Assembly: GCA_964621445.1 (NCBI GenBank)
Contig: CAZUNO010000003.1
Coordinates: forward strand, 64,001-128,000
Source of the DNA: Candidatus Hadarchaeota archaeon
Lineage (GTDB): Archaea; CAYQAE01; CAYVLA01
Direction: 5' to 3'
Length of the DNA stretch: 64,000 bases
The notes beneath the pieces were generated by a model. That model did no database searches, was not told where the DNA came from, and was given only the letters and a program-made list of their open reading frames with translations. Below, piece after piece: positions 1-64,000 of the stretch (positions are counted from its first letter, which is position 1; the number at the start of each line of letters is the position of its first letter). The position numbers were made by a program, and so were the translations under genes.

Positions 1-248
1 TAGGGATCCATCCTGATTATATTCATTGGGCACACTGCTTTGCAGAGGCCACACTGGGTACACTTCTCCTTATCGACCACGAACCCGCCGTACTTGTTCA
101 TGGTTATTGCTTTGGTGGGACAGATATCTGCACACATTCCACAGGTAATGCAGCTCACAACCCTCCCACCTACCTCCATTATGGCCTGGGTTGGGCATTC
201 TCGTATGCAGGCACCGCAGTTAGTGCAATCGGAGGTGGTCACGAACAT
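1..248 (-). CDS. ehbK: Polyferredoxin, Ehb hydrogenase subunit K (5' part only, runs off window; not in ORF track)
   Basis: Manual translation from ATG 248: MFVTTSDCTNCGACIRECPTQAI...SCITCGMCADICPTKAITMNKYGGFVVDKEKCTQCGLCKAVCP. Three CxxCxxCxxxCP motifs; TGATG overlap with ehbJ; position in operon. Confidence 0.85.
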   Translation of the reverse strand, partial: MFVTTSDCTNCGACIRECPTQAIMEVGGRVVSCITCGMCADICPTKAITMNKYGGFVVDKEKCTQCGLCKAVCPMNIIRMDP

Positions 249-553
249 CAGTTACCACTCCCCGCTGCTTTGCCTCTCCTTCCAAGGATCTCTCTGCCGG
301 CGACAAGACCCAGGATGGAGAATAGAAAGGCACCGGAAAGACCGGGCCACAAGGACGTAGAATCCAAAACGACCGTGTCCAGGCGGTAGAAGTGGAAGTC
401 ATATGCTCCATAAAGAAACACGGCCGCTAGAATGCCGAATAAGTAACCTACCCGAACCCTTCCCTCAGAGGTTGTGGAACGGAGCCGGGATCCCAGTAGA
501 GCCCCGAAAATGAAGGCCAGGACTATCTCACCCACGGGGACAAGGATATTCAA
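248..553 (-). CDS. ehbJ: Ehb membrane subunit J
   Basis: Small 3-TM protein (AFIFGALLG...G..ILGR) lying between the MnhB-like gene and the polyferredoxin, as in ehb operons. Confidence 0.7.
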   Translation of the reverse strand: MNILVPVGEIVLAFIFGALLGSRLRSTTSEGRVRVGYLFGILAAVFLYGAYDFHFYRLDTVVLDSTSLWPGLSGAFLFSILGLVAGREILGRRGKAAGSGN

Positions 554-1392
554 CTCTTCTTCGCCTCCGTGAGAACTAGAATCAGGGTGGAAAGCCCACC
601 CAGAACCTTCAGTAATATTGCAATATTGAGAAAAGGAATAAGGCCAGGGCCTTCGTAGGGCCGATTCGGGGCATCAGGATAGTTCAACTCCGCGTTCACG
701 CCGGTATCGGCGGGTGAGTGGTAGCTCTCTACGATGCTATCCTCGATGACATCGGTATAGCCAAGATTGGATCCCGTATTGTATAGGAAAAATCCGGTGG
801 TCAGGACTCCTACCAGGCCCAGTGTAAGGAAGGTCAAAGCACCTATGGTTTCCAGGGAGGAGAGAGCCCCGTGCTTTAGATCTATCGGATTGCGCTTCAG
901 TCCATAGGCCACGACCCCTAGAAGATAGGCCGAGGCCACTATTGACCCGCCCTGGAAGCCTCCTCCCGGCGTGATGTGGCCTCCCAGGGTAATCACTATG
1001 CCGTAGGCAGCGATAACCACTATGAGGGGGTAACTAAATATTTTGATTATCACCGAATCGTGAGCTTCGGAGAGTCCCTGCCCGTGCTCCTCGGCCTTTT
1101 CCTTGGCCTTTTGCAGGGCACCCCTTCCAAAGAGCATGGAGGTCACAACCACCCCGGTGACCAGGACAAGCGCCTCTCCAAGGGTGTCAAAGCCTCTCCA
1201 GTCAAATAACACAACCGTGACCTGGTTTGGGGCAATATAGACACCAAGGTAGTTATACATCCGGGAAACGTACATCCTGAGCCCTGTATCCGAGGACACC
1301 TCGGCCAGCCTCAGCGTCTCTCGGAATAGAAGACCGCCGAAACCGGCCACCAGTATCATGATAATTAGGGATCTAGCAATGCCCCGTTTCAT
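550..1392 (-). CDS. Fused EhbH-EhbI (MnhB-like) membrane subunit
   Basis: N-half has the EhbH-type DWRGFDTLGE...FGRG motif; C-half has the MnhB/EhbI motif GGHITPGGGFQGG. One continuous ORF; ATG 1392 overlaps the upstream TGA. Confidence 0.8.
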   Translation of the reverse strand: MKRGIARSLIIMILVAGFGGLLFRETLRLAEVSSDTGLRMYVSRMYNYLGVYIAPNQVTVVLFDWRGFDTLGEALVLVTGVVVTSMLFGRGALQKAKEKAEEHGQGLSEAHDSVIIKIFSYPLIVVIAAYGIVITLGGHITPGGGFQGGSIVASAYLLGVVAYGLKRNPIDLKHGALSSLETIGALTFLTLGLVGVLTTGFFLYNTGSNLGYTDVIEDSIVESYHSPADTGVNAELNYPDAPNRPYEGPGLIPFLNIAILLKVLGGLSTLILVLTEAKKS

Positions 1393-1727
1393 CCCGACCA
1401 CGACCACGCTATCAGAACGGTAACTGCAAACAGCACTACCATGACATAGAAGGCCATCGAATCAAAATCACCGCTGGACTCCACCCTCAGTCTGATTCCT
1501 GCCGGGAGATTATTTACCAATAGAAGAACCAGGACGGCCATTCCCAGCAAGGCCGCAGCCAGGCCAAAATTGAAAATCGAAAATAGGCTGATGACCAATA
1601 GAATGATGGGGATCTCCACACCTATGAAGGAGCCAACCACGAAGCTCTTATCCTCTGCCTCCTCTCCCTCCTTAGATTCCAGCGAGGAACTCAAGATGTG
1701 ATCAAAGATCTCAGAAATTCTCGTCAA
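1389..1727 (-). CDS. ehbG: Ehb membrane subunit G-like
   Basis: 112-aa hydrophobic ORF between ehbF and ehbH; assigned mainly by synteny. Confidence 0.55.
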   Translation of the reverse strand: MTRISEIFDHILSSSLESKEGEEAEDKSFVVGSFIGVEIPIILLVISLFSIFNFGLAAALLGMAVLVLLLVNNLPAGIRLRVESSGDFDSMAFYVMVVLFAVTVLIAWSWSG

Positions 1728-1730
1728 TGT

Positions 1731-3272
1731 TTAACCTCCAAAAAGGGCCGTCAAGCCCGCAATGATGGGATTAATTGCCACATCGGGCATCAAGCCGAAG
1801 AAAATCTCAAGTACCACCGGCACGGTCAGAGCCAACATCATGGCAAATGGAATTTCAAGCGGCTTGGACTCGGTTCCATCATCTGCCGGTCTCAGGAATA
1901 TGAGAACAAACGCCTTGGCAACGGCATAGAAGACCATGACCGTGCTAACCACCATGAGTAGACCCACGGTAAGGAAGCCGTTCTGGAAGGCGAATTGAAT
2001 TAACCTCCACTCGCTCTGGAAGCAGTTCAGGGGAGGAAGGCCGGCCACGGCAAGCATCGAAATCAGGGTGAGTACCGCAAATTCACCGTTTCTCCTGGCA
2101 AGTCCCTTGAGCTTGGTCATATTGGTGTGACCATATTCATGCAATATTACAGCCGCGCTTATGAACAGGGCAGAGGTCACGATAATCTCGTTAAATCCGT
2201 GGAATATTCCGTAGGCCATTCCTTCGTGTCCCCAGGCATAGACCGGCCCCTGGTTACCGTAGCTGGGCATTCTTCTGAAGAATGATAATCCAATGGCCAC
2301 CAGACCAGCCTGGTTAATGGCCACGTAAGCTATCAGACGCCTGTAGTCATTTTGCAGCATGGCCAACACCGCCCCGATCATCATGGCCACGGTGCCTATG
2401 AGCATCATCGCCTCCCAGGTCGCATCCTGCCAGAAGAACAGCCGAGCTATTAGGACGCCCACGGCAATCAGAAGCACCTTGGATATGGCCTGCAACACCG
2501 CACCGGCCTCCGGTGACGCCCGGGAATAGAGCTCCGATTTTATGGTATGGAAGGGGGGCAGGCCTCCGCCGTATGTCCAGGCAAATATCAGCAGTGCCAG
2601 ACCCATGAAGATCATTGGGGCATCGCGCTGGGTTGCACCGCTGGCGAAGAACTCGAACATATCTGAGACGTTCAATACCCCCGTGGAACCCAGTAGAAAT
2701 CCGACTCCCAGAAGCAACATGGCCCCGGCCACCGATCCCAGAAGCATGTACTTGAGCGAGGTTCTAAAGGCGTCGCCCTTGTTCAACCAGGCCACTATTC
2801 CCGCTTGAGCTACCGTGCAAATCTCGAAGAACACGAACATATTGAAAACATCGTCCACCAGGGCCACGGCACAGGCCGTCGATATGGCCATGAGTATTAG
2901 GAAAATGTAGACCCCGGAGACCTTCTCGTGCATCACCAGGCATACGGAAACGGCCAAGGCAGACATAACCGCAAAGCCCAGGAGGAGAACCATCTGAACC
3001 TGGGTATACTGGTAGGCTATACCCAGGTTGAAGGCCATATTGACCCCCTCGTCAAGGAAATACTCCACCTCGGGATGGGCACCGAAAACGTAATAGCTAT
3101 CTTCGTAGGATGTAAAGAAGGGTAGACAAACCAGGGCTATCATCCCTATGGATGCCAGGGCCTTGACGGCCTTGCTTCTCTTGTACAGGAAGTTTGATAC
3201 CACGGCAACTATTATGGGAATGACCACGAAGAGGGGTATGGTCTCCTGAAGGCCGAAGATGGGGCTAATCAT
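1731..3272 (-). CDS. ehbF: Ehb antiporter-like subunit F (MnhD/NuoN family)
   Basis: About 14 TM segments; DDVFNMFVFFEI, GLPPFHTIKSELYSRA and GLPPLNCFQSEW motifs. Confidence 0.85.
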   Translation of the reverse strand: MISPIFGLQETIPLFVVIPIIVAVVSNFLYKRSKAVKALASIGMIALVCLPFFTSYEDSYYVFGAHPEVEYFLDEGVNMAFNLGIAYQYTQVQMVLLLGFAVMSALAVSVCLVMHEKVSGVYIFLILMAISTACAVALVDDVFNMFVFFEICTVAQAGIVAWLNKGDAFRTSLKYMLLGSVAGAMLLLGVGFLLGSTGVLNVSDMFEFFASGATQRDAPMIFMGLALLIFAWTYGGGLPPFHTIKSELYSRASPEAGAVLQAISKVLLIAVGVLIARLFFWQDATWEAMMLIGTVAMMIGAVLAMLQNDYRRLIAYVAINQAGLVAIGLSFFRRMPSYGNQGPVYAWGHEGMAYGIFHGFNEIIVTSALFISAAVILHEYGHTNMTKLKGLARRNGEFAVLTLISMLAVAGLPPLNCFQSEWRLIQFAFQNGFLTVGLLMVVSTVMVFYAVAKAFVLIFLRPADDGTESKPLEIPFAMMLALTVPVVLEIFFGLMPDVAINPIIAGLTALFGG

Positions 3273-3684
3273 TGTTCTCCTCCCCTAATACTTCGGAGGC
3301 ATTCAGGCTCTCCTTCTGCTGGTACATCTTGATGGTCAGGCCCAGTACCACGGCCATGGTTGCGGCGCCGATGACTATGTTGGTTAGAACCAGGGCGTAT
3401 GGAAGACAGAAGCCGGCCTCGGTCGCAAACTCGGCGGTAGCTACCCCCATTGAGGAATTCATGGATTCGTAGAACTCCTCGGTGAAGATGGGAACGATTC
3501 CTCCGTCTGGGGCCTGAAGAGGATAACCCAAGGCTACCAGGAAAAGGTTCACACCATCGGTCAGGAACATCATTCCCAGGATCTTCTTGATCAGGTTGTC
3601 CAGGAACAGGACGGCCACTAGGCCGATGAGTACCAGGCTAACGGAGCCCAGAAGAGATGCCGTCTGGATATTAATGAGGGTCAT
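3265..3684 (-). CDS. ehbE: Ehb subunit E (MnhC family)
   Basis: LDNLIKKILG...GVNLFLVALGY...LPYALVLTNIVIGA. Confidence 0.85.
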   Translation of the reverse strand: MTLINIQTASLLGSVSLVLIGLVAVLFLDNLIKKILGMMFLTDGVNLFLVALGYPLQAPDGGIVPIFTEEFYESMNSSMGVATAEFATEAGFCLPYALVLTNIVIGAATMAVVLGLTIKMYQQKESLNASEVLGEENND

Positions 3685-3938
3685 TCCTCCCACCTCGTGG
3701 TCTTGTAAACTGCTATGAACATCAGGGCTGGTAGGAGAGCCGAAGCCAGGATGGCTTGGGTTATGGCGACATCGGGAGTAAGCAGCCTCATGAATAGAAT
3801 GGAAAGTGATAGACCCTCGATACCCCCACCGACTATAACCGCCTTGTAAAGGTCACGCGGCAATAAGGACAGAATGGCTATTATCACCGATGCCAAGATA
3901 AGTGCATATACCGGAAGGTCGGCCAGCACTGCCGTCAT
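3681..3938 (-). CDS. ehbD: Ehb subunit D (DUF4040/MnhB N-terminal-like)
   Basis: RDLYKAVI...LLTPDVAITQAI...AVYKTTRWEE. Confidence 0.8.
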   Translation of the reverse strand: MTAVLADLPVYALILASVIIAILSLLPRDLYKAVIVGGGIEGLSLSILFMRLLTPDVAITQAILASALLPALMFIAVYKTTRWEE

Positions 3939-4225
3939 TCAGCCCTCTCCTCCTCCACCATGAAGTGGCGTGCATTGGCAATGGTATGCCCAGCAACCGG
4001 CATCAGAATAAAGTAGGTGAGAGCCACCAGAGGGTAACCCAGAACCAGGAGGATAGCCATGCAGGTGACATCCACCACACCCACGATGTGGATCCTGCCG
4101 TAAAGGATATTGTTAACGTTATCTTTGAACCGCCAGAGGCCTATGCATGCGAAAAAAATGAGCACCGAAGCCACTATCAGCACAAGGCCCTGAAGGAGTT
4201 CCATGAGGCCCTCAAGACCAATCAT
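3935..4225 (-). CDS. ehbC: Ehb subunit C (MnhG family)
   Basis: GLWRF...NILYGRIHIVGVVD...P.AGHTIANA. Confidence 0.8.
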   Translation of the reverse strand: MIGLEGLMELLQGLVLIVASVLIFFACIGLWRFKDNVNNILYGRIHIVGVVDVTCMAILLVLGYPLVALTYFILMPVAGHTIANARHFMVEEERAE

Positions 4226-4524
4226 CGGAAGGTTCCCTCCCTGAGAACCCTGGAGAACATCAGTATTCCAATGGCCCCAAAGACGATGAGGACGAAGGTT
4301 ATCTCCCTAGCGTAGGCAATTCCGAATTCCCTTGCTAGGAGAATTAGCGCCGTTCCCAGGGAGATGGTGGCCACGTTGGCCCCCACTAGGGATGTCGTGG
4401 ATCCTTTCCTCGCTACCAACCGGGCGCCGGTAAGAAAAGAGATCGAAAGGGCAACGAATAGAAAGTATGTGCCCAAATCAAGCACCAGGGGCCCCAGATC
4501 TCCATAGGCAATCAAAACAGTCAC
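4222..4524 (-). CDS. ehbB: Ehb subunit B (MnhF-like)
   Basis: 3-TM protein ending FSRVLRE; synteny. Confidence 0.7.
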   Translation of the reverse strand: MTVLIAYGDLGPLVLDLGTYFLFVALSISFLTGARLVARKGSTTSLVGANVATISLGTALILLAREFGIAYAREITFVLIVFGAIGILMFSRVLREGTFR

Positions 4525-4832
4525 TCCAGCATTCCTTTGATGAATCTCTCAAACGGTATGATTTCCTCAACCGGCCTGGGGGTTATGACTGCCACTAGCA
4601 ATTTCTTCTCAGGGTTATCGATATCGATAGTTAGCGTTCCAGGAGTTAGGGTTATGCTGTTGGCCAACACAGTCTGGCTTACTTCCTTGCTCAGCACGGT
4701 GTCTATCTCCATAACCGTGGGATTTACGTCACCGGTAAGACACAACCAAGCCGTCTTGACGGCAGCGAGGGCCATGTTCCAAGCCAAATCAACTAGATAC
4801 GCTATAGCGTAGACGATCCGTAAAGGTAACAT
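4521..4832 (-). CDS. ehbA: Ehb subunit A (MnhE family)
   Basis: SQTVLANSITLTPGTLTIDID...IIPFERFIKGMLE; likely start at ATG 4832. Confidence 0.85.
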   Translation of the reverse strand: MLPLRIVYAIAYLVDLAWNMALAAVKTAWLCLTGDVNPTVMEIDTVLSKEVSQTVLANSITLTPGTLTIDIDNPEKKLLVAVITPRPVEEIIPFERFIKGMLE

Positions 4833-4994
4833 GGGTTGACCCTCGGTCTTATGTGAGATCGAGGCCCGAAATCCGCTAATAAATCTTTCACGGGGTAACA
4901 AAGTGTCCACCTAGGCGTGTCATTCGAGCCGTAACCGGAAAGAATTATCAGAATACGTTCCTCTTGAACCCTAATCTCGATTTTCTATATTATC

Positions 4995-5804
4995 TTGGAC
5001 GGAGGCAGAATCTTGGATTTGGATAAACTCTTGCAGGAATACAAGCGAGGCATGATCTCGGAAAAGGAGCTCCTTGCCAAACTTAAGATGGACCATTTGC
5101 AGACCATGGAGGACAGGTTCAGATACGATATATCCAGGGAGGCAAGGACCGGTTTTCCTGAAGCGGTTTTAGCTATCAGGAAGAGTGCTGAGGACATAGC
5201 AAAGATCGTTAAAAGCGTGGTACCGGTGAAGGGATCTGTACTGGTTACCAAGCTGGATGAAGAGAAGATGGAGAAGGTTAGATCCATGCTCGAGGAGGAA
5301 TGCTCAAGTGACGATCTACAAATCGAATATCACCGGGACCCGGAGTTGCTACTTGTAAGGGGTTCCAATTATGATCCTCCCCAAAAGATTGGCTGTTCGG
5401 TTGGGATAATAGCCGCTGGCACCTCCGATATTCCAATAGCAGAGGAGGCCAGGCTGATTCTGGATGAATCTGGCATAGAGACACTAAAGGCATATGATGT
5501 CGGGGTTGCCGGTCTTCACAGGATATTTCCTCCGGTAAGAAGGATGCTGGACGAAGGAGTAGATGTACTAATAGTTGTAGCGGGAATGGAAGGTGCACTT
5601 CCCTCGGTGGTAAAGGGGCTGGTCGACCTGCCGGTTATCGGCGTTCCCTCCTCAGTTGGATATGGTTATGAGGCAGGAAGATCAGCTTTGATAGCCATGC
5701 TCAACTCCTGTGTACCTGGAATAACGGTCACAAATATAGATAACGGCTTCGGAGCCGCAGCCGCGGCCCACAGCATCTGCAGAAGGATATCCGTCCATAA
5801 ATGA
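4995..5804 (+). CDS. larB: Nickel pincer cofactor biosynthesis protein LarB (PurE-like)
   Basis: D..REARTGFPEAV, AGTSDIPIAEEA, DVGVAGLHR, AGMEGALPSVV, NIDNGFGAA motifs. Confidence 0.9.
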   Translation: MDGGRILDLDKLLQEYKRGMISEKELLAKLKMDHLQTMEDRFRYDISREARTGFPEAVLAIRKSAEDIAKIVKSVVPVKGSVLVTKLDEEKMEKVRSMLEEECSSDDLQIEYHRDPELLLVRGSNYDPPQKIGCSVGIIAAGTSDIPIAEEARLILDESGIETLKAYDVGVAGLHRIFPPVRRMLDEGVDVLIVVAGMEGALPSVVKGLVDLPVIGVPSSVGYGYEAGRSALIAMLNSCVPGITVTNIDNGFGAAAAAHSICRRISVHK

Positions 5805-5860
5805 TGTGAACACCAACATCCCGCACCATTAATTAGCCCCGGATATTCCGCCCCTCTAAC

Positions 5861-6439
5861 TTGCTTAGCAGATACAGAGATACCATAAACGCCTTTTTCG
5901 AAAAGATCGCCGCACATTTCAAATTTCTTCCACCGAATGCAATAACCGTTTCCAGCCTCCTTTTCTCCTTCGTACCCGCCTATCTCTTCTATCTGGGAAT
6001 GGTCCAGATTGGCTCCATCCTTGTTCTTCTATCCGGAGGATTCGATGTCATGGATGGTGCAGTAGCCCGTTTGACCGACAGGGTAACGTTATTTGGGGGA
6101 TTCCTGGATTCCACATTCGATCGTATGGCGGACTTCATAATCCTGGGCGGAATAGCTTTATCGGGAATCGTGGGCTGGGAATTGGTATTATTCACCGCCT
6201 TCGGCTCTTTCATGGTCCCCTATTGCCGTGCCAGGGGCGAAGCGGCTGGATGTGATAAGATGGCGGTTGGAATTGCCGAAAGAGCGGAACGCCAATTGGT
6301 CCTGGTCGCCGGGGGGCTGATTCACCCGCTAGTTGAAGAGGTGAATATCCTCCAGATATCAGTGGCAATACTGGGCATCCTAGCGTGGATAACCGTTTTC
6401 CAGAGGATAATCGCGGCCAAGAGATGTCTAGAGAAATGA
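5861..6439 (+). CDS. CDP-alcohol phosphatidyltransferase (archaetidylinositol-phosphate synthase-like)
   Basis: PNAIT and DxxDGAVAR...GGFLDSTFDR signature; YCRARGE; ERAER. Confidence 0.9.
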   Translation: MLSRYRDTINAFFEKIAAHFKFLPPNAITVSSLLFSFVPAYLFYLGMVQIGSILVLLSGGFDVMDGAVARLTDRVTLFGGFLDSTFDRMADFIILGGIALSGIVGWELVLFTAFGSFMVPYCRARGEAAGCDKMAVGIAERAERQLVLVAGGLIHPLVEEVNILQISVAILGILAWITVFQRIIAAKRCLEK

Positions 6440-6449
6440 GGAGGCGAGT

Positions 6450-6605
6450 TTAGACGAACCGGCAGCGACTCTTGCTTCCCAAAGGGTCTCCCACTTCAGT
6501 ACAACAAGCGACGCTGGCCTGCTTAACTTCCGGGTTCGGATTTCTCCTTCCTTAAATCAGAAGTATGAGACCGGGTGTTGCCAGGCCGCTATGGCCGCCG
6601 GCTCG
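6450..6605 (-). rRNA. rrf: 5S rRNA (solitary), interrupted by a 24-nt insertion
   Basis: Minus strand reads GAGCCGGCGGCCAUAGCGGCCUGGCAACACCCGGUCUCAU-[24 nt]-UCCGAACCCGGAAGUUAAGCAGGCCAGCG...GUACUG...GGGAA...GCUGCCGGUUC. Helix I (11 bp) and the conserved 5S motifs are present. Ends are set by the predicted BHB cuts. Confidence 0.95.
6541..6564 (-). other. Putative BHB-type intron in 5S rRNA loop C
   Basis: CGG-UCUC-AUA-CUUCU...GGAAG-GAGA-AAU-CCG forms a strict hBHBh' motif; removing it restores the 13-nt loop C UCUCAUUCCGAAC. Confidence 0.85.
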
Positions 6606-6637
6606 GTGTCCCTCGCCCCTTCATCTATTTAAGCTAG

Positions 6638-6647
6638 CATTAAAAAT
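6638..6647 (-). promoter_or_regulatory. Candidate TATA box of the 5S rRNA gene
   Basis: Minus-strand TTTTTAAT about 20-25 nt upstream of the precursor stem that begins near 6620. Confidence 0.5.
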
Positions 6648-6745
6648 GTAATTCCAATTCGCATAGATTCGGGGTTATTGATATATCAGTCCTTAGGAAA
6701 AATGAGTAAGACAGATAAATAGAGGTACAAATCACGCGAAACAAG

Positions 6746-7624
6746 ATGGGTAACAAAGACGACCAGGCAATGGATAGTCTCCTTCAGGCACAACAAAACG
6801 AGATCACCGAGTACGAGGTCTACAACCGGATACAGGACCAGATAACTGACGCCCATAACAAGAACGTAGTAAAAAGGATAGCCGATGAGGAGCTATCGCA
6901 TTATCAATTTTTCAAAGAGCACACCGGAAAAGAACTTGAACCATCTAAGTTTCAAATAATGAAGTTCGTTATCCTGTCCAAGATCTTTGGCATAACCTTC
7001 TCGATAAAATTAATGGAAAGAGGGGAAAAGGATGCTCAGGATTTTTATCAAGATCTGATAGATACCGTACCTGAGATCGAGGAGATTTTATCTGATGAAT
7101 ATAGCCATGAAAAGCAGCTCGTTGACCTCCTAGATGAGGAACGTCTCCGGTACACGGGGTCTATTGTCCTCGGTCTTAACGATGCACTGGTTGAACTCAC
7201 GGGAGCGCTTTCGGGTCTCACTCTGGCACTACAGAAGCCAAATCTAGTGGCCGTTACTGGTTTGGTAACCGGGGTTGCAGCGGCACTATCCATGGGGGCT
7301 TCCGAGTATCTATCCACCAAGTCCGTCCCTAACGACACAAAGGACCCCTTTCGAGCCTCGCTTTACACCGGGACTGTCTACATACTAACGGTATTTCTAC
7401 TGGTAGCTCCTTATCTGGCCTTCTCAAACGTATATTATGCCCTTGGCATCACTCTCGTGTGTGCCATCCTGGTTATCCTGATATTTTCCTTTTACATATC
7501 AGTGGCCCAAGATGCCTCCTTCAAAAGGAGATTTGGCGAGATGGCAGGACTAAGTATGGGCGTAGCTGCCCTTTCCTTCATTATAGGTTTCATCATACGG
7601 ACCTTCCTAGGAGTCGATGTGTGA
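6746..7624 (+). CDS. Rubrerythrin-like + VIT1/CCC1 iron transporter fusion
   Basis: Ferritin-like ExxH motifs (EELSH, DEYSHE), then VLGLNDALVELTGAL and ALSMGASEYLS VIT1 motifs. Confidence 0.9.
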   Translation: MGNKDDQAMDSLLQAQQNEITEYEVYNRIQDQITDAHNKNVVKRIADEELSHYQFFKEHTGKELEPSKFQIMKFVILSKIFGITFSIKLMERGEKDAQDFYQDLIDTVPEIEEILSDEYSHEKQLVDLLDEERLRYTGSIVLGLNDALVELTGALSGLTLALQKPNLVAVTGLVTGVAAALSMGASEYLSTKSVPNDTKDPFRASLYTGTVYILTVFLLVAPYLAFSNVYYALGITLVCAILVILIFSFYISVAQDASFKRRFGEMAGLSMGVAALSFIIGFIIRTFLGVDV

Positions 7625-7683
7625 AGGGCATTCTAGGAATGACAGGAAAAGAAATTAAGGTGCCCGGTAAATATTATCTTCAA

Positions 7684-8163
7684 ATGAATGATAAAGAAAC
7701 TCTGGTCATATTTTTACTCATCTGTCTCATCGCCTGGTGTGGATGTATTGGCAGCAAGGAAATAACCTTGAGCAACATCACGCTGTTATCGGAGTTCAAT
7801 GGCCCAGGAAACTACACCGTACTCCAATCAGATGTCCTGGGCGATGCCCAAAATGTGATATTTTACGTGGAGACTACCAACTTCAAGACCCAAAAGGATG
7901 ACGGCCAGTACGAGTTCTGGGTGAGTATGGACATAACTATCGGTGGGCCGGAAGGGGAAATATACGTAGAGAAGCTAAACGATAGGGAGATCCACATAAA
8001 AAATGCCACCAGCAAGCCCACAATGGTATATTACAAGTACCCCTGGAACACGGCGAATCTGGTTCAAAGCGGGGAATACTGGGTCAAGATCGCGGCCACG
8101 GATAAATTGTCCGGGAATATCGTGGAAATGGAGCGCAAATTCCAGGTTGATCTCAATAAATAG
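7684..8163 (+). CDS. Putative secreted lipoprotein, Ig-like beta domain
   Basis: Hydrophobic leader with lipobox-like WCGCIG; GEYWVKIAATD beta-sandwich pattern. Start moved to ATG 7684. Confidence 0.6.
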   Translation: MNDKETLVIFLLICLIAWCGCIGSKEITLSNITLLSEFNGPGNYTVLQSDVLGDAQNVIFYVETTNFKTQKDDGQYEFWVSMDITIGGPEGEIYVEKLNDREIHIKNATSKPTMVYYKYPWNTANLVQSGEYWVKIAATDKLSGNIVEMERKFQVDLNK

Positions 8164-8239
8164 ACGCCATCGAGTTCGTCCCCGGCATTGAGAAAAGATT
8201 GTTAAGTCAATCTTAGACCATTTTATGGAGTGAGCTTCG

Positions 8240-8812
8240 TTGGCAGATATCACTGAGATTCGCTGGCACGGAAGAGGCGGTCAAGGGGTAAAGACCGCCG
8301 CCGAAGTTCTGGCCGAAGCCGCCATTAGGGACGGGAAATACGTCCAATCGTTCCCTGAATACGGCCCGGAAAGAATGGGAGCACCCGTGCTTGCGTTCAA
8401 TAGGTTATCAAACGAAAGAATAGACCTTCACAGCAATGTTTATACCCCAAACCATGTGGTCGTCCTCGACCCCACATTGATGGAAAGCATGGACGTAAGC
8501 GAAGGTCTGGACGAGAAAGGCCTGCTTCTTGTTAATACCGAATTGGATTCAGAGGAAATCCGGAAGAAGACCGGTTTCCAGGGAGATATCCGAACGGTGA
8601 ACGCCACAAAGATAGCGAGGGAGGAAATTGGTCGTCCGATAGCTAACACCACAACCCTCGGTGCCTTCGTGGCTGCTACGGAACTAACTGGCCTGGACCG
8701 CATAAAGGACGCGGTTCGGGAACACCTTGGATCCAAGCTCGGTGAAAAGGTAATCGAGGCTAACATGAAAGCACTGGAGAGAGCCTACAAGGAGGCAAAG
8801 GAGAATGAGTGA
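8240..8812 (+). CDS. porG: Pyruvate/2-oxoacid:ferredoxin oxidoreductase gamma subunit
   Basis: EIRWHGRGGQG, FPEYGPERMGAPV. Confidence 0.93.
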   Translation: MADITEIRWHGRGGQGVKTAAEVLAEAAIRDGKYVQSFPEYGPERMGAPVLAFNRLSNERIDLHSNVYTPNHVVVLDPTLMESMDVSEGLDEKGLLLVNTELDSEEIRKKTGFQGDIRTVNATKIAREEIGRPIANTTTLGAFVAATELTGLDRIKDAVREHLGSKLGEKVIEANMKALERAYKEAKENE

Positions 8813-9086
8813 GAAACCAGGATGGAAAGAAATACCTCCGGCAGGACTAATACTGAAGGCCGGTAACGCCGAGGAGTACAAGACAGGAGATTGGCGTACA
8901 GAGAGGCCTGTGATCGATAAGGAGAAGTGCACGAACTGCCTGATCTGTTGGATAAGCTGCCCGGACACGGCCATCATAGTGGAAGATGGCGAGTTCAAGG
9001 GATTTGACCTCGATCACTGCAAGGGATGCGGAATATGTGCAAACGTATGCCCCAAAAAGGCCATTCATATGGAATCTGAGGAGTGA
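8805..9086 (+). CDS. porD: Pyruvate/2-oxoacid:ferredoxin oxidoreductase delta subunit
   Basis: YKTGDWR, two 4Fe-4S motifs, CKGCGICANVCP. Confidence 0.93.
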   Translation: MSEKPGWKEIPPAGLILKAGNAEEYKTGDWRTERPVIDKEKCTNCLICWISCPDTAIIVEDGEFKGFDLDHCKGCGICANVCPKKAIHMESEE

Positions 9087-10273
9087 TGAATTTGAGCAAA
9101 TCAATGCCACTAAACGGTGATGATGCTGGCGCCTTTGCCATGAAACAGATAGATCCAGATGTGGTAGCGGCTTACCCCATAACGCCCCAAACTGAATTGA
9201 TGCAAAATTTTGCCCAATACCACTCAGATGGCAAGGTGCGAACGGAATTGATAACCGTGGAGTCCGAGCATAGCGCTATGAGCGCTTGTGTTGGAGCCTC
9301 CTCGGCTGGGGGCCGGGTGATGACCGCCACATCCTCACAGGGTCTTGCTCTGATGTGGGAGATACTCTACATAGCCGCTTCCTACCGGCTTCCCATCGCC
9401 ATGAATGTTGTGAACAGGGCCCTTTCCGGACCCATAAATATCCACTGCGATCATTCCGACTCCATGGGAACCAGGGACACGGGGTGGATACAGATCTACG
9501 GCGAAAACCCCCAGGAAGTCTACGACAATACCATTCAGGCAATAAGAATAGCCGAGCACGATGAACTCAGACTTCCCACCATGTGCATGCAGGACGGTTT
9601 CATAACCTCCCATGCCGTGGAGAGGGTTGATCTTCTTGATGACCAGGTTATCCAGGATTTCATAGGAGAATTTTCGCCCAAATATCCGCTACTGGACATA
9701 GACAGCCCGGTAACATACGGTCCATTGGACCTTTATGACTATTTCTTTGAACACAAGATGCAGCAGATCGATGCCATGTCCAAGGCAGAAGCGGTGGTCA
9801 GGGAGATAGGGAAGGAATACGAGAAGATAAGCGGCCGTTCCTATCAGATGCTTGAGCCATATGGACTGGAGGATGCAGAACTAGTCACAGTGGTTCTAGG
9901 CAGCACCTCGGGTACCGCACGGGAAGCCGTCAAGGACCTGAGGGAGGAAGGAAAAAAAGTCGGAATGATCAAGATCAGATGCTTCCGACCATTCCCCAAG
10001 GACGAGCTCCTTGACCTATTGAGAGACGTAAACGTAGTTGCCACCCTTGACAGGTCCGATGGGATGGGCGCATATGGATCTCCCGTTTTCAATGAGGTAA
10101 GAAATGCCCTTTACGACGAGGAACAATCGCCGGAAGTTGTTGACTACGTCTATGGCCTGGGAGGCCGGGACATAGGCAAGAAGGACATAGCAAAGGTGTA
10201 TTCCGAGCTGGAGAAGATCGATTCAACCGGAGAGATCGAGAGACGCATTAACTATCTTGGAGTGAGGGAATAG
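9083..10273 (+). CDS. porA: Pyruvate/2-oxoacid:ferredoxin oxidoreductase alpha subunit
   Basis: AAYPITPQT, VESEHSAMS, TATSSQGL, NRALSGPINIHCDH. Confidence 0.95.
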   Translation: MMNLSKSMPLNGDDAGAFAMKQIDPDVVAAYPITPQTELMQNFAQYHSDGKVRTELITVESEHSAMSACVGASSAGGRVMTATSSQGLALMWEILYIAASYRLPIAMNVVNRALSGPINIHCDHSDSMGTRDTGWIQIYGENPQEVYDNTIQAIRIAEHDELRLPTMCMQDGFITSHAVERVDLLDDQVIQDFIGEFSPKYPLLDIDSPVTYGPLDLYDYFFEHKMQQIDAMSKAEAVVREIGKEYEKISGRSYQMLEPYGLEDAELVTVVLGSTSGTAREAVKDLREEGKKVGMIKIRCFRPFPKDELLDLLRDVNVVATLDRSDGMGAYGSPVFNEVRNALYDEEQSPEVVDYVYGLGGRDIGKKDIAKVYSELEKIDSTGEIERRINYLGVRE

Positions 10274-10284
10274 GAGGAATCTAA

Positions 10285-11235
10285 ATGCCGAGTCTAAAAG
10301 AACTATCAAAGAGGGAAGAACGACTTTCATCTGGACACCGACTATGCGCGGGATGCGGAGCCTCCGTGGCGGTAAGGCAGGTCCTAATGTCCACGGAAAT
10401 GCCCATCGTGGCCTGCGCGGCAACCGGATGCTTGGAGGTAGCGACCACCATATATCCATTCACGGCCTGGAAGATTCCCTTTATACACAATGCTTTCGAG
10501 AATTCTGCAGCCACCATTAGCGGCGTGGAAAGCATGTACCGTGCCCTTAAGAAAAGGGGAAGGCTGGACGAGGATCGAGACATCAAGTTCATCGCCTTCG
10601 GTGGAGATGGCGGAACTTACGACATCGGTCTCCAGTCATTATCCGGTGCCCTTGAGCGGGGGCATGATTTCACCTACGTTTGCTATGACAACGAGGCCTA
10701 CATGAATACCGGAATACAGAGAAGCAGCGCAACTCCGATTGGAGCCCACACCACAACGAGTCCTTGCGGTGACGAGATACCCGGCAAGAGGAGACACCGT
10801 AAGAACCTTACCCAGATAGTCGCCGCCCATGACGTGCCATACGCAGCCCAATCAACGCCAGCCCATTACATGGACCTGATACGGAAGGCGAAGAAGGCCA
10901 TAGAGACGAATGGACCCACCTTTCTGAACGTCCTATCCCCCTGCCCCAGAGGATGGAGGACGAAGGGAAGCGACTTCTCCACGATTGGCAAGGGAGCAGT
11001 TGAAACCTGTCTATGGCCTCTATACGAGGTCGTGGATGGAAAATACGTGTTGAATGGTATCACCAAGCGTATTGCTCAGGGTAAGAGAGACAAGAAACCG
11101 ATCGATGACTGGCTAAAGACGCAGGGAAGGTTCAAGCACCTTTTCAAGGACGAGAAGGGTAAAAAGGTCATTGAAGCCGCCCAGGCCAGGATAGATAAGG
11201 ATTGGGAGAAGCTCAAGGCCTACGCGTCTATTTAG
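10285..11235 (+). CDS. porB: Pyruvate/2-oxoacid:ferredoxin oxidoreductase beta subunit
   Basis: GHRLCAGCG; TPP-binding GGDGG...DNEAYMNTGIQRS; PCPRGW. Confidence 0.95.
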   Translation: MPSLKELSKREERLSSGHRLCAGCGASVAVRQVLMSTEMPIVACAATGCLEVATTIYPFTAWKIPFIHNAFENSAATISGVESMYRALKKRGRLDEDRDIKFIAFGGDGGTYDIGLQSLSGALERGHDFTYVCYDNEAYMNTGIQRSSATPIGAHTTTSPCGDEIPGKRRHRKNLTQIVAAHDVPYAAQSTPAHYMDLIRKAKKAIETNGPTFLNVLSPCPRGWRTKGSDFSTIGKGAVETCLWPLYEVVDGKYVLNGITKRIAQGKRDKKPIDDWLKTQGRFKHLFKDEKGKKVIEAAQARIDKDWEKLKAYASI

Positions 11236-11256
11236 TGACGGACAGAGGGCTGAGAA

Positions 11257-11586
11257 GTGGTTCTGGATATCTATTCCAAGGCACTAATCCTGGTAAACTT
11301 CTCGGTCCTTCTTTTTCTCCAAAGGTATTTTGATGTTCAGCTAATGATTGTTCCATTCGGGATACTTCTTGTTCTTCAATGGATCTGGATCTACAAGCTA
11401 CTGGAACCGCGGGGGTTCACCATTCCCGCCATTATCTCCTTTGTCTCTGCCGGCGCCCTGTACATACCAAACATCTCGATCCGGATAATCGGCCTTGCAG
11501 TCGTCATTCCTGCCATAGCGGTGGCAATGCGTCATCTCATTAAGCCAGAGAATAAGCAGGGGGCTAAGAACCCGGCCCGGATTTAG
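11257..11586 (+). CDS. Hypothetical 4-TM membrane protein
   Basis: Hydrophobic ORF directly downstream of porB. Confidence 0.55.
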   Translation: MVLDIYSKALILVNFSVLLFLQRYFDVQLMIVPFGILLVLQWIWIYKLLEPRGFTIPAIISFVSAGALYIPNISIRIIGLAVVIPAIAVAMRHLIKPENKQGAKNPARI

Positions 11587-11655
11587 CCGGTCGGGGACAA
11601 AACCGCTAGAACCAATTTATTAGATCTCTTCACCGATCTCCTACCGTGAACACAC

Positions 11656-12699
11656 TTGAGACTTCCTCCATTGGTCACTAATTTAATTGGGAGTTTCCCC
11701 CTGAGAAACACAAGGGAGAATTTCAGGGCCATACTAGATGACCAGGTAGAAGCAGGGCTCGATTTCGTTAGCTATCCCCAATTACTGGATATGAACTCCA
11801 TGTTCTTGGACCCTCTGGTGGACGAATCGACGGTCACTAAGGAGGACTCAAAATATATCATTAACGAGGACTTTAATCCCACTGTCACCAAAGAGGTGCG
11901 AAAATGGGCGGAAGAATCCCATGCCTACCTTCGAAAGAAGAAAGGAAGGATACCTCTCCGCTCCTGCGTTACTGGACCATTTACCCTTGCCAGCAATATC
12001 CGGGTCAAAGGTATGGAGGCCAAGCCATTTCCTCGCGGATACGCGGAGATAATCTCCGAACGACCCTGGGTCCTCGAAAAGCTCACCAAGTATGTGAAGA
12101 AGATCTGTAGACATTACTCAGTTACTAGCTCAATGATCAGCATAGACGAGCCCTTTCTCTCAATACTGGTTGGGAAGAGAAGAAACCTCCTGGAAATGGA
12201 GATGAGCCGGTCGGAGGCCTACGAAGTTGTGGTGGAGGTACTGGACACCGCTATTGGCGGCATAAAATCGATATCTGCTTTGCACGTTTGCGGCAGGATC
12301 GGGAGGAGGCTTTCCGAAATGCTCATGAACACCGATGCGCAAATAATGAGCCACGAATTCAGCTCTATTCCCGAGAACTTTGAATCCTACCCAAATGAGA
12401 AGGTGGAGGAGTATTCCAAGGTGATCTGCTGCGGGATTGTCACCACCACCCCAACCGAGGACGAGTCACGGGTTGAACCCGTGGAGTTGGTTAAGAAGCG
12501 GATGATGACGGCCATTGATCACTATTCCAAGGATCTGGTCCTTTTCTCACCAGACTGCGGGTTTAGGTCTTTGAGGAACTCCGAAGGCGAGAAGGAAGGA
12601 TACCGAATCGCCATGGACAAGATAGAGACCATGGTAAGGGCCAGAGGGGAGGTCGCCGCCGCCTTGGACCTAAAGGAGGATGAAGGGGAAGTGTCTTGA
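11656..12699 (+). CDS. Core (MetE C-terminal-like) methionine synthase / methylcobamide:homocysteine methyltransferase
   Basis: IGSFP, TGPFTLA, IDEP; Zn ligands HVC...E...PDCG; single barrel. Confidence 0.8.
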   Translation: MRLPPLVTNLIGSFPLRNTRENFRAILDDQVEAGLDFVSYPQLLDMNSMFLDPLVDESTVTKEDSKYIINEDFNPTVTKEVRKWAEESHAYLRKKKGRIPLRSCVTGPFTLASNIRVKGMEAKPFPRGYAEIISERPWVLEKLTKYVKKICRHYSVTSSMISIDEPFLSILVGKRRNLLEMEMSRSEAYEVVVEVLDTAIGGIKSISALHVCGRIGRRLSEMLMNTDAQIMSHEFSSIPENFESYPNEKVEEYSKVICCGIVTTTPTEDESRVEPVELVKKRMMTAIDHYSKDLVLFSPDCGFRSLRNSEGEKEGYRIAMDKIETMVRARGEVAAALDLKEDEGEVS

Positions 12700-13065
12700 T
12701 TGGCCAAGGGCACCGAATGTGAATACTGCGGAGAAAGGACCTTCATGCCCTACAGGTGTCGCTATTGTAATGGCATTTTCTGCTCTGATCATCGATTACC
12801 GGAGAACCATGATTGCGTTGGTCTGAGAAGAATCAGGAACCAACCCCAATGGGAGGATTACGCGAAACAGGTGAAGAGGAGATCCTCCGTCAGCTCGGGA
12901 CCTAACCTCGGGGAGAGATGGGATCGCGAGGAGGGTGGCCTGTTTGGAAACGTGTTTGGAGGCCGCCTGAGCAGTTCAAGGGACGTGAATAGGATGAAGA
13001 AAGCACTGGTCGCAGTACTGGCTCTGTCACTTATATTTGCCATAATGATCCGCTTCGTCCTGTGA
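12700..13065 (+). CDS. AN1-type zinc finger protein with C-terminal TM anchor
   Basis: CEYC...PYRCRYCNGIFCSDHRLPENHDC; C-terminal hydrophobic helix. Confidence 0.85.
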   Translation: MAKGTECEYCGERTFMPYRCRYCNGIFCSDHRLPENHDCVGLRRIRNQPQWEDYAKQVKRRSSVSSGPNLGERWDREEGGLFGNVFGGRLSSSRDVNRMKKALVAVLALSLIFAIMIRFVL

Positions 13066-13075
13066 AGGGTTTCAA

Positions 13076-13885
13076 TTGTTCTTGGCATTACTGGCATCCA
13101 TACCGGCCGTTTCCCAGGATCGGGAAATGTGCTCTCTTTACCTGGATACGGCGTATGAACTGGGAATAACAGGAGTGGAGATTAAGCTCGGGAACCACGA
13201 CCTTATCGGCCAAGACATGAAAAAATGGCTGAAGGAGGCCCTTGAGGTCTATGACTTTGATATATACACCCACCTACCCTACCTCCAGGGAGACGTCAAT
13301 CTAGCGAGTAGCAATGAACGGTTGGCCGATGAGGCGAGCTCCATTCTATTGGAGTCCATAGATTATTCGGCTGATCTTGGAGCATCGCTAGTCAATACCC
13401 ATCTGGGAGCGGGAAGAGGGGATGGCGGCTTCATCAAAAGAGCCGTGGATAGGCTGAAGGAAATAATTCCGTTGGCTGAGTGCAGGGATGTCGAAATATC
13501 AATCGAAAACCAGGAAAGTGGCTGTGACGGGATATTGAATTCTCCCCAGGATATCAAAAGGGTCCTAACATTGGAGAAGGACCTTTCCCTCACCTTCGAT
13601 GCCGGTCACGCCAAGACCCATGGGTTCGGCGTCCATGAGTTTCTTCCATCGGTTCTCCCCAGACTGCGTTACCTTCACCTACACGATAATAATGGTGGAA
13701 GGGACCAACACCTTAGCCTAGGAAATGGCAGTATAGATTTCCAGTATCTTTTCCATCAGCTAAATGAATTCAAAGCCGATCTTGTCGAAACGATGCCAGC
13801 GACGCTGGAGCTCACCTACCAAGACCTGGGTCCATCCCTTCGCTATCTTGAGGGAATTGAAAGAGGAACCATCGAATTCGCATAG
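13076..13885 (+). CDS. Sugar phosphate isomerase/epimerase (AP endonuclease 2 TIM barrel)
   Basis: HLPY, SIENQE, TFDAGHA, HLHDNNG.RDQHL.LG.G. Confidence 0.85.
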   Translation: MFLALLASIPAVSQDREMCSLYLDTAYELGITGVEIKLGNHDLIGQDMKKWLKEALEVYDFDIYTHLPYLQGDVNLASSNERLADEASSILLESIDYSADLGASLVNTHLGAGRGDGGFIKRAVDRLKEIIPLAECRDVEISIENQESGCDGILNSPQDIKRVLTLEKDLSLTFDAGHAKTHGFGVHEFLPSVLPRLRYLHLHDNNGGRDQHLSLGNGSIDFQYLFHQLNEFKADLVETMPATLELTYQDLGPSLRYLEGIERGTIEFA

Positions 13886-13895
13886 ATTGGAGGGC

Positions 13896-14510
13896 CTAGG
13901 CCATGAGATCCGCTAGAACCTCGTTCTGGGTGCTCTTGCTCATGTACAGCGAGTCCACCGTCTCACGGGCCTTTTCCTTGCTACCCAATTCAATTAGCAG
14001 CTCTATGAATTCTCTGTCCAAGCTGGAGAGAAGGTGCTCTTCCCGTTCTCTCTTTTGCTCCTCAAATGTCCCTCTACGCTCATCCAGGATGTTTTTAGCA
14101 TCCTCTCGGTAACCCATATCCTGCAGCAGGTCGATATACTCCTTGTCCAACGGGGTAAGGAATGAGTCCTGCCTTTTCTTGGCCCTTTGATAATATCCCT
14201 GGAGGAGTTCCTCGCATTCCTCCATCTGACCCTGGTCCATTAGTTCTCGGATATGTTGCCTCTCCTCGTCCCTCAACAGCCCATTTGGCTCGGACTTCAT
14301 TTCGGAGTAGGCATCGTCTATGAGGCGTCTTGCTTCATCCCGGTATTCCAATTTTAGCAGTGCCTCAATGTACTCCCTATCTATCTTGGACAGGAAGTCG
14401 CTCCTTTCTTCCTCGTTAGAACCGTTTCCATCCACTTTTTCTGCCTCCCTACCTTGGGCAATAACTTCTCTTTCACCGGTTACCTCATTTTCCTTTCCCA
14501 AGCTTATCAT
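13896..14510 (-). CDS. Hypothetical acidic helical-repeat protein
   Basis: Four ~30-aa repeats (L..LDREYIE.L..LG..E.A...LD); GAGGT RBS upstream of ATG 14510. Confidence 0.65.
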   Translation of the reverse strand: MISLGKENEVTGEREVIAQGREAEKVDGNGSNEEERSDFLSKIDREYIEALLKLEYRDEARRLIDDAYSEMKSEPNGLLRDEERQHIRELMDQGQMEECEELLQGYYQRAKKRQDSFLTPLDKEYIDLLQDMGYREDAKNILDERRGTFEEQKREREEHLLSSLDREFIELLIELGSKEKARETVDSLYMSKSTQNEVLADLMA

Positions 14511-14695
14511 GAACATACCTCGGTGCAAACTAAAATAGGGCTTATTAATCCGTAATTTAAGTTCGCTAATTACAACTTAATACTAATAATATAAATATTT
14601 CGGCTAATGTTTTGTGTTATTTGCATAATTCTGGTCTTTAGTTTGAAGTGGGTGCGTGCAAAGTCTATAAGAAGGCCCCTTTCCTAAATCCTTAT

Positions 14696-15598
14696 ATGCC
14701 TGGTGTAATCGGTCTTGGTGCCCTAAATATGGACAGGATAATGTTTGTTGATAAGATACCCGGACCGGATGAGGAAGGATATGTCCTCTCGGTCGAAAAC
14801 CACCCCGGAGGTTCGGCACCAAATACCATTGTGGGTCTCTCGCGCCTTGAAGTAAGAACCGGGCTCATAGGCAGAGTAGGAAACGATGTCGAGGGGGATG
14901 ACATGGTCTCCGACCTAAGGGAGGAAGGAGTGGAAACCAGGGGGATCCAAATCTGCGAAGGAAGGAGCGGAACTGCCCTTTCAATGGTCAATACCGATGG
15001 AGTAAGAGCCCTGATAATTGATCCCGGCGTTAATGACACAGTGGAGATGTCGGATATAGACATCGATTACGTGGGGGGATTCGAGTTGCTCCACCTGAGC
15101 TCCTTTATTTGTAAGAACACCGAACTCTCCTTCAGGACCCAGATAGAACTCGCTAAGAGGGTAGGTATTCCCCTCAGCCTGGATCCGGGACAGCTATACG
15201 CGGAAAGGGATCTTTCAGAACTAGAGCCGCTGATTAGCAGATGTCGGGTTATTCTACCTAACCAAGGGGAACTGGAAATGATGACCGGTGTTGGGATGGA
15301 GGAGGGAGCAGAAAAACTAATCGACATGGGGTGCGATCTAGTGGTTGTCAAGAGGGGTATGGATGGATGTTATTTGACTGATGGCGATATGGAGGAAAGG
15401 GTCCAGGCATACGGGGAGAAGGGAAAGGACACCACGGGAGCCGGGGATGCCTTTAACGCGGGCTTCATATACTCGATCATCAATGGCTTTTCCCCCGTCC
15501 AAGCGGCCGAGATGGGGACCAAGGTTGCCTGTTTCTCCGTACATGAGGCCGGTGCCCGTAAAGGTCTACCATCACTCGATCAGCTGATGTCGGACTAG
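14696..15598 (+). CDS. PfkB family carbohydrate/nucleoside kinase
   Basis: GALNMD, GGSAPN, DTTGAGDAFNAG. Confidence 0.92.
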   Translation: MPGVIGLGALNMDRIMFVDKIPGPDEEGYVLSVENHPGGSAPNTIVGLSRLEVRTGLIGRVGNDVEGDDMVSDLREEGVETRGIQICEGRSGTALSMVNTDGVRALIIDPGVNDTVEMSDIDIDYVGGFELLHLSSFICKNTELSFRTQIELAKRVGIPLSLDPGQLYAERDLSELEPLISRCRVILPNQGELEMMTGVGMEEGAEKLIDMGCDLVVVKRGMDGCYLTDGDMEERVQAYGEKGKDTTGAGDAFNAGFIYSIINGFSPVQAAEMGTKVACFSVHEAGARKGLPSLDQLMSD

Positions 15599-15601
15599 AT
15601 A

Positions 15602-16690
15602 TTAGCCCAGGCTCCCGATTGCCCTTCCTCTAACCTGCTTCCGGAATAACTCGCTTTCCGCGATAACCTCATCCATAGCTATCTCGGGGAGCCAGAACAG
15701 CGAAGGTGGAATCCCCTGCCCTATTGCCCCATCAAGCCCCTGGAAGACCCTTTCCCCGAGGAGGTCATCGGACCTTAGCTCGGATAGCAAAGATCGGCCC
15801 CACTTTCCAGTTGCCTCTCTCAAACCCTCGATGCCCGCTCTTTGATGCACATCCATGGCTGCGGCAGTCATCCAGCAGGTATCCGAGATTATTGCCACGT
15901 TCGAATTCCCGATTGCGTATCTATTCCCGTTAAAGGATATGGCTAGGCCGCCGGCCTTTCTGGTCCTTTCCAACATGACGCTATCCGTGATGCTATCGCC
16001 AATGACCCTAGCTTCGGGGAGCGATTTTCCCTCCAACTCCAATGCCTCGGCCAAGGCCGTAAATTTCCTCTTTCCACCGACGGGCTTTGTATGGTCTAAG
16101 AGAGGTGCAAATGATGTTTCAGGTAACTTTTCCCAGAAGAAATAATCGAGTTGTTCCTTGGCCTGGAGTTCTAGGTCATCCAACTCACCTTTCTCCCCGG
16201 CTTCAATCACCGGCATCTCAATTATTTTTGAGGTCCAATCCTTGATCAGCCGTACGTCCTTCTCCTCCACATCCTGTTTGTATGAATCTATTGGAAATCG
16301 CGTGCAGAAGTACTTACCCTTTTCCACCCCCAGCAGCACTGCTATTCTTTCCACGTACTGCTCGTAAGAGGTGGATACCAGGTAAAAGGGATCCGTCTCC
16401 TTTATGTACCTTATGGACTGTCGTGCACCTGAAATCAACTTGGTGTTGTTGGGGAGGTTAGCTACCGTCCTCAAGAAGGAGTCCTCGACCCCAAAGGCCA
16501 CCAAAAAGGGAGCTACCAGCATTAGGGTGTCCCCAGCCTCGTACCCGGGCGCCCGTTCGAAGAAGAATCGGTAGTCATCATAGGCTGATAGAACCTCGAA
16601 TAGAGCCTTTCCCTGGGGGATGCCCTTTGAGACAGAATCAAATGCGTGATCGGCCTTCACCCATGGGCCTTCGAGGTCTGACACGATCAA
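15602..16690 (-). CDS. EhaR-like HAD-superfamily protein
   Basis: SDLEGP (motif I variant), YEAGDTL.L.APFL, VSTSYEQY, GDSITD, SFNGN.YA. Confidence 0.75.
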   Translation of the reverse strand: MIVSDLEGPWVKADHAFDSVSKGIPQGKALFEVLSAYDDYRFFFERAPGYEAGDTLMLVAPFLVAFGVEDSFLRTVANLPNNTKLISGARQSIRYIKETDPFYLVSTSYEQYVERIAVLLGVEKGKYFCTRFPIDSYKQDVEEKDVRLIKDWTSKIIEMPVIEAGEKGELDDLELQAKEQLDYFFWEKLPETSFAPLLDHTKPVGGKRKFTALAEALELEGKSLPEARVIGDSITDSVMLERTRKAGGLAISFNGNRYAIGNSNVAIISDTCWMTAAAMDVHQRAGIEGLREATGKWGRSLLSELRSDDLLGERVFQGLDGAIGQGIPPSLFWLPEIAMDEVIAESELFRKQVRGRAIGSLG

Positions 16691-16694
16691 TATA

Positions 16695-18044
16695 TCACCC
16701 GCGCCGGATCCTCTTCATGTGCCTTATTCTAGTCTGGACCAGTTCCTCTCTACCAACGTCCCGTCTATAGAAAACCGGTCCCTCGACCCTGCTTATGGCC
16801 CTTTCCGCAATCTTCTCTGCGGATTCCATGTCATCGGCAATTCCCGTACAGGCAAGAGCCCTGGAACTGCTCATGTATATTCCATCCTCGCGCTGGTCAA
16901 CTGAAGCGTAATGAACCAATGCCTCCGTCTCACCAAGACCTCCGATGTCAATCTTCTTGCCCTTCACGGGATTCGTGGGATACCCTTTTGGTGCCAGGTA
17001 CTTGCAGACGGTGGCCTTGTCCTCAAAATCCGGGGATAGCTTTCCTAGGTCGCCCTCTGCCATTGCCCAGCATAACTCCAGGAAATCGGAGCTCAGTATC
17101 GGCAGGACATTCATGGCCTCGGGATCACCCCACCTGGCATTGAACTCCAGGATTTTTGGTCCCTCGGAGGTTAGGGTGAAGCCTCCATAGAGCAAGCCCT
17201 TGAACTCCAGACCCTCTTTTCTCATCGCGTTTACGGTCTTCTCCATCACTTCCATGGCCTTGAAAAAATCGGTTGCAGTCATGAAAGGTAGTAGATGATT
17301 ATGATCAGAAAATGATCCCATGCTTCCGGTGAAAGGCCCGGTATCTCCCTCGTAGGCGAATTTATTGTCCTGGACCAGAGGCGTGGGCAGGACCCTCTTT
17401 CCATCAACCAGTGTTTGAAGGGTGAACTCCTCGCCCTCCAGCTTCTTCTCCACCAAAACCGCCGGTTGACCGCCTATTTGCTCCTCAATGACCCTACGAG
17501 CGTATTCCTTGGCCTCCTCAAGATCCTTCAACTGACCCGTCAAATCCGGGTCGACTATCTTGACGCCCTTTCCACCGGTTAAACCTATGGGCTTGACCAC
17601 CACCGGACCATCCACATCATCAATATATTTCTCGGCTGCATCCGCCTCGATAAACCTCTCCCAGGAATTTTGTCCTGGAACTTGGTATCTATCCATCAAT
17701 GAGCGTGCAAAAAATTTGCTGGTCTCTATGGCGGCCGCCTTGCGGGTTGGACTGGCACACGGCACTCCCTTCTCCTCAATTTCATCGACGACCCCGGCCG
17801 CTAGAGGCTTTTCCGGACCGATTACGGCTAGATCCACCCCTGCCTGCTCAGCAAAGCCTGCCACGGCCTTTCCGTCCGATATGTCCCCTATTTCCAGTTC
17901 ATCGGCCAGGTCAACTATTCCCGGGTTTCTTGCCTCCACGAAGGCGCATAGCTCCGGCTCCTGTGGGCTACTCACTAATGCCTCGCAGATCGCGTGTTCT
18001 CTGGCCCCGTTCCCAACAACTAGTACCTTTTGCATTCCCATCAA
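16695..18044 (-). CDS. purD: Phosphoribosylamine-glycine ligase
   Basis: VGNGAREHA, IGPE.PL, KPIGLTGGKGV, EFNARWGDPEA. Confidence 0.95.
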   Translation of the reverse strand: MMGMQKVLVVGNGAREHAICEALVSSPQEPELCAFVEARNPGIVDLADELEIGDISDGKAVAGFAEQAGVDLAVIGPEKPLAAGVVDEIEEKGVPCASPTRKAAAIETSKFFARSLMDRYQVPGQNSWERFIEADAAEKYIDDVDGPVVVKPIGLTGGKGVKIVDPDLTGQLKDLEEAKEYARRVIEEQIGGQPAVLVEKKLEGEEFTLQTLVDGKRVLPTPLVQDNKFAYEGDTGPFTGSMGSFSDHNHLLPFMTATDFFKAMEVMEKTVNAMRKEGLEFKGLLYGGFTLTSEGPKILEFNARWGDPEAMNVLPILSSDFLELCWAMAEGDLGKLSPDFEDKATVCKYLAPKGYPTNPVKGKKIDIGGLGETEALVHYASVDQREDGIYMSSSRALACTGIADDMESAEKIAERAISRVEGPVFYRRDVGREELVQTRIRHMKRIRRG

Positions 18045-18049
18045 CCCTG

Positions 18050-19450
18050 CTAATTACTTGCTTTCTTAGTTACTTGCTTTTTTCTATCAAGAGGATAATC
18101 ACCGGTTAGGCAGGCCATGCATAAATTCTCTCTGTCCAGGCCTATTGCCTCCACCAGTCCATCGATACTAATATAGCCCAGGGAATCGGCGCCAAGTTTT
18201 TCCCTGATTTCTTCGGTCGAGCGATTGGAGGCCAGCAATTCCTCCCTGGTGGCCATGTCCACTCCCATGTAACATGGCCACTTCAAGGGCGGACAGCCTA
18301 TCCTAACGTGCACCTCGGATGCCTTGCCCCTCGATCTCAATATCCGTACGATCTCCCTTGTGGTGGTCCCCCTAACGATACTGTCATCCATCAACACCAC
18401 CCTCTTTCCCTCGGTTAGCGGCCTAACGGCATTCATCTTAAGCCTGACCGCCTCCTCTCTCATGGATTGCTGGGGCATGATGAATGTCCTCCCGATATAC
18501 CTATTCTTATAGAGGCCCTCCACCGCAGGTATACCGGACTCCTTTGAGAACCCATGTGCCGCAGTCCTCGCCGAGTCCGGCACCGGCACCACTATATCGG
18601 CCTCCACCGGATGTTCCCTTGCCAGGACCCGTCCAATACGCTCCCTAGCTTGAAGAACATACCGTCCGTCAATTACGGAGTCTGGACGGGCGAAATACAC
18701 ATATTCAAACATGCAGTGTGCTTCACTGGTCACGTCGAAGGGCATTATGGTCCTGATTCCATCCTCACTGAATAGAACCACCTCCCCAGGCTTCACATCC
18801 CTTTCAAATCGGCCGCCAGCCGACTCAATTCCCACCGACTCTGATGCGATAAAGTGGGCATCCTCCGAACAACCTATGCAAAGTGGCCTGAACCCAAGAG
18901 GGTCCCTGACCGCCGCCAGCTCACCCCTGCCGGTGAGGATCACCAGGGAATAGGCACCCTGTATCTTCTTCATGGTCTCTACAATGGCGGTCTCAAAATC
19001 GTGTTCGATTAGCTCAATGGCCAACACGTGGGCTATTACCTCGGTATCCGTGGAGGAGGTGAATACATGACCCTGGCGGGAAAGGTCGGCCTTAAGCTGG
19101 TCGTAATTGACGAGATTGCCATTATGAGCTATCGCTATTCCATTCCTGGTGCCACTTATGAGGAATGGATGTGAGTTCTCAGCCGTGGAGCCTCCGGTGG
19201 TCGAGTATCTGTTGTGCCCAATACCGTAGGGCCCGAACAGGCCCTGGAGATCGCCGTTATCGAATACCTCCCTCACCAGACCCAGCTCTCTGTGAATTCG
19301 GAGACCCTCATTATCATAGGTGCATATACCAGAGGCCTCCTGACCTCTGTGTTGGAGAGAGAGAAGCCCGTAGTAGATCGACTTGGCTACCATGGTTCTG
19401 TTATTTCGTGAGTAGGCAGCAAATACTGCACATTTCTCCTTTGGAGACAA
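18050..19450 (-). CDS. purF: Amidophosphoribosyltransferase
   Basis: EKCAVF Ntn Cys, LQHRGQE, GHNRYST, DDSIVRGTT, CMACLTGDYP. Confidence 0.96.
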   Translation of the reverse strand: MSPKEKCAVFAAYSRNNRTMVAKSIYYGLLSLQHRGQEASGICTYDNEGLRIHRELGLVREVFDNGDLQGLFGPYGIGHNRYSTTGGSTAENSHPFLISGTRNGIAIAHNGNLVNYDQLKADLSRQGHVFTSSTDTEVIAHVLAIELIEHDFETAIVETMKKIQGAYSLVILTGRGELAAVRDPLGFRPLCIGCSEDAHFIASESVGIESAGGRFERDVKPGEVVLFSEDGIRTIMPFDVTSEAHCMFEYVYFARPDSVIDGRYVLQARERIGRVLAREHPVEADIVVPVPDSARTAAHGFSKESGIPAVEGLYKNRYIGRTFIMPQQSMREEAVRLKMNAVRPLTEGKRVVLMDDSIVRGTTTREIVRILRSRGKASEVHVRIGCPPLKWPCYMGVDMATREELLASNRSTEEIREKLGADSLGYISIDGLVEAIGLDRENLCMACLTGDYPLDRKKQVTKKASN

Positions 19451-19548
19451 GGTCTTCTTCCCGTTAAAACTGCTTGATGCTATGCCCTTTGAAATTCTAA
19501 TAAATCCTACTTCGATAGTAAATCTCCTCGGTAATAGTTAATAGACTT

Positions 19549-20094
19549 TTGATTCGCATCAGAGGTGTGGATCCCTGCTTCTTGGATATAGAGACCACAT
19601 CCCTTTTTGCGGATATAGGGATGCTGGTCTGTGGTTTACTTCGTGAAAAGGAAGTTGAAAGTGCCTTATTCGTTCCTTCCCCCGAAAATGAAAAGGCGGT
19701 AATCGAACAGATTCTGGAAAGGATATCCAAATGTTCCCTAATAGTCACCTTTAATGGAAGGTCATTCGACCTGCCATTTCTCCACTCCAGAGCTATGATC
19801 CTAGGAATAGAAAATATCCCGTGCTTTATGGGTCATCATCTTGACGTCTATGAGCAGTTCAAGAAGAGAATGCGTTTCAGCAAGCTTAGTCTTTCGCACC
19901 TTTCACGCGTGCTCGGTCACCAGACGGATGACCAGTCGAGTGGGAGGGAGATACCTCTCCTTTACCTTCAGTATCTGGCCAGTGGTAATCCAGAGCTCAA
20001 ATCCAGAATACTCGAACACTGCTCATCGGATGTCGATCTGCTCGAAGAACTGTACGCCGATTTAAGGAGCGTTATGGACAAGGAGGATCATTAG
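19549..20094 (+). CDS. RNase H-like (YprB/DnaQ-type) 3'-5' exonuclease
   Basis: FLDIETTSL, VTFNGRSFDLPFL, HLD, HCSSDV. Confidence 0.85.
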   Translation: MIRIRGVDPCFLDIETTSLFADIGMLVCGLLREKEVESALFVPSPENEKAVIEQILERISKCSLIVTFNGRSFDLPFLHSRAMILGIENIPCFMGHHLDVYEQFKKRMRFSKLSLSHLSRVLGHQTDDQSSGREIPLLYLQYLASGNPELKSRILEHCSSDVDLLEELYADLRSVMDKEDH

Positions 20095-20096
20095 AT

Positions 20097-21344
20097 ATGA
20101 GTCTCAATGTAAAAATACACGGAAGTGGAATGGAGGTCGGTCGGTCCTGTTTAACCATCGACGACAGCGTCATGCTCGATTGCGGAATTTTGATGTCAGA
20201 GGAGGCCAATCCGGCGCCCTCGGATTTCTTTCCCAGGATCAAAAGGCCCCTGGATGTGGAGGACATATTCATATCCCACGCCCACCTGGACCATTCGGGA
20301 TTCCTTCCATTCCTAGTCGACGCCGGTTTCGAGGGAAACGTGTACTGCGTGAAACCGACCAAGGACCTGTTGGCAGTATTATTCACCGATGCCATTGGTC
20401 TGGCCAAGGGTCCATGGGGCGACCTCGATAAATCTCTGGTACATCGGGTTATGGATATCCTCACACCGGTGGAATACGGGGACGAGATCCCAATTACCGG
20501 AGGTAGGGCAAAGTTCTTCCAGAACCATCACATATTGGGCTCCGCAATGACCTTGGTGGAGAAGGATGACCGCAAGATCCTATACACCTCGGACTATAAC
20601 GCGGGGCCAACCAGATGTTTCAAGGGCTCAAAGAGCGAGGTCGAAGCCCACGAGGAACTTAGAAACGCTGACGCACTATTCATGGAATCCACCTACGGGG
20701 ATAAGATGAGGGCCCCACGTGAATTGAGGGAGAACTACATGGTTCACGCCGTCACCGAAAACCTGAATCAAGGTAGACGGGTTTTTCTGCCAAGCTTTGC
20801 ACTTGGAAGGGCCCAGGAGCTGGCCAGAATTTTCGTTTCCAAGAGAGAGGAGATCCCCTACACCAATATCCACGTTGACGGGATGATACGAGAGATGAAC
20901 CGGATCCATTCCCGGTACGACCGTTTCATGGATACGGATTTCCCGCTAATATTCAGAGATGTAACCAGGTCGGTTAGAAGCCAGGCCCTAAACGACCCAA
21001 ACGCAATAATCATCACCACCTCGGGCTTTTGTCAGGGAGGACCGATAAGATTTTACCTTGATAACGCCTCGGAGGGCGACACGGTTATTTTCTCAAGTTC
21101 ATACTTCCCCCGGGGATCAATGGCCGACAGGATACATCTCAATCGGGCATATGACGGTTTGCCACTGAACGTGGAGGTAGTTGACCTTTCGGCCCATTCG
21201 AGTCTGAGGGATTCCATGAAAATGGTCAAGATGCTGAATCCCAAGGTCACCTACACCCTGCATGGCGACCCGGTACCCGAAAAATTCCTTGCCTACCAGG
21301 TGGATGGCTACCCCTTGGTAAACTCCCAACGCATTAAGGTCTAG
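20097..21344 (+). CDS. Metallo-beta-lactamase beta-CASP nuclease (aCPSF2-like, no KH domains)
   Basis: EVGRSC, SHAHLDHSG, HILGS, MESTYG, FALGRAQE, LSAH, LHGD. Confidence 0.88.
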   Translation: MSLNVKIHGSGMEVGRSCLTIDDSVMLDCGILMSEEANPAPSDFFPRIKRPLDVEDIFISHAHLDHSGFLPFLVDAGFEGNVYCVKPTKDLLAVLFTDAIGLAKGPWGDLDKSLVHRVMDILTPVEYGDEIPITGGRAKFFQNHHILGSAMTLVEKDDRKILYTSDYNAGPTRCFKGSKSEVEAHEELRNADALFMESTYGDKMRAPRELRENYMVHAVTENLNQGRRVFLPSFALGRAQELARIFVSKREEIPYTNIHVDGMIREMNRIHSRYDRFMDTDFPLIFRDVTRSVRSQALNDPNAIIITTSGFCQGGPIRFYLDNASEGDTVIFSSSYFPRGSMADRIHLNRAYDGLPLNVEVVDLSAHSSLRDSMKMVKMLNPKVTYTLHGDPVPEKFLAYQVDGYPLVNSQRIKV

Positions 21345-23161
21345 CTATCTTCCTGGGCGGCCATTAATTGCATTTCGCATAGCTTTTGGTAAAGCCCTTC
21401 CCTGGCCACAAGCTGTTTGTGGGTCCCTTCCTCCACGATCTCTCCTTCATCCATTACCACTATGCGGTCGGCATTCCTGACCGTGGATAGCCTGTGGGCA
21501 ATTACGATGGATGTCCTATCCTGCAACAATTGCTCAAGGGCGGTCTGAATGACCAGTTCCGTGTAGGGATCGACGCTCGATGTAGCCTCGTCAAGTAATA
21601 AGATAGGGGGATCCACCAGCAAGGCTCTGGCAAAGGAAACCAGCTGTCTCTGCCCCACTGAGATGTTCTCTCCCCTCTCCCTGATCATAGTATCATATCC
21701 CGAGGGCAGGCGTTTGATGAACTGGTGTGCCCCCACCATCTCAGCCGCCTCCTCCACCTCCCGGTCGGATGCATCCGGTTTCCCAAAACGTATGTTATCC
21801 CTGACGGTTCCCGAGAACAGAACCGTGTCCTGTAAAACTATGGCCGTGTTTTCCCTTAGCGAATCCAGGGATAGATCACGGACGTCTATGCCGTCAATCT
21901 TTACCGCTCCTTCATCAACATCATAGAATCTGAGAAGCTGGTTCATTACCGTGCTCTTTCCCGCTCCCGTTGGCCCCACAATGGCCAGTGTCTCGCCAGC
22001 CTCAACGTGTAGGTTGAAGTTCTGAAGAACGTCCTGGTCCCGCACGTAGCCAAAGGTCACGTTATCGAAATCAACCACACCCTGCACCTCCCCTAGCTTT
22101 TTAGGATTCTCGCTCTCCATAACCTCCGGGTTATTATCAAGAAGGGTGAAAATCCTCTCCGCAGCGGCGAAGGCCGATTGCAGGCTGTTATAGAACATGG
22201 TCAGATGCATAATCGGATGGAAGAATTGCATAACGTATGATGTGAACATGACCAATACACCCAACTGGATCTCCTCCGTGATGACCGCCAGGGCCCCGAA
22301 ATAATATAGGATGGTCATGCCGACCGCCCCGATAACCGATATCAGGGGGAAGAACATGGAGAACACCTGTGCAGCGTACACATTGGCCCTCAGATTCTCC
22401 ACATTGGCCTGATCGAAGTCCTCGGCGTTTTTTTCCTCCCTAGTGAAGCTCTGGGCGACTCTTACCCCTGATATCGTCTCCTGTAGGTTTGACATAACAC
22501 CGGCTATCTTTTTTCTGGTTCTCCGGTAGGCCCTTCTGGCGATATTCCTGAAACCCAGAGCCGTCAAAATGAGCATTGGGACGGTAACTAGACAATACAG
22601 GGTAAGACGTACATTTATGCTCAGCATTATGCCAATTATCAAGCCTAGCTTGAGGAAATCGCTCATTCTGCTGACCAGGCCAGTGGCGAGCACTTCGTAC
22701 ATGGTGTCCACATCCGAGGTCACCTTGGACATCAAGGTCCCGGCCTCTGACTTATCGTAAAACTCCTTGGACATCTCCAGCAGGTGTCCGAACATCCTGT
22801 TCCTTATATCCCTCATTATGCTATGTCCCATCCAATTCATCAGATAATGCCTGGCAAGGGAGATCAGGTAGGAAGTGATGGCCAGGGCAACCAAACCACC
22901 GGCCACCCAGGCCAATCCCTCAACAGCCGCCGAGGCCTCGATAACCCCCTCGGCAGCGGGGTTGATGTAGTCATCTATAGCCACCTTGAGGAGATATGGC
23001 TGGACAACTCCAAGGACAGAGCCCGAAGAAACCAGGATGACGGATGCGATGAATCGTTTCTTGTAGTCCATTAGGAAGGACCAGAGCCTGGCCATCAGGG
23101 CACGGTCAGGCATCTCACGTTCAAAGCCCTCATCCTCCATCATGTGGTGATGCCTTCTCAT
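21341..23161 (-). CDS. ABC exporter, TMD+NBD half transporter (heterodimer subunit B)
   Basis: 6 TM segments; GPTGAGKST, degenerate ISVGQ signature, LDEATS. Confidence 0.93.
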   Translation of the reverse strand: MRRHHHMMEDEGFEREMPDRALMARLWSFLMDYKKRFIASVILVSSGSVLGVVQPYLLKVAIDDYINPAAEGVIEASAAVEGLAWVAGGLVALAITSYLISLARHYLMNWMGHSIMRDIRNRMFGHLLEMSKEFYDKSEAGTLMSKVTSDVDTMYEVLATGLVSRMSDFLKLGLIIGIMLSINVRLTLYCLVTVPMLILTALGFRNIARRAYRRTRKKIAGVMSNLQETISGVRVAQSFTREEKNAEDFDQANVENLRANVYAAQVFSMFFPLISVIGAVGMTILYYFGALAVITEEIQLGVLVMFTSYVMQFFHPIMHLTMFYNSLQSAFAAAERIFTLLDNNPEVMESENPKKLGEVQGVVDFDNVTFGYVRDQDVLQNFNLHVEAGETLAIVGPTGAGKSTVMNQLLRFYDVDEGAVKIDGIDVRDLSLDSLRENTAIVLQDTVLFSGTVRDNIRFGKPDASDREVEEAAEMVGAHQFIKRLPSGYDTMIRERGENISVGQRQLVSFARALLVDPPILLLDEATSSVDPYTELVIQTALEQLLQDRTSIVIAHRLSTVRNADRIVVMDEGEIVEEGTHKQLVAREGLYQKLCEMQLMAAQEDS

Positions 23162-24987
23162 CTCAGCACCTCCGCGCCCTTATCAGGTACCTCGCCGGAG
23201 GACTGAGCCTCGTATATCTTCCTGTAAACTCCTCCCTTCTCCAAGAGCTCCTGGTGGGTCCCCTCTTCCGCTATCCTCCCGTCCTCCAATACTATGATGT
23301 GACTTCCCTTCCTCATCATCGACAACCTTTGAGTTATGATGAAGGTTGTGCGGTTCTCCAAAAGGGCGTCCAGGGCTTTCTGGATTTCGTATTCAGTCTC
23401 GGTATCCACGCTCGAAGTGGAGTCGTCCAGGATGAGTATCTTGGGATCCATTAGCAGGGCCCGGGCAATGGCTATCCTCTGCTTCTCTCCTCCCGAAAGG
23501 GTTACGCCCCTCTCTCCCACCTTGGTCTGGTATCCATTGGGCATTGAGCGGATGAATTGATCGGCCTCCGCTATCTTTGCGCAGTGGATGATCTCTTCCA
23601 TGTTGGCGTCGGGCTTTCCGTAGGCGATATTCTCCTTGATGGTGGTTGAGAACAGGAAGGTCTCCTGGGGGACTATCCCTATCTCCTCCCGGATGGACTT
23701 CAGCTTCAGGTCCCGTAGGTCATGCCCATCTATCTTCACCGAACCCGAGTCGGGGTCGTAGAATCTTGGGATTAGTTTAATTACGGTGCTCTTGCCGGAC
23801 CCCGTGGCTCCCAACAAAACCACCGTCTCCCCCGGGTCGATGTCGAAGGATACGTTTTCCAAACTAAGTTGATCCTCCCTATAACCAAAGGATACTTGAT
23901 CGAAGGTCACCCTTCCTTCAACATCCTCAATATCGACGGCATCAGGCTTTTCCTGTACGTCCGATTTGGCATCCATTATCTCGAATACCCTCTTGCCGCC
24001 GGCAATGGCATCCCGGTATAGCCTGGTCATGTTCCCAAGCATTCTAAGTGGGCGGATGAGTCTCGTGAGATACATGGTAAAGGCGACCAGTACACCTACC
24101 TTCAGATTCCCGTTTACGACCTGGTATCCCCCATAGATGATTATAATCGCCATACCGATGGTTGACAGTAGGGAGGTCAAGGGTGAATAAATGGCCCTGA
24201 TACGTGCCAGGGTGATCGACAGGTCGAAGTATGACTCGTTCCTCTCCTTGAATTTCCCTAACTGTTCTTTCTGGTGGCCGAATGCGGTTAACACGTCCGA
24301 TCCGGTTAGGCTCTCCTGGAGAACGGAATTCATTCTGCCAAACATATCCCGGCTTTTATACAGAGGCTCCCTGAGAAGAGAAGAATAGCGCCTCATGGCC
24401 AGCACGATGAGTGGCCCGGTGGAAAAGGCCAACACGGTCAGTACCGGGGCTTTCAGTTCGAATACACAGATGAAGAACACCACCACGAAGCCGATCAGCG
24501 CCTGTGATATCATTCTGAACCCAAAGCTGAGAAAGCGGCGGATTAGATTGACGTCCATGGTGGTTCTGGACATGAGTTGACCGGTCTCGGTTTGGTCAAA
24601 GAAGGCGAATGACTTGGACTGTATGCTTTCGTAAATGTCCTTTCTAAGCTCGTAGATTACCTTCTGGGCCACTATCTCCCCCAGGTAACGCTGGAAAAAG
24701 CCGAATAGACCTGATGCGGCGGTAACCGCCACGATCATGCTCGCTAAAAACAGGACCCTGCTCTGGTCCTCGGTCCTTATGGCATCATCTATTATGGTTC
24801 TCACGTAAAGGGCCGGCATGGCGTCCAGTATGGAAACGGAAACCAGGCAGATGACAACCACGATGGAATATTTCCAGTGTTTTATCCAGTAGCCGAAAAG
24901 CCGTTTGAATATTCCGGTACCTCCCTTTACATCTAGATACTCCTCTTGATTTGTTGAGGTTGGAGGTGGACCTGGTGGACCGGGCAA
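23158..24987 (-). CDS. ABC exporter, TMD+NBD half transporter (heterodimer subunit A)
   Basis: GATGSGKST, LSGGEKQ, degenerate LDDSTS and ITQR (Q replaces H): TM287/288-type asymmetric pair. Confidence 0.93.
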   Translation of the reverse strand: MPGPPGPPPTSTNQEEYLDVKGGTGIFKRLFGYWIKHWKYSIVVVICLVSVSILDAMPALYVRTIIDDAIRTEDQSRVLFLASMIVAVTAASGLFGFFQRYLGEIVAQKVIYELRKDIYESIQSKSFAFFDQTETGQLMSRTTMDVNLIRRFLSFGFRMISQALIGFVVVFFICVFELKAPVLTVLAFSTGPLIVLAMRRYSSLLREPLYKSRDMFGRMNSVLQESLTGSDVLTAFGHQKEQLGKFKERNESYFDLSITLARIRAIYSPLTSLLSTIGMAIIIIYGGYQVVNGNLKVGVLVAFTMYLTRLIRPLRMLGNMTRLYRDAIAGGKRVFEIMDAKSDVQEKPDAVDIEDVEGRVTFDQVSFGYREDQLSLENVSFDIDPGETVVLLGATGSGKSTVIKLIPRFYDPDSGSVKIDGHDLRDLKLKSIREEIGIVPQETFLFSTTIKENIAYGKPDANMEEIIHCAKIAEADQFIRSMPNGYQTKVGERGVTLSGGEKQRIAIARALLMDPKILILDDSTSSVDTETEYEIQKALDALLENRTTFIITQRLSMMRKGSHIIVLEDGRIAEEGTHQELLEKGGVYRKIYEAQSSGEVPDKGAEVLR

Positions 24988-25039
24988 CGATCAATCATTC
25001 CCCTTGCTACTTTCCGAGAGGGATTCTCTATAGTGCGGT

Positions 25040-25067
25040 ATCGAATAGTTCGATTACGATATTATAA
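25040..25067 (-). promoter_or_regulatory. TATA box plus palindromic operator candidate for the ABC exporter pair
   Basis: Minus-strand TTATAATA (25067-25060) followed by the perfect inverted repeat ATCGAA-TAG-TTCGAT (25040-25054). Confidence 0.5.
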
Positions 25068-25079
25068 CTCTTTCCATAA

Positions 25080-25628
25080 TTATGAGCCATTACCCCGTCC
25101 TAATATCAGTTTCACTTTTTCTCGAATTCTGTCCGGCAGAGAATCCCTATTCTGCGGAGTCACGACAACGAGTTCCACATCATCTCTGGACTTGACCTCT
25201 CCCGCAAAACCGGTCGAGGCCCTCTGATGAATTGCAGCCACTACTGGTATAGATAAATCCAGGATCCTCCCCACCTCCTGCCTGAAAACGGGACTTTTCA
25301 TCTCCATGGGCCCTATCTCATCAATCAGGTACAGGTCTACATCCCTACTTAGCGCCTCCTTACTTATCCTCTCCACGTCCCTCAGGTTGACCCCATATCT
25401 CGATATCCTGGGCACATCGGAGGATGCCAGGGACACATGTGATAAGACCCCTCTCTCACCCCTAAGATCGACGATCTCAAACCCCTTTCTCCTTCCTCTT
25501 TCACGGATCTCCGGACAAACGATACCCCCAACCTCAAGCCCCTCCCCTTCCAGCATCTCCGCCGCCCTCTGGAGAACCGTGGTTTTTCCGCAGCCCGGAG
25601 GCCCGGTGATTAACAGATTTACCTTCAT
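25080..25628 (-). CDS. Nucleoside-triphosphatase THEP1 family
   Basis: ITGPPGCGKTT, EIRERGRRKGF, IDEIGPME. Confidence 0.92.
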   Translation of the reverse strand: MKVNLLITGPPGCGKTTVLQRAAEMLEGEGLEVGGIVCPEIRERGRRKGFEIVDLRGERGVLSHVSLASSDVPRISRYGVNLRDVERISKEALSRDVDLYLIDEIGPMEMKSPVFRQEVGRILDLSIPVVAAIHQRASTGFAGEVKSRDDVELVVVTPQNRDSLPDRIREKVKLILGRGNGS

Positions 25629-25707
25629 GCTCCACCTTTATCCACCCTCCTTTTTGCTATTGTGTTAACAGATATTAGCAATGCCAGTGGCCCAAGCGAT
25701 AGGTATC

Positions 25708-26367
25708 ATGATCCTCGGCATCGATGAGAGCGGAAGAGGTCCCGTAATAGGAGACATGGTAATAGCCGGGGTTCTTCTCCCAACCAAGGAATCAGAGCTG
25801 GAATTGGTGAAAAGCGGCGTCAAGGACAGCAAGAAACTCAGTAAGCACAAAAGGGAGGATCTTTTTCCACTCATTCAGGAAATTAGCACCAAGGTGATCA
25901 CCAAGGTCATTAGCGCCAGCCAGGTCGACGAATGGCGTAAGAACAAGGGGAGCCTCAATGACATGGAGGCGAAGTTCTTTTCCCAGGTAATATCAGAGGC
26001 CCCGGCAAGGAGAATCTTCGTCGATTGTTCGGACGTGATCACCGGGACCTTCAGGGAGCGTATGGAACGTTACAAGGGAGGGAATATACAGGGCCTGGTC
26101 TGTCGTCACTTTGCCGATGACACCTTTCCAGTTGTCTCTGCCGCCAGCGTGGTGGCAAAGGTGGTGCGTGACCGAAGAATCTTCCGTCTCAGCCGCTCCT
26201 TCGGCGAGATGGGAAGCGGGTACTGCCACGATCCCCGGACCCTGAGTTTTCTCCAGAACTGGCTTGACGACAATGGCTCCTTTCCGGATTTCGTGCGCAA
26301 GACCTGGTATACGGCCCGCAGACTAAAGGACTCAAGAAACCAGCGGAAGTTAACGGATTGCTTTTGA
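25708..26367 (+). CDS. rnhB: Ribonuclease HII
   Basis: GIDESGRGPVIG, VKDSKKL, SAASVVAKV, GSGY; C-terminal PIP-like QRKLTDCF. Confidence 0.95.
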   Translation: MILGIDESGRGPVIGDMVIAGVLLPTKESELELVKSGVKDSKKLSKHKREDLFPLIQEISTKVITKVISASQVDEWRKNKGSLNDMEAKFFSQVISEAPARRIFVDCSDVITGTFRERMERYKGGNIQGLVCRHFADDTFPVVSAASVVAKVVRDRRIFRLSRSFGEMGSGYCHDPRTLSFLQNWLDDNGSFPDFVRKTWYTARRLKDSRNQRKLTDCF

Positions 26368-26772
26368 TTACAGCTTCCAGAGGTAAATAAATATCGCCGC
26401 TACGATAGCTACCTCGATAACGAAAGGCGTCACCAGGGGATAGAGATTGTAGCCCTGGAAACTCCGCATCTTGTTCTGAAATAGCACCATATAGAATAGG
26501 AAGGCAAATAAAGCGGTGCCAATTATTGATAACACCGAATATTTTAGGTTCCGGGCATAAATACAAAGGAAAGCGAAGAAACCTCCAACCGCCAAGAAGC
26601 CAAGAGTGGCCAGGGCCAGAAGAATCGTCCATACCCAGGTAAGGATGTTCATAAGCCCATCCTCCCCTTCATCATCTTCTTCCTCCGCCAATGCTGGTGA
26701 GATTACTGCTGAAGCGATCAGGATCAAGATGAGGGCAAGATATATGCCGCGCCTTAAGACAGATTTGTTCAC
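26368..26772 (-). CDS. Hypothetical membrane protein with signal peptide
   Basis: Signal-like N-terminus ending PALA, acidic linker, 3 TM segments. Confidence 0.6.
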   Translation of the reverse strand: MNKSVLRRGIYLALILILIASAVISPALAEEEDDEGEDGLMNILTWVWTILLALATLGFLAVGGFFAFLCIYARNLKYSVLSIIGTALFAFLFYMVLFQNKMRSFQGYNLYPLVTPFVIEVAIVAAIFIYLWKL

Positions 26773-26871
26773 TGAATCACCACCGAGCGATCATCGATCT
26801 CTCTTAAAATATATTTCGCATAGCCCAAATGAAACGTATTCAAAAGGGTTTGAGAATTAAGACCCGTTATT

Positions 26872-27426
26872 TCAGGCTTTTTTCTCCCATCTTCTGGTCA
26901 GGAATAGGGAAAAATTGTTTGCCAGAATGTGGAAAGTAATGGGAAATACGATATTCGGCATCATATACTTGAAAAGAAATCCCAGAATTATGCCTATGGC
27001 AAAGGCGTATGCAACCTCCACCAGGGACTCGTATCCTATGTAATGCATCACCCCAAATATTACCGCTGATGGTATAACCCCGACGACGCTAAGGAGAAAC
27101 CCCCGGAAAAAGAGTTCCTCCCCAGTTGCCACAGCTACATTCAGGGCCAAAATATCCCTAGGCTCCAACCTGTTGGCCAGGATCTCCTCCAACCTGTTTC
27201 CATATCCCAGATACCTGGGAAGATAAAGAAATGGGATAATGAAGATAAAAAGAACGGTACCGTACAGAATCGCTATCTCCCAATTCTGGGTAGTGATTCC
27301 CATTGAGGAGGGGTTTCCAGTAAGAACCAGGTAACCCAAGGTTATGCCCGTGAACACCAAGGATTGAACTAGGGTCAGCCTAATGATGTCCTCTCTTTCT
27401 ATGTGTAAATACTCCTCCTCTGGCAT
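26872..27426 (-). CDS. CPBP (Abi/CAAX) intramembrane metalloprotease
   Basis: EELFFRG, FGVMH, HILAN motifs. Confidence 0.9.
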   Translation of the reverse strand: MPEEEYLHIEREDIIRLTLVQSLVFTGITLGYLVLTGNPSSMGITTQNWEIAILYGTVLFIFIIPFLYLPRYLGYGNRLEEILANRLEPRDILALNVAVATGEELFFRGFLLSVVGVIPSAVIFGVMHYIGYESLVEVAYAFAIGIILGFLFKYMMPNIVFPITFHILANNFSLFLTRRWEKKA

Positions 27427-27441
27427 TTGTCAACACTTTTG

Positions 27442-28254
27442 CTATTTTCCGGTTATTCCTCTGATGTAATCCAGGTCATCCCTGGTTCGGGATATTATGT
27501 CCCCAGCTTTTAAGTCGCCGTACTCGCTGTGAAGAGAAATAGGGCCAGAGAAGGCCATGGCTTCCAGGTTCTTGAAAACCTCGGGCCAGGGCACCATGCC
27601 CTGGCTCAAGGGAACATGCCTTACATTCCAGGTTTTTGGTTTCCGGGGACCCCTTTCCCAGATGAAGTCCTTAACGGCAACCATCTTGGTTCTCTCAGAG
27701 AGGAGGTCCATGGATAATTTCCAGCCCGATCGACCTCCCTCCACTACCATGTGCCCCGGATCGATATATGCTCCAATATATTCCGGATCGAGATCCTTGA
27801 GTAGATTGTAAACCAGGCACCCGGTTCCCGAAACGTAATCGCCTGCATGTATGTGGAGTCCTGCCGCCACGCCGTGCTCTTCCGCCAGAGCCTGGATTTC
27901 GGATAAATCTTTTTTTACCACCTTCAGCTGATGTAATAGCTTTCCAAACCCCTCGTACTTCCAGTAGCCCAGCTTCAAATAATCAACCCCGCATCTACCG
28001 GCCGCTTCGAAAATCTGACCTGAAAGGGGGTCAGATGCATCGGTGATCGAGGTGGTGATCATGGGTACCTTTAGGCCGTGGGATTCAAGGATATCCACCG
28101 CTTGCGGGAGAGTTGAAATTGCATCCTGTGGCCGTATATGTCCACCAGGCCTTACGGTTAGGTCAACTCCATCCATTCCCAAGGCAGATACCTCTTTGCC
28201 TAAACGGTCGATTGAGAATGACCCGAGCTTCTTGCTAAACATCACTAGATCCAT
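27442..28254 (-). CDS. Sugar phosphate isomerase/epimerase (xylose isomerase-like TIM barrel)
   Basis: GVDLTVRPGGH, DPGHMVVEGG, AVKDF, SLHSEY. Confidence 0.85.
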   Translation of the reverse strand: MDLVMFSKKLGSFSIDRLGKEVSALGMDGVDLTVRPGGHIRPQDAISTLPQAVDILESHGLKVPMITTSITDASDPLSGQIFEAAGRCGVDYLKLGYWKYEGFGKLLHQLKVVKKDLSEIQALAEEHGVAAGLHIHAGDYVSGTGCLVYNLLKDLDPEYIGAYIDPGHMVVEGGRSGWKLSMDLLSERTKMVAVKDFIWERGPRKPKTWNVRHVPLSQGMVPWPEVFKNLEAMAFSGPISLHSEYGDLKAGDIISRTRDDLDYIRGITGK

Positions 28255-28387
28255 CTAAAGCCTCCTCAGGAGCTCTACTGGGGTAAGATAATGCTTTTTC
28301 CCTTTTCTGATCGGCAAAAGAAAGATAACTCCTCCGCAAATACATTTTTAAGGTATTTGGAAGGCTTCTTGTAGAGGTGTACCTTTA

Positions 28388-28495
28388 ATGCTCCAAGTTT
28401 TCGGCAACGTAGGGGTCGTGCTGGCCCTCATATCCGGCGGGATCGCAATCCTCAGCTTGGTGTTGATTCTCTACTTCGCCAAGTTTGTACCCTGA
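28388..28495 (+). CDS. 35-aa single-TM microprotein (not in ORF track)
   Basis: MLQVFGNVGVVLALISGGIAILSLVLILYFAKFVP; GAGGTG RBS about 8 nt upstream; T-rich TATA-like element near 28345. Confidence 0.6.
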   Translation: MLQVFGNVGVVLALISGGIAILSLVLILYFAKFVP

Positions 28496-28610
28496 TTCCG
28501 AGAGCTGGAACACCTCGCCAAAACGAGGATCCCCAACCGGTGCTATTTTAGGTACCTCGTAGTTCCCTATCCGATCGCGGGCAACCTCTTCTCTCTATCA
28601 ATTCGGGCCA

Positions 28611-30386
28611 TTGCCATGGAGTATTTTCATGAATAAATCTCCCAAAGGACCCTGTCTTAGCCTTTCGAGTTATATCACGGCTCAAGCCGTTTCCAAGCAC
28701 TTTTCGTCGCCCCCAGGTAGTGCTGATTCAATAGATCTATTGCAAAATTTGGGTATAACCCGGGCCTATGTCGAGTTTTACCGGGGAGGAATAACGATAC
28801 CGGAGGAACTCCTCAGGTCAACAAAATCTGCTCTTGAAGAGGCGGGAATACAAACCTCCGGGGGTATTGCCACCACTCATGGGAAGGGAGAGACCGAGGG
28901 ATCGACCGGAGCGAGCTTCTGGCTGTGCTTCACCTCCCGGAAGACCTCCAGATGTCTGGAGCAAGCGATTCGTATTGGGGCTAGGGTATTTGATCGTATA
29001 ATCGTCGACGACTTCCTATGCACCGATTGTACCTGTAGCAGGTGTAGATCAAGGAAAGGTAAGAGGGAATGGTCAGGTTTTCGACGATCCCTCCTTTCGT
29101 CCTTCGCGGAAGAGTACCTTATCGGGCCGGCCAAGGAGGAAAATCCAGAGGTTACGATGATCATAAAATACCCCCAGTGGTACGACCGATTCCATGTGTA
29201 TGGATATGACGTGGAGAGGGGGAGTGAAATTTTTGACGGGGTTTGGGTCGGAACGGAGATTAGGGACCCGAGGGTTGATTTCGTACACCAATACCAGGCG
29301 TTTTCCAACTATAGATACATTACATCGGTTGCTGGTGAAAAGGTGGGAGGAGCTTGGTTTGACCATCTTTGGTGCTACCCGGAGATATACCTTGAGCAGG
29401 CCTTTCAGAGCGTGCTAGCAGGGTCAAAAGAACTCGTGCTTTTCTCTTTCAGCCCACGAAGATACGACCTCCAAAATCCCAATACCAATACTCTGATTGA
29501 CAGGCGTGAACTTCTAAACAGGTTATGCACCGAGATTTCCGGGCTAACCCATCTAGGAGTCGAGGCATATAAACCCCATAACAGCGACCCGGGTACTGAA
29601 AATTACATTTTCGACTACCTGGGTATGCTGGGGATACCCACACTAGTCACCTCCTGTCGACCCAAAACCAGGAGCCTCATTTTAACTACCCACTCGTTAA
29701 GCGATCCCGACATCGAAAACTTCCTCCTAGACCTGGACTCTGGTTCAACTGTACTGGCCACCAGTGGATTCCTGGAGGGCGTTAAGGATAATGGTATGAT
29801 TCGACGCGCCTTCGGCCTTTCGGATCCTCCGGTGACAAGAAAGAGATTCTTCCCCTACCGCTTTACAGTTTCGGGAAGCGAGGTATGTGCCGAGGAACGC
29901 GTTCTATTCCGGTCTTTACTAAATACCGACGGGGCCCAGGTCCTAGCGACTGCTCACTGGGATGAAGATCACCCAACTTTGTCCATGAACCAGGAGGACG
30001 ACATTACATATGTCGGTGCCTGTCTTGACACCTATAGCTCCCAACCCTTTCACCCCTCTCCCAGCGTGACAACCGCAGAGCCTGTATCCCTGGTCCATCT
30101 GCCCGCGCCTTATGCCAACGCCCTTAGAGCCCCTCTATTGGACCCCTTGGGAATACGATTCCATGCACCGCCAAAGGTTGGGCTTTATGCGTTTTCTAAT
30201 CCAGGAGAAAACGAAATTTCCAAGCTCGTACTGGAGAACTTCGGAGATCAGGAGACTACCACAATCCTTGAACTTCCCAAATACATGCAACCAGTCCTGG
30301 ACAGATGCATGTGGGAAAGGGAAGGTCGAAAGCTTGAGGTCAAACTCCCAAGACGGGACATTGAACTGATGTCTCGCCAACCATGA
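28611..30386 (+). CDS. Glycoside hydrolase-like TIM-barrel protein of unknown function
   Basis: IVDDFLCTDCTCSRC, IIKYPQWYDRF, WVGTE.RDP, GAWFD; Cys cluster followed by a C-terminal domain reminiscent of GH42-like proteins (inference). Confidence 0.55.
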   Translation: MPWSIFMNKSPKGPCLSLSSYITAQAVSKHFSSPPGSADSIDLLQNLGITRAYVEFYRGGITIPEELLRSTKSALEEAGIQTSGGIATTHGKGETEGSTGASFWLCFTSRKTSRCLEQAIRIGARVFDRIIVDDFLCTDCTCSRCRSRKGKREWSGFRRSLLSSFAEEYLIGPAKEENPEVTMIIKYPQWYDRFHVYGYDVERGSEIFDGVWVGTEIRDPRVDFVHQYQAFSNYRYITSVAGEKVGGAWFDHLWCYPEIYLEQAFQSVLAGSKELVLFSFSPRRYDLQNPNTNTLIDRRELLNRLCTEISGLTHLGVEAYKPHNSDPGTENYIFDYLGMLGIPTLVTSCRPKTRSLILTTHSLSDPDIENFLLDLDSGSTVLATSGFLEGVKDNGMIRRAFGLSDPPVTRKRFFPYRFTVSGSEVCAEERVLFRSLLNTDGAQVLATAHWDEDHPTLSMNQEDDITYVGACLDTYSSQPFHPSPSVTTAEPVSLVHLPAPYANALRAPLLDPLGIRFHAPPKVGLYAFSNPGENEISKLVLENFGDQETTTILELPKYMQPVLDRCMWEREGRKLEVKLPRRDIELMSRQP

Positions 30387-30396
30387 GGCCCTTATC

Positions 30397-31875
30397 TTGA
30401 TGGGTAGCAAATCGACTAGTAAACTTAATCTAACCAAGGGGCCGATACTTCGGCCCTTATTTACTCTATCACTTCCGATAATGATTACCTATGGAATGCA
30501 AACGGCCTATAATGTGGCCGACACCTTCTGGCTAGGGCGGATTGGGGCCGAAGCTGTTGCTGCGCTGTCCATTGCCTGGCCGTTGATCTTTTTGCTAATT
30601 TCAATCGCCGGGGGACTGGCAGTGGCGGGAACCACTCTCGTGGCCCAATACACGGGTGCGGAGGACCAGGAAAGCGCTGATTTCGTGGCCGGGCAGATCC
30701 TCTTCCTCTTGCTTGCGGTAGGAATTGCCTTCAGTGCAGCCGGTTTCCTATTGGCAGAGACCCTTATGGAACTGATCGGAGCTCCGCCGGAGGTCCTGCC
30801 CCTGGCAACAACATATGTGAAAATAATTTTTGGGGGTATCGTCCTCATGTTTGGTTTTTACATATTCCAGTCCATAATCAGCGGTTGGGGGGACACGGTA
30901 ACTCCCATGAAGATCATGGTATTGTCCGCTACTTTGAATATAGTGCTCGATCCACTTCTCATATTCGGGGTGGGCCCCTTTCCGAGGATGGAGGTTGCGG
31001 GTGCAGCTGTGGCCACGGTTTTCGCTAGGGGCATTGGATCTCTCATAGGTTTCTATCTCCTGTTCTCGGGAAAGAAAGGAATAACCCTTCGGCTGGAAAA
31101 TATGAAACCAGATATGGAGACCCTTTCTCGCATCATCAGGATAGGCATTCCATCCTCCATTGAACAGTCAACCATGGCCCTGGGATTCACGTTCATGATG
31201 AGCATAGTGGCCGGTTTCGGGACCTATACCCTCGCCGCTTTTGGCATCGGCAACAGGATATCATCGGTAATTTTCATGCCTATGATGGGCTTCGCCACGG
31301 CAATTACCATCATGGTTGGCCAAAATCTGGGAGGAGAAAAGACCAAACGCGCGGAAAGAATTGGCTGGCTTGGGGCTGGTGCTATATTCCTGGGGATGAC
31401 CGTGGGCGGAGCACTCTGTTTCATCTTTTCGCAGGGGCTTGTGGGCATCTTTATCACCCAGGAAGATGAGGCGGTGATAGAGTTGGGATCCCAGTTCATC
31501 CGGATAATTGCCTTCGGCCTGGGTTTTGTGGGCGTTCTCCGTGTCCTCAACGGGGCGTTCCGAGGAGCCGGAGACACCATAACTGCGATGATCCTATCAA
31601 TACTATCCTTATGGGTCATCCGGCTGCCACTAGCATACGTGCTAGGGCCCCAGATGGGAACTGATGGCCTCTGGTTAGCGGTATTGATAGGAAATGTGGG
31701 AGGAGGCCTGGCGGCGGTTATAGTTTTTTGGCTTGGAAGATGGAAAAGGAAGTCCATCTCCGAGAGAGGATGGACCAAAACCCCAGCTCAACCAAGTCCA
31801 AATATTGATCCCCCGGGTGATGATTGCAAAAGCAATAAAACAGGCCCCGGGGAACTACGAGGTAATGAAACCTAG
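30397..31875 (+). CDS. MATE efflux transporter
   Basis: NLTKGPI..PL..LSLP, DTFWLGRIG, GDTVTPM, NIVLDPLLIFG; 12 TM segments. Confidence 0.93.
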   Translation: MMGSKSTSKLNLTKGPILRPLFTLSLPIMITYGMQTAYNVADTFWLGRIGAEAVAALSIAWPLIFLLISIAGGLAVAGTTLVAQYTGAEDQESADFVAGQILFLLLAVGIAFSAAGFLLAETLMELIGAPPEVLPLATTYVKIIFGGIVLMFGFYIFQSIISGWGDTVTPMKIMVLSATLNIVLDPLLIFGVGPFPRMEVAGAAVATVFARGIGSLIGFYLLFSGKKGITLRLENMKPDMETLSRIIRIGIPSSIEQSTMALGFTFMMSIVAGFGTYTLAAFGIGNRISSVIFMPMMGFATAITIMVGQNLGGEKTKRAERIGWLGAGAIFLGMTVGGALCFIFSQGLVGIFITQEDEAVIELGSQFIRIIAFGLGFVGVLRVLNGAFRGAGDTITAMILSILSLWVIRLPLAYVLGPQMGTDGLWLAVLIGNVGGGLAAVIVFWLGRWKRKSISERGWTKTPAQPSPNIDPPGDDCKSNKTGPGELRGNET

Positions 31876-32866
31876 AATAGGATACTGGGCACCGCTAGAG
31901 GGGTTCAGAGATCCCGTCAAGCTACTCGAACTGGCCTCCATGGCCGAGGATGTTGGGTTCCAGATCACCGGTGTGAGTGACCATTTTCATCCCTGGACTC
32001 ACACCAACTCCCACTCCATCTTCCCGTGGACCTGGATCGCATCCCTTTTGGAGAGGACACAGAGGACTATGGCCGGTACCGCCTGCACCACTCCAACTAT
32101 AAGATACCATCCAGGCATAGTGGCCCAGGCATTTGCCAGCATGGCTTCCATGTATCCAGGGCGATTGTTTCTCAGCGTGGGCACCGGGGAGAGGTTGAAT
32201 GAACAACCCTTAGGTTTTGAATGGCCCAAGTTCAAGCAGAGAAAGGCCAAGTTGGAGGAGGCCATCGAGATAATCAGGAGCCTGTGGACTGGTGAATTCG
32301 TGGATTTCGATGGAAATCATTACACCCTTAACCAGGCCAAGCTCTATGATGTTCCGGAAGATGAGATACCACTCATAATCGCGGCAAGCGGCAAGAAGAT
32401 GATACGAACGGCGGGCAGGCTAGGCGATGGAATACTGACCGTGGCCTCCATTCCGGATTTTAAGTCCTTTGTACTGCCAAATCTTGCCAAGGGGGCCAAG
32501 AAGGCCGGAAAAAGCCCCAAAGATCTAATCAAAATGGTGGAGTTGAAGGTTTCCTACGACCAGGACTTTGATCGCGCTCTCGATAAATGTCGTTTCTGGT
32601 CAACTACCGCAATTCATGGTCATATCGGTCGCTCCTCCGATCCCAGAGAATTCGAGGAGGTTGCCAAGGAAGAGGTCACGGATGAGAGACTGCAGGAGAT
32701 CTGGTTCATCTCAACGGAGATGGACGAAATCAGCAACAGGGTCAACGACTATGTACAGGCGGGATATGACTGGATCCTAGTTCATAGCTGCAGCCCGGAT
32801 GAGGAGAACTTTATATCCCGCTTTGGTGAGGAGGTTCTTCCCCGGGTAGAGGAGATGTCTTCGTAG
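31865..32866 (+). CDS. F420-dependent LLM-class oxidoreductase (G6PDH-like)
   Basis: SDHFHPW, RYHPGIVAQAFAS, GTGERLNE; start ATG 31865. Confidence 0.88.
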   Translation: MKPRIGYWAPLEGFRDPVKLLELASMAEDVGFQITGVSDHFHPWTHTNSHSIFPWTWIASLLERTQRTMAGTACTTPTIRYHPGIVAQAFASMASMYPGRLFLSVGTGERLNEQPLGFEWPKFKQRKAKLEEAIEIIRSLWTGEFVDFDGNHYTLNQAKLYDVPEDEIPLIIAASGKKMIRTAGRLGDGILTVASIPDFKSFVLPNLAKGAKKAGKSPKDLIKMVELKVSYDQDFDRALDKCRFWSTTAIHGHIGRSSDPREFEEVAKEEVTDERLQEIWFISTEMDEISNRVNDYVQAGYDWILVHSCSPDEENFISRFGEEVLPRVEEMSS

Positions 32867-32877
32867 GTGTTGAGGAT

Positions 32878-33957
32878 TTGGCCACCAGCAGGGAACGCTT
32901 CATTAAAGCCATCAGCCTGGAGGAACCAGACCGGGTACCCATATCCGATGTTGGTGTATCCCCCTCCGTGGTAGAACAGGCCCTAGGGACCAAACTTAGT
33001 TCCGAATATGAATGGGCGAAGGCGCTAGGTGACCTTGGCTTTGATATGGTTGTTTCCAGGCATCGCCTCCAAGGACATGGTCAGAACATACTGGGAGGCA
33101 CGCCACCCCAATGGGAGCCAGAATGGATCGACGACACCACCTACATGGGCGAATGGGGAGAGGTGAGGAAGGTCACCTCCGATATGGAATCCCCAGTGGA
33201 CGGCGTGATCGAGAGCCCAGAGGACCTCGAGGATTTTGAGATACCGGATCCCTACAAGGAAGGAAGGATCGACCCCGTTCTAGAGGCGGTGGAGGCACTG
33301 GGTGAGGACATCCCGGTCTTCGCCCTGTTACATGACGCCTTCGAACTTCCCTGGATGATGAGAGGAAGGATAGAGAAATTGGTATTGGATTATCACCGAA
33401 GGCCCCGTTTTGCCAAGAAAATGACCGAGATAGCAATCGATTTCAACATCGAAATGGCCAATATTCTCCTGGATGAGGGTGTAACCGGTATCGTCACCGG
33501 CGATGATTACGCCTTTGCCTCCGGACCCTTCATGACTCCCAAACATTTCAGGAAATTCATCTATCCCGGTCTTAGAAAATTGATCAGGGCCGTTCATTCC
33601 AAGGATGCTCCCTTTTTGAAGCATACCGATGGAAAAATATGGCCCATACTGGATGATATACTAGATGCCAAACCGGATATCCTGAATCCCATAGAAACCG
33701 AGGCAGGGATGGACCTAGCCCGGGTAAAGCAAGCCCACGGCCACCAGGTTGCACTGATGGGTAACGTTGACTGCGGCCCAATACTGCATTACGGGTCCAT
33801 CACCGATGTGGTGCATGATGTACGTAGATGCCTTAGGGATGGAGCACCCGGAGGCGGTTACATCCTAAGTTCGAGCAACACCATATACAGCGGCACCAAA
33901 CCCAAAAATATGATGACCATGATCGAAACCGCTAGAAAGATGGGCAAATACCGCTAA
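32878..33957 (+). CDS. Uroporphyrinogen decarboxylase family protein (MtaA/CmuA-like methyltransferase fold)
   Basis: EPDRVP, GDDYA, KHTDG, LMGNVDC, GGGYILSSSNTI. Confidence 0.85.
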   Translation: MATSRERFIKAISLEEPDRVPISDVGVSPSVVEQALGTKLSSEYEWAKALGDLGFDMVVSRHRLQGHGQNILGGTPPQWEPEWIDDTTYMGEWGEVRKVTSDMESPVDGVIESPEDLEDFEIPDPYKEGRIDPVLEAVEALGEDIPVFALLHDAFELPWMMRGRIEKLVLDYHRRPRFAKKMTEIAIDFNIEMANILLDEGVTGIVTGDDYAFASGPFMTPKHFRKFIYPGLRKLIRAVHSKDAPFLKHTDGKIWPILDDILDAKPDILNPIETEAGMDLARVKQAHGHQVALMGNVDCGPILHYGSITDVVHDVRRCLRDGAPGGGYILSSSNTIYSGTKPKNMMTMIETARKMGKYR

Positions 33958-33977
33958 TGCTTCATATGAGAAGACCC

Positions 33978-35312
33978 TCACCGTGGGGGCCACTGGTCAA
34001 AATCCGGTCTGGCCGAATCCCCGTCCTTTTCGTGCTCACGGGCCACCTCATCCAATAGCTCCTCTACCAATTCCGGTCTCCTGTCGGCCACATCAATGGT
34101 CTCATAGGGATCAGCCCTGAGGTTGTAAAGCTCGCAGGCCTCCGGCACCAGGCCTTTCTTTGCCACCATCTTCCAGTCCCCCCTTCTCAGCGCGAATCTC
34201 TCGTCCTTCAAGTTCCAGTACAGCGAGCGATCCTCCAACTCGACGACATCGCCCTCGAGAAGGGGCAATATGTTAATGCCGTCCCAATTTGGATCATCCT
34301 GAGGCTCTCCCAAGGCAAGGCGGGTCAGAGTGGGCATCCAGTCGGTTATACTTAAGGGGTAATCACACCTTCTGGGCTCCAGGTGGCCAGGCCAGGCAAC
34401 TAGGGTGGGAGTTCGTACGCCACCCTCGTAAAGCTGTCCTTTTTCCCCTCTTAGCGGGGAATTGTTACCAAGGCCTGGGGTCTCCCAGGCCCATCCCGGG
34501 TATCTATCCACCTCGCCATTATAGTAGTTAGTCCCCGCAGCCCCGTTATCTCCGCAGAATATGATTATAGTCCTTTCGAACTGTGAATTTTGTTTTAGGG
34601 TGTCAATTAGCCTCCCTACGCCACTATCCATATGACTTGCATACGCCGCATAGCGCTTCCAGGACCTGTCCATGGATTTGTCCTTACTGTAGCGATCATA
34701 CTCGTATTCGTTGAGCCAGCTAGCCGGGGCATCAACCGGCACGTGGACCGCTGTAAAGGGAACGTAACAGAACCAGGGCCCCTCCCGCCCATCAATCCAT
34801 CTGCATGCCTCCCGGACTATAAGGTCAGTCACGTGGCCCCTTTCCTCTATTCGTTCCCCGTCCCTATGCCAGGTATGGGAGTAATGTCCTCTCTTGTAGC
34901 GGTGATTATAAGGGTCCACCCCTCCAGCTAGGCTTCCATAAGAGGTATCAAATCCGTACTCGTTAGGGCAGAATCGTGGGTCCGATCCCAGGTGCCACTT
35001 GCCGAAAAGCCCGGTGTCATATCCAGCCTCCTTTAAGGAGCTGGCCAGAGTCGGATATTTATCGGGAAGTATGGGTCGATTTGACGGAACGGTGGCATGT
35101 GTACCAAAGCGGCCTGGATATCTCCCGGTCAGAAGGGAGACACGGGTTGGCGTACACACCGGGGCAACGTAGTGCTGGTCCAGCTCCACGCCGAAGGAGG
35201 CCAGACGGTCAATACTCGGGGTCCTGTTGATGGATCCATGGTAACCAACATCCCCCCAGCCCAGGTCGTCGGCCAAAATAAACAAAACGTTAGGTCTAAA
35301 TTCCCCATCCAT
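33978..35312 (-). CDS. Arylsulfatase (Cys-type, formylglycine-dependent)
   Basis: ILADDLGW, CTPTRVSLLTGRY, GKWHLG, DNG. Confidence 0.92.
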   Translation of the reverse strand: MDGEFRPNVLFILADDLGWGDVGYHGSINRTPSIDRLASFGVELDQHYVAPVCTPTRVSLLTGRYPGRFGTHATVPSNRPILPDKYPTLASSLKEAGYDTGLFGKWHLGSDPRFCPNEYGFDTSYGSLAGGVDPYNHRYKRGHYSHTWHRDGERIEERGHVTDLIVREACRWIDGREGPWFCYVPFTAVHVPVDAPASWLNEYEYDRYSKDKSMDRSWKRYAAYASHMDSGVGRLIDTLKQNSQFERTIIIFCGDNGAAGTNYYNGEVDRYPGWAWETPGLGNNSPLRGEKGQLYEGGVRTPTLVAWPGHLEPRRCDYPLSITDWMPTLTRLALGEPQDDPNWDGINILPLLEGDVVELEDRSLYWNLKDERFALRRGDWKMVAKKGLVPEACELYNLRADPYETIDVADRRPELVEELLDEVAREHEKDGDSARPDFDQWPPR

Positions 35313-35433
35313 GGTCTCTCATCTCCGCCTTCTGATCCTGCAGGACACGCATCCATAAATACTTCCCAGCGGAGGACGCTAACAATTCCCGAACAGAACA
35401 TATAAGCGTCTGAAATAGACCCATATCCCAGTC

Positions 35434-36471
35434 ATGGGCGTTCAATTAGGTACACTGGTACCAAAAAAGGATATGGCTCTCAAGGACATGAGGGCAAAAA
35501 CTCTTGCCGTTGATGCCAGCAGCATCATACACCAGTTTCTAGCCTTGGTAAGGTATCCTAGCGGAGTACCCCTGATGGACTCCGAGGGAAATATCACCTC
35601 AGGGCTTGCAGGCCTTTTCTACAGGTCCACGAAACTGATATACAGATATGGAATGGAGCTAATATTCATCTTTGATGGCAAGCCTCCCCAGCTCAAACTC
35701 TCGTGGCTCACGGAACGGGAAAGAAAGGAAAGAAGGGACAAATTTGAGAAAAGACTCAGGGAGTGGCGAACTGCCCTCCAGGAGGGAGACCTGAGCTCCG
35801 CATATTCAAAGGCGGTGACCACGGGCATGATCGACTCGGATATAATCGATGATGCCAAGAGACTGCTGTTTCTCCTTGGCATACCAGTGGTCCAGGCACC
35901 AGCAGAAGCCGAAGCCCAGGCATGCCACATATCCAGGACCAGTCGCGCATGGGCCGTCAATAGCCGGGACTTCGACTGCTTATTATTCAAGGCTCCAAGA
36001 ATGGCCAGATATGTGTCAATTGCCGGGGTTTACCGGGGCGTTGGAATGCCGAGCCGTCCCCAGCTAATTGAGTTGAAGCCTGTTCTCCGAAAATTTCGCA
36101 TAACCCATCCTCAACTTATCGATATGGCCATCCTGATGGGCACTGACTATAATCGAGGTTTAGAGGGCATCGGCCCCAGGAAATCTCTCCGTCTTATCCG
36201 GACATACGGAAGACTGGAGAACTTGCCCGATGAAATCTCAAAGGACCTTCCGCCCAACCTCCATCATATAAGAAACTCATTCCAAAAGCCAGAGATCGAC
36301 AGGGATTACTCCCTGGTTAGCGGAGAGTTTGACCCCCAGGGAATAGTCGATTTCCTATGTGATGAGAGAGATTTTAGCCCTAGGAGCGTTCGCTCCGCGC
36401 TCAAGAGGATATCAAGGGCCAGGACCGAGGGACATCAGGCCACCTTGGAACACTTCAGCGGTTTTGATTGA
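35434..36471 (+). CDS. fen: Flap endonuclease 1 family protein
   Basis: MGVQLG, AVDA, FDG, EAEAQ, SRDFD, GTDY, GIGP; PIP-like QATLEHF. Confidence 0.88.
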   Translation: MGVQLGTLVPKKDMALKDMRAKTLAVDASSIIHQFLALVRYPSGVPLMDSEGNITSGLAGLFYRSTKLIYRYGMELIFIFDGKPPQLKLSWLTERERKERRDKFEKRLREWRTALQEGDLSSAYSKAVTTGMIDSDIIDDAKRLLFLLGIPVVQAPAEAEAQACHISRTSRAWAVNSRDFDCLLFKAPRMARYVSIAGVYRGVGMPSRPQLIELKPVLRKFRITHPQLIDMAILMGTDYNRGLEGIGPRKSLRLIRTYGRLENLPDEISKDLPPNLHHIRNSFQKPEIDRDYSLVSGEFDPQGIVDFLCDERDFSPRSVRSALKRISRARTEGHQATLEHFSGFD

Positions 36472-39155
36472 CTAATGACCGATGGACTGGGTAATGGCCG
36501 GGTTCAAACCCTTGAACTTGGAGAGCCATTGAACCCTTTCCTCGGTTAGCTCCCTTACCAGTCGATCCGCCTGCTCCTCGGTATAGAAACGGTCCAGGTC
36601 ATACCTAGAGATATCGGTATCCGGGACCTCCTCGGGAACCAGGACGTTGAAGTACTTGCCCTCCTTCCAGTTGATCTCCCCACGGGCTATGGCCCTAATT
36701 ATGGCTGCCGACTCCGGAATCCCGATATCCTCGGCCTCCTGGTGGATTATCCTTCTACCATCCGAGGTCACTTTGGCAATCTCTCCCACCCCGCCGGTAT
36801 TGAATAGGTATAGCTGTAGCTTGTCCTGATGCCTCTTAGCGAAATCGTAAACGAAGTTGCCTTCCTGAGAAAAATCACCGACTATGAAGGGGTTCATCCC
36901 AACCACCCTAACCGACTGGCCGGCCTTGGTGGGGTCGCTTCCCGAGGTCTCGATCGATTCGCCAAGCATGAAAGCGGCCGCTGCCTGTTCTGGGGTTAGC
37001 TTGGAAACCGGGGGCACAACCGTGTTCCGTCTGGTGACGAACAGGATTATCATACCGTCTAGTTCATTCAGAGGAGGAATGTCCATGCTCTCGCTACAGT
37101 GCTCCTTGAAATCTTCTCTCTGCATTATTCCCCGCCCATTTCCGGTCAGGGTCTGATCGCCGAAGGAAACATTTCCCCGGTAATCAACCAGTACGTTCTC
37201 GAATATGGCCCGGGGCTTGGTAACCGCCTCGTATATTAGGGGCAGGATGCCGGGGTCGACGCCCTCCGTCTTGAGGTAGAAACCTGTTTCCGGCCCGTAG
37301 GCCTGACCGTTTGGCCTCAGAAATACCACATCATCCTGCACTATCTCGATGCCCTCCCCCTTGCCGTGGAGTCCATGATCATGGCATGTATGGGTGGTCT
37401 TCCCGGTTGCGGTGAGGCCAAAAATCAACATGCTATATCTCTTAAGGTCGCCGCTTTTCCTACTTCTGGCTCGCAGGATCTTTGACCCCGCGTGAAGGCC
37501 CAGCATGCCTCTCTGTTTGGCCTCCCACATGGCCATCCGTAGAAATCCCTTCTTATCCTCGCCGTAGTAATCGGTTCCCAGGATATAGGTGATGCCTATC
37601 TCCGGGAATACCAGGACCTGTCGGTCCTTTTCCTGCCACTCGGGTATGTGCAGAAGCTGGAGAACCGTATCACCCTCGCCCTTTTTGGGAGGAAGTCCCT
37701 GGCTCACCATGTAAGCCAGCCTTATCATCTCCCTTCTCTGGGTTGAAATGTAGAGCCTGCAGGTGGGAGTAAAGGAATCATTATCCCCCATATCGCGCTC
37801 CACGCAGACGAAAGGAGCCTTTTTCACGTAATCATGGACGTCTTTCAGGGTCTTGGGCAGGTTTCTGAGTATTCGTTTCTGCTTATCGTTGAGCTTGGTA
37901 CTCATGACCTCCTTGCTTCCGATGGAAACGGTGAGGGGTGCACTTCTATTCTTGACCGTGGAAACGAAACTGTAATTGTCGAATTTCGTCTTGGTTCCGT
38001 GTTCGTAGGCCATCGACCTCAGCTCATCGATCTCTGGCCGCATGACGTTCCTGCTGCCCTCCAGCTGCTCCATGGTATCCTTCACGAAGCCAAGGTCCGC
38101 GCTCTTAATCATCTGCTCAACCTCGGGGACCTCCTCTCCCTCCTGGACCTGGGTGAGGTACTCCCCGGACTCGATTATCTCTCTGATCCTCTTTTGGACC
38201 TCAAGGACCGGCTGGGCGGTGTTAACCTTGTAGCAGGAGGCAAACTGCAGGATGTCCTTGTAGAAACTGGTCTGAAGAGCCATTCTGTCCTCGGTCCTCA
38301 CCAGCCAGTGAGGGTTGAAGAAGGGGTCATCGGCCTTCCTCATAGCATCAATAGCGTCCTTCTGGCTCAGCCTGGAACAGACCCATCCCTCATTAGGATG
38401 TCTCTCCGTGATGAAGATAAGCTTGATACGGGTGGTGTCCAGGAACTTCTCCTGGCCACCTATCCACCAGGGATCAAGAATGAAATAGCCATCGGCTCTT
38501 TTGCAATCGTCAATGAGCTCCTTCATACTGGGATTTATCTTGGTGACCTCTTCCTTGACTAGGAACTTTCTCTCCGATACCAGCGTGGATATTCTACCGT
38601 GTTCTCCTCCCAATCTTTCAACATAGATCCAGTCATTGGAATGTATCCTTGCATTATCCAGCTCAAGTAGGAGATAGGTGTGGGTAGACTTTCCTACCCC
38701 CCTTTCTCCGGTGATCACCACGCCCTCCCCATTCACGTCCAGGAGGGAGCCGCGGATGAAGTGCATGTCCTTTTGTTCCTCTGAAACGTATATAGCCAGG
38801 CCCAGGGCTATTGACCTGATATCCTGATAGCTTGTCTTGTTAATGGTGACAGCGGTCTTTGTCTCTCCGTGGAAGGCGGCGGATGGTTCGGTGTCCGGGA
38901 CCCCGGTGACGGCGTAAACGACACCGTGGGGCCTCGTGGTATGCTCGTGTTCCAACCCGGGAGCTGCAAACCAGTTCTCACGCCAGAAATCGTCCAGATG
39001 TCTGTCATTGGTCCTTAGCTGTATGTATATGCCGTTAATATTGCATTCCAGACGTAGATCTCCCTGCCCATATACATCTCTGCTTGTCTTACCAACTCAT
39101 TTCTCTCGGCGAGGGAGATACCCGTCTCAACCAAATCATTGTGACCAACGGGCAT
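36472..39155 (-). CDS. PEP carboxykinase (ATP) with an extra N-terminal P-loop domain; apparent -1 frameshift near 39041
   Basis: C-terminal PEPCK motifs YYGEDKKG, GLHAG, GLTATGKTT, QDD, NGR; N-domain GERGVGKST...HSNDW. The main frame stays open upstream of 38955, and the RBS-bearing ATG 39155 is in a different frame. Confidence 0.8.
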
Positions 39156-39203
39156 CTTGCATACTCCTCTGGGTCAAGGCCTATAGAGGGCTAAAAAATA
39201 TAC

Positions 39204-40523
39204 TCATGATGAACGGCTCAACTCCACCTCAATCAGATTTCTAGTCTTTTCCTCTTCAGGGACAATCACCCGGCCCTTGATCAGGAATTGATCTATATCC
39301 TGGAATTCTCCCTTGAGCCAGGGGTGAAGGACGGCGGACATGTTGAAACCGTATTTTAAATCCGGTTTCAGATTTTGGAATTCTAACCGGCCGAAATCGA
39401 TAAGTTCCTCGTAGGGCCTGGAACTGTTTATTACCCCGTTTCCGTCCATTTTGGTTCCGTTATGAAAATCCATGAAGGGTATACCCGGCGTACCGACCCA
39501 AACTCCCCTCAGCTTCTTGTCCCGCTTGTCCCATTTTACTATGAACTTGCTCGGTATGAGAAGATGTGAAGTCCGGTTACTATACAAGCCGAGGTGCTCA
39601 TAGGCCTCCGAGAAGTCCAGGGAAACCTGTTTCTCGTTCTCGGCCAGGCCACTGTCCTCTTCGACGGTAATCATGTCTCCCGGCGCTTCTGATGCCCTTT
39701 GATACGCCTTTTCAACTATGGGCAGGGTTTTGGCTAGCTCCAACAGGTCCTCTCCCGAATAATTTGTGAAAGCGGGATATCGGAAATAGCCCGTGAATTC
39801 TATATCGACCCGTTCCACCTCCCTTGGTACGTCGTTTACCAGCATTACCGAGAATGGCTTTGCCTCGCCCGGTGATAGCTCCCTGGGGTATTGATAGTCC
39901 GTTATGCGGTCAGGCCTCTTTACATAATAATAACGGAAGGCAAGTATGGCTCCAGAGAAAATCAGGCCTAGGATAATAAGAACCGCGGTCCTCTTGTCCA
40001 GGATTAACGGCTCCCCTTTGGTCATACGATTTATGGTGGATATCTCCTTCACATCACGTTTGATATTTCTCTTAAGTCCGGAAAGTCCATGGTTCCTGGC
40101 CACGTTAACCACCCCGGCCAGGGCGATAATGCCAGCCCAGATTATGCCGTAGAAGTTAATCATGTACACAATCCCACTGATACCTCTCCAACCTACGTCG
40201 AGGAACTCCAGTACTACCAGTATTCGGAGGAAAAGGTAAAAACCTACCAGCGAGCCTATGGTGGCTATCCACCAACCTATCCTCCTCGACAATTTTGCCA
40301 CTAGATTCTGAATAAAAATTGGAAAGAAAATTCCCGAATAACCAATAGTCAAGCCCGCCTGAATGAAGAGGAAGATTATCTCCCCTGCATCGAACCCCCG
40401 GGTCTGCAGAAAGGAATAGATGAATACAAGGAGGATTATGGCGATATATAGAAAGAATAGCCTATAGTATCCCGGTAGGTAGCTCAGCCCTTCGAACCAT
40501 CTCTTGATCCTACTCAAAAACAC
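39204..40523 (-). CDS. Hypothetical membrane protein (about 5 TM plus C-terminal extramembrane domain)
   Basis: Hydrophobicity pattern; last gene of the 46109-39204 operon. Confidence 0.65.
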   Translation of the reverse strand: MFLSRIKRWFEGLSYLPGYYRLFFLYIAIILLVFIYSFLQTRGFDAGEIIFLFIQAGLTIGYSGIFFPIFIQNLVAKLSRRIGWWIATIGSLVGFYLFLRILVVLEFLDVGWRGISGIVYMINFYGIIWAGIIALAGVVNVARNHGLSGLKRNIKRDVKEISTINRMTKGEPLILDKRTAVLIILGLIFSGAILAFRYYYVKRPDRITDYQYPRELSPGEAKPFSVMLVNDVPREVERVDIEFTGYFRYPAFTNYSGEDLLELAKTLPIVEKAYQRASEAPGDMITVEEDSGLAENEKQVSLDFSEAYEHLGLYSNRTSHLLIPSKFIVKWDKRDKKLRGVWVGTPGIPFMDFHNGTKMDGNGVINSSRPYEELIDFGRLEFQNLKPDLKYGFNMSAVLHPWLKGEFQDIDQFLIKGRVIVPEEEKTRNLIEVELSRSS

Positions 40524-40535
40524 ACCAGATTGGTG

Positions 40536-41360
40536 TCAATCTTCTATTCTAACCCGGGTGCCATCACGCATTACCACGTGACTGCTCGGAGATGCCCCAA
40601 CTAGACGGAACTCCGTACCAAGTGAGGGATATGACTCGCCAAGTACCAGATCCTCGCCCATGAGGTCGTTCTTTACCTTGTCAGCGATCTTCCTCACCAG
40701 CGCCGATGGCAAGCCAAATGGAGATTTTAGGACAACGACCGTGGCGTCCTTCTTCTCCTCGTCTGTACTGACTTCCTCCTCGCCCCTGGCGATTTGTAGC
40801 TTTCCACCGCACTCTATGCAGTACCTCTCGCTCTCATCTAGACACTCGAAGCAGACCCTTCTTCCGCATTTTAGGCACTGGAACCCCTTGGTTGGTTGAC
40901 CACAGATAGAACAGGTGGTACAGTCGATGCACCTGGTGTCATCAGACCGGAGTTCGCCGTTATTATCGTAATACTTACCCTCGCACTTTGGTCCAAACCA
41001 TCTTCCGCAGCTGAAGCACTGTCTCAGAGCCAGCTCCACGTTGCACAGCTCACATATCTGTGCTGCCCCAAAACTTCCAACTATCTTTTTGGACCTGAAC
41101 TTGAAAATCTGGCCCCCTAAAGCTATCCCCACGCCGAAAACCATGGGTAGCCATATCCGCGGAGACCATACCTTGACCATACTGAACATGAATAGGCCGG
41201 TTGCTATGAGAGCCCCGCCTAGGAATAATAGAACACCAGGTATAGTCGTATTTAGTAGGCCCATGGGGCCGCCCTCGCCACCTTCAGCACCGCCTTCGCC
41301 TCCAGCTCCGCCGCCTCCGATGCCGCCCATGCCACCTGCCATTCCTCCTCCGCCCATCAA
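40536..41360 (-). CDS. Membrane-anchored tandem zinc-finger protein with C-terminal Cdc48 domain-2-like module
   Basis: Gly-rich N-tail, 2 TM segments, about 15 Cys in CxxC pairs, C-terminal VVLKSP...LMGEDLVLGE...FRLVGASP..HVVM..GTRV. Confidence 0.65.
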   Translation of the reverse strand: MMGGGGMAGGMGGIGGGGAGGEGGAEGGEGGPMGLLNTTIPGVLLFLGGALIATGLFMFSMVKVWSPRIWLPMVFGVGIALGGQIFKFRSKKIVGSFGAAQICELCNVELALRQCFSCGRWFGPKCEGKYYDNNGELRSDDTRCIDCTTCSICGQPTKGFQCLKCGRRVCFECLDESERYCIECGGKLQIARGEEEVSTDEEKKDATVVVLKSPFGLPSALVRKIADKVKNDLMGEDLVLGESYPSLGTEFRLVGASPSSHVVMRDGTRVRIED

Positions 41361-41426
41361 TCATATCACCAATGACGGTATAACTTCACCGAACTTTACT
41401 CAATAATGTAATCGAATTAAACGAGA

Positions 41427-42446
41427 TTACTCCGCAACCATCAACCTCGTATCACGCATAACTCTCACCAAGCCCGATGGCTCGGTCTCAGCTATTTCAA
41501 AATCCGCATCCAGCAGAGATATCTTGTCGCCCACCCTCAACTTCCTGGCATACAGAGCATCCAGAAGGTCATCCTGAATCTGATCCAAAATTTCCTGGGT
41601 CATCTCTGTACTAGATGTAATACTGATCTGCTCGGCCTCGCTGAGGTCCTCCCTCTGAACCGACTCGCCGATCACCGCGCCGTCTCTTAGGTAGGTGATT
41701 ATATCAACCACATCAGCGACCTTCGGGTCGTGGGTAGCAACGATAACCGTCGTGCCCTCCTCCTCCTGTAGACTCTTCATTAGATCGATGATCTCCAATC
41801 CGGTCTTGGTATCCAGGTTACCGGTCGGCTCATCTGCCAGGACCAGATCCGGGCTGTTTACAAGTGCCCTAGCGATTGCCACTCTCTGCTGCTCCCCTCC
41901 GCTTAGCTCCGTGGGCCTGTGATCAATTCGATCTCCCAGACCAACTCGGTCGAGAAGCTCCTTAGCCCGATCACGCCTCTCCTCTTCACCAGCACCGGCG
42001 AAAACCATAGGAAGCTCCACATTCTCAATAGCAGTCAGAACAGGTATCAGGTTGTAAATCTGGAATATGAAGCCGACGTTCTCCTGTCTCAGCTTCGAAA
42101 GGTGGGCCTGGTCCATGCCGGTTATCTCTCTACCGGACATGAGTACTTTACCGCTAGTCGGGGTGTCCAGGCCGGATATCATATTAAGGAAGGTGGTTTT
42201 TCCGCTACCGGATGGTCCCATATAGGCCACGAACTCTCCCCTCGATATCCTCGCATTCACGCTATCCAGGGCCTTAACCTCTAGTGTCTCATGGCCCATG
42301 TCAAAAATCTTGCTAAGGTCCCTGGTTTCTATTACGAACTGCTCTACCCCTTTCTTCTCTTCTGCGGGGGCGATCGCCTTCTTCTTCTTTGGGGATTTAT
42401 CCTTTCCCTCCTCTTCTTCAAGGTCTTCTTCCTTTTTACCACTCAT
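41427..42446 (-). CDS. LolD/MacB-family ABC ATPase with C-terminal Cdc48 domain-2-like extension
   Basis: [37 protein letters not shown]; about 70-aa C-terminal extension. Confidence 0.9.
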   Translation of the reverse strand: MSGKKEEDLEEEEGKDKSPKKKKAIAPAEEKKGVEQFVIETRDLSKIFDMGHETLEVKALDSVNARISRGEFVAYMGPSGSGKTTFLNMISGLDTPTSGKVLMSGREITGMDQAHLSKLRQENVGFIFQIYNLIPVLTAIENVELPMVFAGAGEEERRDRAKELLDRVGLGDRIDHRPTELSGGEQQRVAIARALVNSPDLVLADEPTGNLDTKTGLEIIDLMKSLQEEEGTTVIVATHDPKVADVVDIITYLRDGAVIGESVQREDLSEAEQISITSSTEMTQEILDQIQDDLLDALYARKLRVGDKISLLDADFEIAETEPSGLVRVMRDTRLMVAE

Positions 42447-44808
42447 ACATGAACGCCTCCACGGGCTCCATTTGCGCTGCCCGTCTTGAAGGATAGATTC
42501 CTGCAATAACCGCAACTAACACAGCGAGTCCAATTCCGGATATCCATCCGAGTACCATCGTAGGCATAGGCAGAGTTAGTCCCTGCCTCGTGAAGAAGAA
42601 TGCTAATGAAGTAACCGTTCCTAGGATGCACCCCAGCATACCTCCAAGTGCGCCAATTATCCCGGCCTCGGAAAGAAAGACCTTCATTACCTCTCCAGGT
42701 GTCGCTCCCACGGCCACCATTATCCCGATCTCCTTGGTCCTCTCCAGAACCGATGTCAGCATGGCGTTAGTTATTCCCAGAGCGCCGACGACTATGGCGA
42801 ATACAACGACCTGAAGTTGATATGATGCTATATCATATCCTGGCGAAAGTTGTCTCTGGAAAGCCGAAATCACCAGCAAATTCACTAGCATTCCAATACC
42901 AACGGTGATCCCCAGCGATGTCAGAAGACTCCTAAGCTTCCTCTTCCCCAAGTTCCTCGCCGCCATAGAGGCGTAATACGAACTCTTCACCATCCGGGAA
43001 ATAGATCCGAATACCCGGCCCTCGTTGGGACTTATTGCCCACTCTCCCGCGATCGCCTTTCTAGGCTCCAGTGACCCCGCCAACCTGGCTGGGAAAACGC
43101 CTGCTGCTACACTGACAAAGGTACCGATTGAAACCGATGCCATAATCCATAATGGGTTTATCTTTAGAGCGATGTCGGGAATGAAGGAGATAAACTGGGT
43201 CCCGGCTGAAAGCAGCAGACCGGTGAGATATCCTCCAATTCCCCCAATGAGCCCTATGATCAGCAGTTCGAATATATACATATCCATAATATGCCAGACC
43301 TCGGCGCCCATGGCACCCATGATGCCCACCTCTCGAACCCGTTCATAAATTGACAGCACGGTCGCATTCATCACCACGATGACTGCCACGGCCAGGGTAA
43401 TTAGAACGGACTGCATATGGGCGAGTTCCGTGGTCTTCACCTGGGCGGCCACGATCCTCTTTCCACCCTCGGTGGTGACCACCATTTTGGGTATCTCGGT
43501 GTTCATATCAGCCTTGCTGGCCACGTTCTCCGCTAGTTCGGCCGTATTCTTAACCCGGGCTATGTTATCGTCATCCGGGAAATTGACCTGAACCACCGCT
43601 TCCTGAACAACTTCCTTTGGGAAGGAGATTATCTCCTTCGCCGCCCTGTAATGGACATATATGTTCTTATTATCCTTTTTTCTGGGCGAGGCAAAAACTC
43701 CGACAACTCTCAGAAACGAATCTCTCACCACTGCTCCTCCCAGACCTCCCTCGGTTCCCCGGGAAAGTAGAATGAGATCACCGTCATCAGGTCCCACCTC
43801 GCCAATCCTCAGGTCGTTTGCAATCTCGACTCCTATGATGGCCGGATATACCGGTATATCGTTATAATCATCCTGTTTCCATTCCTCTTGGTCCAAGTAC
43901 TCCCCATTATCAATTACTAGCTCAATCTTTTGTCCACTGACCTCAGGAGAATAGCTGAACCAGAGGCGATACTGCAAAGTAACCTCTTCGGTTTCCTCAT
44001 CATATTCCTTGACCTTGACCTCAAGGTTGTATTGTCTATATTCCCTGTATTTCAGGTTGGGTATCTGTGTAAAACTATCATCCGTTATCTTGAACTCCTC
44101 GATATCCATAGATTTCAGTGGTGCTCCGGCCTCTCCATAAACACGTAGGCCGAACTCCCCCTCCGGCTCCGAGGGGATTACCATAAAGCTTAGTTCCGCA
44201 TTAAAACCATGAGTTACCTTCTCTTCAAGCCCGCCCGTGACCTCCAGAAGGCGGTCCTTTCCTCTAATTATGGAGCGGTTTAGGTTCTCCAAGGGGTCCC
44301 AGTAGGGAATTCCCGTGGTCTGGTTTACTCTCGGAGACCTTATCTTAGCCTCTGCCTCAGGGTCTATGCCTATTAGATTGATGAAACCGGGATAATCAGT
44401 TACCGGCATATTACTAATCGAGGGATGCTGAATTGTAAACCTCTCCCCGAACTTTCTAAGCAGGAGTTGTTCCCCGTTATCATCCGGGGTACCTATCCTA
44501 ACCGCCACTACATCGACCCTATCGTCGGCCTTTAAATCCTCAACCAGTTCTAGGGGCACCCGCCCAAGCCTAATACCTGACCTAACCCACTTGTTTGCTT
44601 CCACTACCAGGAAATCTCCGAAAAAGGGAAATGGCTGTCTTCCTGAGTGAAAACTCGTAATCTGAGCACTTATGGTGTCCTCGACGGAGACGATCACCAC
44701 AAAGCAGGCTATTGCTAAAATGACGCTCAGTATGGTAATTACGGAGCGGATACGCCTTCGTCTAAAGTTCTTCCAGGCTATTCGAAACATTGGGTTTTCT
44801 AGAACCAC
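42436..44808 (-). CDS. FtsX/MacB-type ABC permease with two tandem FtsX modules
   Basis: IAWKNFRRRRIRS, SIYERVREVGIM.AMGA, second module ARNLGKRKLRS...SVLERTKEIGIM.AVGA, PSRRAAQMEPVEA. Confidence 0.9.
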   Translation of the reverse strand: MVLENPMFRIAWKNFRRRRIRSVITILSVILAIACFVVIVSVEDTISAQITSFHSGRQPFPFFGDFLVVEANKWVRSGIRLGRVPLELVEDLKADDRVDVVAVRIGTPDDNGEQLLLRKFGERFTIQHPSISNMPVTDYPGFINLIGIDPEAEAKIRSPRVNQTTGIPYWDPLENLNRSIIRGKDRLLEVTGGLEEKVTHGFNAELSFMVIPSEPEGEFGLRVYGEAGAPLKSMDIEEFKITDDSFTQIPNLKYREYRQYNLEVKVKEYDEETEEVTLQYRLWFSYSPEVSGQKIELVIDNGEYLDQEEWKQDDYNDIPVYPAIIGVEIANDLRIGEVGPDDGDLILLSRGTEGGLGGAVVRDSFLRVVGVFASPRKKDNKNIYVHYRAAKEIISFPKEVVQEAVVQVNFPDDDNIARVKNTAELAENVASKADMNTEIPKMVVTTEGGKRIVAAQVKTTELAHMQSVLITLAVAVIVVMNATVLSIYERVREVGIMGAMGAEVWHIMDMYIFELLIIGLIGGIGGYLTGLLLSAGTQFISFIPDIALKINPLWIMASVSIGTFVSVAAGVFPARLAGSLEPRKAIAGEWAISPNEGRVFGSISRMVKSSYYASMAARNLGKRKLRSLLTSLGITVGIGMLVNLLVISAFQRQLSPGYDIASYQLQVVVFAIVVGALGITNAMLTSVLERTKEIGIMVAVGATPGEVMKVFLSEAGIIGALGGMLGCILGTVTSLAFFFTRQGLTLPMPTMVLGWISGIGLAVLVAVIAGIYPSRRAAQMEPVEAFMYEW

Positions 44809-44832
44809 GAGCTCCCACTCCTTTTTAGGAGT

Positions 44833-44934
44833 CTAACCTCTAACGTAGGCCAGATAACCGATGACCAGGATTATCAATACCCATATTATTATCAGGATGG
44901 TATTGAAGCCGGAAACCATTTGTGTAAGTACCAA
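44833..44934 (-). CDS. 33-aa single-TM microprotein (not in ORF track)
   Basis: TTG start, (M)VLTQMVSGFNTILIIIWVLIILVIGYLAYVRG; GGAGG RBS about 8 nt upstream. Confidence 0.55.
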   Translation of the reverse strand: MVLTQMVSGFNTILIIIWVLIILVIGYLAYVRG

Positions 44935-44946
44935 TTCATTGCCCTC

Positions 44947-45078
44947 CTATTCTCCCCAAAGATAGCCCCAGAGTATGATGTACAGGTGAAAGAACCCATA
45001 TGACAAAAGCAAGATGAAGAATATCTTGGAGGCGACTTTAATCTCGGCCGGACCACCGACTTGTGTTAACGGTATCAT
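44947..45078 (-). CDS. 43-aa single-TM microprotein (not in ORF track)
   Basis: MIPLTQVGGPAEIKVASKIFFILLLSYGFFHLYIILWGYLWGE; GGAGGAG RBS. Confidence 0.65.
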   Translation of the reverse strand: MIPLTQVGGPAEIKVASKIFFILLLSYGFFHLYIILWGYLWGE

Positions 45079-45091
45079 TATGACACTCCTC

Positions 45092-45295
45092 CTACTCTTC
45101 CTCCAAGCTTTCTCGTACCTTTTGTTCGTAATACCGCTGCTTCATCCTCCGCTCATCATACCAGAAGATGAGCACTCCCACTAGGGCGAGTACCACCACC
45201 GCAAGCATCAACAAAAGGTCCATCCATAGGAAACGGGTCCCAGTAAAGATGGGCTTGCGCATCGCGGGCAATAATCGCGTGATGACGCTTATCAT
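45092..45295 (-). CDS. 67-aa single-TM protein
   Basis: One TM segment followed by a charged tail; GAGGCGAT RBS; within the operon. Confidence 0.65.
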   Translation of the reverse strand: MISVITRLLPAMRKPIFTGTRFLWMDLLLMLAVVVLALVGVLIFWYDERRMKQRYYEQKVRESLEEE

Positions 45296-45308
45296 ATTCT
45301 ATCGCCTC

Positions 45309-46109
45309 TTACCACAATTCTCCTCTCTCTGCCTTTTCTTTCAACCGGTTCATCATATCAACGGTCAGGTAAAGGAATACCACGACCAGAACTCCAATGA
45401 CCAGGAACGCAGTTACACCCCAACCTGGCTTACCAAAAAGAACCGAAAACTCCCCTTGTTCCGGGATATTAGATGTTATGTGCCATAGAATTGCTACTCT
45501 ACCCGTTGCGGGGTCATATGACTTTCGGCCGTTGAGCGTCGGGTCCCAGTCCTTTGGTACATAATCCAGGGGCGGGAAGACCTTTACCATAAGCTCCACA
45601 ACATTGGCCTCGAATATGGGTGTGTCGAAATCAATCCGGGTATTATCGCCCGTTCTTCCCAAAACCTGGTCTCCAAGGGTCTTTTCCCCGACCCTGGAAA
45701 TACCCTCTTCGGCCGGAAGGTCATAGATGTAGTACTTCATTATTATGACGAAGTCGTCTCCAGCGTAAATCTTCTCGGGCAGGGTGATCTCGATTATCGT
45801 CTCGTTATCGCTCTGAATAATTCTCTTCGGTATTACCTTGGCAGCCGTGGTCTGAACCTGGGTATCGTTGGCATTGGGCATTTCGACCTCCCCGTAGGGC
45901 AGGGTTACGTTGATCTTTTCAACAAACCCCTCGAAGGCGTAAAGGGTTATCGCCTGAGAAACGAAAACTTGCCCTCCTCCCTCGTAGACCGTAATCTCAA
46001 AAGACTGAGTCGGATAGTAATAACTAACGGCTGACGCATTCTGAATCAGGAAAACGCTGACCAGAACTATGAAGATACACCCTGAAAGCTTTGAACCCTT
46101 GCCCATCAT
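45309..46109 (-). CDS. Secreted beta-rich protein with C-terminal TM anchor
   Basis: Signal peptide ending ASA, beta-sandwich-like body, C-terminal TM segment and basic tail; GAGGAGGT RBS. Confidence 0.7.
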   Translation of the reverse strand: MMGKGSKLSGCIFIVLVSVFLIQNASAVSYYYPTQSFEITVYEGGGQVFVSQAITLYAFEGFVEKINVTLPYGEVEMPNANDTQVQTTAAKVIPKRIIQSDNETIIEITLPEKIYAGDDFVIIMKYYIYDLPAEEGISRVGEKTLGDQVLGRTGDNTRIDFDTPIFEANVVELMVKVFPPLDYVPKDWDPTLNGRKSYDPATGRVAILWHITSNIPEQGEFSVLFGKPGWGVTAFLVIGVLVVVFLYLTVDMMNRLKEKAERGELW

Positions 46110-46175
46110 AGGAACCTCCTCAAGAATACACCCGGTTCCGGGCTACAGTTAGATGGCCGCGCATCCTGCTGAATC

Positions 46176-46183
46176 TATATAAA
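46176..46183 (-). promoter_or_regulatory. TATA box of the 46109-39204 operon
   Basis: Minus-strand TTTATATA preceded by A-rich BRE-like CAAAACA. Confidence 0.6.
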
Positions 46184-46288
46184 TGTTTTGTGATAGCTAA
46201 AAACGGGCCGTATTAACGTTCTATAACCTAACAAGACATTAATAAGATCCTAAACGGCTAAAGATGAGCCCTTCGGAGGTTTTAGCCT

Positions 46289-47806
46289 TTGGGAAAGCCT
46301 TTCGTCGGTATTCTAATTCATCCTTGGGATGTAAAGGAGGAGGGAATCGGCAGCGTAACGGAAACGCTCTCTGGTTTTGGGATCTCGTCCGTTTTCCTGG
46401 GAGTAAATGCATCCGCCGAGGACCATCCACCGCAGCCCATCGATGCCCGGCTAACCCATAACCCTAAGAGAAAGAGGTATGTTTCGGAGGAAGGCAGGTT
46501 CTATTATGAGATTGACCCCTCCTATCACCCGAACTCAGTGGCCATGCCCAAGAGAACCTCCGATTCCGATCTAATCGGTTTCGATGTTCTGAGGGATACC
46601 GAGGATTTCTCGGAGGCCGGTCTCTCGAGATTCGCCTGGCTCACATCGCTTCACAACGGGCAGATGCTAGATGATGGACAGGAGCTTGCCCTGGTGAATA
46701 TAATAGGTGAGGCAGATAGAAACTGGATGTGCCCCAACAACCCCAACGTTGCCATAGAGCTTCTTGAACTGATAAACGAGATGCAGGGACGATACGATCT
46801 AGAAGGTGTCCTATTGGATAATTTCTGGTGGAAATACCCCCATACATTCATGCACTCGCTAGAATCGGGTATGAGTTGTTTCTGCGAGCATTGTCGCCAC
46901 AGGATGGAGATTGAGGGAATCGGCGTACGGGATGTCAAGAGGGCGCTATCACAGATATGTCGGAGGGCCAGGAGCCTTGATCAGGGGGATATCGCCAGGA
47001 TTGGAGGAGCTAAGACCGACCAATTGCTGAAAATAGTTGAACTTCCAGTGGTAGAGGGAGGCGGCTACTCGGATATATTGAACGTTCTTTTCGAGGACCC
47101 CAAGATGAGGGACCGGCTCCCGGAGCTTGCTGAAAACGATCCCCTCGGCATATTCCAGTGGTTGATGGATCATCCCGTCATACTGGATTGGCTGGAATTC
47201 AAGTCAGACGCGCTTTATAGGTTACTGGAGTCGGTTTACTCCCTTGCTAAAAGCAATGACCCCGATTTCCAAGTAGGTCTTGGTATGTGGTCTCCCCGAT
47301 CCTCGTGGAGCGTTGGCCAGAAGTATGTAAAGCTAAAGGATGCCTGCGATTGGATGATGCCCATGTTCTATCACCGGATCTGGGGATGGTATTCCACCTG
47401 TGTGGCCGAGGAGCTCTTCGAGATAATTCACCCAAAAACACCTAGCATCTTCGCTTCCTACAAGGATATCCTAACGGCCTGGTTCAAGCTTGCGGGATAC
47501 GCTGGTAGCAATCTAAGGTCAAAGATCGTTAATGGCCTTTCCTCGGATCAGATGAAAAAGGAGATAGATAGGTCGCGAGAACTGGTAGGCCCGGGGTTTC
47601 CGCTTTACGCTGGTATACAACTCTGGGAACCCGGAAGCAAGATACCTCATCCCCAGGAAGCGGCCGAGACCACGCAATTGGTTCTGGAGTCCGATGTACA
47701 GGGAATCATAGTCCAGGCCTACGGCTGGATATTCATGCCCAACCTACAGGCTTCCTCAAAGGTTCTCAAGCGATTTATCCAAACTCCGCCATCGCCTTCT
47801 CCCTGA
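46289..47806 (+). CDS. Glycoside hydrolase-like TIM-barrel protein of unknown function
   Basis: HPWDV, WMCPNNP, GVLLD, SCFCEHC, PMFYH. Confidence 0.55.
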   Translation: MGKPFVGILIHPWDVKEEGIGSVTETLSGFGISSVFLGVNASAEDHPPQPIDARLTHNPKRKRYVSEEGRFYYEIDPSYHPNSVAMPKRTSDSDLIGFDVLRDTEDFSEAGLSRFAWLTSLHNGQMLDDGQELALVNIIGEADRNWMCPNNPNVAIELLELINEMQGRYDLEGVLLDNFWWKYPHTFMHSLESGMSCFCEHCRHRMEIEGIGVRDVKRALSQICRRARSLDQGDIARIGGAKTDQLLKIVELPVVEGGGYSDILNVLFEDPKMRDRLPELAENDPLGIFQWLMDHPVILDWLEFKSDALYRLLESVYSLAKSNDPDFQVGLGMWSPRSSWSVGQKYVKLKDACDWMMPMFYHRIWGWYSTCVAEELFEIIHPKTPSIFASYKDILTAWFKLAGYAGSNLRSKIVNGLSSDQMKKEIDRSRELVGPGFPLYAGIQLWEPGSKIPHPQEAAETTQLVLESDVQGIIVQAYGWIFMPNLQASSKVLKRFIQTPPSPSP

Positions 47807-48500
47807 CGTCAGGGGGAACCTCTTCGATTTTGTCTACCTTTCCATCCTTAAGGTAGACCATTCTCTCTGAGAGATGGGCCAGGCGGGGATCGTGGGTGGT
47901 TATCACAAATGTCTGTTCCTCATCCTGATTCAGTTGTTGCATCAGGGTCACGATGGACTTCCCGGTGTTGGTGTCCAGGTTACCAGTTGGCTCATCGGCA
48001 AGAACGATAGACGGGCTGTTGGCCAGGGCCCTGGCGATTGCAACTCTCTGCTGCTCCCCTCCGCTTAGCTCGGCGGGTCGGTGATTAATCCTGTGCCCGA
48101 GCCCAACCCTTTCCAGGAGCTGACTGGCCCTATCCTTTCTCTCGTCCTCCGGCTTACCAATCAGTTCCATGGGGAGTTCAACGTTCTCCATGGCGGTGAG
48201 GGCAGGGATGAGATTGAAGAACTGGAAAATGAATCCGACTTTCTCACGTCTTATAAGGTAACTCTCATCGAAGTTGGCCGTGATGTCCTCATCATCAACA
48301 ACCACCCGGCCCTTGGACGGCCTCCCTATACCACCCATCATGTTGAGCAAGGTGGTCTTGCCGGAACCGGAGGGGCCAATTAGGCTGATCATCTCGGAAC
48401 GGTTGATTTCGATATTAACGTCGTTGAGGGCGTGCACCTCCACTTCACCAAGCATGTAGGTCTTCCATAGATTTTCGGTCCTCACCACGGCATCGGCCAA
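47775..48500 (-). CDS. Stand-alone LolD/MacB-family ABC ATPase
   Basis: [33 protein letters not shown]; own TATA (TTTATATG 48543-48536). Confidence 0.92.
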
Positions 48501-48829
48501 TAGTAGTCCTCCGCATCTACATTAGGTTTTTCCCACATATAAATGAATTTCCAGGAAAACCGCCCGAATCAGGTTCTGGCACCCATATAACTTGAAACTA
48601 GAGGGAGCATTCAGAGAATAGCCGGAAAAGATGGCCTCAAAATACATTTGGGACTACCATCATGCCAGGATAATCCAACAAAAGGAAATCATGGTAATAC
48701 CGTTTCTCCCCCTTAGCTTGATCCCGGGTGCCGAATAGGAGTTTGACATTGGTCTCTCGGGAATAAGTCAGAAAACATTAAAAGGTCAAGGCCAAGCTCT
48801 CTTGCCATATAAGTAGAGGAGGCTAGAAC

Positions 48830-49684
48830 TTGCCGGGGCAAAAACTCATAGTGGGTATCGTAGCTATAGTCGTTTTAATGGTCGCCGCCATCTTCCTCAC
48901 TCCCATGAGGTGGTCGATACTGGGAATGAAGGGAGAGGTTGGACTGATTGGAGCTCATACAAAAGCCAGTTTTGAGGACTCATCCGAAGTTGGACTGATG
49001 AAACTACGGGACTACCTCGAGGATAACGGGTATGAAGCAAGGCAGATTCAAGCCCCAAGCGTGGTATTGGCTGATCTACAGCAGTATGATGCCGTTCTAT
49101 TCTTCTCCCCGGAATCCGAACTGGACCAAGGCGAGATAGACGCTATCCATACATACGTACAGAACGGCGGCAGTTTCCTGATAACCGGGACCGGATGGGG
49201 GGCCGGAAGAAGGAAACACGCCAACAATATAACCGAGTCATGGGGATTCCAGTTCATGAACACGAAGTGCTATGAGCCGGAGCAGGCGTATACGGATTAC
49301 GGCGTTTCGGTCAGCCAGTACACGGTGGCTGCTGATGGCCTGGTGGAAGGTAACCCAATTGCGGAAAGGATCACCTACCCCTATGTTGTTAGGAACCATT
49401 GCACTATTGAGATAACGGATCCCAGCAAGGTTAACAAGGCCCTTACCCTCTCAGGATATGCCTTTGGGGAGCACTACAGCTACCAGGACCTAATGCCCAA
49501 CGAGGACCATGGTGAACCTGTTGCCGAGGATGCCATCGTTATGGTCAATGGTGAAATCAGTAGCGGTAGAGTTGTGGGCATGGGCGGCTATGAGATGTAC
49601 ATGAACAAGTGGATAGATCAATCAGAGCCCGCCGAAAACGCAAAGTCCATGCTGTTCGTCCTGGACTGGCTGACCAACCAATAG
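48830..49684 (+). CDS. Membrane-anchored extracellular protein with GIFT/DUF4350-like (class I glutamine amidotransferase-like) domain
   Basis: N-terminal TM; KLRDYLEDNGY...LQQYDAVLF..PE..L...EIDAI..YVQNGGSFLI; GRVVGMG. Confidence 0.65.
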   Translation: MPGQKLIVGIVAIVVLMVAAIFLTPMRWSILGMKGEVGLIGAHTKASFEDSSEVGLMKLRDYLEDNGYEARQIQAPSVVLADLQQYDAVLFFSPESELDQGEIDAIHTYVQNGGSFLITGTGWGAGRRKHANNITESWGFQFMNTKCYEPEQAYTDYGVSVSQYTVAADGLVEGNPIAERITYPYVVRNHCTIEITDPSKVNKALTLSGYAFGEHYSYQDLMPNEDHGEPVAEDAIVMVNGEISSGRVVGMGGYEMYMNKWIDQSEPAENAKSMLFVLDWLTNQ

Positions 49685-50296
49685 ATGGCCAATCCCTCTA
49701 GCGAAGGAATGTCGGTGGATAGGGTCAAGAAATACTACGACGATTCCGCAAGAAGCCTGGAGCGAAAGAAGACTAGGTGCCGATTGGATGAGCAGGAAAC
49801 CCGCTCGATACGGGACTCCCTTCCAAAAGAGGCAAACTCCCTCCTTGACGTTGGCTGCGGAAGCGGCCATCTTCTAACCGAAGCAGAAAGCGGGTTTAAG
49901 CTGGGCATAGACCTTTCAGAAGGGATGCTAAAGGTGGCACGTGAAAGAGGATGCCGATGTCCGCTGGTCCTCGCCAATGCCCGTCGCCTCCCGATAAAGA
50001 GCTCGGAATTCGAGGTCGTCGTTTGTCAGGATGTTATGGGGCACTTTTCAGAGGTAGAGGAACCGCTTCTGGAACTGGCCCGTGTCTGCAAGAGTAATGG
50101 CCTTATGGCGATAACCGTGCCCAAAAAGGGCATTATATCCAGGCTTACATCCCTTTACTGCAGGTTCTATCTTGGTGTTTACACAAGAACGTTTGGCCGG
50201 GAGGAACTCGAAAAGATATTTGAGAACGCCGGGGTTCATATAATATCAACGGAAGTCATCGGTGGTTCGATGTTCAAGGTCATCGCTACCCCGTGA
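49685..50296 (+). CDS. Class I SAM-dependent methyltransferase
   Basis: LLDVGCGSG, GIDLSEGML, ANARRLP, ELARVCK. Confidence 0.9.
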   Translation: MANPSSEGMSVDRVKKYYDDSARSLERKKTRCRLDEQETRSIRDSLPKEANSLLDVGCGSGHLLTEAESGFKLGIDLSEGMLKVARERGCRCPLVLANARRLPIKSSEFEVVVCQDVMGHFSEVEEPLLELARVCKSNGLMAITVPKKGIISRLTSLYCRFYLGVYTRTFGREELEKIFENAGVHIISTEVIGGSMFKVIATP

Positions 50297-50317
50297 GGCT
50301 CCGTAAAGGGATTACAG

Positions 50318-50944
50318 TTGAAGTTCGTACATGGCATCAATCCAAGAACCCTGAAAGGAGAGGCCCTGGCCGAGGCAAATGAACTAAAGGAGGGGTTTTT
50401 CGAACTTTGGAAGTTTCACCTTTCCCCCCGAAAGGAATTCGTGGAGGATCTAATTCTCGTTTATTATCCATTTTACCTGGTTCCGTACCAGATAAAGTGG
50501 GGGAAGGCTCCTTTCGCACCGGGAATGATGGTTGATGCCAGGTTCCGTGAGTTTTCGGTTCTTGCGGGGGTTCCACCGCGTAGCAGGATCGAAACCGACA
50601 AACTGGTCATTAAACCTACCATAGAGGAGGGAAACGCCATCAGATTCGCCGAAAGCAAGCTGAGGCAGGCCATGAAGAGGAAGAGAGCCAAGGAGATGAA
50701 GGAGAAGAAGAAGCTCTCCTCCTATGAGATAGAGGAGCTTGAACTCATCCACTGGCCCTTCTGGGTGAATAGGCTACAGGACATGTGGGGGAACTTCAGG
50801 TTCATAGCCGTGGACGGCGTTCTTAACTTCAGAGGTTACAATCGAGCCTATAGTCGTTTCTTCTCCGGCCCCCTGTACTCCATGATAGATGAACAGTTCG
50901 AAAAGGAAGGGGCCGAGATCGAGGCTGAACCCAACGCCGGGTGA
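50318..50944 (+). CDS. Hypothetical protein
   Basis: 208-aa ORF in the operon with topA; repeated YYPFY/HWPFW motif. Confidence 0.6.
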   Translation: MKFVHGINPRTLKGEALAEANELKEGFFELWKFHLSPRKEFVEDLILVYYPFYLVPYQIKWGKAPFAPGMMVDARFREFSVLAGVPPRSRIETDKLVIKPTIEEGNAIRFAESKLRQAMKRKRAKEMKEKKKLSSYEIEELELIHWPFWVNRLQDMWGNFRFIAVDGVLNFRGYNRAYSRFFSGPLYSMIDEQFEKEGAEIEAEPNAG

Positions 50945-50948
50945 AATA

Positions 50949-53021
50949 GTGAACAACGACTCCACCCTGATCATAGCCGAGAAGCCAAGCACGGCCAAGA
51001 GCCTCGCTCGGGCACTGGGAACCCTATCGAAAAACAAAATGGAGACCAAGAAGAAAAGGGACATTAACTACTACGAGGTTACCGTCGATGACCAGCGGCA
51101 CGTGATATGCCCCGCTGCCGGACATCTATACGGAATATCCCAGAAAGGCTCAGGCTGGAAATATCCGGTATTTGATATAGAGTGGAAACCGACTTCGGAG
51201 ATCAAAAAAAGCAACAGCTACTCCAAGCCCTATCTTGATAACTTCATAGAGCTCTCAAAAAAATGCTCATCCTTCATTTCGGCCACGGATTATGACCGGG
51301 AAGGTTCCGTAATCGCCTATAATATACTACGCCTGGCATGCGGAACTGAAAGGGCCAAGAGAATGAAATTCTCGACCCTCACCGTTTCGGATCTAGTTGA
51401 ATCCTTCAAGTCGGCCAGCCAGGACCTGGATAGGGGGCAGATCAATTCCGGGCTGGCCAGGCACGTCCTGGACTGGTACTGGGGGGTAAATATTACCAGG
51501 GCGCTTACCCTCTCGGTTAAACCCCATATCAAAGGCTTCGACGTCATATCCTCTGGTAGGGTTCAGGGACCAACTCTCAAAATATTGACCGAACGGGAAA
51601 AGGAGATTCAGAATTTCGAGCCCCGGAAGTACTGGACCCTTGAACTGGACTGCGTTCACCAAGGGATCGAAGTCACGGCCGTCAGTCAGCCTAAAAGAAT
51701 ATGGGATGAGGATAAAGCAAAAGAGATTTTCGAGCGCTGCCAGGGGAAGCCTGCCCTAATCAAGGAGGTCAGTAGGAGGGTATCAAATGTTCCGCCTCCC
51801 ACCCCCTTCGATCTCACCACCCTACAGTCCGAAGCATATAGACATTTCAGATTCTCGCCCAGAAAGACGAATACGCTGGCCCAAAGACTATACGAATCGG
51901 CCCTCATATCATATCCTCGTACCAGCTCACAGAAGATTCCCCCCTCCATCGGCTACAAGGAGATTCTCAAGCAGCTCTCGAAACAGAAGTCATTCCAGGA
52001 ACACTGCCAGGAACTGCTATCCAGATCCAAGATCAGCCCCAGACAGGGAAAGAAGACCGACCCAGCTCATCCGGCCATCTATCCCACGGGGTCGAGGCCC
52101 GGGAAACTGGCCAAGGACCAATGGAAGTTGTACGACCTGGTTTGTAGAAGATTTTTCTCTACCTTCGGCAAGCCCGCCAAACGGGAATCCATGCGAATCC
52201 GGATATTGGTCGAAAAGCAGCCGTTCCGGTGTAGCGGCAGCCGTACCACGGAAGAGAATTGGATGAGATTTTACGGACCCTACGCAAAATACAAGGAAAA
52301 TGTGATGCCCGATCTAAAAGAGGGCATGGAGGTCAAGGTTCTCAAACTAAGGAATAAGGGAAAAAAGACCAAGCCTCCCAGGAGGTTCACCCAGGCATCC
52401 TTGATCCGGGAAATGGAAAAAAGGCAGCTGGGGACCAAGGCCACACGGGCATCGATTGTACAGACATTATATGATAGGGGTTACGTGAGGGGAAAAAGCC
52501 TGGAGGCCACCAAGCTGGGGATGTCCGTGGTAGATACACTATCCAAGCACTGTCCCGGGGTGGTCTCTGAGAAACTCACCGCGCAGTTCGAGAAAGAGAT
52601 GGAATCCATAGAGAAGGAGGACACGGACAGGGAAGAGGTTCTAGTAAAGGCAAAGGAGACCCTGACCGAGATACTGGAGAATTTCAAGGAAAAGGAGCAG
52701 GCCATTGGAAAGGCCCTGGCAGAGGCTTCAAAGGAAACCAAGGCCAGAAACAAGCAAGTGGCCCCTTGTCCGGAATGCGGGAAGATGCTTAAGTTCGTTA
52801 CATCCAAGAGGACGGGCAAGAGATTTATTGGCTGTAATGGCTACTCGGATGGTTGTAGATATTCCGCACCCTTACCTCAGAGGGGAAAGCTTTCGGTTAC
52901 CCGAAGGGAGTGTAAGGCCTGTGGAATGCCCATGATAAAGGTATATAGAAAAGGCAAGAGGCCCTGGACCTTCTGCTTCAACTTGGAATGCCCCAAAAAG
53001 AAAGAGGAGGAAGAAGAGTGA
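50949..53021 (+). CDS. topA: DNA topoisomerase IA (archaeal type)
   Basis: IIAEKP, ATDYDREG, SSGRVQGP, ISYPRTSS (catalytic Tyr), HPAIYPT, LGTKATR, C-terminal Zn ribbons. Confidence 0.96.
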   Translation: MNNDSTLIIAEKPSTAKSLARALGTLSKNKMETKKKRDINYYEVTVDDQRHVICPAAGHLYGISQKGSGWKYPVFDIEWKPTSEIKKSNSYSKPYLDNFIELSKKCSSFISATDYDREGSVIAYNILRLACGTERAKRMKFSTLTVSDLVESFKSASQDLDRGQINSGLARHVLDWYWGVNITRALTLSVKPHIKGFDVISSGRVQGPTLKILTEREKEIQNFEPRKYWTLELDCVHQGIEVTAVSQPKRIWDEDKAKEIFERCQGKPALIKEVSRRVSNVPPPTPFDLTTLQSEAYRHFRFSPRKTNTLAQRLYESALISYPRTSSQKIPPSIGYKEILKQLSKQKSFQEHCQELLSRSKISPRQGKKTDPAHPAIYPTGSRPGKLAKDQWKLYDLVCRRFFSTFGKPAKRESMRIRILVEKQPFRCSGSRTTEENWMRFYGPYAKYKENVMPDLKEGMEVKVLKLRNKGKKTKPPRRFTQASLIREMEKRQLGTKATRASIVQTLYDRGYVRGKSLEATKLGMSVVDTLSKHCPGVVSEKLTAQFEKEMESIEKEDTDREEVLVKAKETLTEILENFKEKEQAIGKALAEASKETKARNKQVAPCPECGKMLKFVTSKRTGKRFIGCNGYSDGCRYSAPLPQRGKLSVTRRECKACGMPMIKVYRKGKRPWTFCFNLECPKKKEEEEE

Positions 53022-53251
53022 CCAACGGAAAGAAATCAACAGATAGGGAGAAGCCAGAGCAACCCCTTGATGTGCTGGGTTCCATGACCGACAAGGAGAT
53101 ATTCATCAGGCTTATGGATAGGACCGAGGTTGTTGGCAGGCTGCGGGACTTCGATTCCTACATGAACCTTAAGATACATCTGGAGGAGCGGGACCTCTTA
53201 ATCCGGGGTAATAACATAGCCCTCATAGCCACCGAATGGCAAGACAAGTAA
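53018..53251 (+). CDS. Sm-like (Lsm/SmAP) protein
   Basis: PLDVL...GRLRDFDSYMNL...LIRGNNI (Sm1/Sm2 motifs); GTG 53018 overlaps the topA stop. Confidence 0.85.
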   Translation: MTNGKKSTDREKPEQPLDVLGSMTDKEIFIRLMDRTEVVGRLRDFDSYMNLKIHLEERDLLIRGNNIALIATEWQDK

Positions 53252-53267
53252 TTTCTGGGGTTTTCTC

Positions 53268-53984
53268 GTGGTCCGAGCAGTCTGTTTCGACCTAGATGAT
53301 ACACTCTATGACTACCGAGGGGTCATGTCAGGATGTGAGGAGTACCTATCTCGGGTGGTAGGTGAACGCGTAGGGATGGCCGCCGAGAGATGCAAGTCCC
53401 AATACTTCAGAATGAAAAAGGACCTTTACCAGAACGATCCTACCAATCCAGAGATATTCAGCTTTAAAAAAAGGATTTCGCTTCTATTTTCCCGTCTTGA
53501 TTATGAGGTCAGCCCTCCTACTGTTGACAGGTTGTTCTCCGATTTATGGCAGAAATTCCTGGTCAAGATCGAGCCCTATCCCGGCGTGGAGTCGGTGCTA
53601 AAGACGGCCCGAGCCCGGGAGATGTCGATAGCCATAGTTTCCAACGGTACCAGGGAGCAACAGACCTCCAAACTACAGGCGCTAGGGCTACTGGGAATGG
53701 CGAATGTAGAGGTTTTCTCCGAAGATGTTGGCACAAATAAGCCCGAACTTCCCATCTTCAGGAGAACCATCCGGGAATTGATCCTCCCGCCCGGGGAATG
53801 CTTGATGGTCGGGGATCATTGCAGGGTCGATGTTAAGGGTGGAAACCGGGCTGGTATGATTACCTGTTGGTTGAAAATGGGAGCCCACTCCAATATAGAA
53901 CCCGAGGGAAAGGAGGACATCCCGGATTTCACCATTCATCAAATCGCAAACCTAACCGGCGTCTTTCAAGCACTTCAGTCCTGA
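53268..53984 (+). CDS. HAD family hydrolase
   Basis: FDLDDTLYD, VSNG, KP, MVGD..VD..G. Confidence 0.92.
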   Translation: MVRAVCFDLDDTLYDYRGVMSGCEEYLSRVVGERVGMAAERCKSQYFRMKKDLYQNDPTNPEIFSFKKRISLLFSRLDYEVSPPTVDRLFSDLWQKFLVKIEPYPGVESVLKTARAREMSIAIVSNGTREQQTSKLQALGLLGMANVEVFSEDVGTNKPELPIFRRTIRELILPPGECLMVGDHCRVDVKGGNRAGMITCWLKMGAHSNIEPEGKEDIPDFTIHQIANLTGVFQALQS

Positions 53985-54367
53985 AAATCGGTCTTCCAGG
54001 CCTTGCCCTTCTTTCTGCGGCCCGGAGTTCGCCAATGGACTACCACTGCGGCGATGAAGCAGAGAAAGGATACCAGGAGTAACCACATGAGGTCCCCTCT
54101 TCTCAATCTCCAGAAAAGCAGCAACAGAAAGATACTCAATGAGGAAAGGATGAGAGCGTAGTCGGATACCAGGCTCAAAACTATCGATCCCGTCCCCAGC
54201 AGCGCGCCGGCCGTGATCAGGCTGAGAACGAAATTCTCGACGCTGGTCTGGGGAAAAATGATGAAAAGGCCCATTATTATCAGGGAAAGGCTGGTGAGAG
54301 ATATGCCGATTACCGATGATCCCCATCCTCCCTCCAAAGGAACCTCTTTTTCCGGCAGATCCGACAT
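53975..54367 (-). CDS. Hypothetical 4-TM membrane protein
   Basis: Hydrophobic ORF; start moved to ATG 54367. Confidence 0.55.
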   Translation of the reverse strand: MSDLPEKEVPLEGGWGSSVIGISLTSLSLIIMGLFIIFPQTSVENFVLSLITAGALLGTGSIVLSLVSDYALILSSLSIFLLLLFWRLRRGDLMWLLLVSFLCFIAAVVVHWRTPGRRKKGKAWKTDFQD

Positions 54368-54461
54368 GCTTGAATCTTTGAACCGGGTTATATAACTGGA
54401 ACTACTTACCCAGATTTTGGCGTATTTCTGAAACACTTAATACCCGGCTATTCTGCCTAAT

Positions 54462-54668
54462 ATGTGGGTTTGGCTTTTGGTTGAGGATCATAGGCACTGC
54501 CTATCATGCGGTCGAGCAATATCTAGAAAGGAACAGTTCTGCAGCGCTGAATGCGAAGAGAATTTCATGACCCAAACGCAGAAGGAAAGAAGAAGGAACA
54601 TAATATTCCTCATAGTCCTGGCAATGTTCATTTCACTCGTATTCATAATTCAGATTTTCTACGGTTGA
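54462..54668 (+). CDS. DUF2116 family Zn-ribbon membrane protein
   Basis: HRHCLSCGRAI...FCSAEC, C-terminal TM segment. Confidence 0.85.
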   Translation: MWVWLLVEDHRHCLSCGRAISRKEQFCSAECEENFMTQTQKERRRNIIFLIVLAMFISLVFIIQIFYG

Positions 54669-55798
54669 CCAGTTTGGCGGAGAACGACAATCATATTCTT
54701 TCCCTGATCAAGCGAATTACGAAGCTAGGGCCGAGGACCCCTGGTTCGGAAGCCGAGATCTCCTGTCACCGGCTTGTGGAGCAGGAGCTGAAAGGCATCG
54801 ATGGTGGAGACATAAACATCGATGAATTTTCCTTCGATAGATGGGTCCCTGAAAAACAAAGTTTAAGGGACCGCAGGGGGAAAGATATTCCGATTCGCCA
54901 GCTCGGCTATTCCGGGTCGGGAGAAGTGGGAGCGCCTTTACGTTTCTGTGAAAACGGAACCAAGGAGGATTGCCAAGGCGCCGAGGGCTGCATTGCGGTA
55001 TGCTCCTCTGGGCCGGGTCGTTACAAATTTCTACACCGGATAAAGAAATACAACAATTCATTACAAGCCGGGGCCTCGGGATTCATTCTAGTGGGAAACC
55101 TGGGACACGGAGCTCCCATGGGAATTATCAGGAAGAGGAAGGCCGGGAAGTTACCCGCGGTTTCAATCTCCTATGATGAATCCCGGAAACTACGATACGA
55201 TCTAGCCGAGGAGTATTCGCTCAGCGTAGAGAACCGGATTATAAAATCCCGGACGAGAAATACCAGCTGGATCCTAGATGGACGGGAGCCCGGCATCATA
55301 CTTTCAGCCCATTGCGACAGCTGGGGACCAGGCGCCTGGGACAATGCCTCCGGTGTGGCCCTTCTGCTCAGTGTGGCAACGAGGTTGCTGAGCGTGGAGA
55401 TCGAACACCAGGTCCATATCGTATTCACCGGCGGCGAGGAATTCGGTTTGTGGGGCTCGCGGCGTCTGGCCCAACTTGCCCCACAGGATTACGTATTTGC
55501 CATCAACGTGGACGGGGTTGGATTATCCGGAAGTAGCTTACAGGTGAGGTGCAGTGATACCGATCTTTCCAGTATTCCTCCGCTTCGGAATATCTATTCC
55601 AGGCTTCCACTTACCACTTCAGGCGACCACTGGTCCTTCCATAAAGCGGGCATCCGAACCCTGTTTGTTACCTGCAATGGAACCAATACCGTCCAACATA
55701 CGGACCAAGACCGGCCGCATTGCCTCAATGCAGATAAATTACAGTCTTCTCTATCTCTTATTATCGAAATGGTTGCCTATCTGGACTCCATTGCCTAA
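54665..55798 (+). CDS. M28 family metallopeptidase with PA domain
   Basis: RTPGSEAE, SAHCDS, GAWDNASG, GEEFGLWGS, NVD, GDH, HTDQD. Confidence 0.88.
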   Translation: MTSLAENDNHILSLIKRITKLGPRTPGSEAEISCHRLVEQELKGIDGGDINIDEFSFDRWVPEKQSLRDRRGKDIPIRQLGYSGSGEVGAPLRFCENGTKEDCQGAEGCIAVCSSGPGRYKFLHRIKKYNNSLQAGASGFILVGNLGHGAPMGIIRKRKAGKLPAVSISYDESRKLRYDLAEEYSLSVENRIIKSRTRNTSWILDGREPGIILSAHCDSWGPGAWDNASGVALLLSVATRLLSVEIEHQVHIVFTGGEEFGLWGSRRLAQLAPQDYVFAINVDGVGLSGSSLQVRCSDTDLSSIPPLRNIYSRLPLTTSGDHWSFHKAGIRTLFVTCNGTNTVQHTDQDRPHCLNADKLQSSLSLIIEMVAYLDSIA

Positions 55799-55848
55799 AA
55801 TTAAGGATTTGGGCAGGTTCTGGACCAAAAAAGAGCCACTGCAAAACA

Positions 55849-55856
55849 TTTATATA
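55849..55856 (+). promoter_or_regulatory. TATA box upstream of the SSS transporter
   Basis: TTTATATA preceded by A-rich BRE-like GCAAAACA. Confidence 0.6.
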
Positions 55857-55927
55857 GAAAACACCGGACTCCGCCCCAACTCTAGCTACTGGCTGTAGCG
55901 GAGTGTAATATTCCCTGAGGTGGGCTT

Positions 55928-57487
55928 TTGTTTCAAGGCGTGATTGTCTGGCAGATGAGCGCACTGGACATAATTCTTGCCGCTCTTTGGCTCGTTATCA
56001 TCCTGTTCGTTGCGTTCTACGGTAGTCGGTACTCAAGAGGAACGTGGATGGAATATATCATCGGAGGGAAAAGATTCCCCTGGTGGTACGTGAGCATAGC
56101 TAGTGTCGCTCAGGTCAAGCCCACCACGCCAATTACTACAATTGCTAAGATCTCCCAGTATGGTCTTCTCAGCGTTTTCACGGTTGGCTACCCGTACGGG
56201 GTAGCCCAGATGTATTTCAATACCCGTGTTTACTACCGTACTGGTGCTATCACCAGCAACCAGTGGCTGGATCTCAGGTTCGGGGGAAAGCCGGGTGCAT
56301 TCCTCCGGGGCTACAATGCCCTTCATGCAATGTTTGTCAGCGGACCGATAACTCTTGGAATGACCGCCAAGCTGGTGGGTGAAGCAATGTACCAGCTGGC
56401 CGGAATTAACGACATGGTCTGGTCCGGAATACAACTTTATATTGGTGCCTGGCTCCTTCCGGTTCTAGCCGGTATATGGGGAATCACTTGGACAAGTCTT
56501 CTTCTCTATCCTCTAATTATGGTGATGTACGGTCTTCTGACCTACTTCGCATGGACCACCGCAGGTGGATATCAGGGGATTATGTCATCCTTCCAGGCGT
56601 GGGGTAACCCGTATAACCTACGTATCCTGGGTTTCACCGAGGACTGGCCACTTGGTATGTGGCTAGGAGGATGGGCCTTTGCCCTGATCGGTGGAACTGG
56701 TGCCTACGGCCGTTGGGGTCCCATGAGAGGTTGGGGAGTCCTGGGCGCTAAGAGTGAAGACGACGCGTTGGTCGGTAATACGTTTGGTAAGAGAATACTA
56801 GCCTGGCCAGCTACGCTTATAACAATACCCATGGCATTAGCTACCATGGTTCACTTCCCGGAGATCGCCTTCGAGGAGCTAGCATTTGGTAAGTTAGTCC
56901 GTATCCTGTTGCCATCAGGTCTAATGGGGCTCTTCGTTGGAGTTTGGCTGACTCCGGTACTTATCACCGCTCAAGTAGGTAGAATTTGGCAGGGAGGAAC
57001 CTTCTCTAACGACTTCTATAGAAGGCTGGTTGCTCCTGGAAAATCCGATAGACACTATATCTGGATCACTAGGATATCCCTTCTGGGTTCCAGTGCTCTA
57101 GCTATGATGTATGCCTACTACACCTACCAGGTGGTTCCGGTCATGTTCTGGTGGGCCACTTTGAATGCAGGCCACGCCATAAGCGGGCTAGCCACATGGT
57201 ACTGGTGGAGATGGGGTGGATGGATCGCACTTCTTACCAGTTTGGTCCATTACCCGATCAATATAGTTATCATGAACGTGTTCGAAGGAGCATATCCTGT
57301 ATACACCCTGCAGTGGATCATAATGGTCCTTGCATGGTTCCCAGCGATGCTGCTGGTATGGATACTGCCGCCTTCATCCCCGGATGTATTGATGGATTAC
57401 TACAGGAGGACCCGGCCACCGGGCTTCTGGGGACACATCAAGCTGCAAGTGGAGGAGCTGGAGAGAGCGGCAACCAGCGGACTGTGA
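55928..57487 (+). CDS. Sodium:solute symporter (SSS) family protein
   Basis: EYIIGGKRFPWW, WLDLRFGG, LPSGLMGL, NDFYRR, YYRRTRPPGFWG; about 13 TM segments. Start may be ATG 55955. Confidence 0.85.
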   Translation: MFQGVIVWQMSALDIILAALWLVIILFVAFYGSRYSRGTWMEYIIGGKRFPWWYVSIASVAQVKPTTPITTIAKISQYGLLSVFTVGYPYGVAQMYFNTRVYYRTGAITSNQWLDLRFGGKPGAFLRGYNALHAMFVSGPITLGMTAKLVGEAMYQLAGINDMVWSGIQLYIGAWLLPVLAGIWGITWTSLLLYPLIMVMYGLLTYFAWTTAGGYQGIMSSFQAWGNPYNLRILGFTEDWPLGMWLGGWAFALIGGTGAYGRWGPMRGWGVLGAKSEDDALVGNTFGKRILAWPATLITIPMALATMVHFPEIAFEELAFGKLVRILLPSGLMGLFVGVWLTPVLITAQVGRIWQGGTFSNDFYRRLVAPGKSDRHYIWITRISLLGSSALAMMYAYYTYQVVPVMFWWATLNAGHAISGLATWYWWRWGGWIALLTSLVHYPINIVIMNVFEGAYPVYTLQWIIMVLAWFPAMLLVWILPPSSPDVLMDYYRRTRPPGFWGHIKLQVEELERAATSGL

Positions 57488-57498
57488 GGTGACGAAGG

Positions 57499-57708
57499 AT
57501 GCAGAAATGGATTGCCAGAGATATGGTCTTCGCCCATCTGATCGGGTTTGCAGGGTACTTCCTGGGAACGGGGATCGTCCTATGGCTGGTTACACCGTAT
57601 AAGGCCGTCGGTCAGCTCATGATCCCCTCCAGCTTGATCTTTTTCATCCTTTACGTATGGGATGTCAAGAAGCACGGGATGTGGCCCAGCGCCGAGATTA
57701 TGGGCTAG
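57499..57708 (+). CDS. Small 2-TM protein, possible SSS accessory or split C-terminus
   Basis: GAGGTGA RBS; two hydrophobic helices immediately after the SSS gene. Confidence 0.65.
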   Translation: MQKWIARDMVFAHLIGFAGYFLGTGIVLWLVTPYKAVGQLMIPSSLIFFILYVWDVKKHGMWPSAEIMG

Positions 57709-57769
57709 CCCGTGCCCACCAAATCTTTTTATGGTCGGATAAGACATACGAATGTTCAGGTGAGGACCC

Positions 57770-58069
57770 ATGGCAGCCTTGGAAGTATACGCAATTGAGA
57801 ATATGGAGGACCTGTACATTGTCCAGGTCAAGAACACATTGGCTAGGGCGGTCACCCTCCCTAGGGGCAGTGTAATCAGATTCAGAGCCTTCCACTGGGA
57901 CGGTACGGTAACCGTGGACGAGCTGGAGATCGAGGATGACATCATCATCGGTGCCAGAGACATACACCGGTTCGAGGTCGAAGGAGAAGGCACCTGGGCC
58001 GGTGACAGGGCCGAGATGATCTACGAGACCAAGGAGTTCGGAAAGCAACAGACGGTCTACAGAGTATGA
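57770..58069 (+). CDS. Hypothetical acidic beta-rich protein
   Basis: AGGTGA RBS; 99-aa ORF. Confidence 0.6.
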   Translation: MAALEVYAIENMEDLYIVQVKNTLARAVTLPRGSVIRFRAFHWDGTVTVDELEIEDDIIIGARDIHRFEVEGEGTWAGDRAEMIYETKEFGKQQTVYRV

Positions 58070-58143
58070 AGCCAGCGCCAGAGACCCAACCCGGGGAGAG
58101 CATTAGCTCTGAATATCCAGCACCCATTACTTGACCAGCTGGT

Positions 58144-59247
58144 ATGTCTATGGCTTCCAAGGTGTATAGGTCCGGCGTGGAAAACCTCATTTCCAATCTA
58201 CCCCAGCACCTGGAGACATCCTTTTCCGGTAAACTGGAAAAATCCGATGCCGTAGCTGTGAAGCTACATATGGGCGAACAGGGAAACGCTCGATACATAA
58301 GGCCCTCCATTGTAAGGACCATTACCGATTGGTTGAAATCAAGGGGTGCTGAACCCTTTTTAACCGATTCCACCACCCTCTATCGGCGTGAGAGAGGAAC
58401 TCTTTTCGATTACCTCCGTACGGCGGCTACACACGGCTTCACATCGGAAACAATGGGCTGTCCGGTGCTCATAGCCGATGGCATAAAGAGCACCGGCCGG
58501 GTGGTCAAGGTCGATAGCTCATTAAAGATGGAGAACGTTCCAGTATCCTCAATTATATTCCAGGCCGACGCCATGATATCACTTAGTCACGTCACCCTAC
58601 ACCCCGATGTTATCCCCGCGGCAAGCCTGAAGAACATGGCCATGGGGTGCACCACCAAGGAGGCCAAGATGAAGATGCACGCCTCCGACGCCAAGCCCCA
58701 GTTTATCACCCAGAACTGCACCGGGTGTGGAACCTGCGTCAGGCACTGCCCCGCAGATGCGATCACGCTGGTGGATGGCAAGGCACGCTTCGATCCCGAA
58801 CTCTGTGTTTCCTGTGCCGAGTGCATAGCATTTTGCAACTACGGGGCCATAAAGGTGAACTGGAGCGCCCTGTCCAGGGACGTGTGTCGGGGAGTCCTCG
58901 ATGCCGCGCGCGCCGTTCTTTCAACCTTCCAGCCGGGCAAGGTGGTCTCCATTAACCTTGGTTATGATATAACAGAGGAATGCGATTGCGGCGGGCGGAG
59001 CAGTCCGCCGGTGGTAACGGATTTCGGCGTGCTCTCGGGGTCGGATCCCGTGGCCGTGGACAGGGCCACTGCCGATATGCTAAATACCCAGCCCCTTTAC
59101 CCCGGGGGAGCCATGGAGAAATTCGCCAAGGTGGAAGATAGGATATCCGCCCTCAAGCCCCAGGTAAAATGGATGGATTTCCTGGATCAGGCGGAGGCCT
59201 CCGGACTGGGTTCCCAGGAATACGAGCTTGAATCTCTTTCTCAATAG
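58144..59247 (+). CDS. DUF362 domain protein with 2x[4Fe-4S] insert
   Basis: AVKLHMGEQGN, PFLTDSTTLY, LKNMAMGC, two CxxCxxCxxxC motifs, CDC, DPVAVD. Confidence 0.9.
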   Translation: MSMASKVYRSGVENLISNLPQHLETSFSGKLEKSDAVAVKLHMGEQGNARYIRPSIVRTITDWLKSRGAEPFLTDSTTLYRRERGTLFDYLRTAATHGFTSETMGCPVLIADGIKSTGRVVKVDSSLKMENVPVSSIIFQADAMISLSHVTLHPDVIPAASLKNMAMGCTTKEAKMKMHASDAKPQFITQNCTGCGTCVRHCPADAITLVDGKARFDPELCVSCAECIAFCNYGAIKVNWSALSRDVCRGVLDAARAVLSTFQPGKVVSINLGYDITEECDCGGRSSPPVVTDFGVLSGSDPVAVDRATADMLNTQPLYPGGAMEKFAKVEDRISALKPQVKWMDFLDQAEASGLGSQEYELESLSQ

Positions 59248-59310
59248 ATGACAAACGGACTTGCCGTGCTCGTGCATGGCAGTTATTAGTACCATAGTCC
59301 ATCGTTTTCC

Positions 59311-60804
59311 ATGAACGTAATAGTTGTGATGCTGGACAGCCTGAGAAGGGATCACTTAGGCTGTTTCGGAAACGAATGGATTAACACCCCTTCCTTGGAC
59401 CGGTTCAGTGCCAAGGCTACCATCTTTGACATGGCCTATTCCGAGGGGCTTCCCACGATTCCAGTGAGAACCTCCATGTTCACCGGCCGATATACCCTTC
59501 CCTTTAGAAGGTGGCAGCCTCTGGAAAAGGGGGATGTTGTACTTGCAGAGTACCTCTGGAACAAGGGTTACCGCTCTGGACTGGTTGCCGATACCTATCA
59601 CATGCACAAACCTGAAATGTCATTCGGACGGGGTTTCGATAACGTCCTGTGGGTCCGGGGGCAGGAGACCGACCCCTACATCACGGATGACACCATAGAT
59701 ACCAACGTCGAGAAATTCAGCCCTAAGGACTGGCAGGCAGCATATTCGGGCCAGTCGGACGAGGAGGCCAGGGCAAAACTCGAGCAGTACCTCCGGAACA
59801 CCGCCCACTGGCAGGGTGAGGAGGATCATTTCGTGGCCCAGGTCATGACCACTGCCGGCGACTGGCTGGAGACCCAGGTTGAATCGGGGAGAGACGATGA
59901 GCTCTTCCTATGGGTTGACAGCTTCGATCCCCATGAGCCCTGGGATCCACCCAGTCCCTATGATGGGATGTACCCGGTGGACGAATACGACGGTCGGCCA
60001 ATAATCTGGGCAGGTGGAACCTGCGATGACTGGACTAGGGAGGAACTCAGACACTACAGGGCCCAGTACGCTGGAGAGGTATCCCTGGTCGATACCTGGG
60101 TAGGAAGATTCATGGAAAAGGTGGATTCCCTTGGACTCCTGGACGACACAATGATCGTGGTGCTCTCCGATCATGGAGAGCCACTCGGGGAACACGGGAT
60201 CGTCAAGAAGGTCAGGCCATGGCCCTATGAGGAGCTTTCTCACTTTCCACTGATGATTAGAACCCCCGATGGGGCCGGAATGGAGCCGGAGAGAATTGAC
60301 AAGTTCGTGGGGATGCCCGATATAATGCCCACAATTCTCGACTTCCTTGGTCTCGAGATCCCAGACACGGTGCAGGGAAGGAGCCTCTTCAAGGTGGTTG
60401 ACGGAGAAGCCGAGGACCCAGGGTTCGGCATTAGCGGTCACTACGGACGTTCCTGGAGTGTAAGGGATCTTGAGTGGAGTTTCTACCTCTGGCCGGGTGG
60501 AGAGGCCCCTTACACCTGGGGTATAGGATACCCGGAGCCCACGGAGGGGAAGAAAAGCCCCGAACTCTATAGGATAGACCGGGATTTCGTGCCTTCAGAG
60601 CCCAGGAAATGGGAGCTTGAGGAGGTGGCCGAGGAGGATAATGTGATTGGCCAGAATCTGGAAAGGGCCAGGTCCATGGAACTGGACCTGCGGAGATTTA
60701 TCCAATCCCTTAGGCCGTCCAAAGGTGATGTAATGGCCCAGGAAACCATGAAGACCGAATTGAGGCAGCCCTGGCTTTATGGATTGGTCAAGAAGCAGGA
60801 CTAG
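59311..60804 (+). CDS. Sulfatase/alkaline-phosphatase superfamily hydrolase with Thr at the nucleophile position
   Basis: MLDSLRRDH, LPTIPVRTSMFTG, FDPHEPWDPP, SDHG. Confidence 0.88.
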   Translation: MNVIVVMLDSLRRDHLGCFGNEWINTPSLDRFSAKATIFDMAYSEGLPTIPVRTSMFTGRYTLPFRRWQPLEKGDVVLAEYLWNKGYRSGLVADTYHMHKPEMSFGRGFDNVLWVRGQETDPYITDDTIDTNVEKFSPKDWQAAYSGQSDEEARAKLEQYLRNTAHWQGEEDHFVAQVMTTAGDWLETQVESGRDDELFLWVDSFDPHEPWDPPSPYDGMYPVDEYDGRPIIWAGGTCDDWTREELRHYRAQYAGEVSLVDTWVGRFMEKVDSLGLLDDTMIVVLSDHGEPLGEHGIVKKVRPWPYEELSHFPLMIRTPDGAGMEPERIDKFVGMPDIMPTILDFLGLEIPDTVQGRSLFKVVDGEAEDPGFGISGHYGRSWSVRDLEWSFYLWPGGEAPYTWGIGYPEPTEGKKSPELYRIDRDFVPSEPRKWELEEVAEEDNVIGQNLERARSMELDLRRFIQSLRPSKGDVMAQETMKTELRQPWLYGLVKKQD

Positions 60805-61622
60805 GGAGCTCTAAAATCCCTCTTAACCTCTTCCAGGCTATCCCCGGCTATCTCGTAATCCCATCCACCTAGGCCGGCCTCTACTGCCATTGATATATGC
60901 TTGATCTTCCGGGGGTCAAAGCCCATTGCCCTGGACCCCACTATATCGGTGGCCACCACATCCCTTCCGGCCAAAACCAGGCCCATGTCCACCGGGGTGC
61001 CGTCGGCTGGTCCCTCTCCCTCCATGGCCACCAGGCCATCAATAACTACCAGTGAGGGAGAGATCGCGCTATTGATGTCCAGAATGACATTTTCTATTCC
61101 CCTCATGTGATACCTGAACTTCCACTTGTTGGGCATCAGGCCGAACAGGTTCTTCATGCCCAGGGTGACCAGGGTCGTCTTGTGGGTTTTCAGTTTGGCG
61201 GCGTCCACTATATGGCTCTCGGCGACTATTCTGGGTATGCTTACGGATTCGAAAGTGTTATTGGTCGGGCACTCCAGCTCCACCCTTTCCTTTTCCCTCT
61301 TCAGATTCTTGAAAGGCACATCATGCCTCTCACATACCTCTAGCATGCCGGTCACCTCCGCCGCCTCGTCGGCATCGGTCATGTTGGCATCGCTCTCAAT
61401 TACCGCTATATCGCGATTTACCTCCCCTATCATTTCTATCAGGGTCTCGACAACCAGGGGGTCGGTCGTGGCTCCCGTCTCCCAGGTTTCCGTTGCAATG
61501 AAATTTACCTTGATTAGAACCGGTTTTTCGGTTAGATGCCCCACGCCACCGGAAAGGTCCACTGCACGCCGGACCGTGTCACCACATCTCTCACCCTTAC
61601 TTATACCCACCTTGGGAATCAT
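60801..61622 (-). CDS. DUF362 domain protein
   Basis: VLIKVNF, ATTDP, KLKTH..T.VTLGMKNLFG, IDGLVAMEGEGP, DVVATD. Confidence 0.9.
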   Translation of the reverse strand: MIPKVGISKGERCGDTVRRAVDLSGGVGHLTEKPVLIKVNFIATETWETGATTDPLVVETLIEMIGEVNRDIAVIESDANMTDADEAAEVTGMLEVCERHDVPFKNLKREKERVELECPTNNTFESVSIPRIVAESHIVDAAKLKTHKTTLVTLGMKNLFGLMPNKWKFRYHMRGIENVILDINSAISPSLVVIDGLVAMEGEGPADGTPVDMGLVLAGRDVVATDIVGSRAMGFDPRKIKHISMAVEAGLGGWDYEIAGDSLEEVKRDFRAP

Positions 61623-61739
61623 CGGATGAAGTTAGGTTACCCGGTCTTATATTGGATTCCAGGAGGAACTTCCAGCGTCACCCAGCCGTCAACGGGGGCA
61701 GGAGAACATAATTATGCACATCCCATCACCCTGGAGATA

Positions 61740-64000
61740 ATGGGACTGCTACATCTATACCGGCAACCCGGCCTTAGCCCGTCCCAGGAGGAAAGCCTCC
61801 TGGACCAGATCAACCAAGAACTCGACCGGGATGTACCATCCCTAGAGACGGAATATTGCTACAATATAGAGCTACAGGACCGTTTATCAGAAGATCAGCA
61901 GCAGGCCTTGAACTGGTTGCTTGCCGAGACATTCAATCCAGGTGGGCTGAGGCGAACTAGCCTCCTGGAGGATGAGGAAAATGTGATAGAGGTGGGACCG
62001 CGAATGAACTTCACGACTGCCTGGTCCACCAACGCTGTGTCCATCTGCCATGCCTGCGGGATCAAAGATATCCAGAGGATCGAGCGCTCGAGACGATATC
62101 TGCTTGAGCTTGATCCACCACTACGAAGAGAGGAGAAGGAAACGATCCTTCCACTTCTCCACGACCGGATGACCGAATGCCACTACCCGCAACCGCTGGA
62201 GACCTTTGAGACCGGCGTTTCACCTAAACCGGTCAGGAGGGTTCCGGTTATTCAGGAGGGGAAGGAAGCGCTTCGACGGATCAACCAGGAGCTCGGGTTG
62301 GCCTTCGACGACTGGGATATCGACTACTATTACCGCCTATTCGCCAAGTACATGGGACGTAACCCCACCGATGTGGAGTGCTTCGACGTAGCCCAATCCA
62401 ACAGCGAGCACTCCCGACACTGGTTCTTCAAGGGAAGGCTGAGTATCGATGGCCAGGAAATGGATAAATCGCTCCTCGATCTAGTCAGGCGAACCCTGAA
62501 GGAAAATCCTTCTAACAGCCTCATAGCCTACCAGGACAACTCCAGTGCCATATCGGGCTTCAAGGTAAGGACCCTTACCCCTAGGGAGCCCGGCCTTCCC
62601 AGCCCCTTTTCGGAGTGCACACCGGAATACAATCCCATATTCACGGCTGAAACCCATAACTTCCCCAGCGGGGTGGCCCCCTTCCCGGGAGCGGAGACCG
62701 GGACCGGGGGGAGAATTCGCGACGTGCACGCAACGGGAAAGGGAGCCCTGGTGGTGGCGGGGACGGCGGCCTACTGCGTTGGAAACCTCCGGGTGCCTGG
62801 CCATCATTTGCCCTGGGAGGACCTGAACTACGATTATCCAGGGGACCTTGCCCAGCCCCTTGAAATAGAGATCGAGGCCAGCAATGGTGCATCGGACTAT
62901 GGGAACAAGTTCGGGGAACCGATAATACAGGGTTATACCAGGTCCTTCGGCCTCACCCTACCAGATGGGAGTCGAAGGGAATGGATAAAACCCATCATGT
63001 TCACCGGAGGGGTAGGACAGCTTGAATCCGGACACGTGGATAAGGGGGACCCGGAGGGCGGGATGCTGATAGTCAAGATCGGGGGACCTGCCTACCGTAT
63101 AGGGATGGGTGGAGGAGCGGCATCTAGCATGATTCACGGCGAGAACGTGGCAGCGCTAGATTTCAACGCCGTTCAGAGGGGGGATGCCGAGATGGAACAA
63201 AAAGTTAACCGGGTAATCCGTGCCTGCGTCGAGCTGGGCCAGGAAAACCCCATCATCAGCATTCATGACCAGGGGGCAGGCGGGAACTGTAATGTGGTGA
63301 AGGAGATAGTTCACCCCGCCGGGGGTAGGGTCGAGATAAGGGACATACTGGTCGGCGATGACACCCTTTCGGTTCTTGAGATATGGGGAGCGGAATACCA
63401 GGAAAACGATGCCATACTCCTTGACCCCCATCAGCTGGAGTTCTTTTCGGAGCTGTGTTCCAGGGAAAAGGTCCCATTCAGCGTTATCGGAAGGGTGACC
63501 GACGATGGAAGGATGGTGGTTCATGATAGAGTAAATCAAACCACCCCCGTCGACCTGGACCTGGAGAAGGTTCTGGGCGAGATGCCGAGAAAGGAATTCC
63601 GTCTAAGATCGCATGAGGAGGATCGGGAAGCCCTGCAACTACCCCCGGATCTGTCGGTCAGGAATGCCCTGAGAAGGGTTCTTAGAGTGCTATCCGTGGG
63701 ATCTAAACGCTTTCTGACCAACAAGGTTGATAGAAGCGTCACCGGGCTCATAGCCCAGCAGCAGTGCGCCGGTCCCTTGCACCTGACGGTCTCCGATGTG
63801 GCGGTAGTTGCCCAGAGCCATTTTGGCCACACGGGAACGGCCATCTCCATCGGGGAACAGCCGATAAAGGGACTGATCGACCCCCCTGCCATGGCCCGTT
63901 TATCCCTGGGGGAGGCCCTGACAAATATCGTCTGGGCCCAGACCACGGGGCTCGAGGACGTTAAGTGCTCTGCCAACTGGATGTGGGCGCCCAAGCTGGA
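61740..64000 (+). CDS. purL: Large single-chain phosphoribosylformylglycinamidine synthase (runs off right edge; not in ORF track)
   Basis: Manual translation: MGLLHLYRQPGL...ETEYCYNIE...EVGPRMNFTTAWSTNAVSIC...HDRMTEC...AQSNSEHSRHWFF...AETHNFP...KRFLTNKVDRSVTGL...KCSANWMWAPKL. First and last codons share the same frame. Confidence 0.93.
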   Translation, partial: MGLLHLYRQPGLSPSQEESLLDQINQELDRDVPSLETEYCYNIELQDRLSEDQQQALNWLLAETFNPGGLRRTSLLEDEENVIEVGPRMNFTTAWSTNAVSICHACGIKDIQRIERSRRYLLELDPPLRREEKETILPLLHDRMTECHYPQPLETFETGVSPKPVRRVPVIQEGKEALRRINQELGLAFDDWDIDYYYRLFAKYMGRNPTDVECFDVAQSNSEHSRHWFFKGRLSIDGQEMDKSLLDLVRRTLKENPSNSLIAYQDNSSAISGFKVRTLTPREPGLPSPFSECTPEYNPIFTAETHNFPSGVAPFPGAETGTGGRIRDVHATGKGALVVAGTAAYCVGNLRVPGHHLPWEDLNYDYPGDLAQPLEIEIEASNGASDYGNKFGEPIIQGYTRSFGLTLPDGSRREWIKPIMFTGGVGQLESGHVDKGDPEGGMLIVKIGGPAYRIGMGGGAASSMIHGENVAALDFNAVQRGDAEMEQKVNRVIRACVELGQENPIISIHDQGAGGNCNVVKEIVHPAGGRVEIRDILVGDDTLSVLEIWGAEYQENDAILLDPHQLEFFSELCSREKVPFSVIGRVTDDGRMVVHDRVNQTTPVDLDLEKVLGEMPRKEFRLRSHEEDREALQLPPDLSVRNALRRVLRVLSVGSKRFLTNKVDRSVTGLIAQQQCAGPLHLTVSDVAVVAQSHFGHTGTAISIGEQPIKGLIDPPAMARLSLGEALTNIVWAQTTGLEDVKCSANWMWAPKL

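Follow-up and report, generated by a model that had tools for sequence, protein, structure and literature searches.

A predicted bulge-helix-bulge intron in loop C of the only 5S rRNA gene of a Candidatus Hadarchaeota genome

Introns and insertions known from archaeal rRNA genes

Small bulge-helix-bulge (BHB) introns are known in archaeal 16S and 23S rRNA genes, both in the Thermoproteales and in others. The splicing endonuclease EndA cuts such precursors after the second nucleotide of each bulge. In archaeal tRNA and rRNA splicing this leaves a 2',3'-cyclic phosphate and a 5'-OH at the BHB, and RtcB ligates the two ends. One form of the endonuclease, the epsilon2 enzyme of ARMAN-2, is described in the available text of Fujishima et al. 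(2011, PMC3239211) as a three-unit protein of 387 aa that cuts strict as well as relaxed BHB motifs, and enzymes of this type are said there to co-occur with heavily interrupted tRNA genes.

For 5S rRNA, a published intron was not found in the literature searched, a body that excludes most subscription journals, which agrees with the preliminary description of this locus, whose author likewise knew of no spliced 5S rRNA intron. The closest treatment is the survey of Stepanov and Fox (2021, PMC7812874), the accessible text of which lists 17 insertion sites in prokaryotic 5S rRNA, with a single archaeal site at 104.1–105. In bacteria, loop-C inserts at positions 34–37 occupy the least obstructed sites, and only positions 42–43 are regarded there as blocked by uL5 (PMC7812874). 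The expansions described in this text "lack noticeable complementarity to the core", and all but one spare the conserved motifs; the inserts are retained in the RNA, as shown for Halococcus morrhuae and Thermoanaerobacterium (PMC7812874). The same text cautions that unverified 5S inserts might be excised, the excision of intervening sequences being a possibility (PMC7812874). Four further sources were available in part. In the accessible passages of Schwarz et al. (2020), 5S rRNA figures solely as a loading control and, in introductory remarks, as a tRNase Z substrate; Qi et al. (2023) attribute the maturation of Methanococcus maripaludis 5S rRNA to A/U-rich motifs and not to a BHB. According to the accessible portion of a 2024 CPR study, 5S inserts reaching 100 bp were not found, and 5S introns are unmentioned in the accessible parts of a 2026 preprint on Nanobdellota.

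The 5S rRNA gene and its insert

The window, which is the whole stretch of 64,000 nucleotides that was analysed, belongs to a draft genome (G000) of 3.21 Mb in 89 contigs, with 96.2% completeness and 4.2% estimated contamination; hypersaline microbial mat samples contain the organism. The window encodes a full-length 5S rRNA gene on the minus strand, identified by a match to RF00001 over model positions 1–120 (90.8 bits, E = 3.1e-18) that lies above the gathering cut-off of 38 bits. The gene and its flanking elements are as follows.

6457–6602, minus strand: 5S rRNA gene including the insert, 146 nt; RF00001 match, the only 5S in the genome
6639–6652, minus strand: A/T-rich box ATTACATTTTTAAT, 37–50 nt upstream of the mature 5' end (flanks compared by eye)
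6612–6617, minus strand: leader strand GGCGAG of a putative leader-trailer stem, pairing with 6443–6448
6443–6448, minus strand: trailer strand CUCGCC of the putative leader-trailer stem, pairing with 6612–6617

The sole departure of this gene from RF00001 is in loop C, where 26 unaligned bases stand against two consensus positions. In spite of the insert, the gene outscores most uninterrupted archaeal 5S genes among the matches listed. The RF00001 search of all contigs of G000 gave this single match, which answers, for a draft of 96.2% completeness, the question raised in the preliminary description of whether another 5S copy exists in the genome. The 16S and 23S genes are found together on another contig, apart from the 5S gene. 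The latter is flanked by plus-strand genes encoding a CDP-alcohol phosphatidyltransferase and a VIT1/rubrerythrin-like protein and is alone on the minus strand; tRNA genes were not found in the 64-kb window. By eye, the box ATTACATTTTTAAT is kept in the flanks of the 5S genes of three genomes (G000, G001, G002) and three metagenome contigs (L060, L068, L072), and partly in that of G003; it is a likely promoter. The leader-trailer stem is kept in the flanks of L012, L016, L021, L060, L068 and L072, and in G002 it reads GAAGAG/CUCUUC, which amounts to two compensatory pairs relative to GGCGAG/CUCGCC. Together the two elements look like the promoter and processing stem of a stand-alone 5S transcript.

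Within the gene, the parts of the insert and its surroundings are given below; RNA positions are obtained by subtracting the window coordinate from 6603.

6565–6602, minus strand: exon 1 (RNA 1–38) as given by the BHB register, 3' end ...GGUCUCAU
6571–6573, minus strand: 5' strand CGG of the outer helix (RNA 30–32), also the 5' strand of 5S helix III; 3 bp possible with 6537–6539
6567–6570, minus strand: exon strand UCUC of the central helix (RNA 33–36), part of loop C; pairs with GAGA at 6543–6546
6564–6566, minus strand: 5' bulge AUA (RNA 37–39); predicted cut after RNA 38
6541–6564, minus strand: predicted BHB intron, 24 nt (RNA 39–62), as delimited by cuts after the second base of each bulge
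6547–6563, minus strand: inner helix CUUCU/GGAAG (RNA 40–44 with 52–56) and loop GAUUUAA (RNA 45–51); formed in the minimum free energy (MFE) fold
6543–6546, minus strand: intron strand GAGA of the central helix (RNA 57–60); pairs with UCUC at 6567–6570
6540–6542, minus strand: 3' bulge AAU (RNA 61–63); predicted cut after RNA 62
6537–6539, minus strand: 3' strand CCG of the outer helix (RNA 64–66), conserved loop-C bases; 3 bp possible with 6571–6573
6457–6540, minus strand: exon 2 (RNA 63–146, 84 nt) as given by the BHB register, starting UCCGAAC

The 24-nt insert and the parts of an hBHBh' motif had been set out in the preliminary description, and both its sequence and its arithmetic are correct. 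The order of the motif along the two strands has the handedness of the archaeal BHB substrate in pre-tRNA, and the predicted cut positions follow from the EndA rule. The insertion site presumably lies at about 40/41 in standard 5S numbering, by our own count. Excision at these positions would give a product of 122 nt with the junction CAU^UCCGAAC and with a loop C that agrees with the Rfam consensus, also in length. An origin of the intron as a mobile copy of another locus was considered and ruled out, as no second copy is present in G000 at up to four mismatches.

Independent Logan contigs of X1 and X2, two runs of a single study of which X1 is possibly where this DNA comes from, contain the locus without any difference. 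Run X4, from a different study, contains a close relative with the insert that differs at loop base 6556. An insert-free joint was not seen in the Logan contigs of four runs. Of the six sequencing runs listed for this DNA, none is on record as RNA.

The BHB pattern by itself is common in this DNA. A loose scanner (G-U pairs allowed, inner helix of at least 5 bp, outer helix of at least 3 bp) found 46 patterns when both strands of the window were counted (128 kb), and the bare pattern was therefore rejected as significant in itself. One of these 46 chance-level patterns is located at 6649–6683 on the plus strand, opposite and just upstream of the 5S gene. Local thermodynamic stability was rejected as evidence as well, since the 51-nt region folds no more stably than its shuffles (z = -0.41), 60 of 200 of which are at least its equal. 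For the whole 146-nt RNA the fold is better than that of shuffles (z = -2.76). When the 24 inserted bases were shuffled 200,000 times, a 4-bp central helix accompanied by three or more inner pairs arose 278 times in the one register that yields a normal loop, and five or more inner pairs were reached in that register 36 times. What stands above chance is the register that restores the loop, not the motif alone.

The motif had been called a strict hBHBh', which holds at the level of the sequence but not for the predicted ground state. In ViennaRNA, the outer helix CGG/CCG costs 3.9 kcal/mol relative to 5S helix III and has a pair probability of 0.002. The ground-state fold retains helix III together with the 5-bp inner helix, and the preference for helix III places the 3' bulge and its predicted cut site within a 9-nt unpaired stretch.

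Relatives of the insert and the splicing machinery

The phylum-level lineage to which G000 belongs is represented by five genomes (G000–G004). Each of them encodes one 5S gene, with lengths of 146, 148, 148, 149 and 158 nt, and all five carry an insert of 24–36 nt at the same site in loop C. A survey of 151 archaeal genomes gave a 5S match in 145; among the 150 matches listed, beyond which there are 25 weaker ones, these five genes are the only ones that exceed 125 nt. Under the best explanation of the data, the intron is old and vertically inherited, because it is present in every sampled member of the lineage.

Additional inserts were sought with pattern scans using the fixed flanks CCCG..YYCAT and CCGAAC.CGGAAG around a gap of 12–42 nt, which cover loop-C introns with those flanks. 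With one genome per species, the scan returned ten stretches. Three are relatives of G000, two of which are labelled Candidatus Hadarchaeota archaeon and one uncultured Thermococci archaeon; two Woesearchaeota stretches and one from Aenigmatarchaeota, all of them DPANN archaea, have a loop-C insert, and three are spurious hits within 5S genes of normal length (117 nt). The tenth, an apparent loop-C insert of a Firmicutes MAG (L038:223-360), was rejected as a scaffolding artefact, being a duplicated loop-C segment joined by NN. The corresponding scan of metagenomes returned at least 120 stretches, most of which match by chance, either where an ordinary bacterial 5S gene has its 5' end or in coding DNA. 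Nineteen were picked by eye, and 13 of these hold a 5S gene: five near this clade (L060, L068, L072, L077, L091), the more distant L071, four other archaeal and three bacterial.

The 5S gene of L071 (L071:34-501, AGBK01000008.1) shares 87–91 of 122 exon positions with the clade. Its loop-C BHB intron measures 29 nt and includes an inner helix of 9 bp, and the gene is followed by two tRNA genes. The three bacterial 5S genes (L081:3812-3961, L099:22-189, L128:3966-4134) have a loop-C insert of about 40 nt without a BHB, and about ten similar contigs were observed. One of the three, L128, adjoins the 3' end of a bacterial 23S gene. The L081 gene contains a second, similar element of about 33 nt, located about 65 nt beyond the first.

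A BHB in the exact register giving CAU^NCCGAAC is found in 17 of the 18 archaeal loop-C inserts, the criteria being no more than one mismatch in the central helix, a pair of 3-nt bulges and four or more inner pairs; none of the three bacterial inserts has one. In the archaeal exception, L092, the central helix and the bulges are present and the inner helix is interrupted beside the bulge, so that it was missed by the scanner. The central helix contains an A.G mismatch in G004 and L071, and the outer helix is absent beside the bulge in four of the 17 cases (G004, L082, L035, L034). The two 3-nt bulges around a 4-bp helix are kept across inserts of 20–36 nt in unrelated lineages. In the ten clade sequences (five genomes and five metagenome contigs, nine of them distinct) the exons sum to exactly 122 nt in every case, with introns of 24, 26, 26, 26, 26, 26, 27, 27, 29 and 36 nt. 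The comparison of G000 with L072 is instructive at closer range: the exons are identical at 117 of 122 positions and the BHB core is the same, with the first six and the last ten or so intron bases kept, whereas the intron apex differs in both sequence and length. Such change at the apex with a kept core fits selection acting on the cut-site structure only.

In an alignment of 16 distinct sequences, 92.3% of the cells are paired, versus 42–59% when the partner is slid by one to three columns. Five of the 12 BHB pairs change on both sides across the alignment. The central helix is paired in 96.9% of its cells and includes one compensatory pair (U-A to C-G), and in the inner helix four of five pairs change on both sides across the relatives. 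None of 500 shuffles reached the observed pairing or covariation score, a control that overstates the support because the structure was taken from one aligned row and the rows are related. The presence of the same insertion with compensatory changes in related genomes, which the preliminary description had put forward as a check, is thereby observed.

Two genes for splicing endonucleases are encoded in G000 (PF01974, PF02778). The first, on contig C2 (L043:1468-2589, minus strand), encodes a two-unit, alpha2-like protein of 373 aa that aligns over its full length with the two-unit alpha2-type chains 1r0v, 2gjw and 3p1y (about 305–315 aa). The second (C9:28248-29768; L044:520-2043, plus strand) encodes a three-unit protein, residues 125–507 of which match 4fz2_A (395 aa) with an E-value of 4.6e-74; we take the protein data bank entry 4fz2 to be the three-unit enzyme of ARMAN-2. 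The real start of this 507-aa ORF is probably internal, because homology to relatives begins near residue 94. The three-unit enzyme is present in four of four genomes of the family, and EndA-like matches are present in all five genomes of the phylum, G004 having a single short one. As the outer helix is weak in G000 and absent beside the bulge in four relatives, the 5S substrate may be of the relaxed BHB kind, which would fit the presence of the three-unit enzyme. RtcB is also encoded (PF01139, 609 bits).

Aragorn predicts 42 tRNA genes in G000, 26 of them with an intron call; the calls are noisy, and six exceed 100 nt and are probably false. The other 20 introns are short (12–43 nt). A BHB that agrees with the called length was recovered for ten of these 20 under loose criteria. 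In five of the 20 the central helix is perfect and the bulges measure 3 nt; four of those five introns lie in the anticodon loop. Several tRNA genes are 100–128 nt in length and have the anticodon placed oddly by Aragorn, which suggests two introns or non-canonical intron positions. EndA and RtcB together with the many short tRNA introns indicate that the organism probably splices many short BHB introns from its tRNAs. Large introns are not apparent by length in the 16S (1515 nt) or 23S (3033 nt) genes of G000, and there are no inserts of more than 6 nt in 16S model positions 1 to about 720.

Interpretation and comparison with described systems

The 24 bases at 6541–6564 are best read as an archaeal protein-spliced BHB intron within the only 5S gene of the genome, vertically inherited, to which we assign a probability of roughly 0.75. 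This was also the reading of the preliminary description, and it gains support from the status of the gene as the only 5S copy, the insert in five of five genomes, the constant 122-nt exons, the covariation, and the presence of EndA and RtcB. The anatomy, conservation and covariation of the insert and the presence of the enzymes are observed directly; cleavage and ligation of the 5S precursor are predicted from them. In the precursor, the four loop-C bases UCUC would pair with GAGA of the intron, forming a central helix flanked by the two opposite-strand 3-nt bulges and the inner hairpin. EndA, in either its two-unit alpha2-like or its three-unit epsilon2-like form, would cut in both bulges, and RtcB would then join the exons. 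The expected products are a 122-nt 5S rRNA with a normal loop C and a 24-nt intron, linear or circular.

The strongest competing explanation is that the 24 bases are an expansion segment that stays in the mature 5S rRNA as an extra loop-C hairpin, in the manner of the bacterial expansions or of H. morrhuae. Retained inserts are reported in the accessible text of the 5S survey, with bacterial loop-C positions 34–37 as the least obstructed (PMC7812874). The bacterial genes with inserts of about 40 nt, including the one beside a 23S end, show that loop C can host extra RNA where no archaeal splicing system is present. The ground-state fold, moreover, keeps helix III and merely adds a bulged hairpin. 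The argument in the preliminary description that uL5 binding should suffer if the insert were retained is only partly sound: in bacteria positions 34–37 are given as the least obstructed and 42–43 alone as blocked by uL5 (PMC7812874, accessible text). The present site presumably falls at about 40/41. Against retention, the insert interrupts the conserved motif of loop C and forms base pairs with it (UCUC/GAGA), unlike the expansions described in that text, and the only archaeal site given there is not in loop C (PMC7812874). There is no reason why a simple extension of a hairpin should preserve the bulge-helix-bulge spacing across inserts of 20–36 nt, and the three bacterial inserts do not keep it. 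We consider retention unlikely.

In a second alternative, EndA or another nuclease removes the insert and the exons are not religated. The 5S rRNA would then work as a 38-nt and an 84-nt piece that stay associated through helices I to III, in the manner of fragmented rRNAs that have intervening sequences. The BHB anatomy would be the same as for a spliced intron, these helices could hold the halves together, and excision of intervening sequences is named as a possibility in the available survey text (PMC7812874). RtcB is encoded in G000, however, and the break would fall in a conserved protein-binding loop, which makes this explanation distinctly improbable. An assembly artefact, a pseudogene or a contaminant copy is barely credible, for while the genome is a draft in 89 contigs with 4.2% estimated contamination and the L038 insert did prove to be a scaffolding duplication with NN, the locus is identical in Logan contigs of two runs and near-identical in a further run from a different study, all five genomes and additional metagenome contigs are interrupted at this site, this 5S is the only one in G000 and scores above most uninterrupted archaeal 5S genes among the matches listed, and the A/T-rich upstream box and leader-trailer stem are conserved.

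If the intron is spliced, ribosome production in this lineage would depend on the tRNA-splicing enzymes, and the substrate range of EndA and RtcB would be wider. The 5S rRNA is the one rRNA without a reported intron in the literature searched, and the accessible text of the 2021 survey has none in archaeal loop C. A spliced intron of this kind would also explain why the 5S genes of such lineages may look oversized or escape annotation. The intron is fixed here, in that all sampled members of the phylum-level lineage, whose genomes are of ordinary size (2–4 Mb), carry it, which points to long-term vertical inheritance and not to sporadic gain in reduced DPANN genomes. A more ambitious proposal is that the intron is an obligatory and anciently fixed step of 5S biogenesis in the whole phylum, masking the protein-binding loop until EndA and RtcB act, so that the tRNA-splicing machinery would serve as a checkpoint for assembly of the 5S RNP and the large subunit; it would then also be the first spliced 5S intron known in any domain. 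This proposal is speculative and, although conceivable, we regard it as doubtful.

Among described systems, the 5S expansion segments share with this locus the presence of extra bases in an otherwise canonical 5S rRNA, as in the 108-nt insert of H. morrhuae and the bacterial loop-C examples (PMC7812874, accessible text). They are self-contained, show no noticeable complementarity to the core and mostly spare the conserved motifs, whereas the insert described here splits the loop-C motif, pairs with it through four of its bases and has BHB geometry. The ARMAN-2 epsilon2 system is similar in that the endonuclease on C9 matches 4fz2_A over nearly its full length and occurs with many interrupted tRNA genes. 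It differs in that G000 has 3.2 Mb and is not ultrasmall and that an alpha2-like enzyme is kept as well, and the action of the C9 enzyme on 5S rRNA is a prediction. The BHB introns of 16S and 23S genes are likewise non-coding, hairpin-forming elements of the protein-spliced type inside an rRNA gene, the splicing being predicted here, and they differ in residing in the two large rRNAs and not in 5S. With the BHB introns of archaeal tRNAs the insert shares the two opposite-strand 3-nt bulges, the 4-bp helix and a central-helix exon strand that is drawn from a conserved loop. G000 also encodes the enzymes that cut and join such introns, and at 24 nt the insert is as short as the tRNA introns predicted there (12–43 nt). 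The differences are the host, which is 5S rRNA, and the outer helix, which is limited to 3 bp and has a native helix of the 5S rRNA as its competitor. The element is thus most likely of a known kind, and its host RNA, the 5S rRNA, is new.
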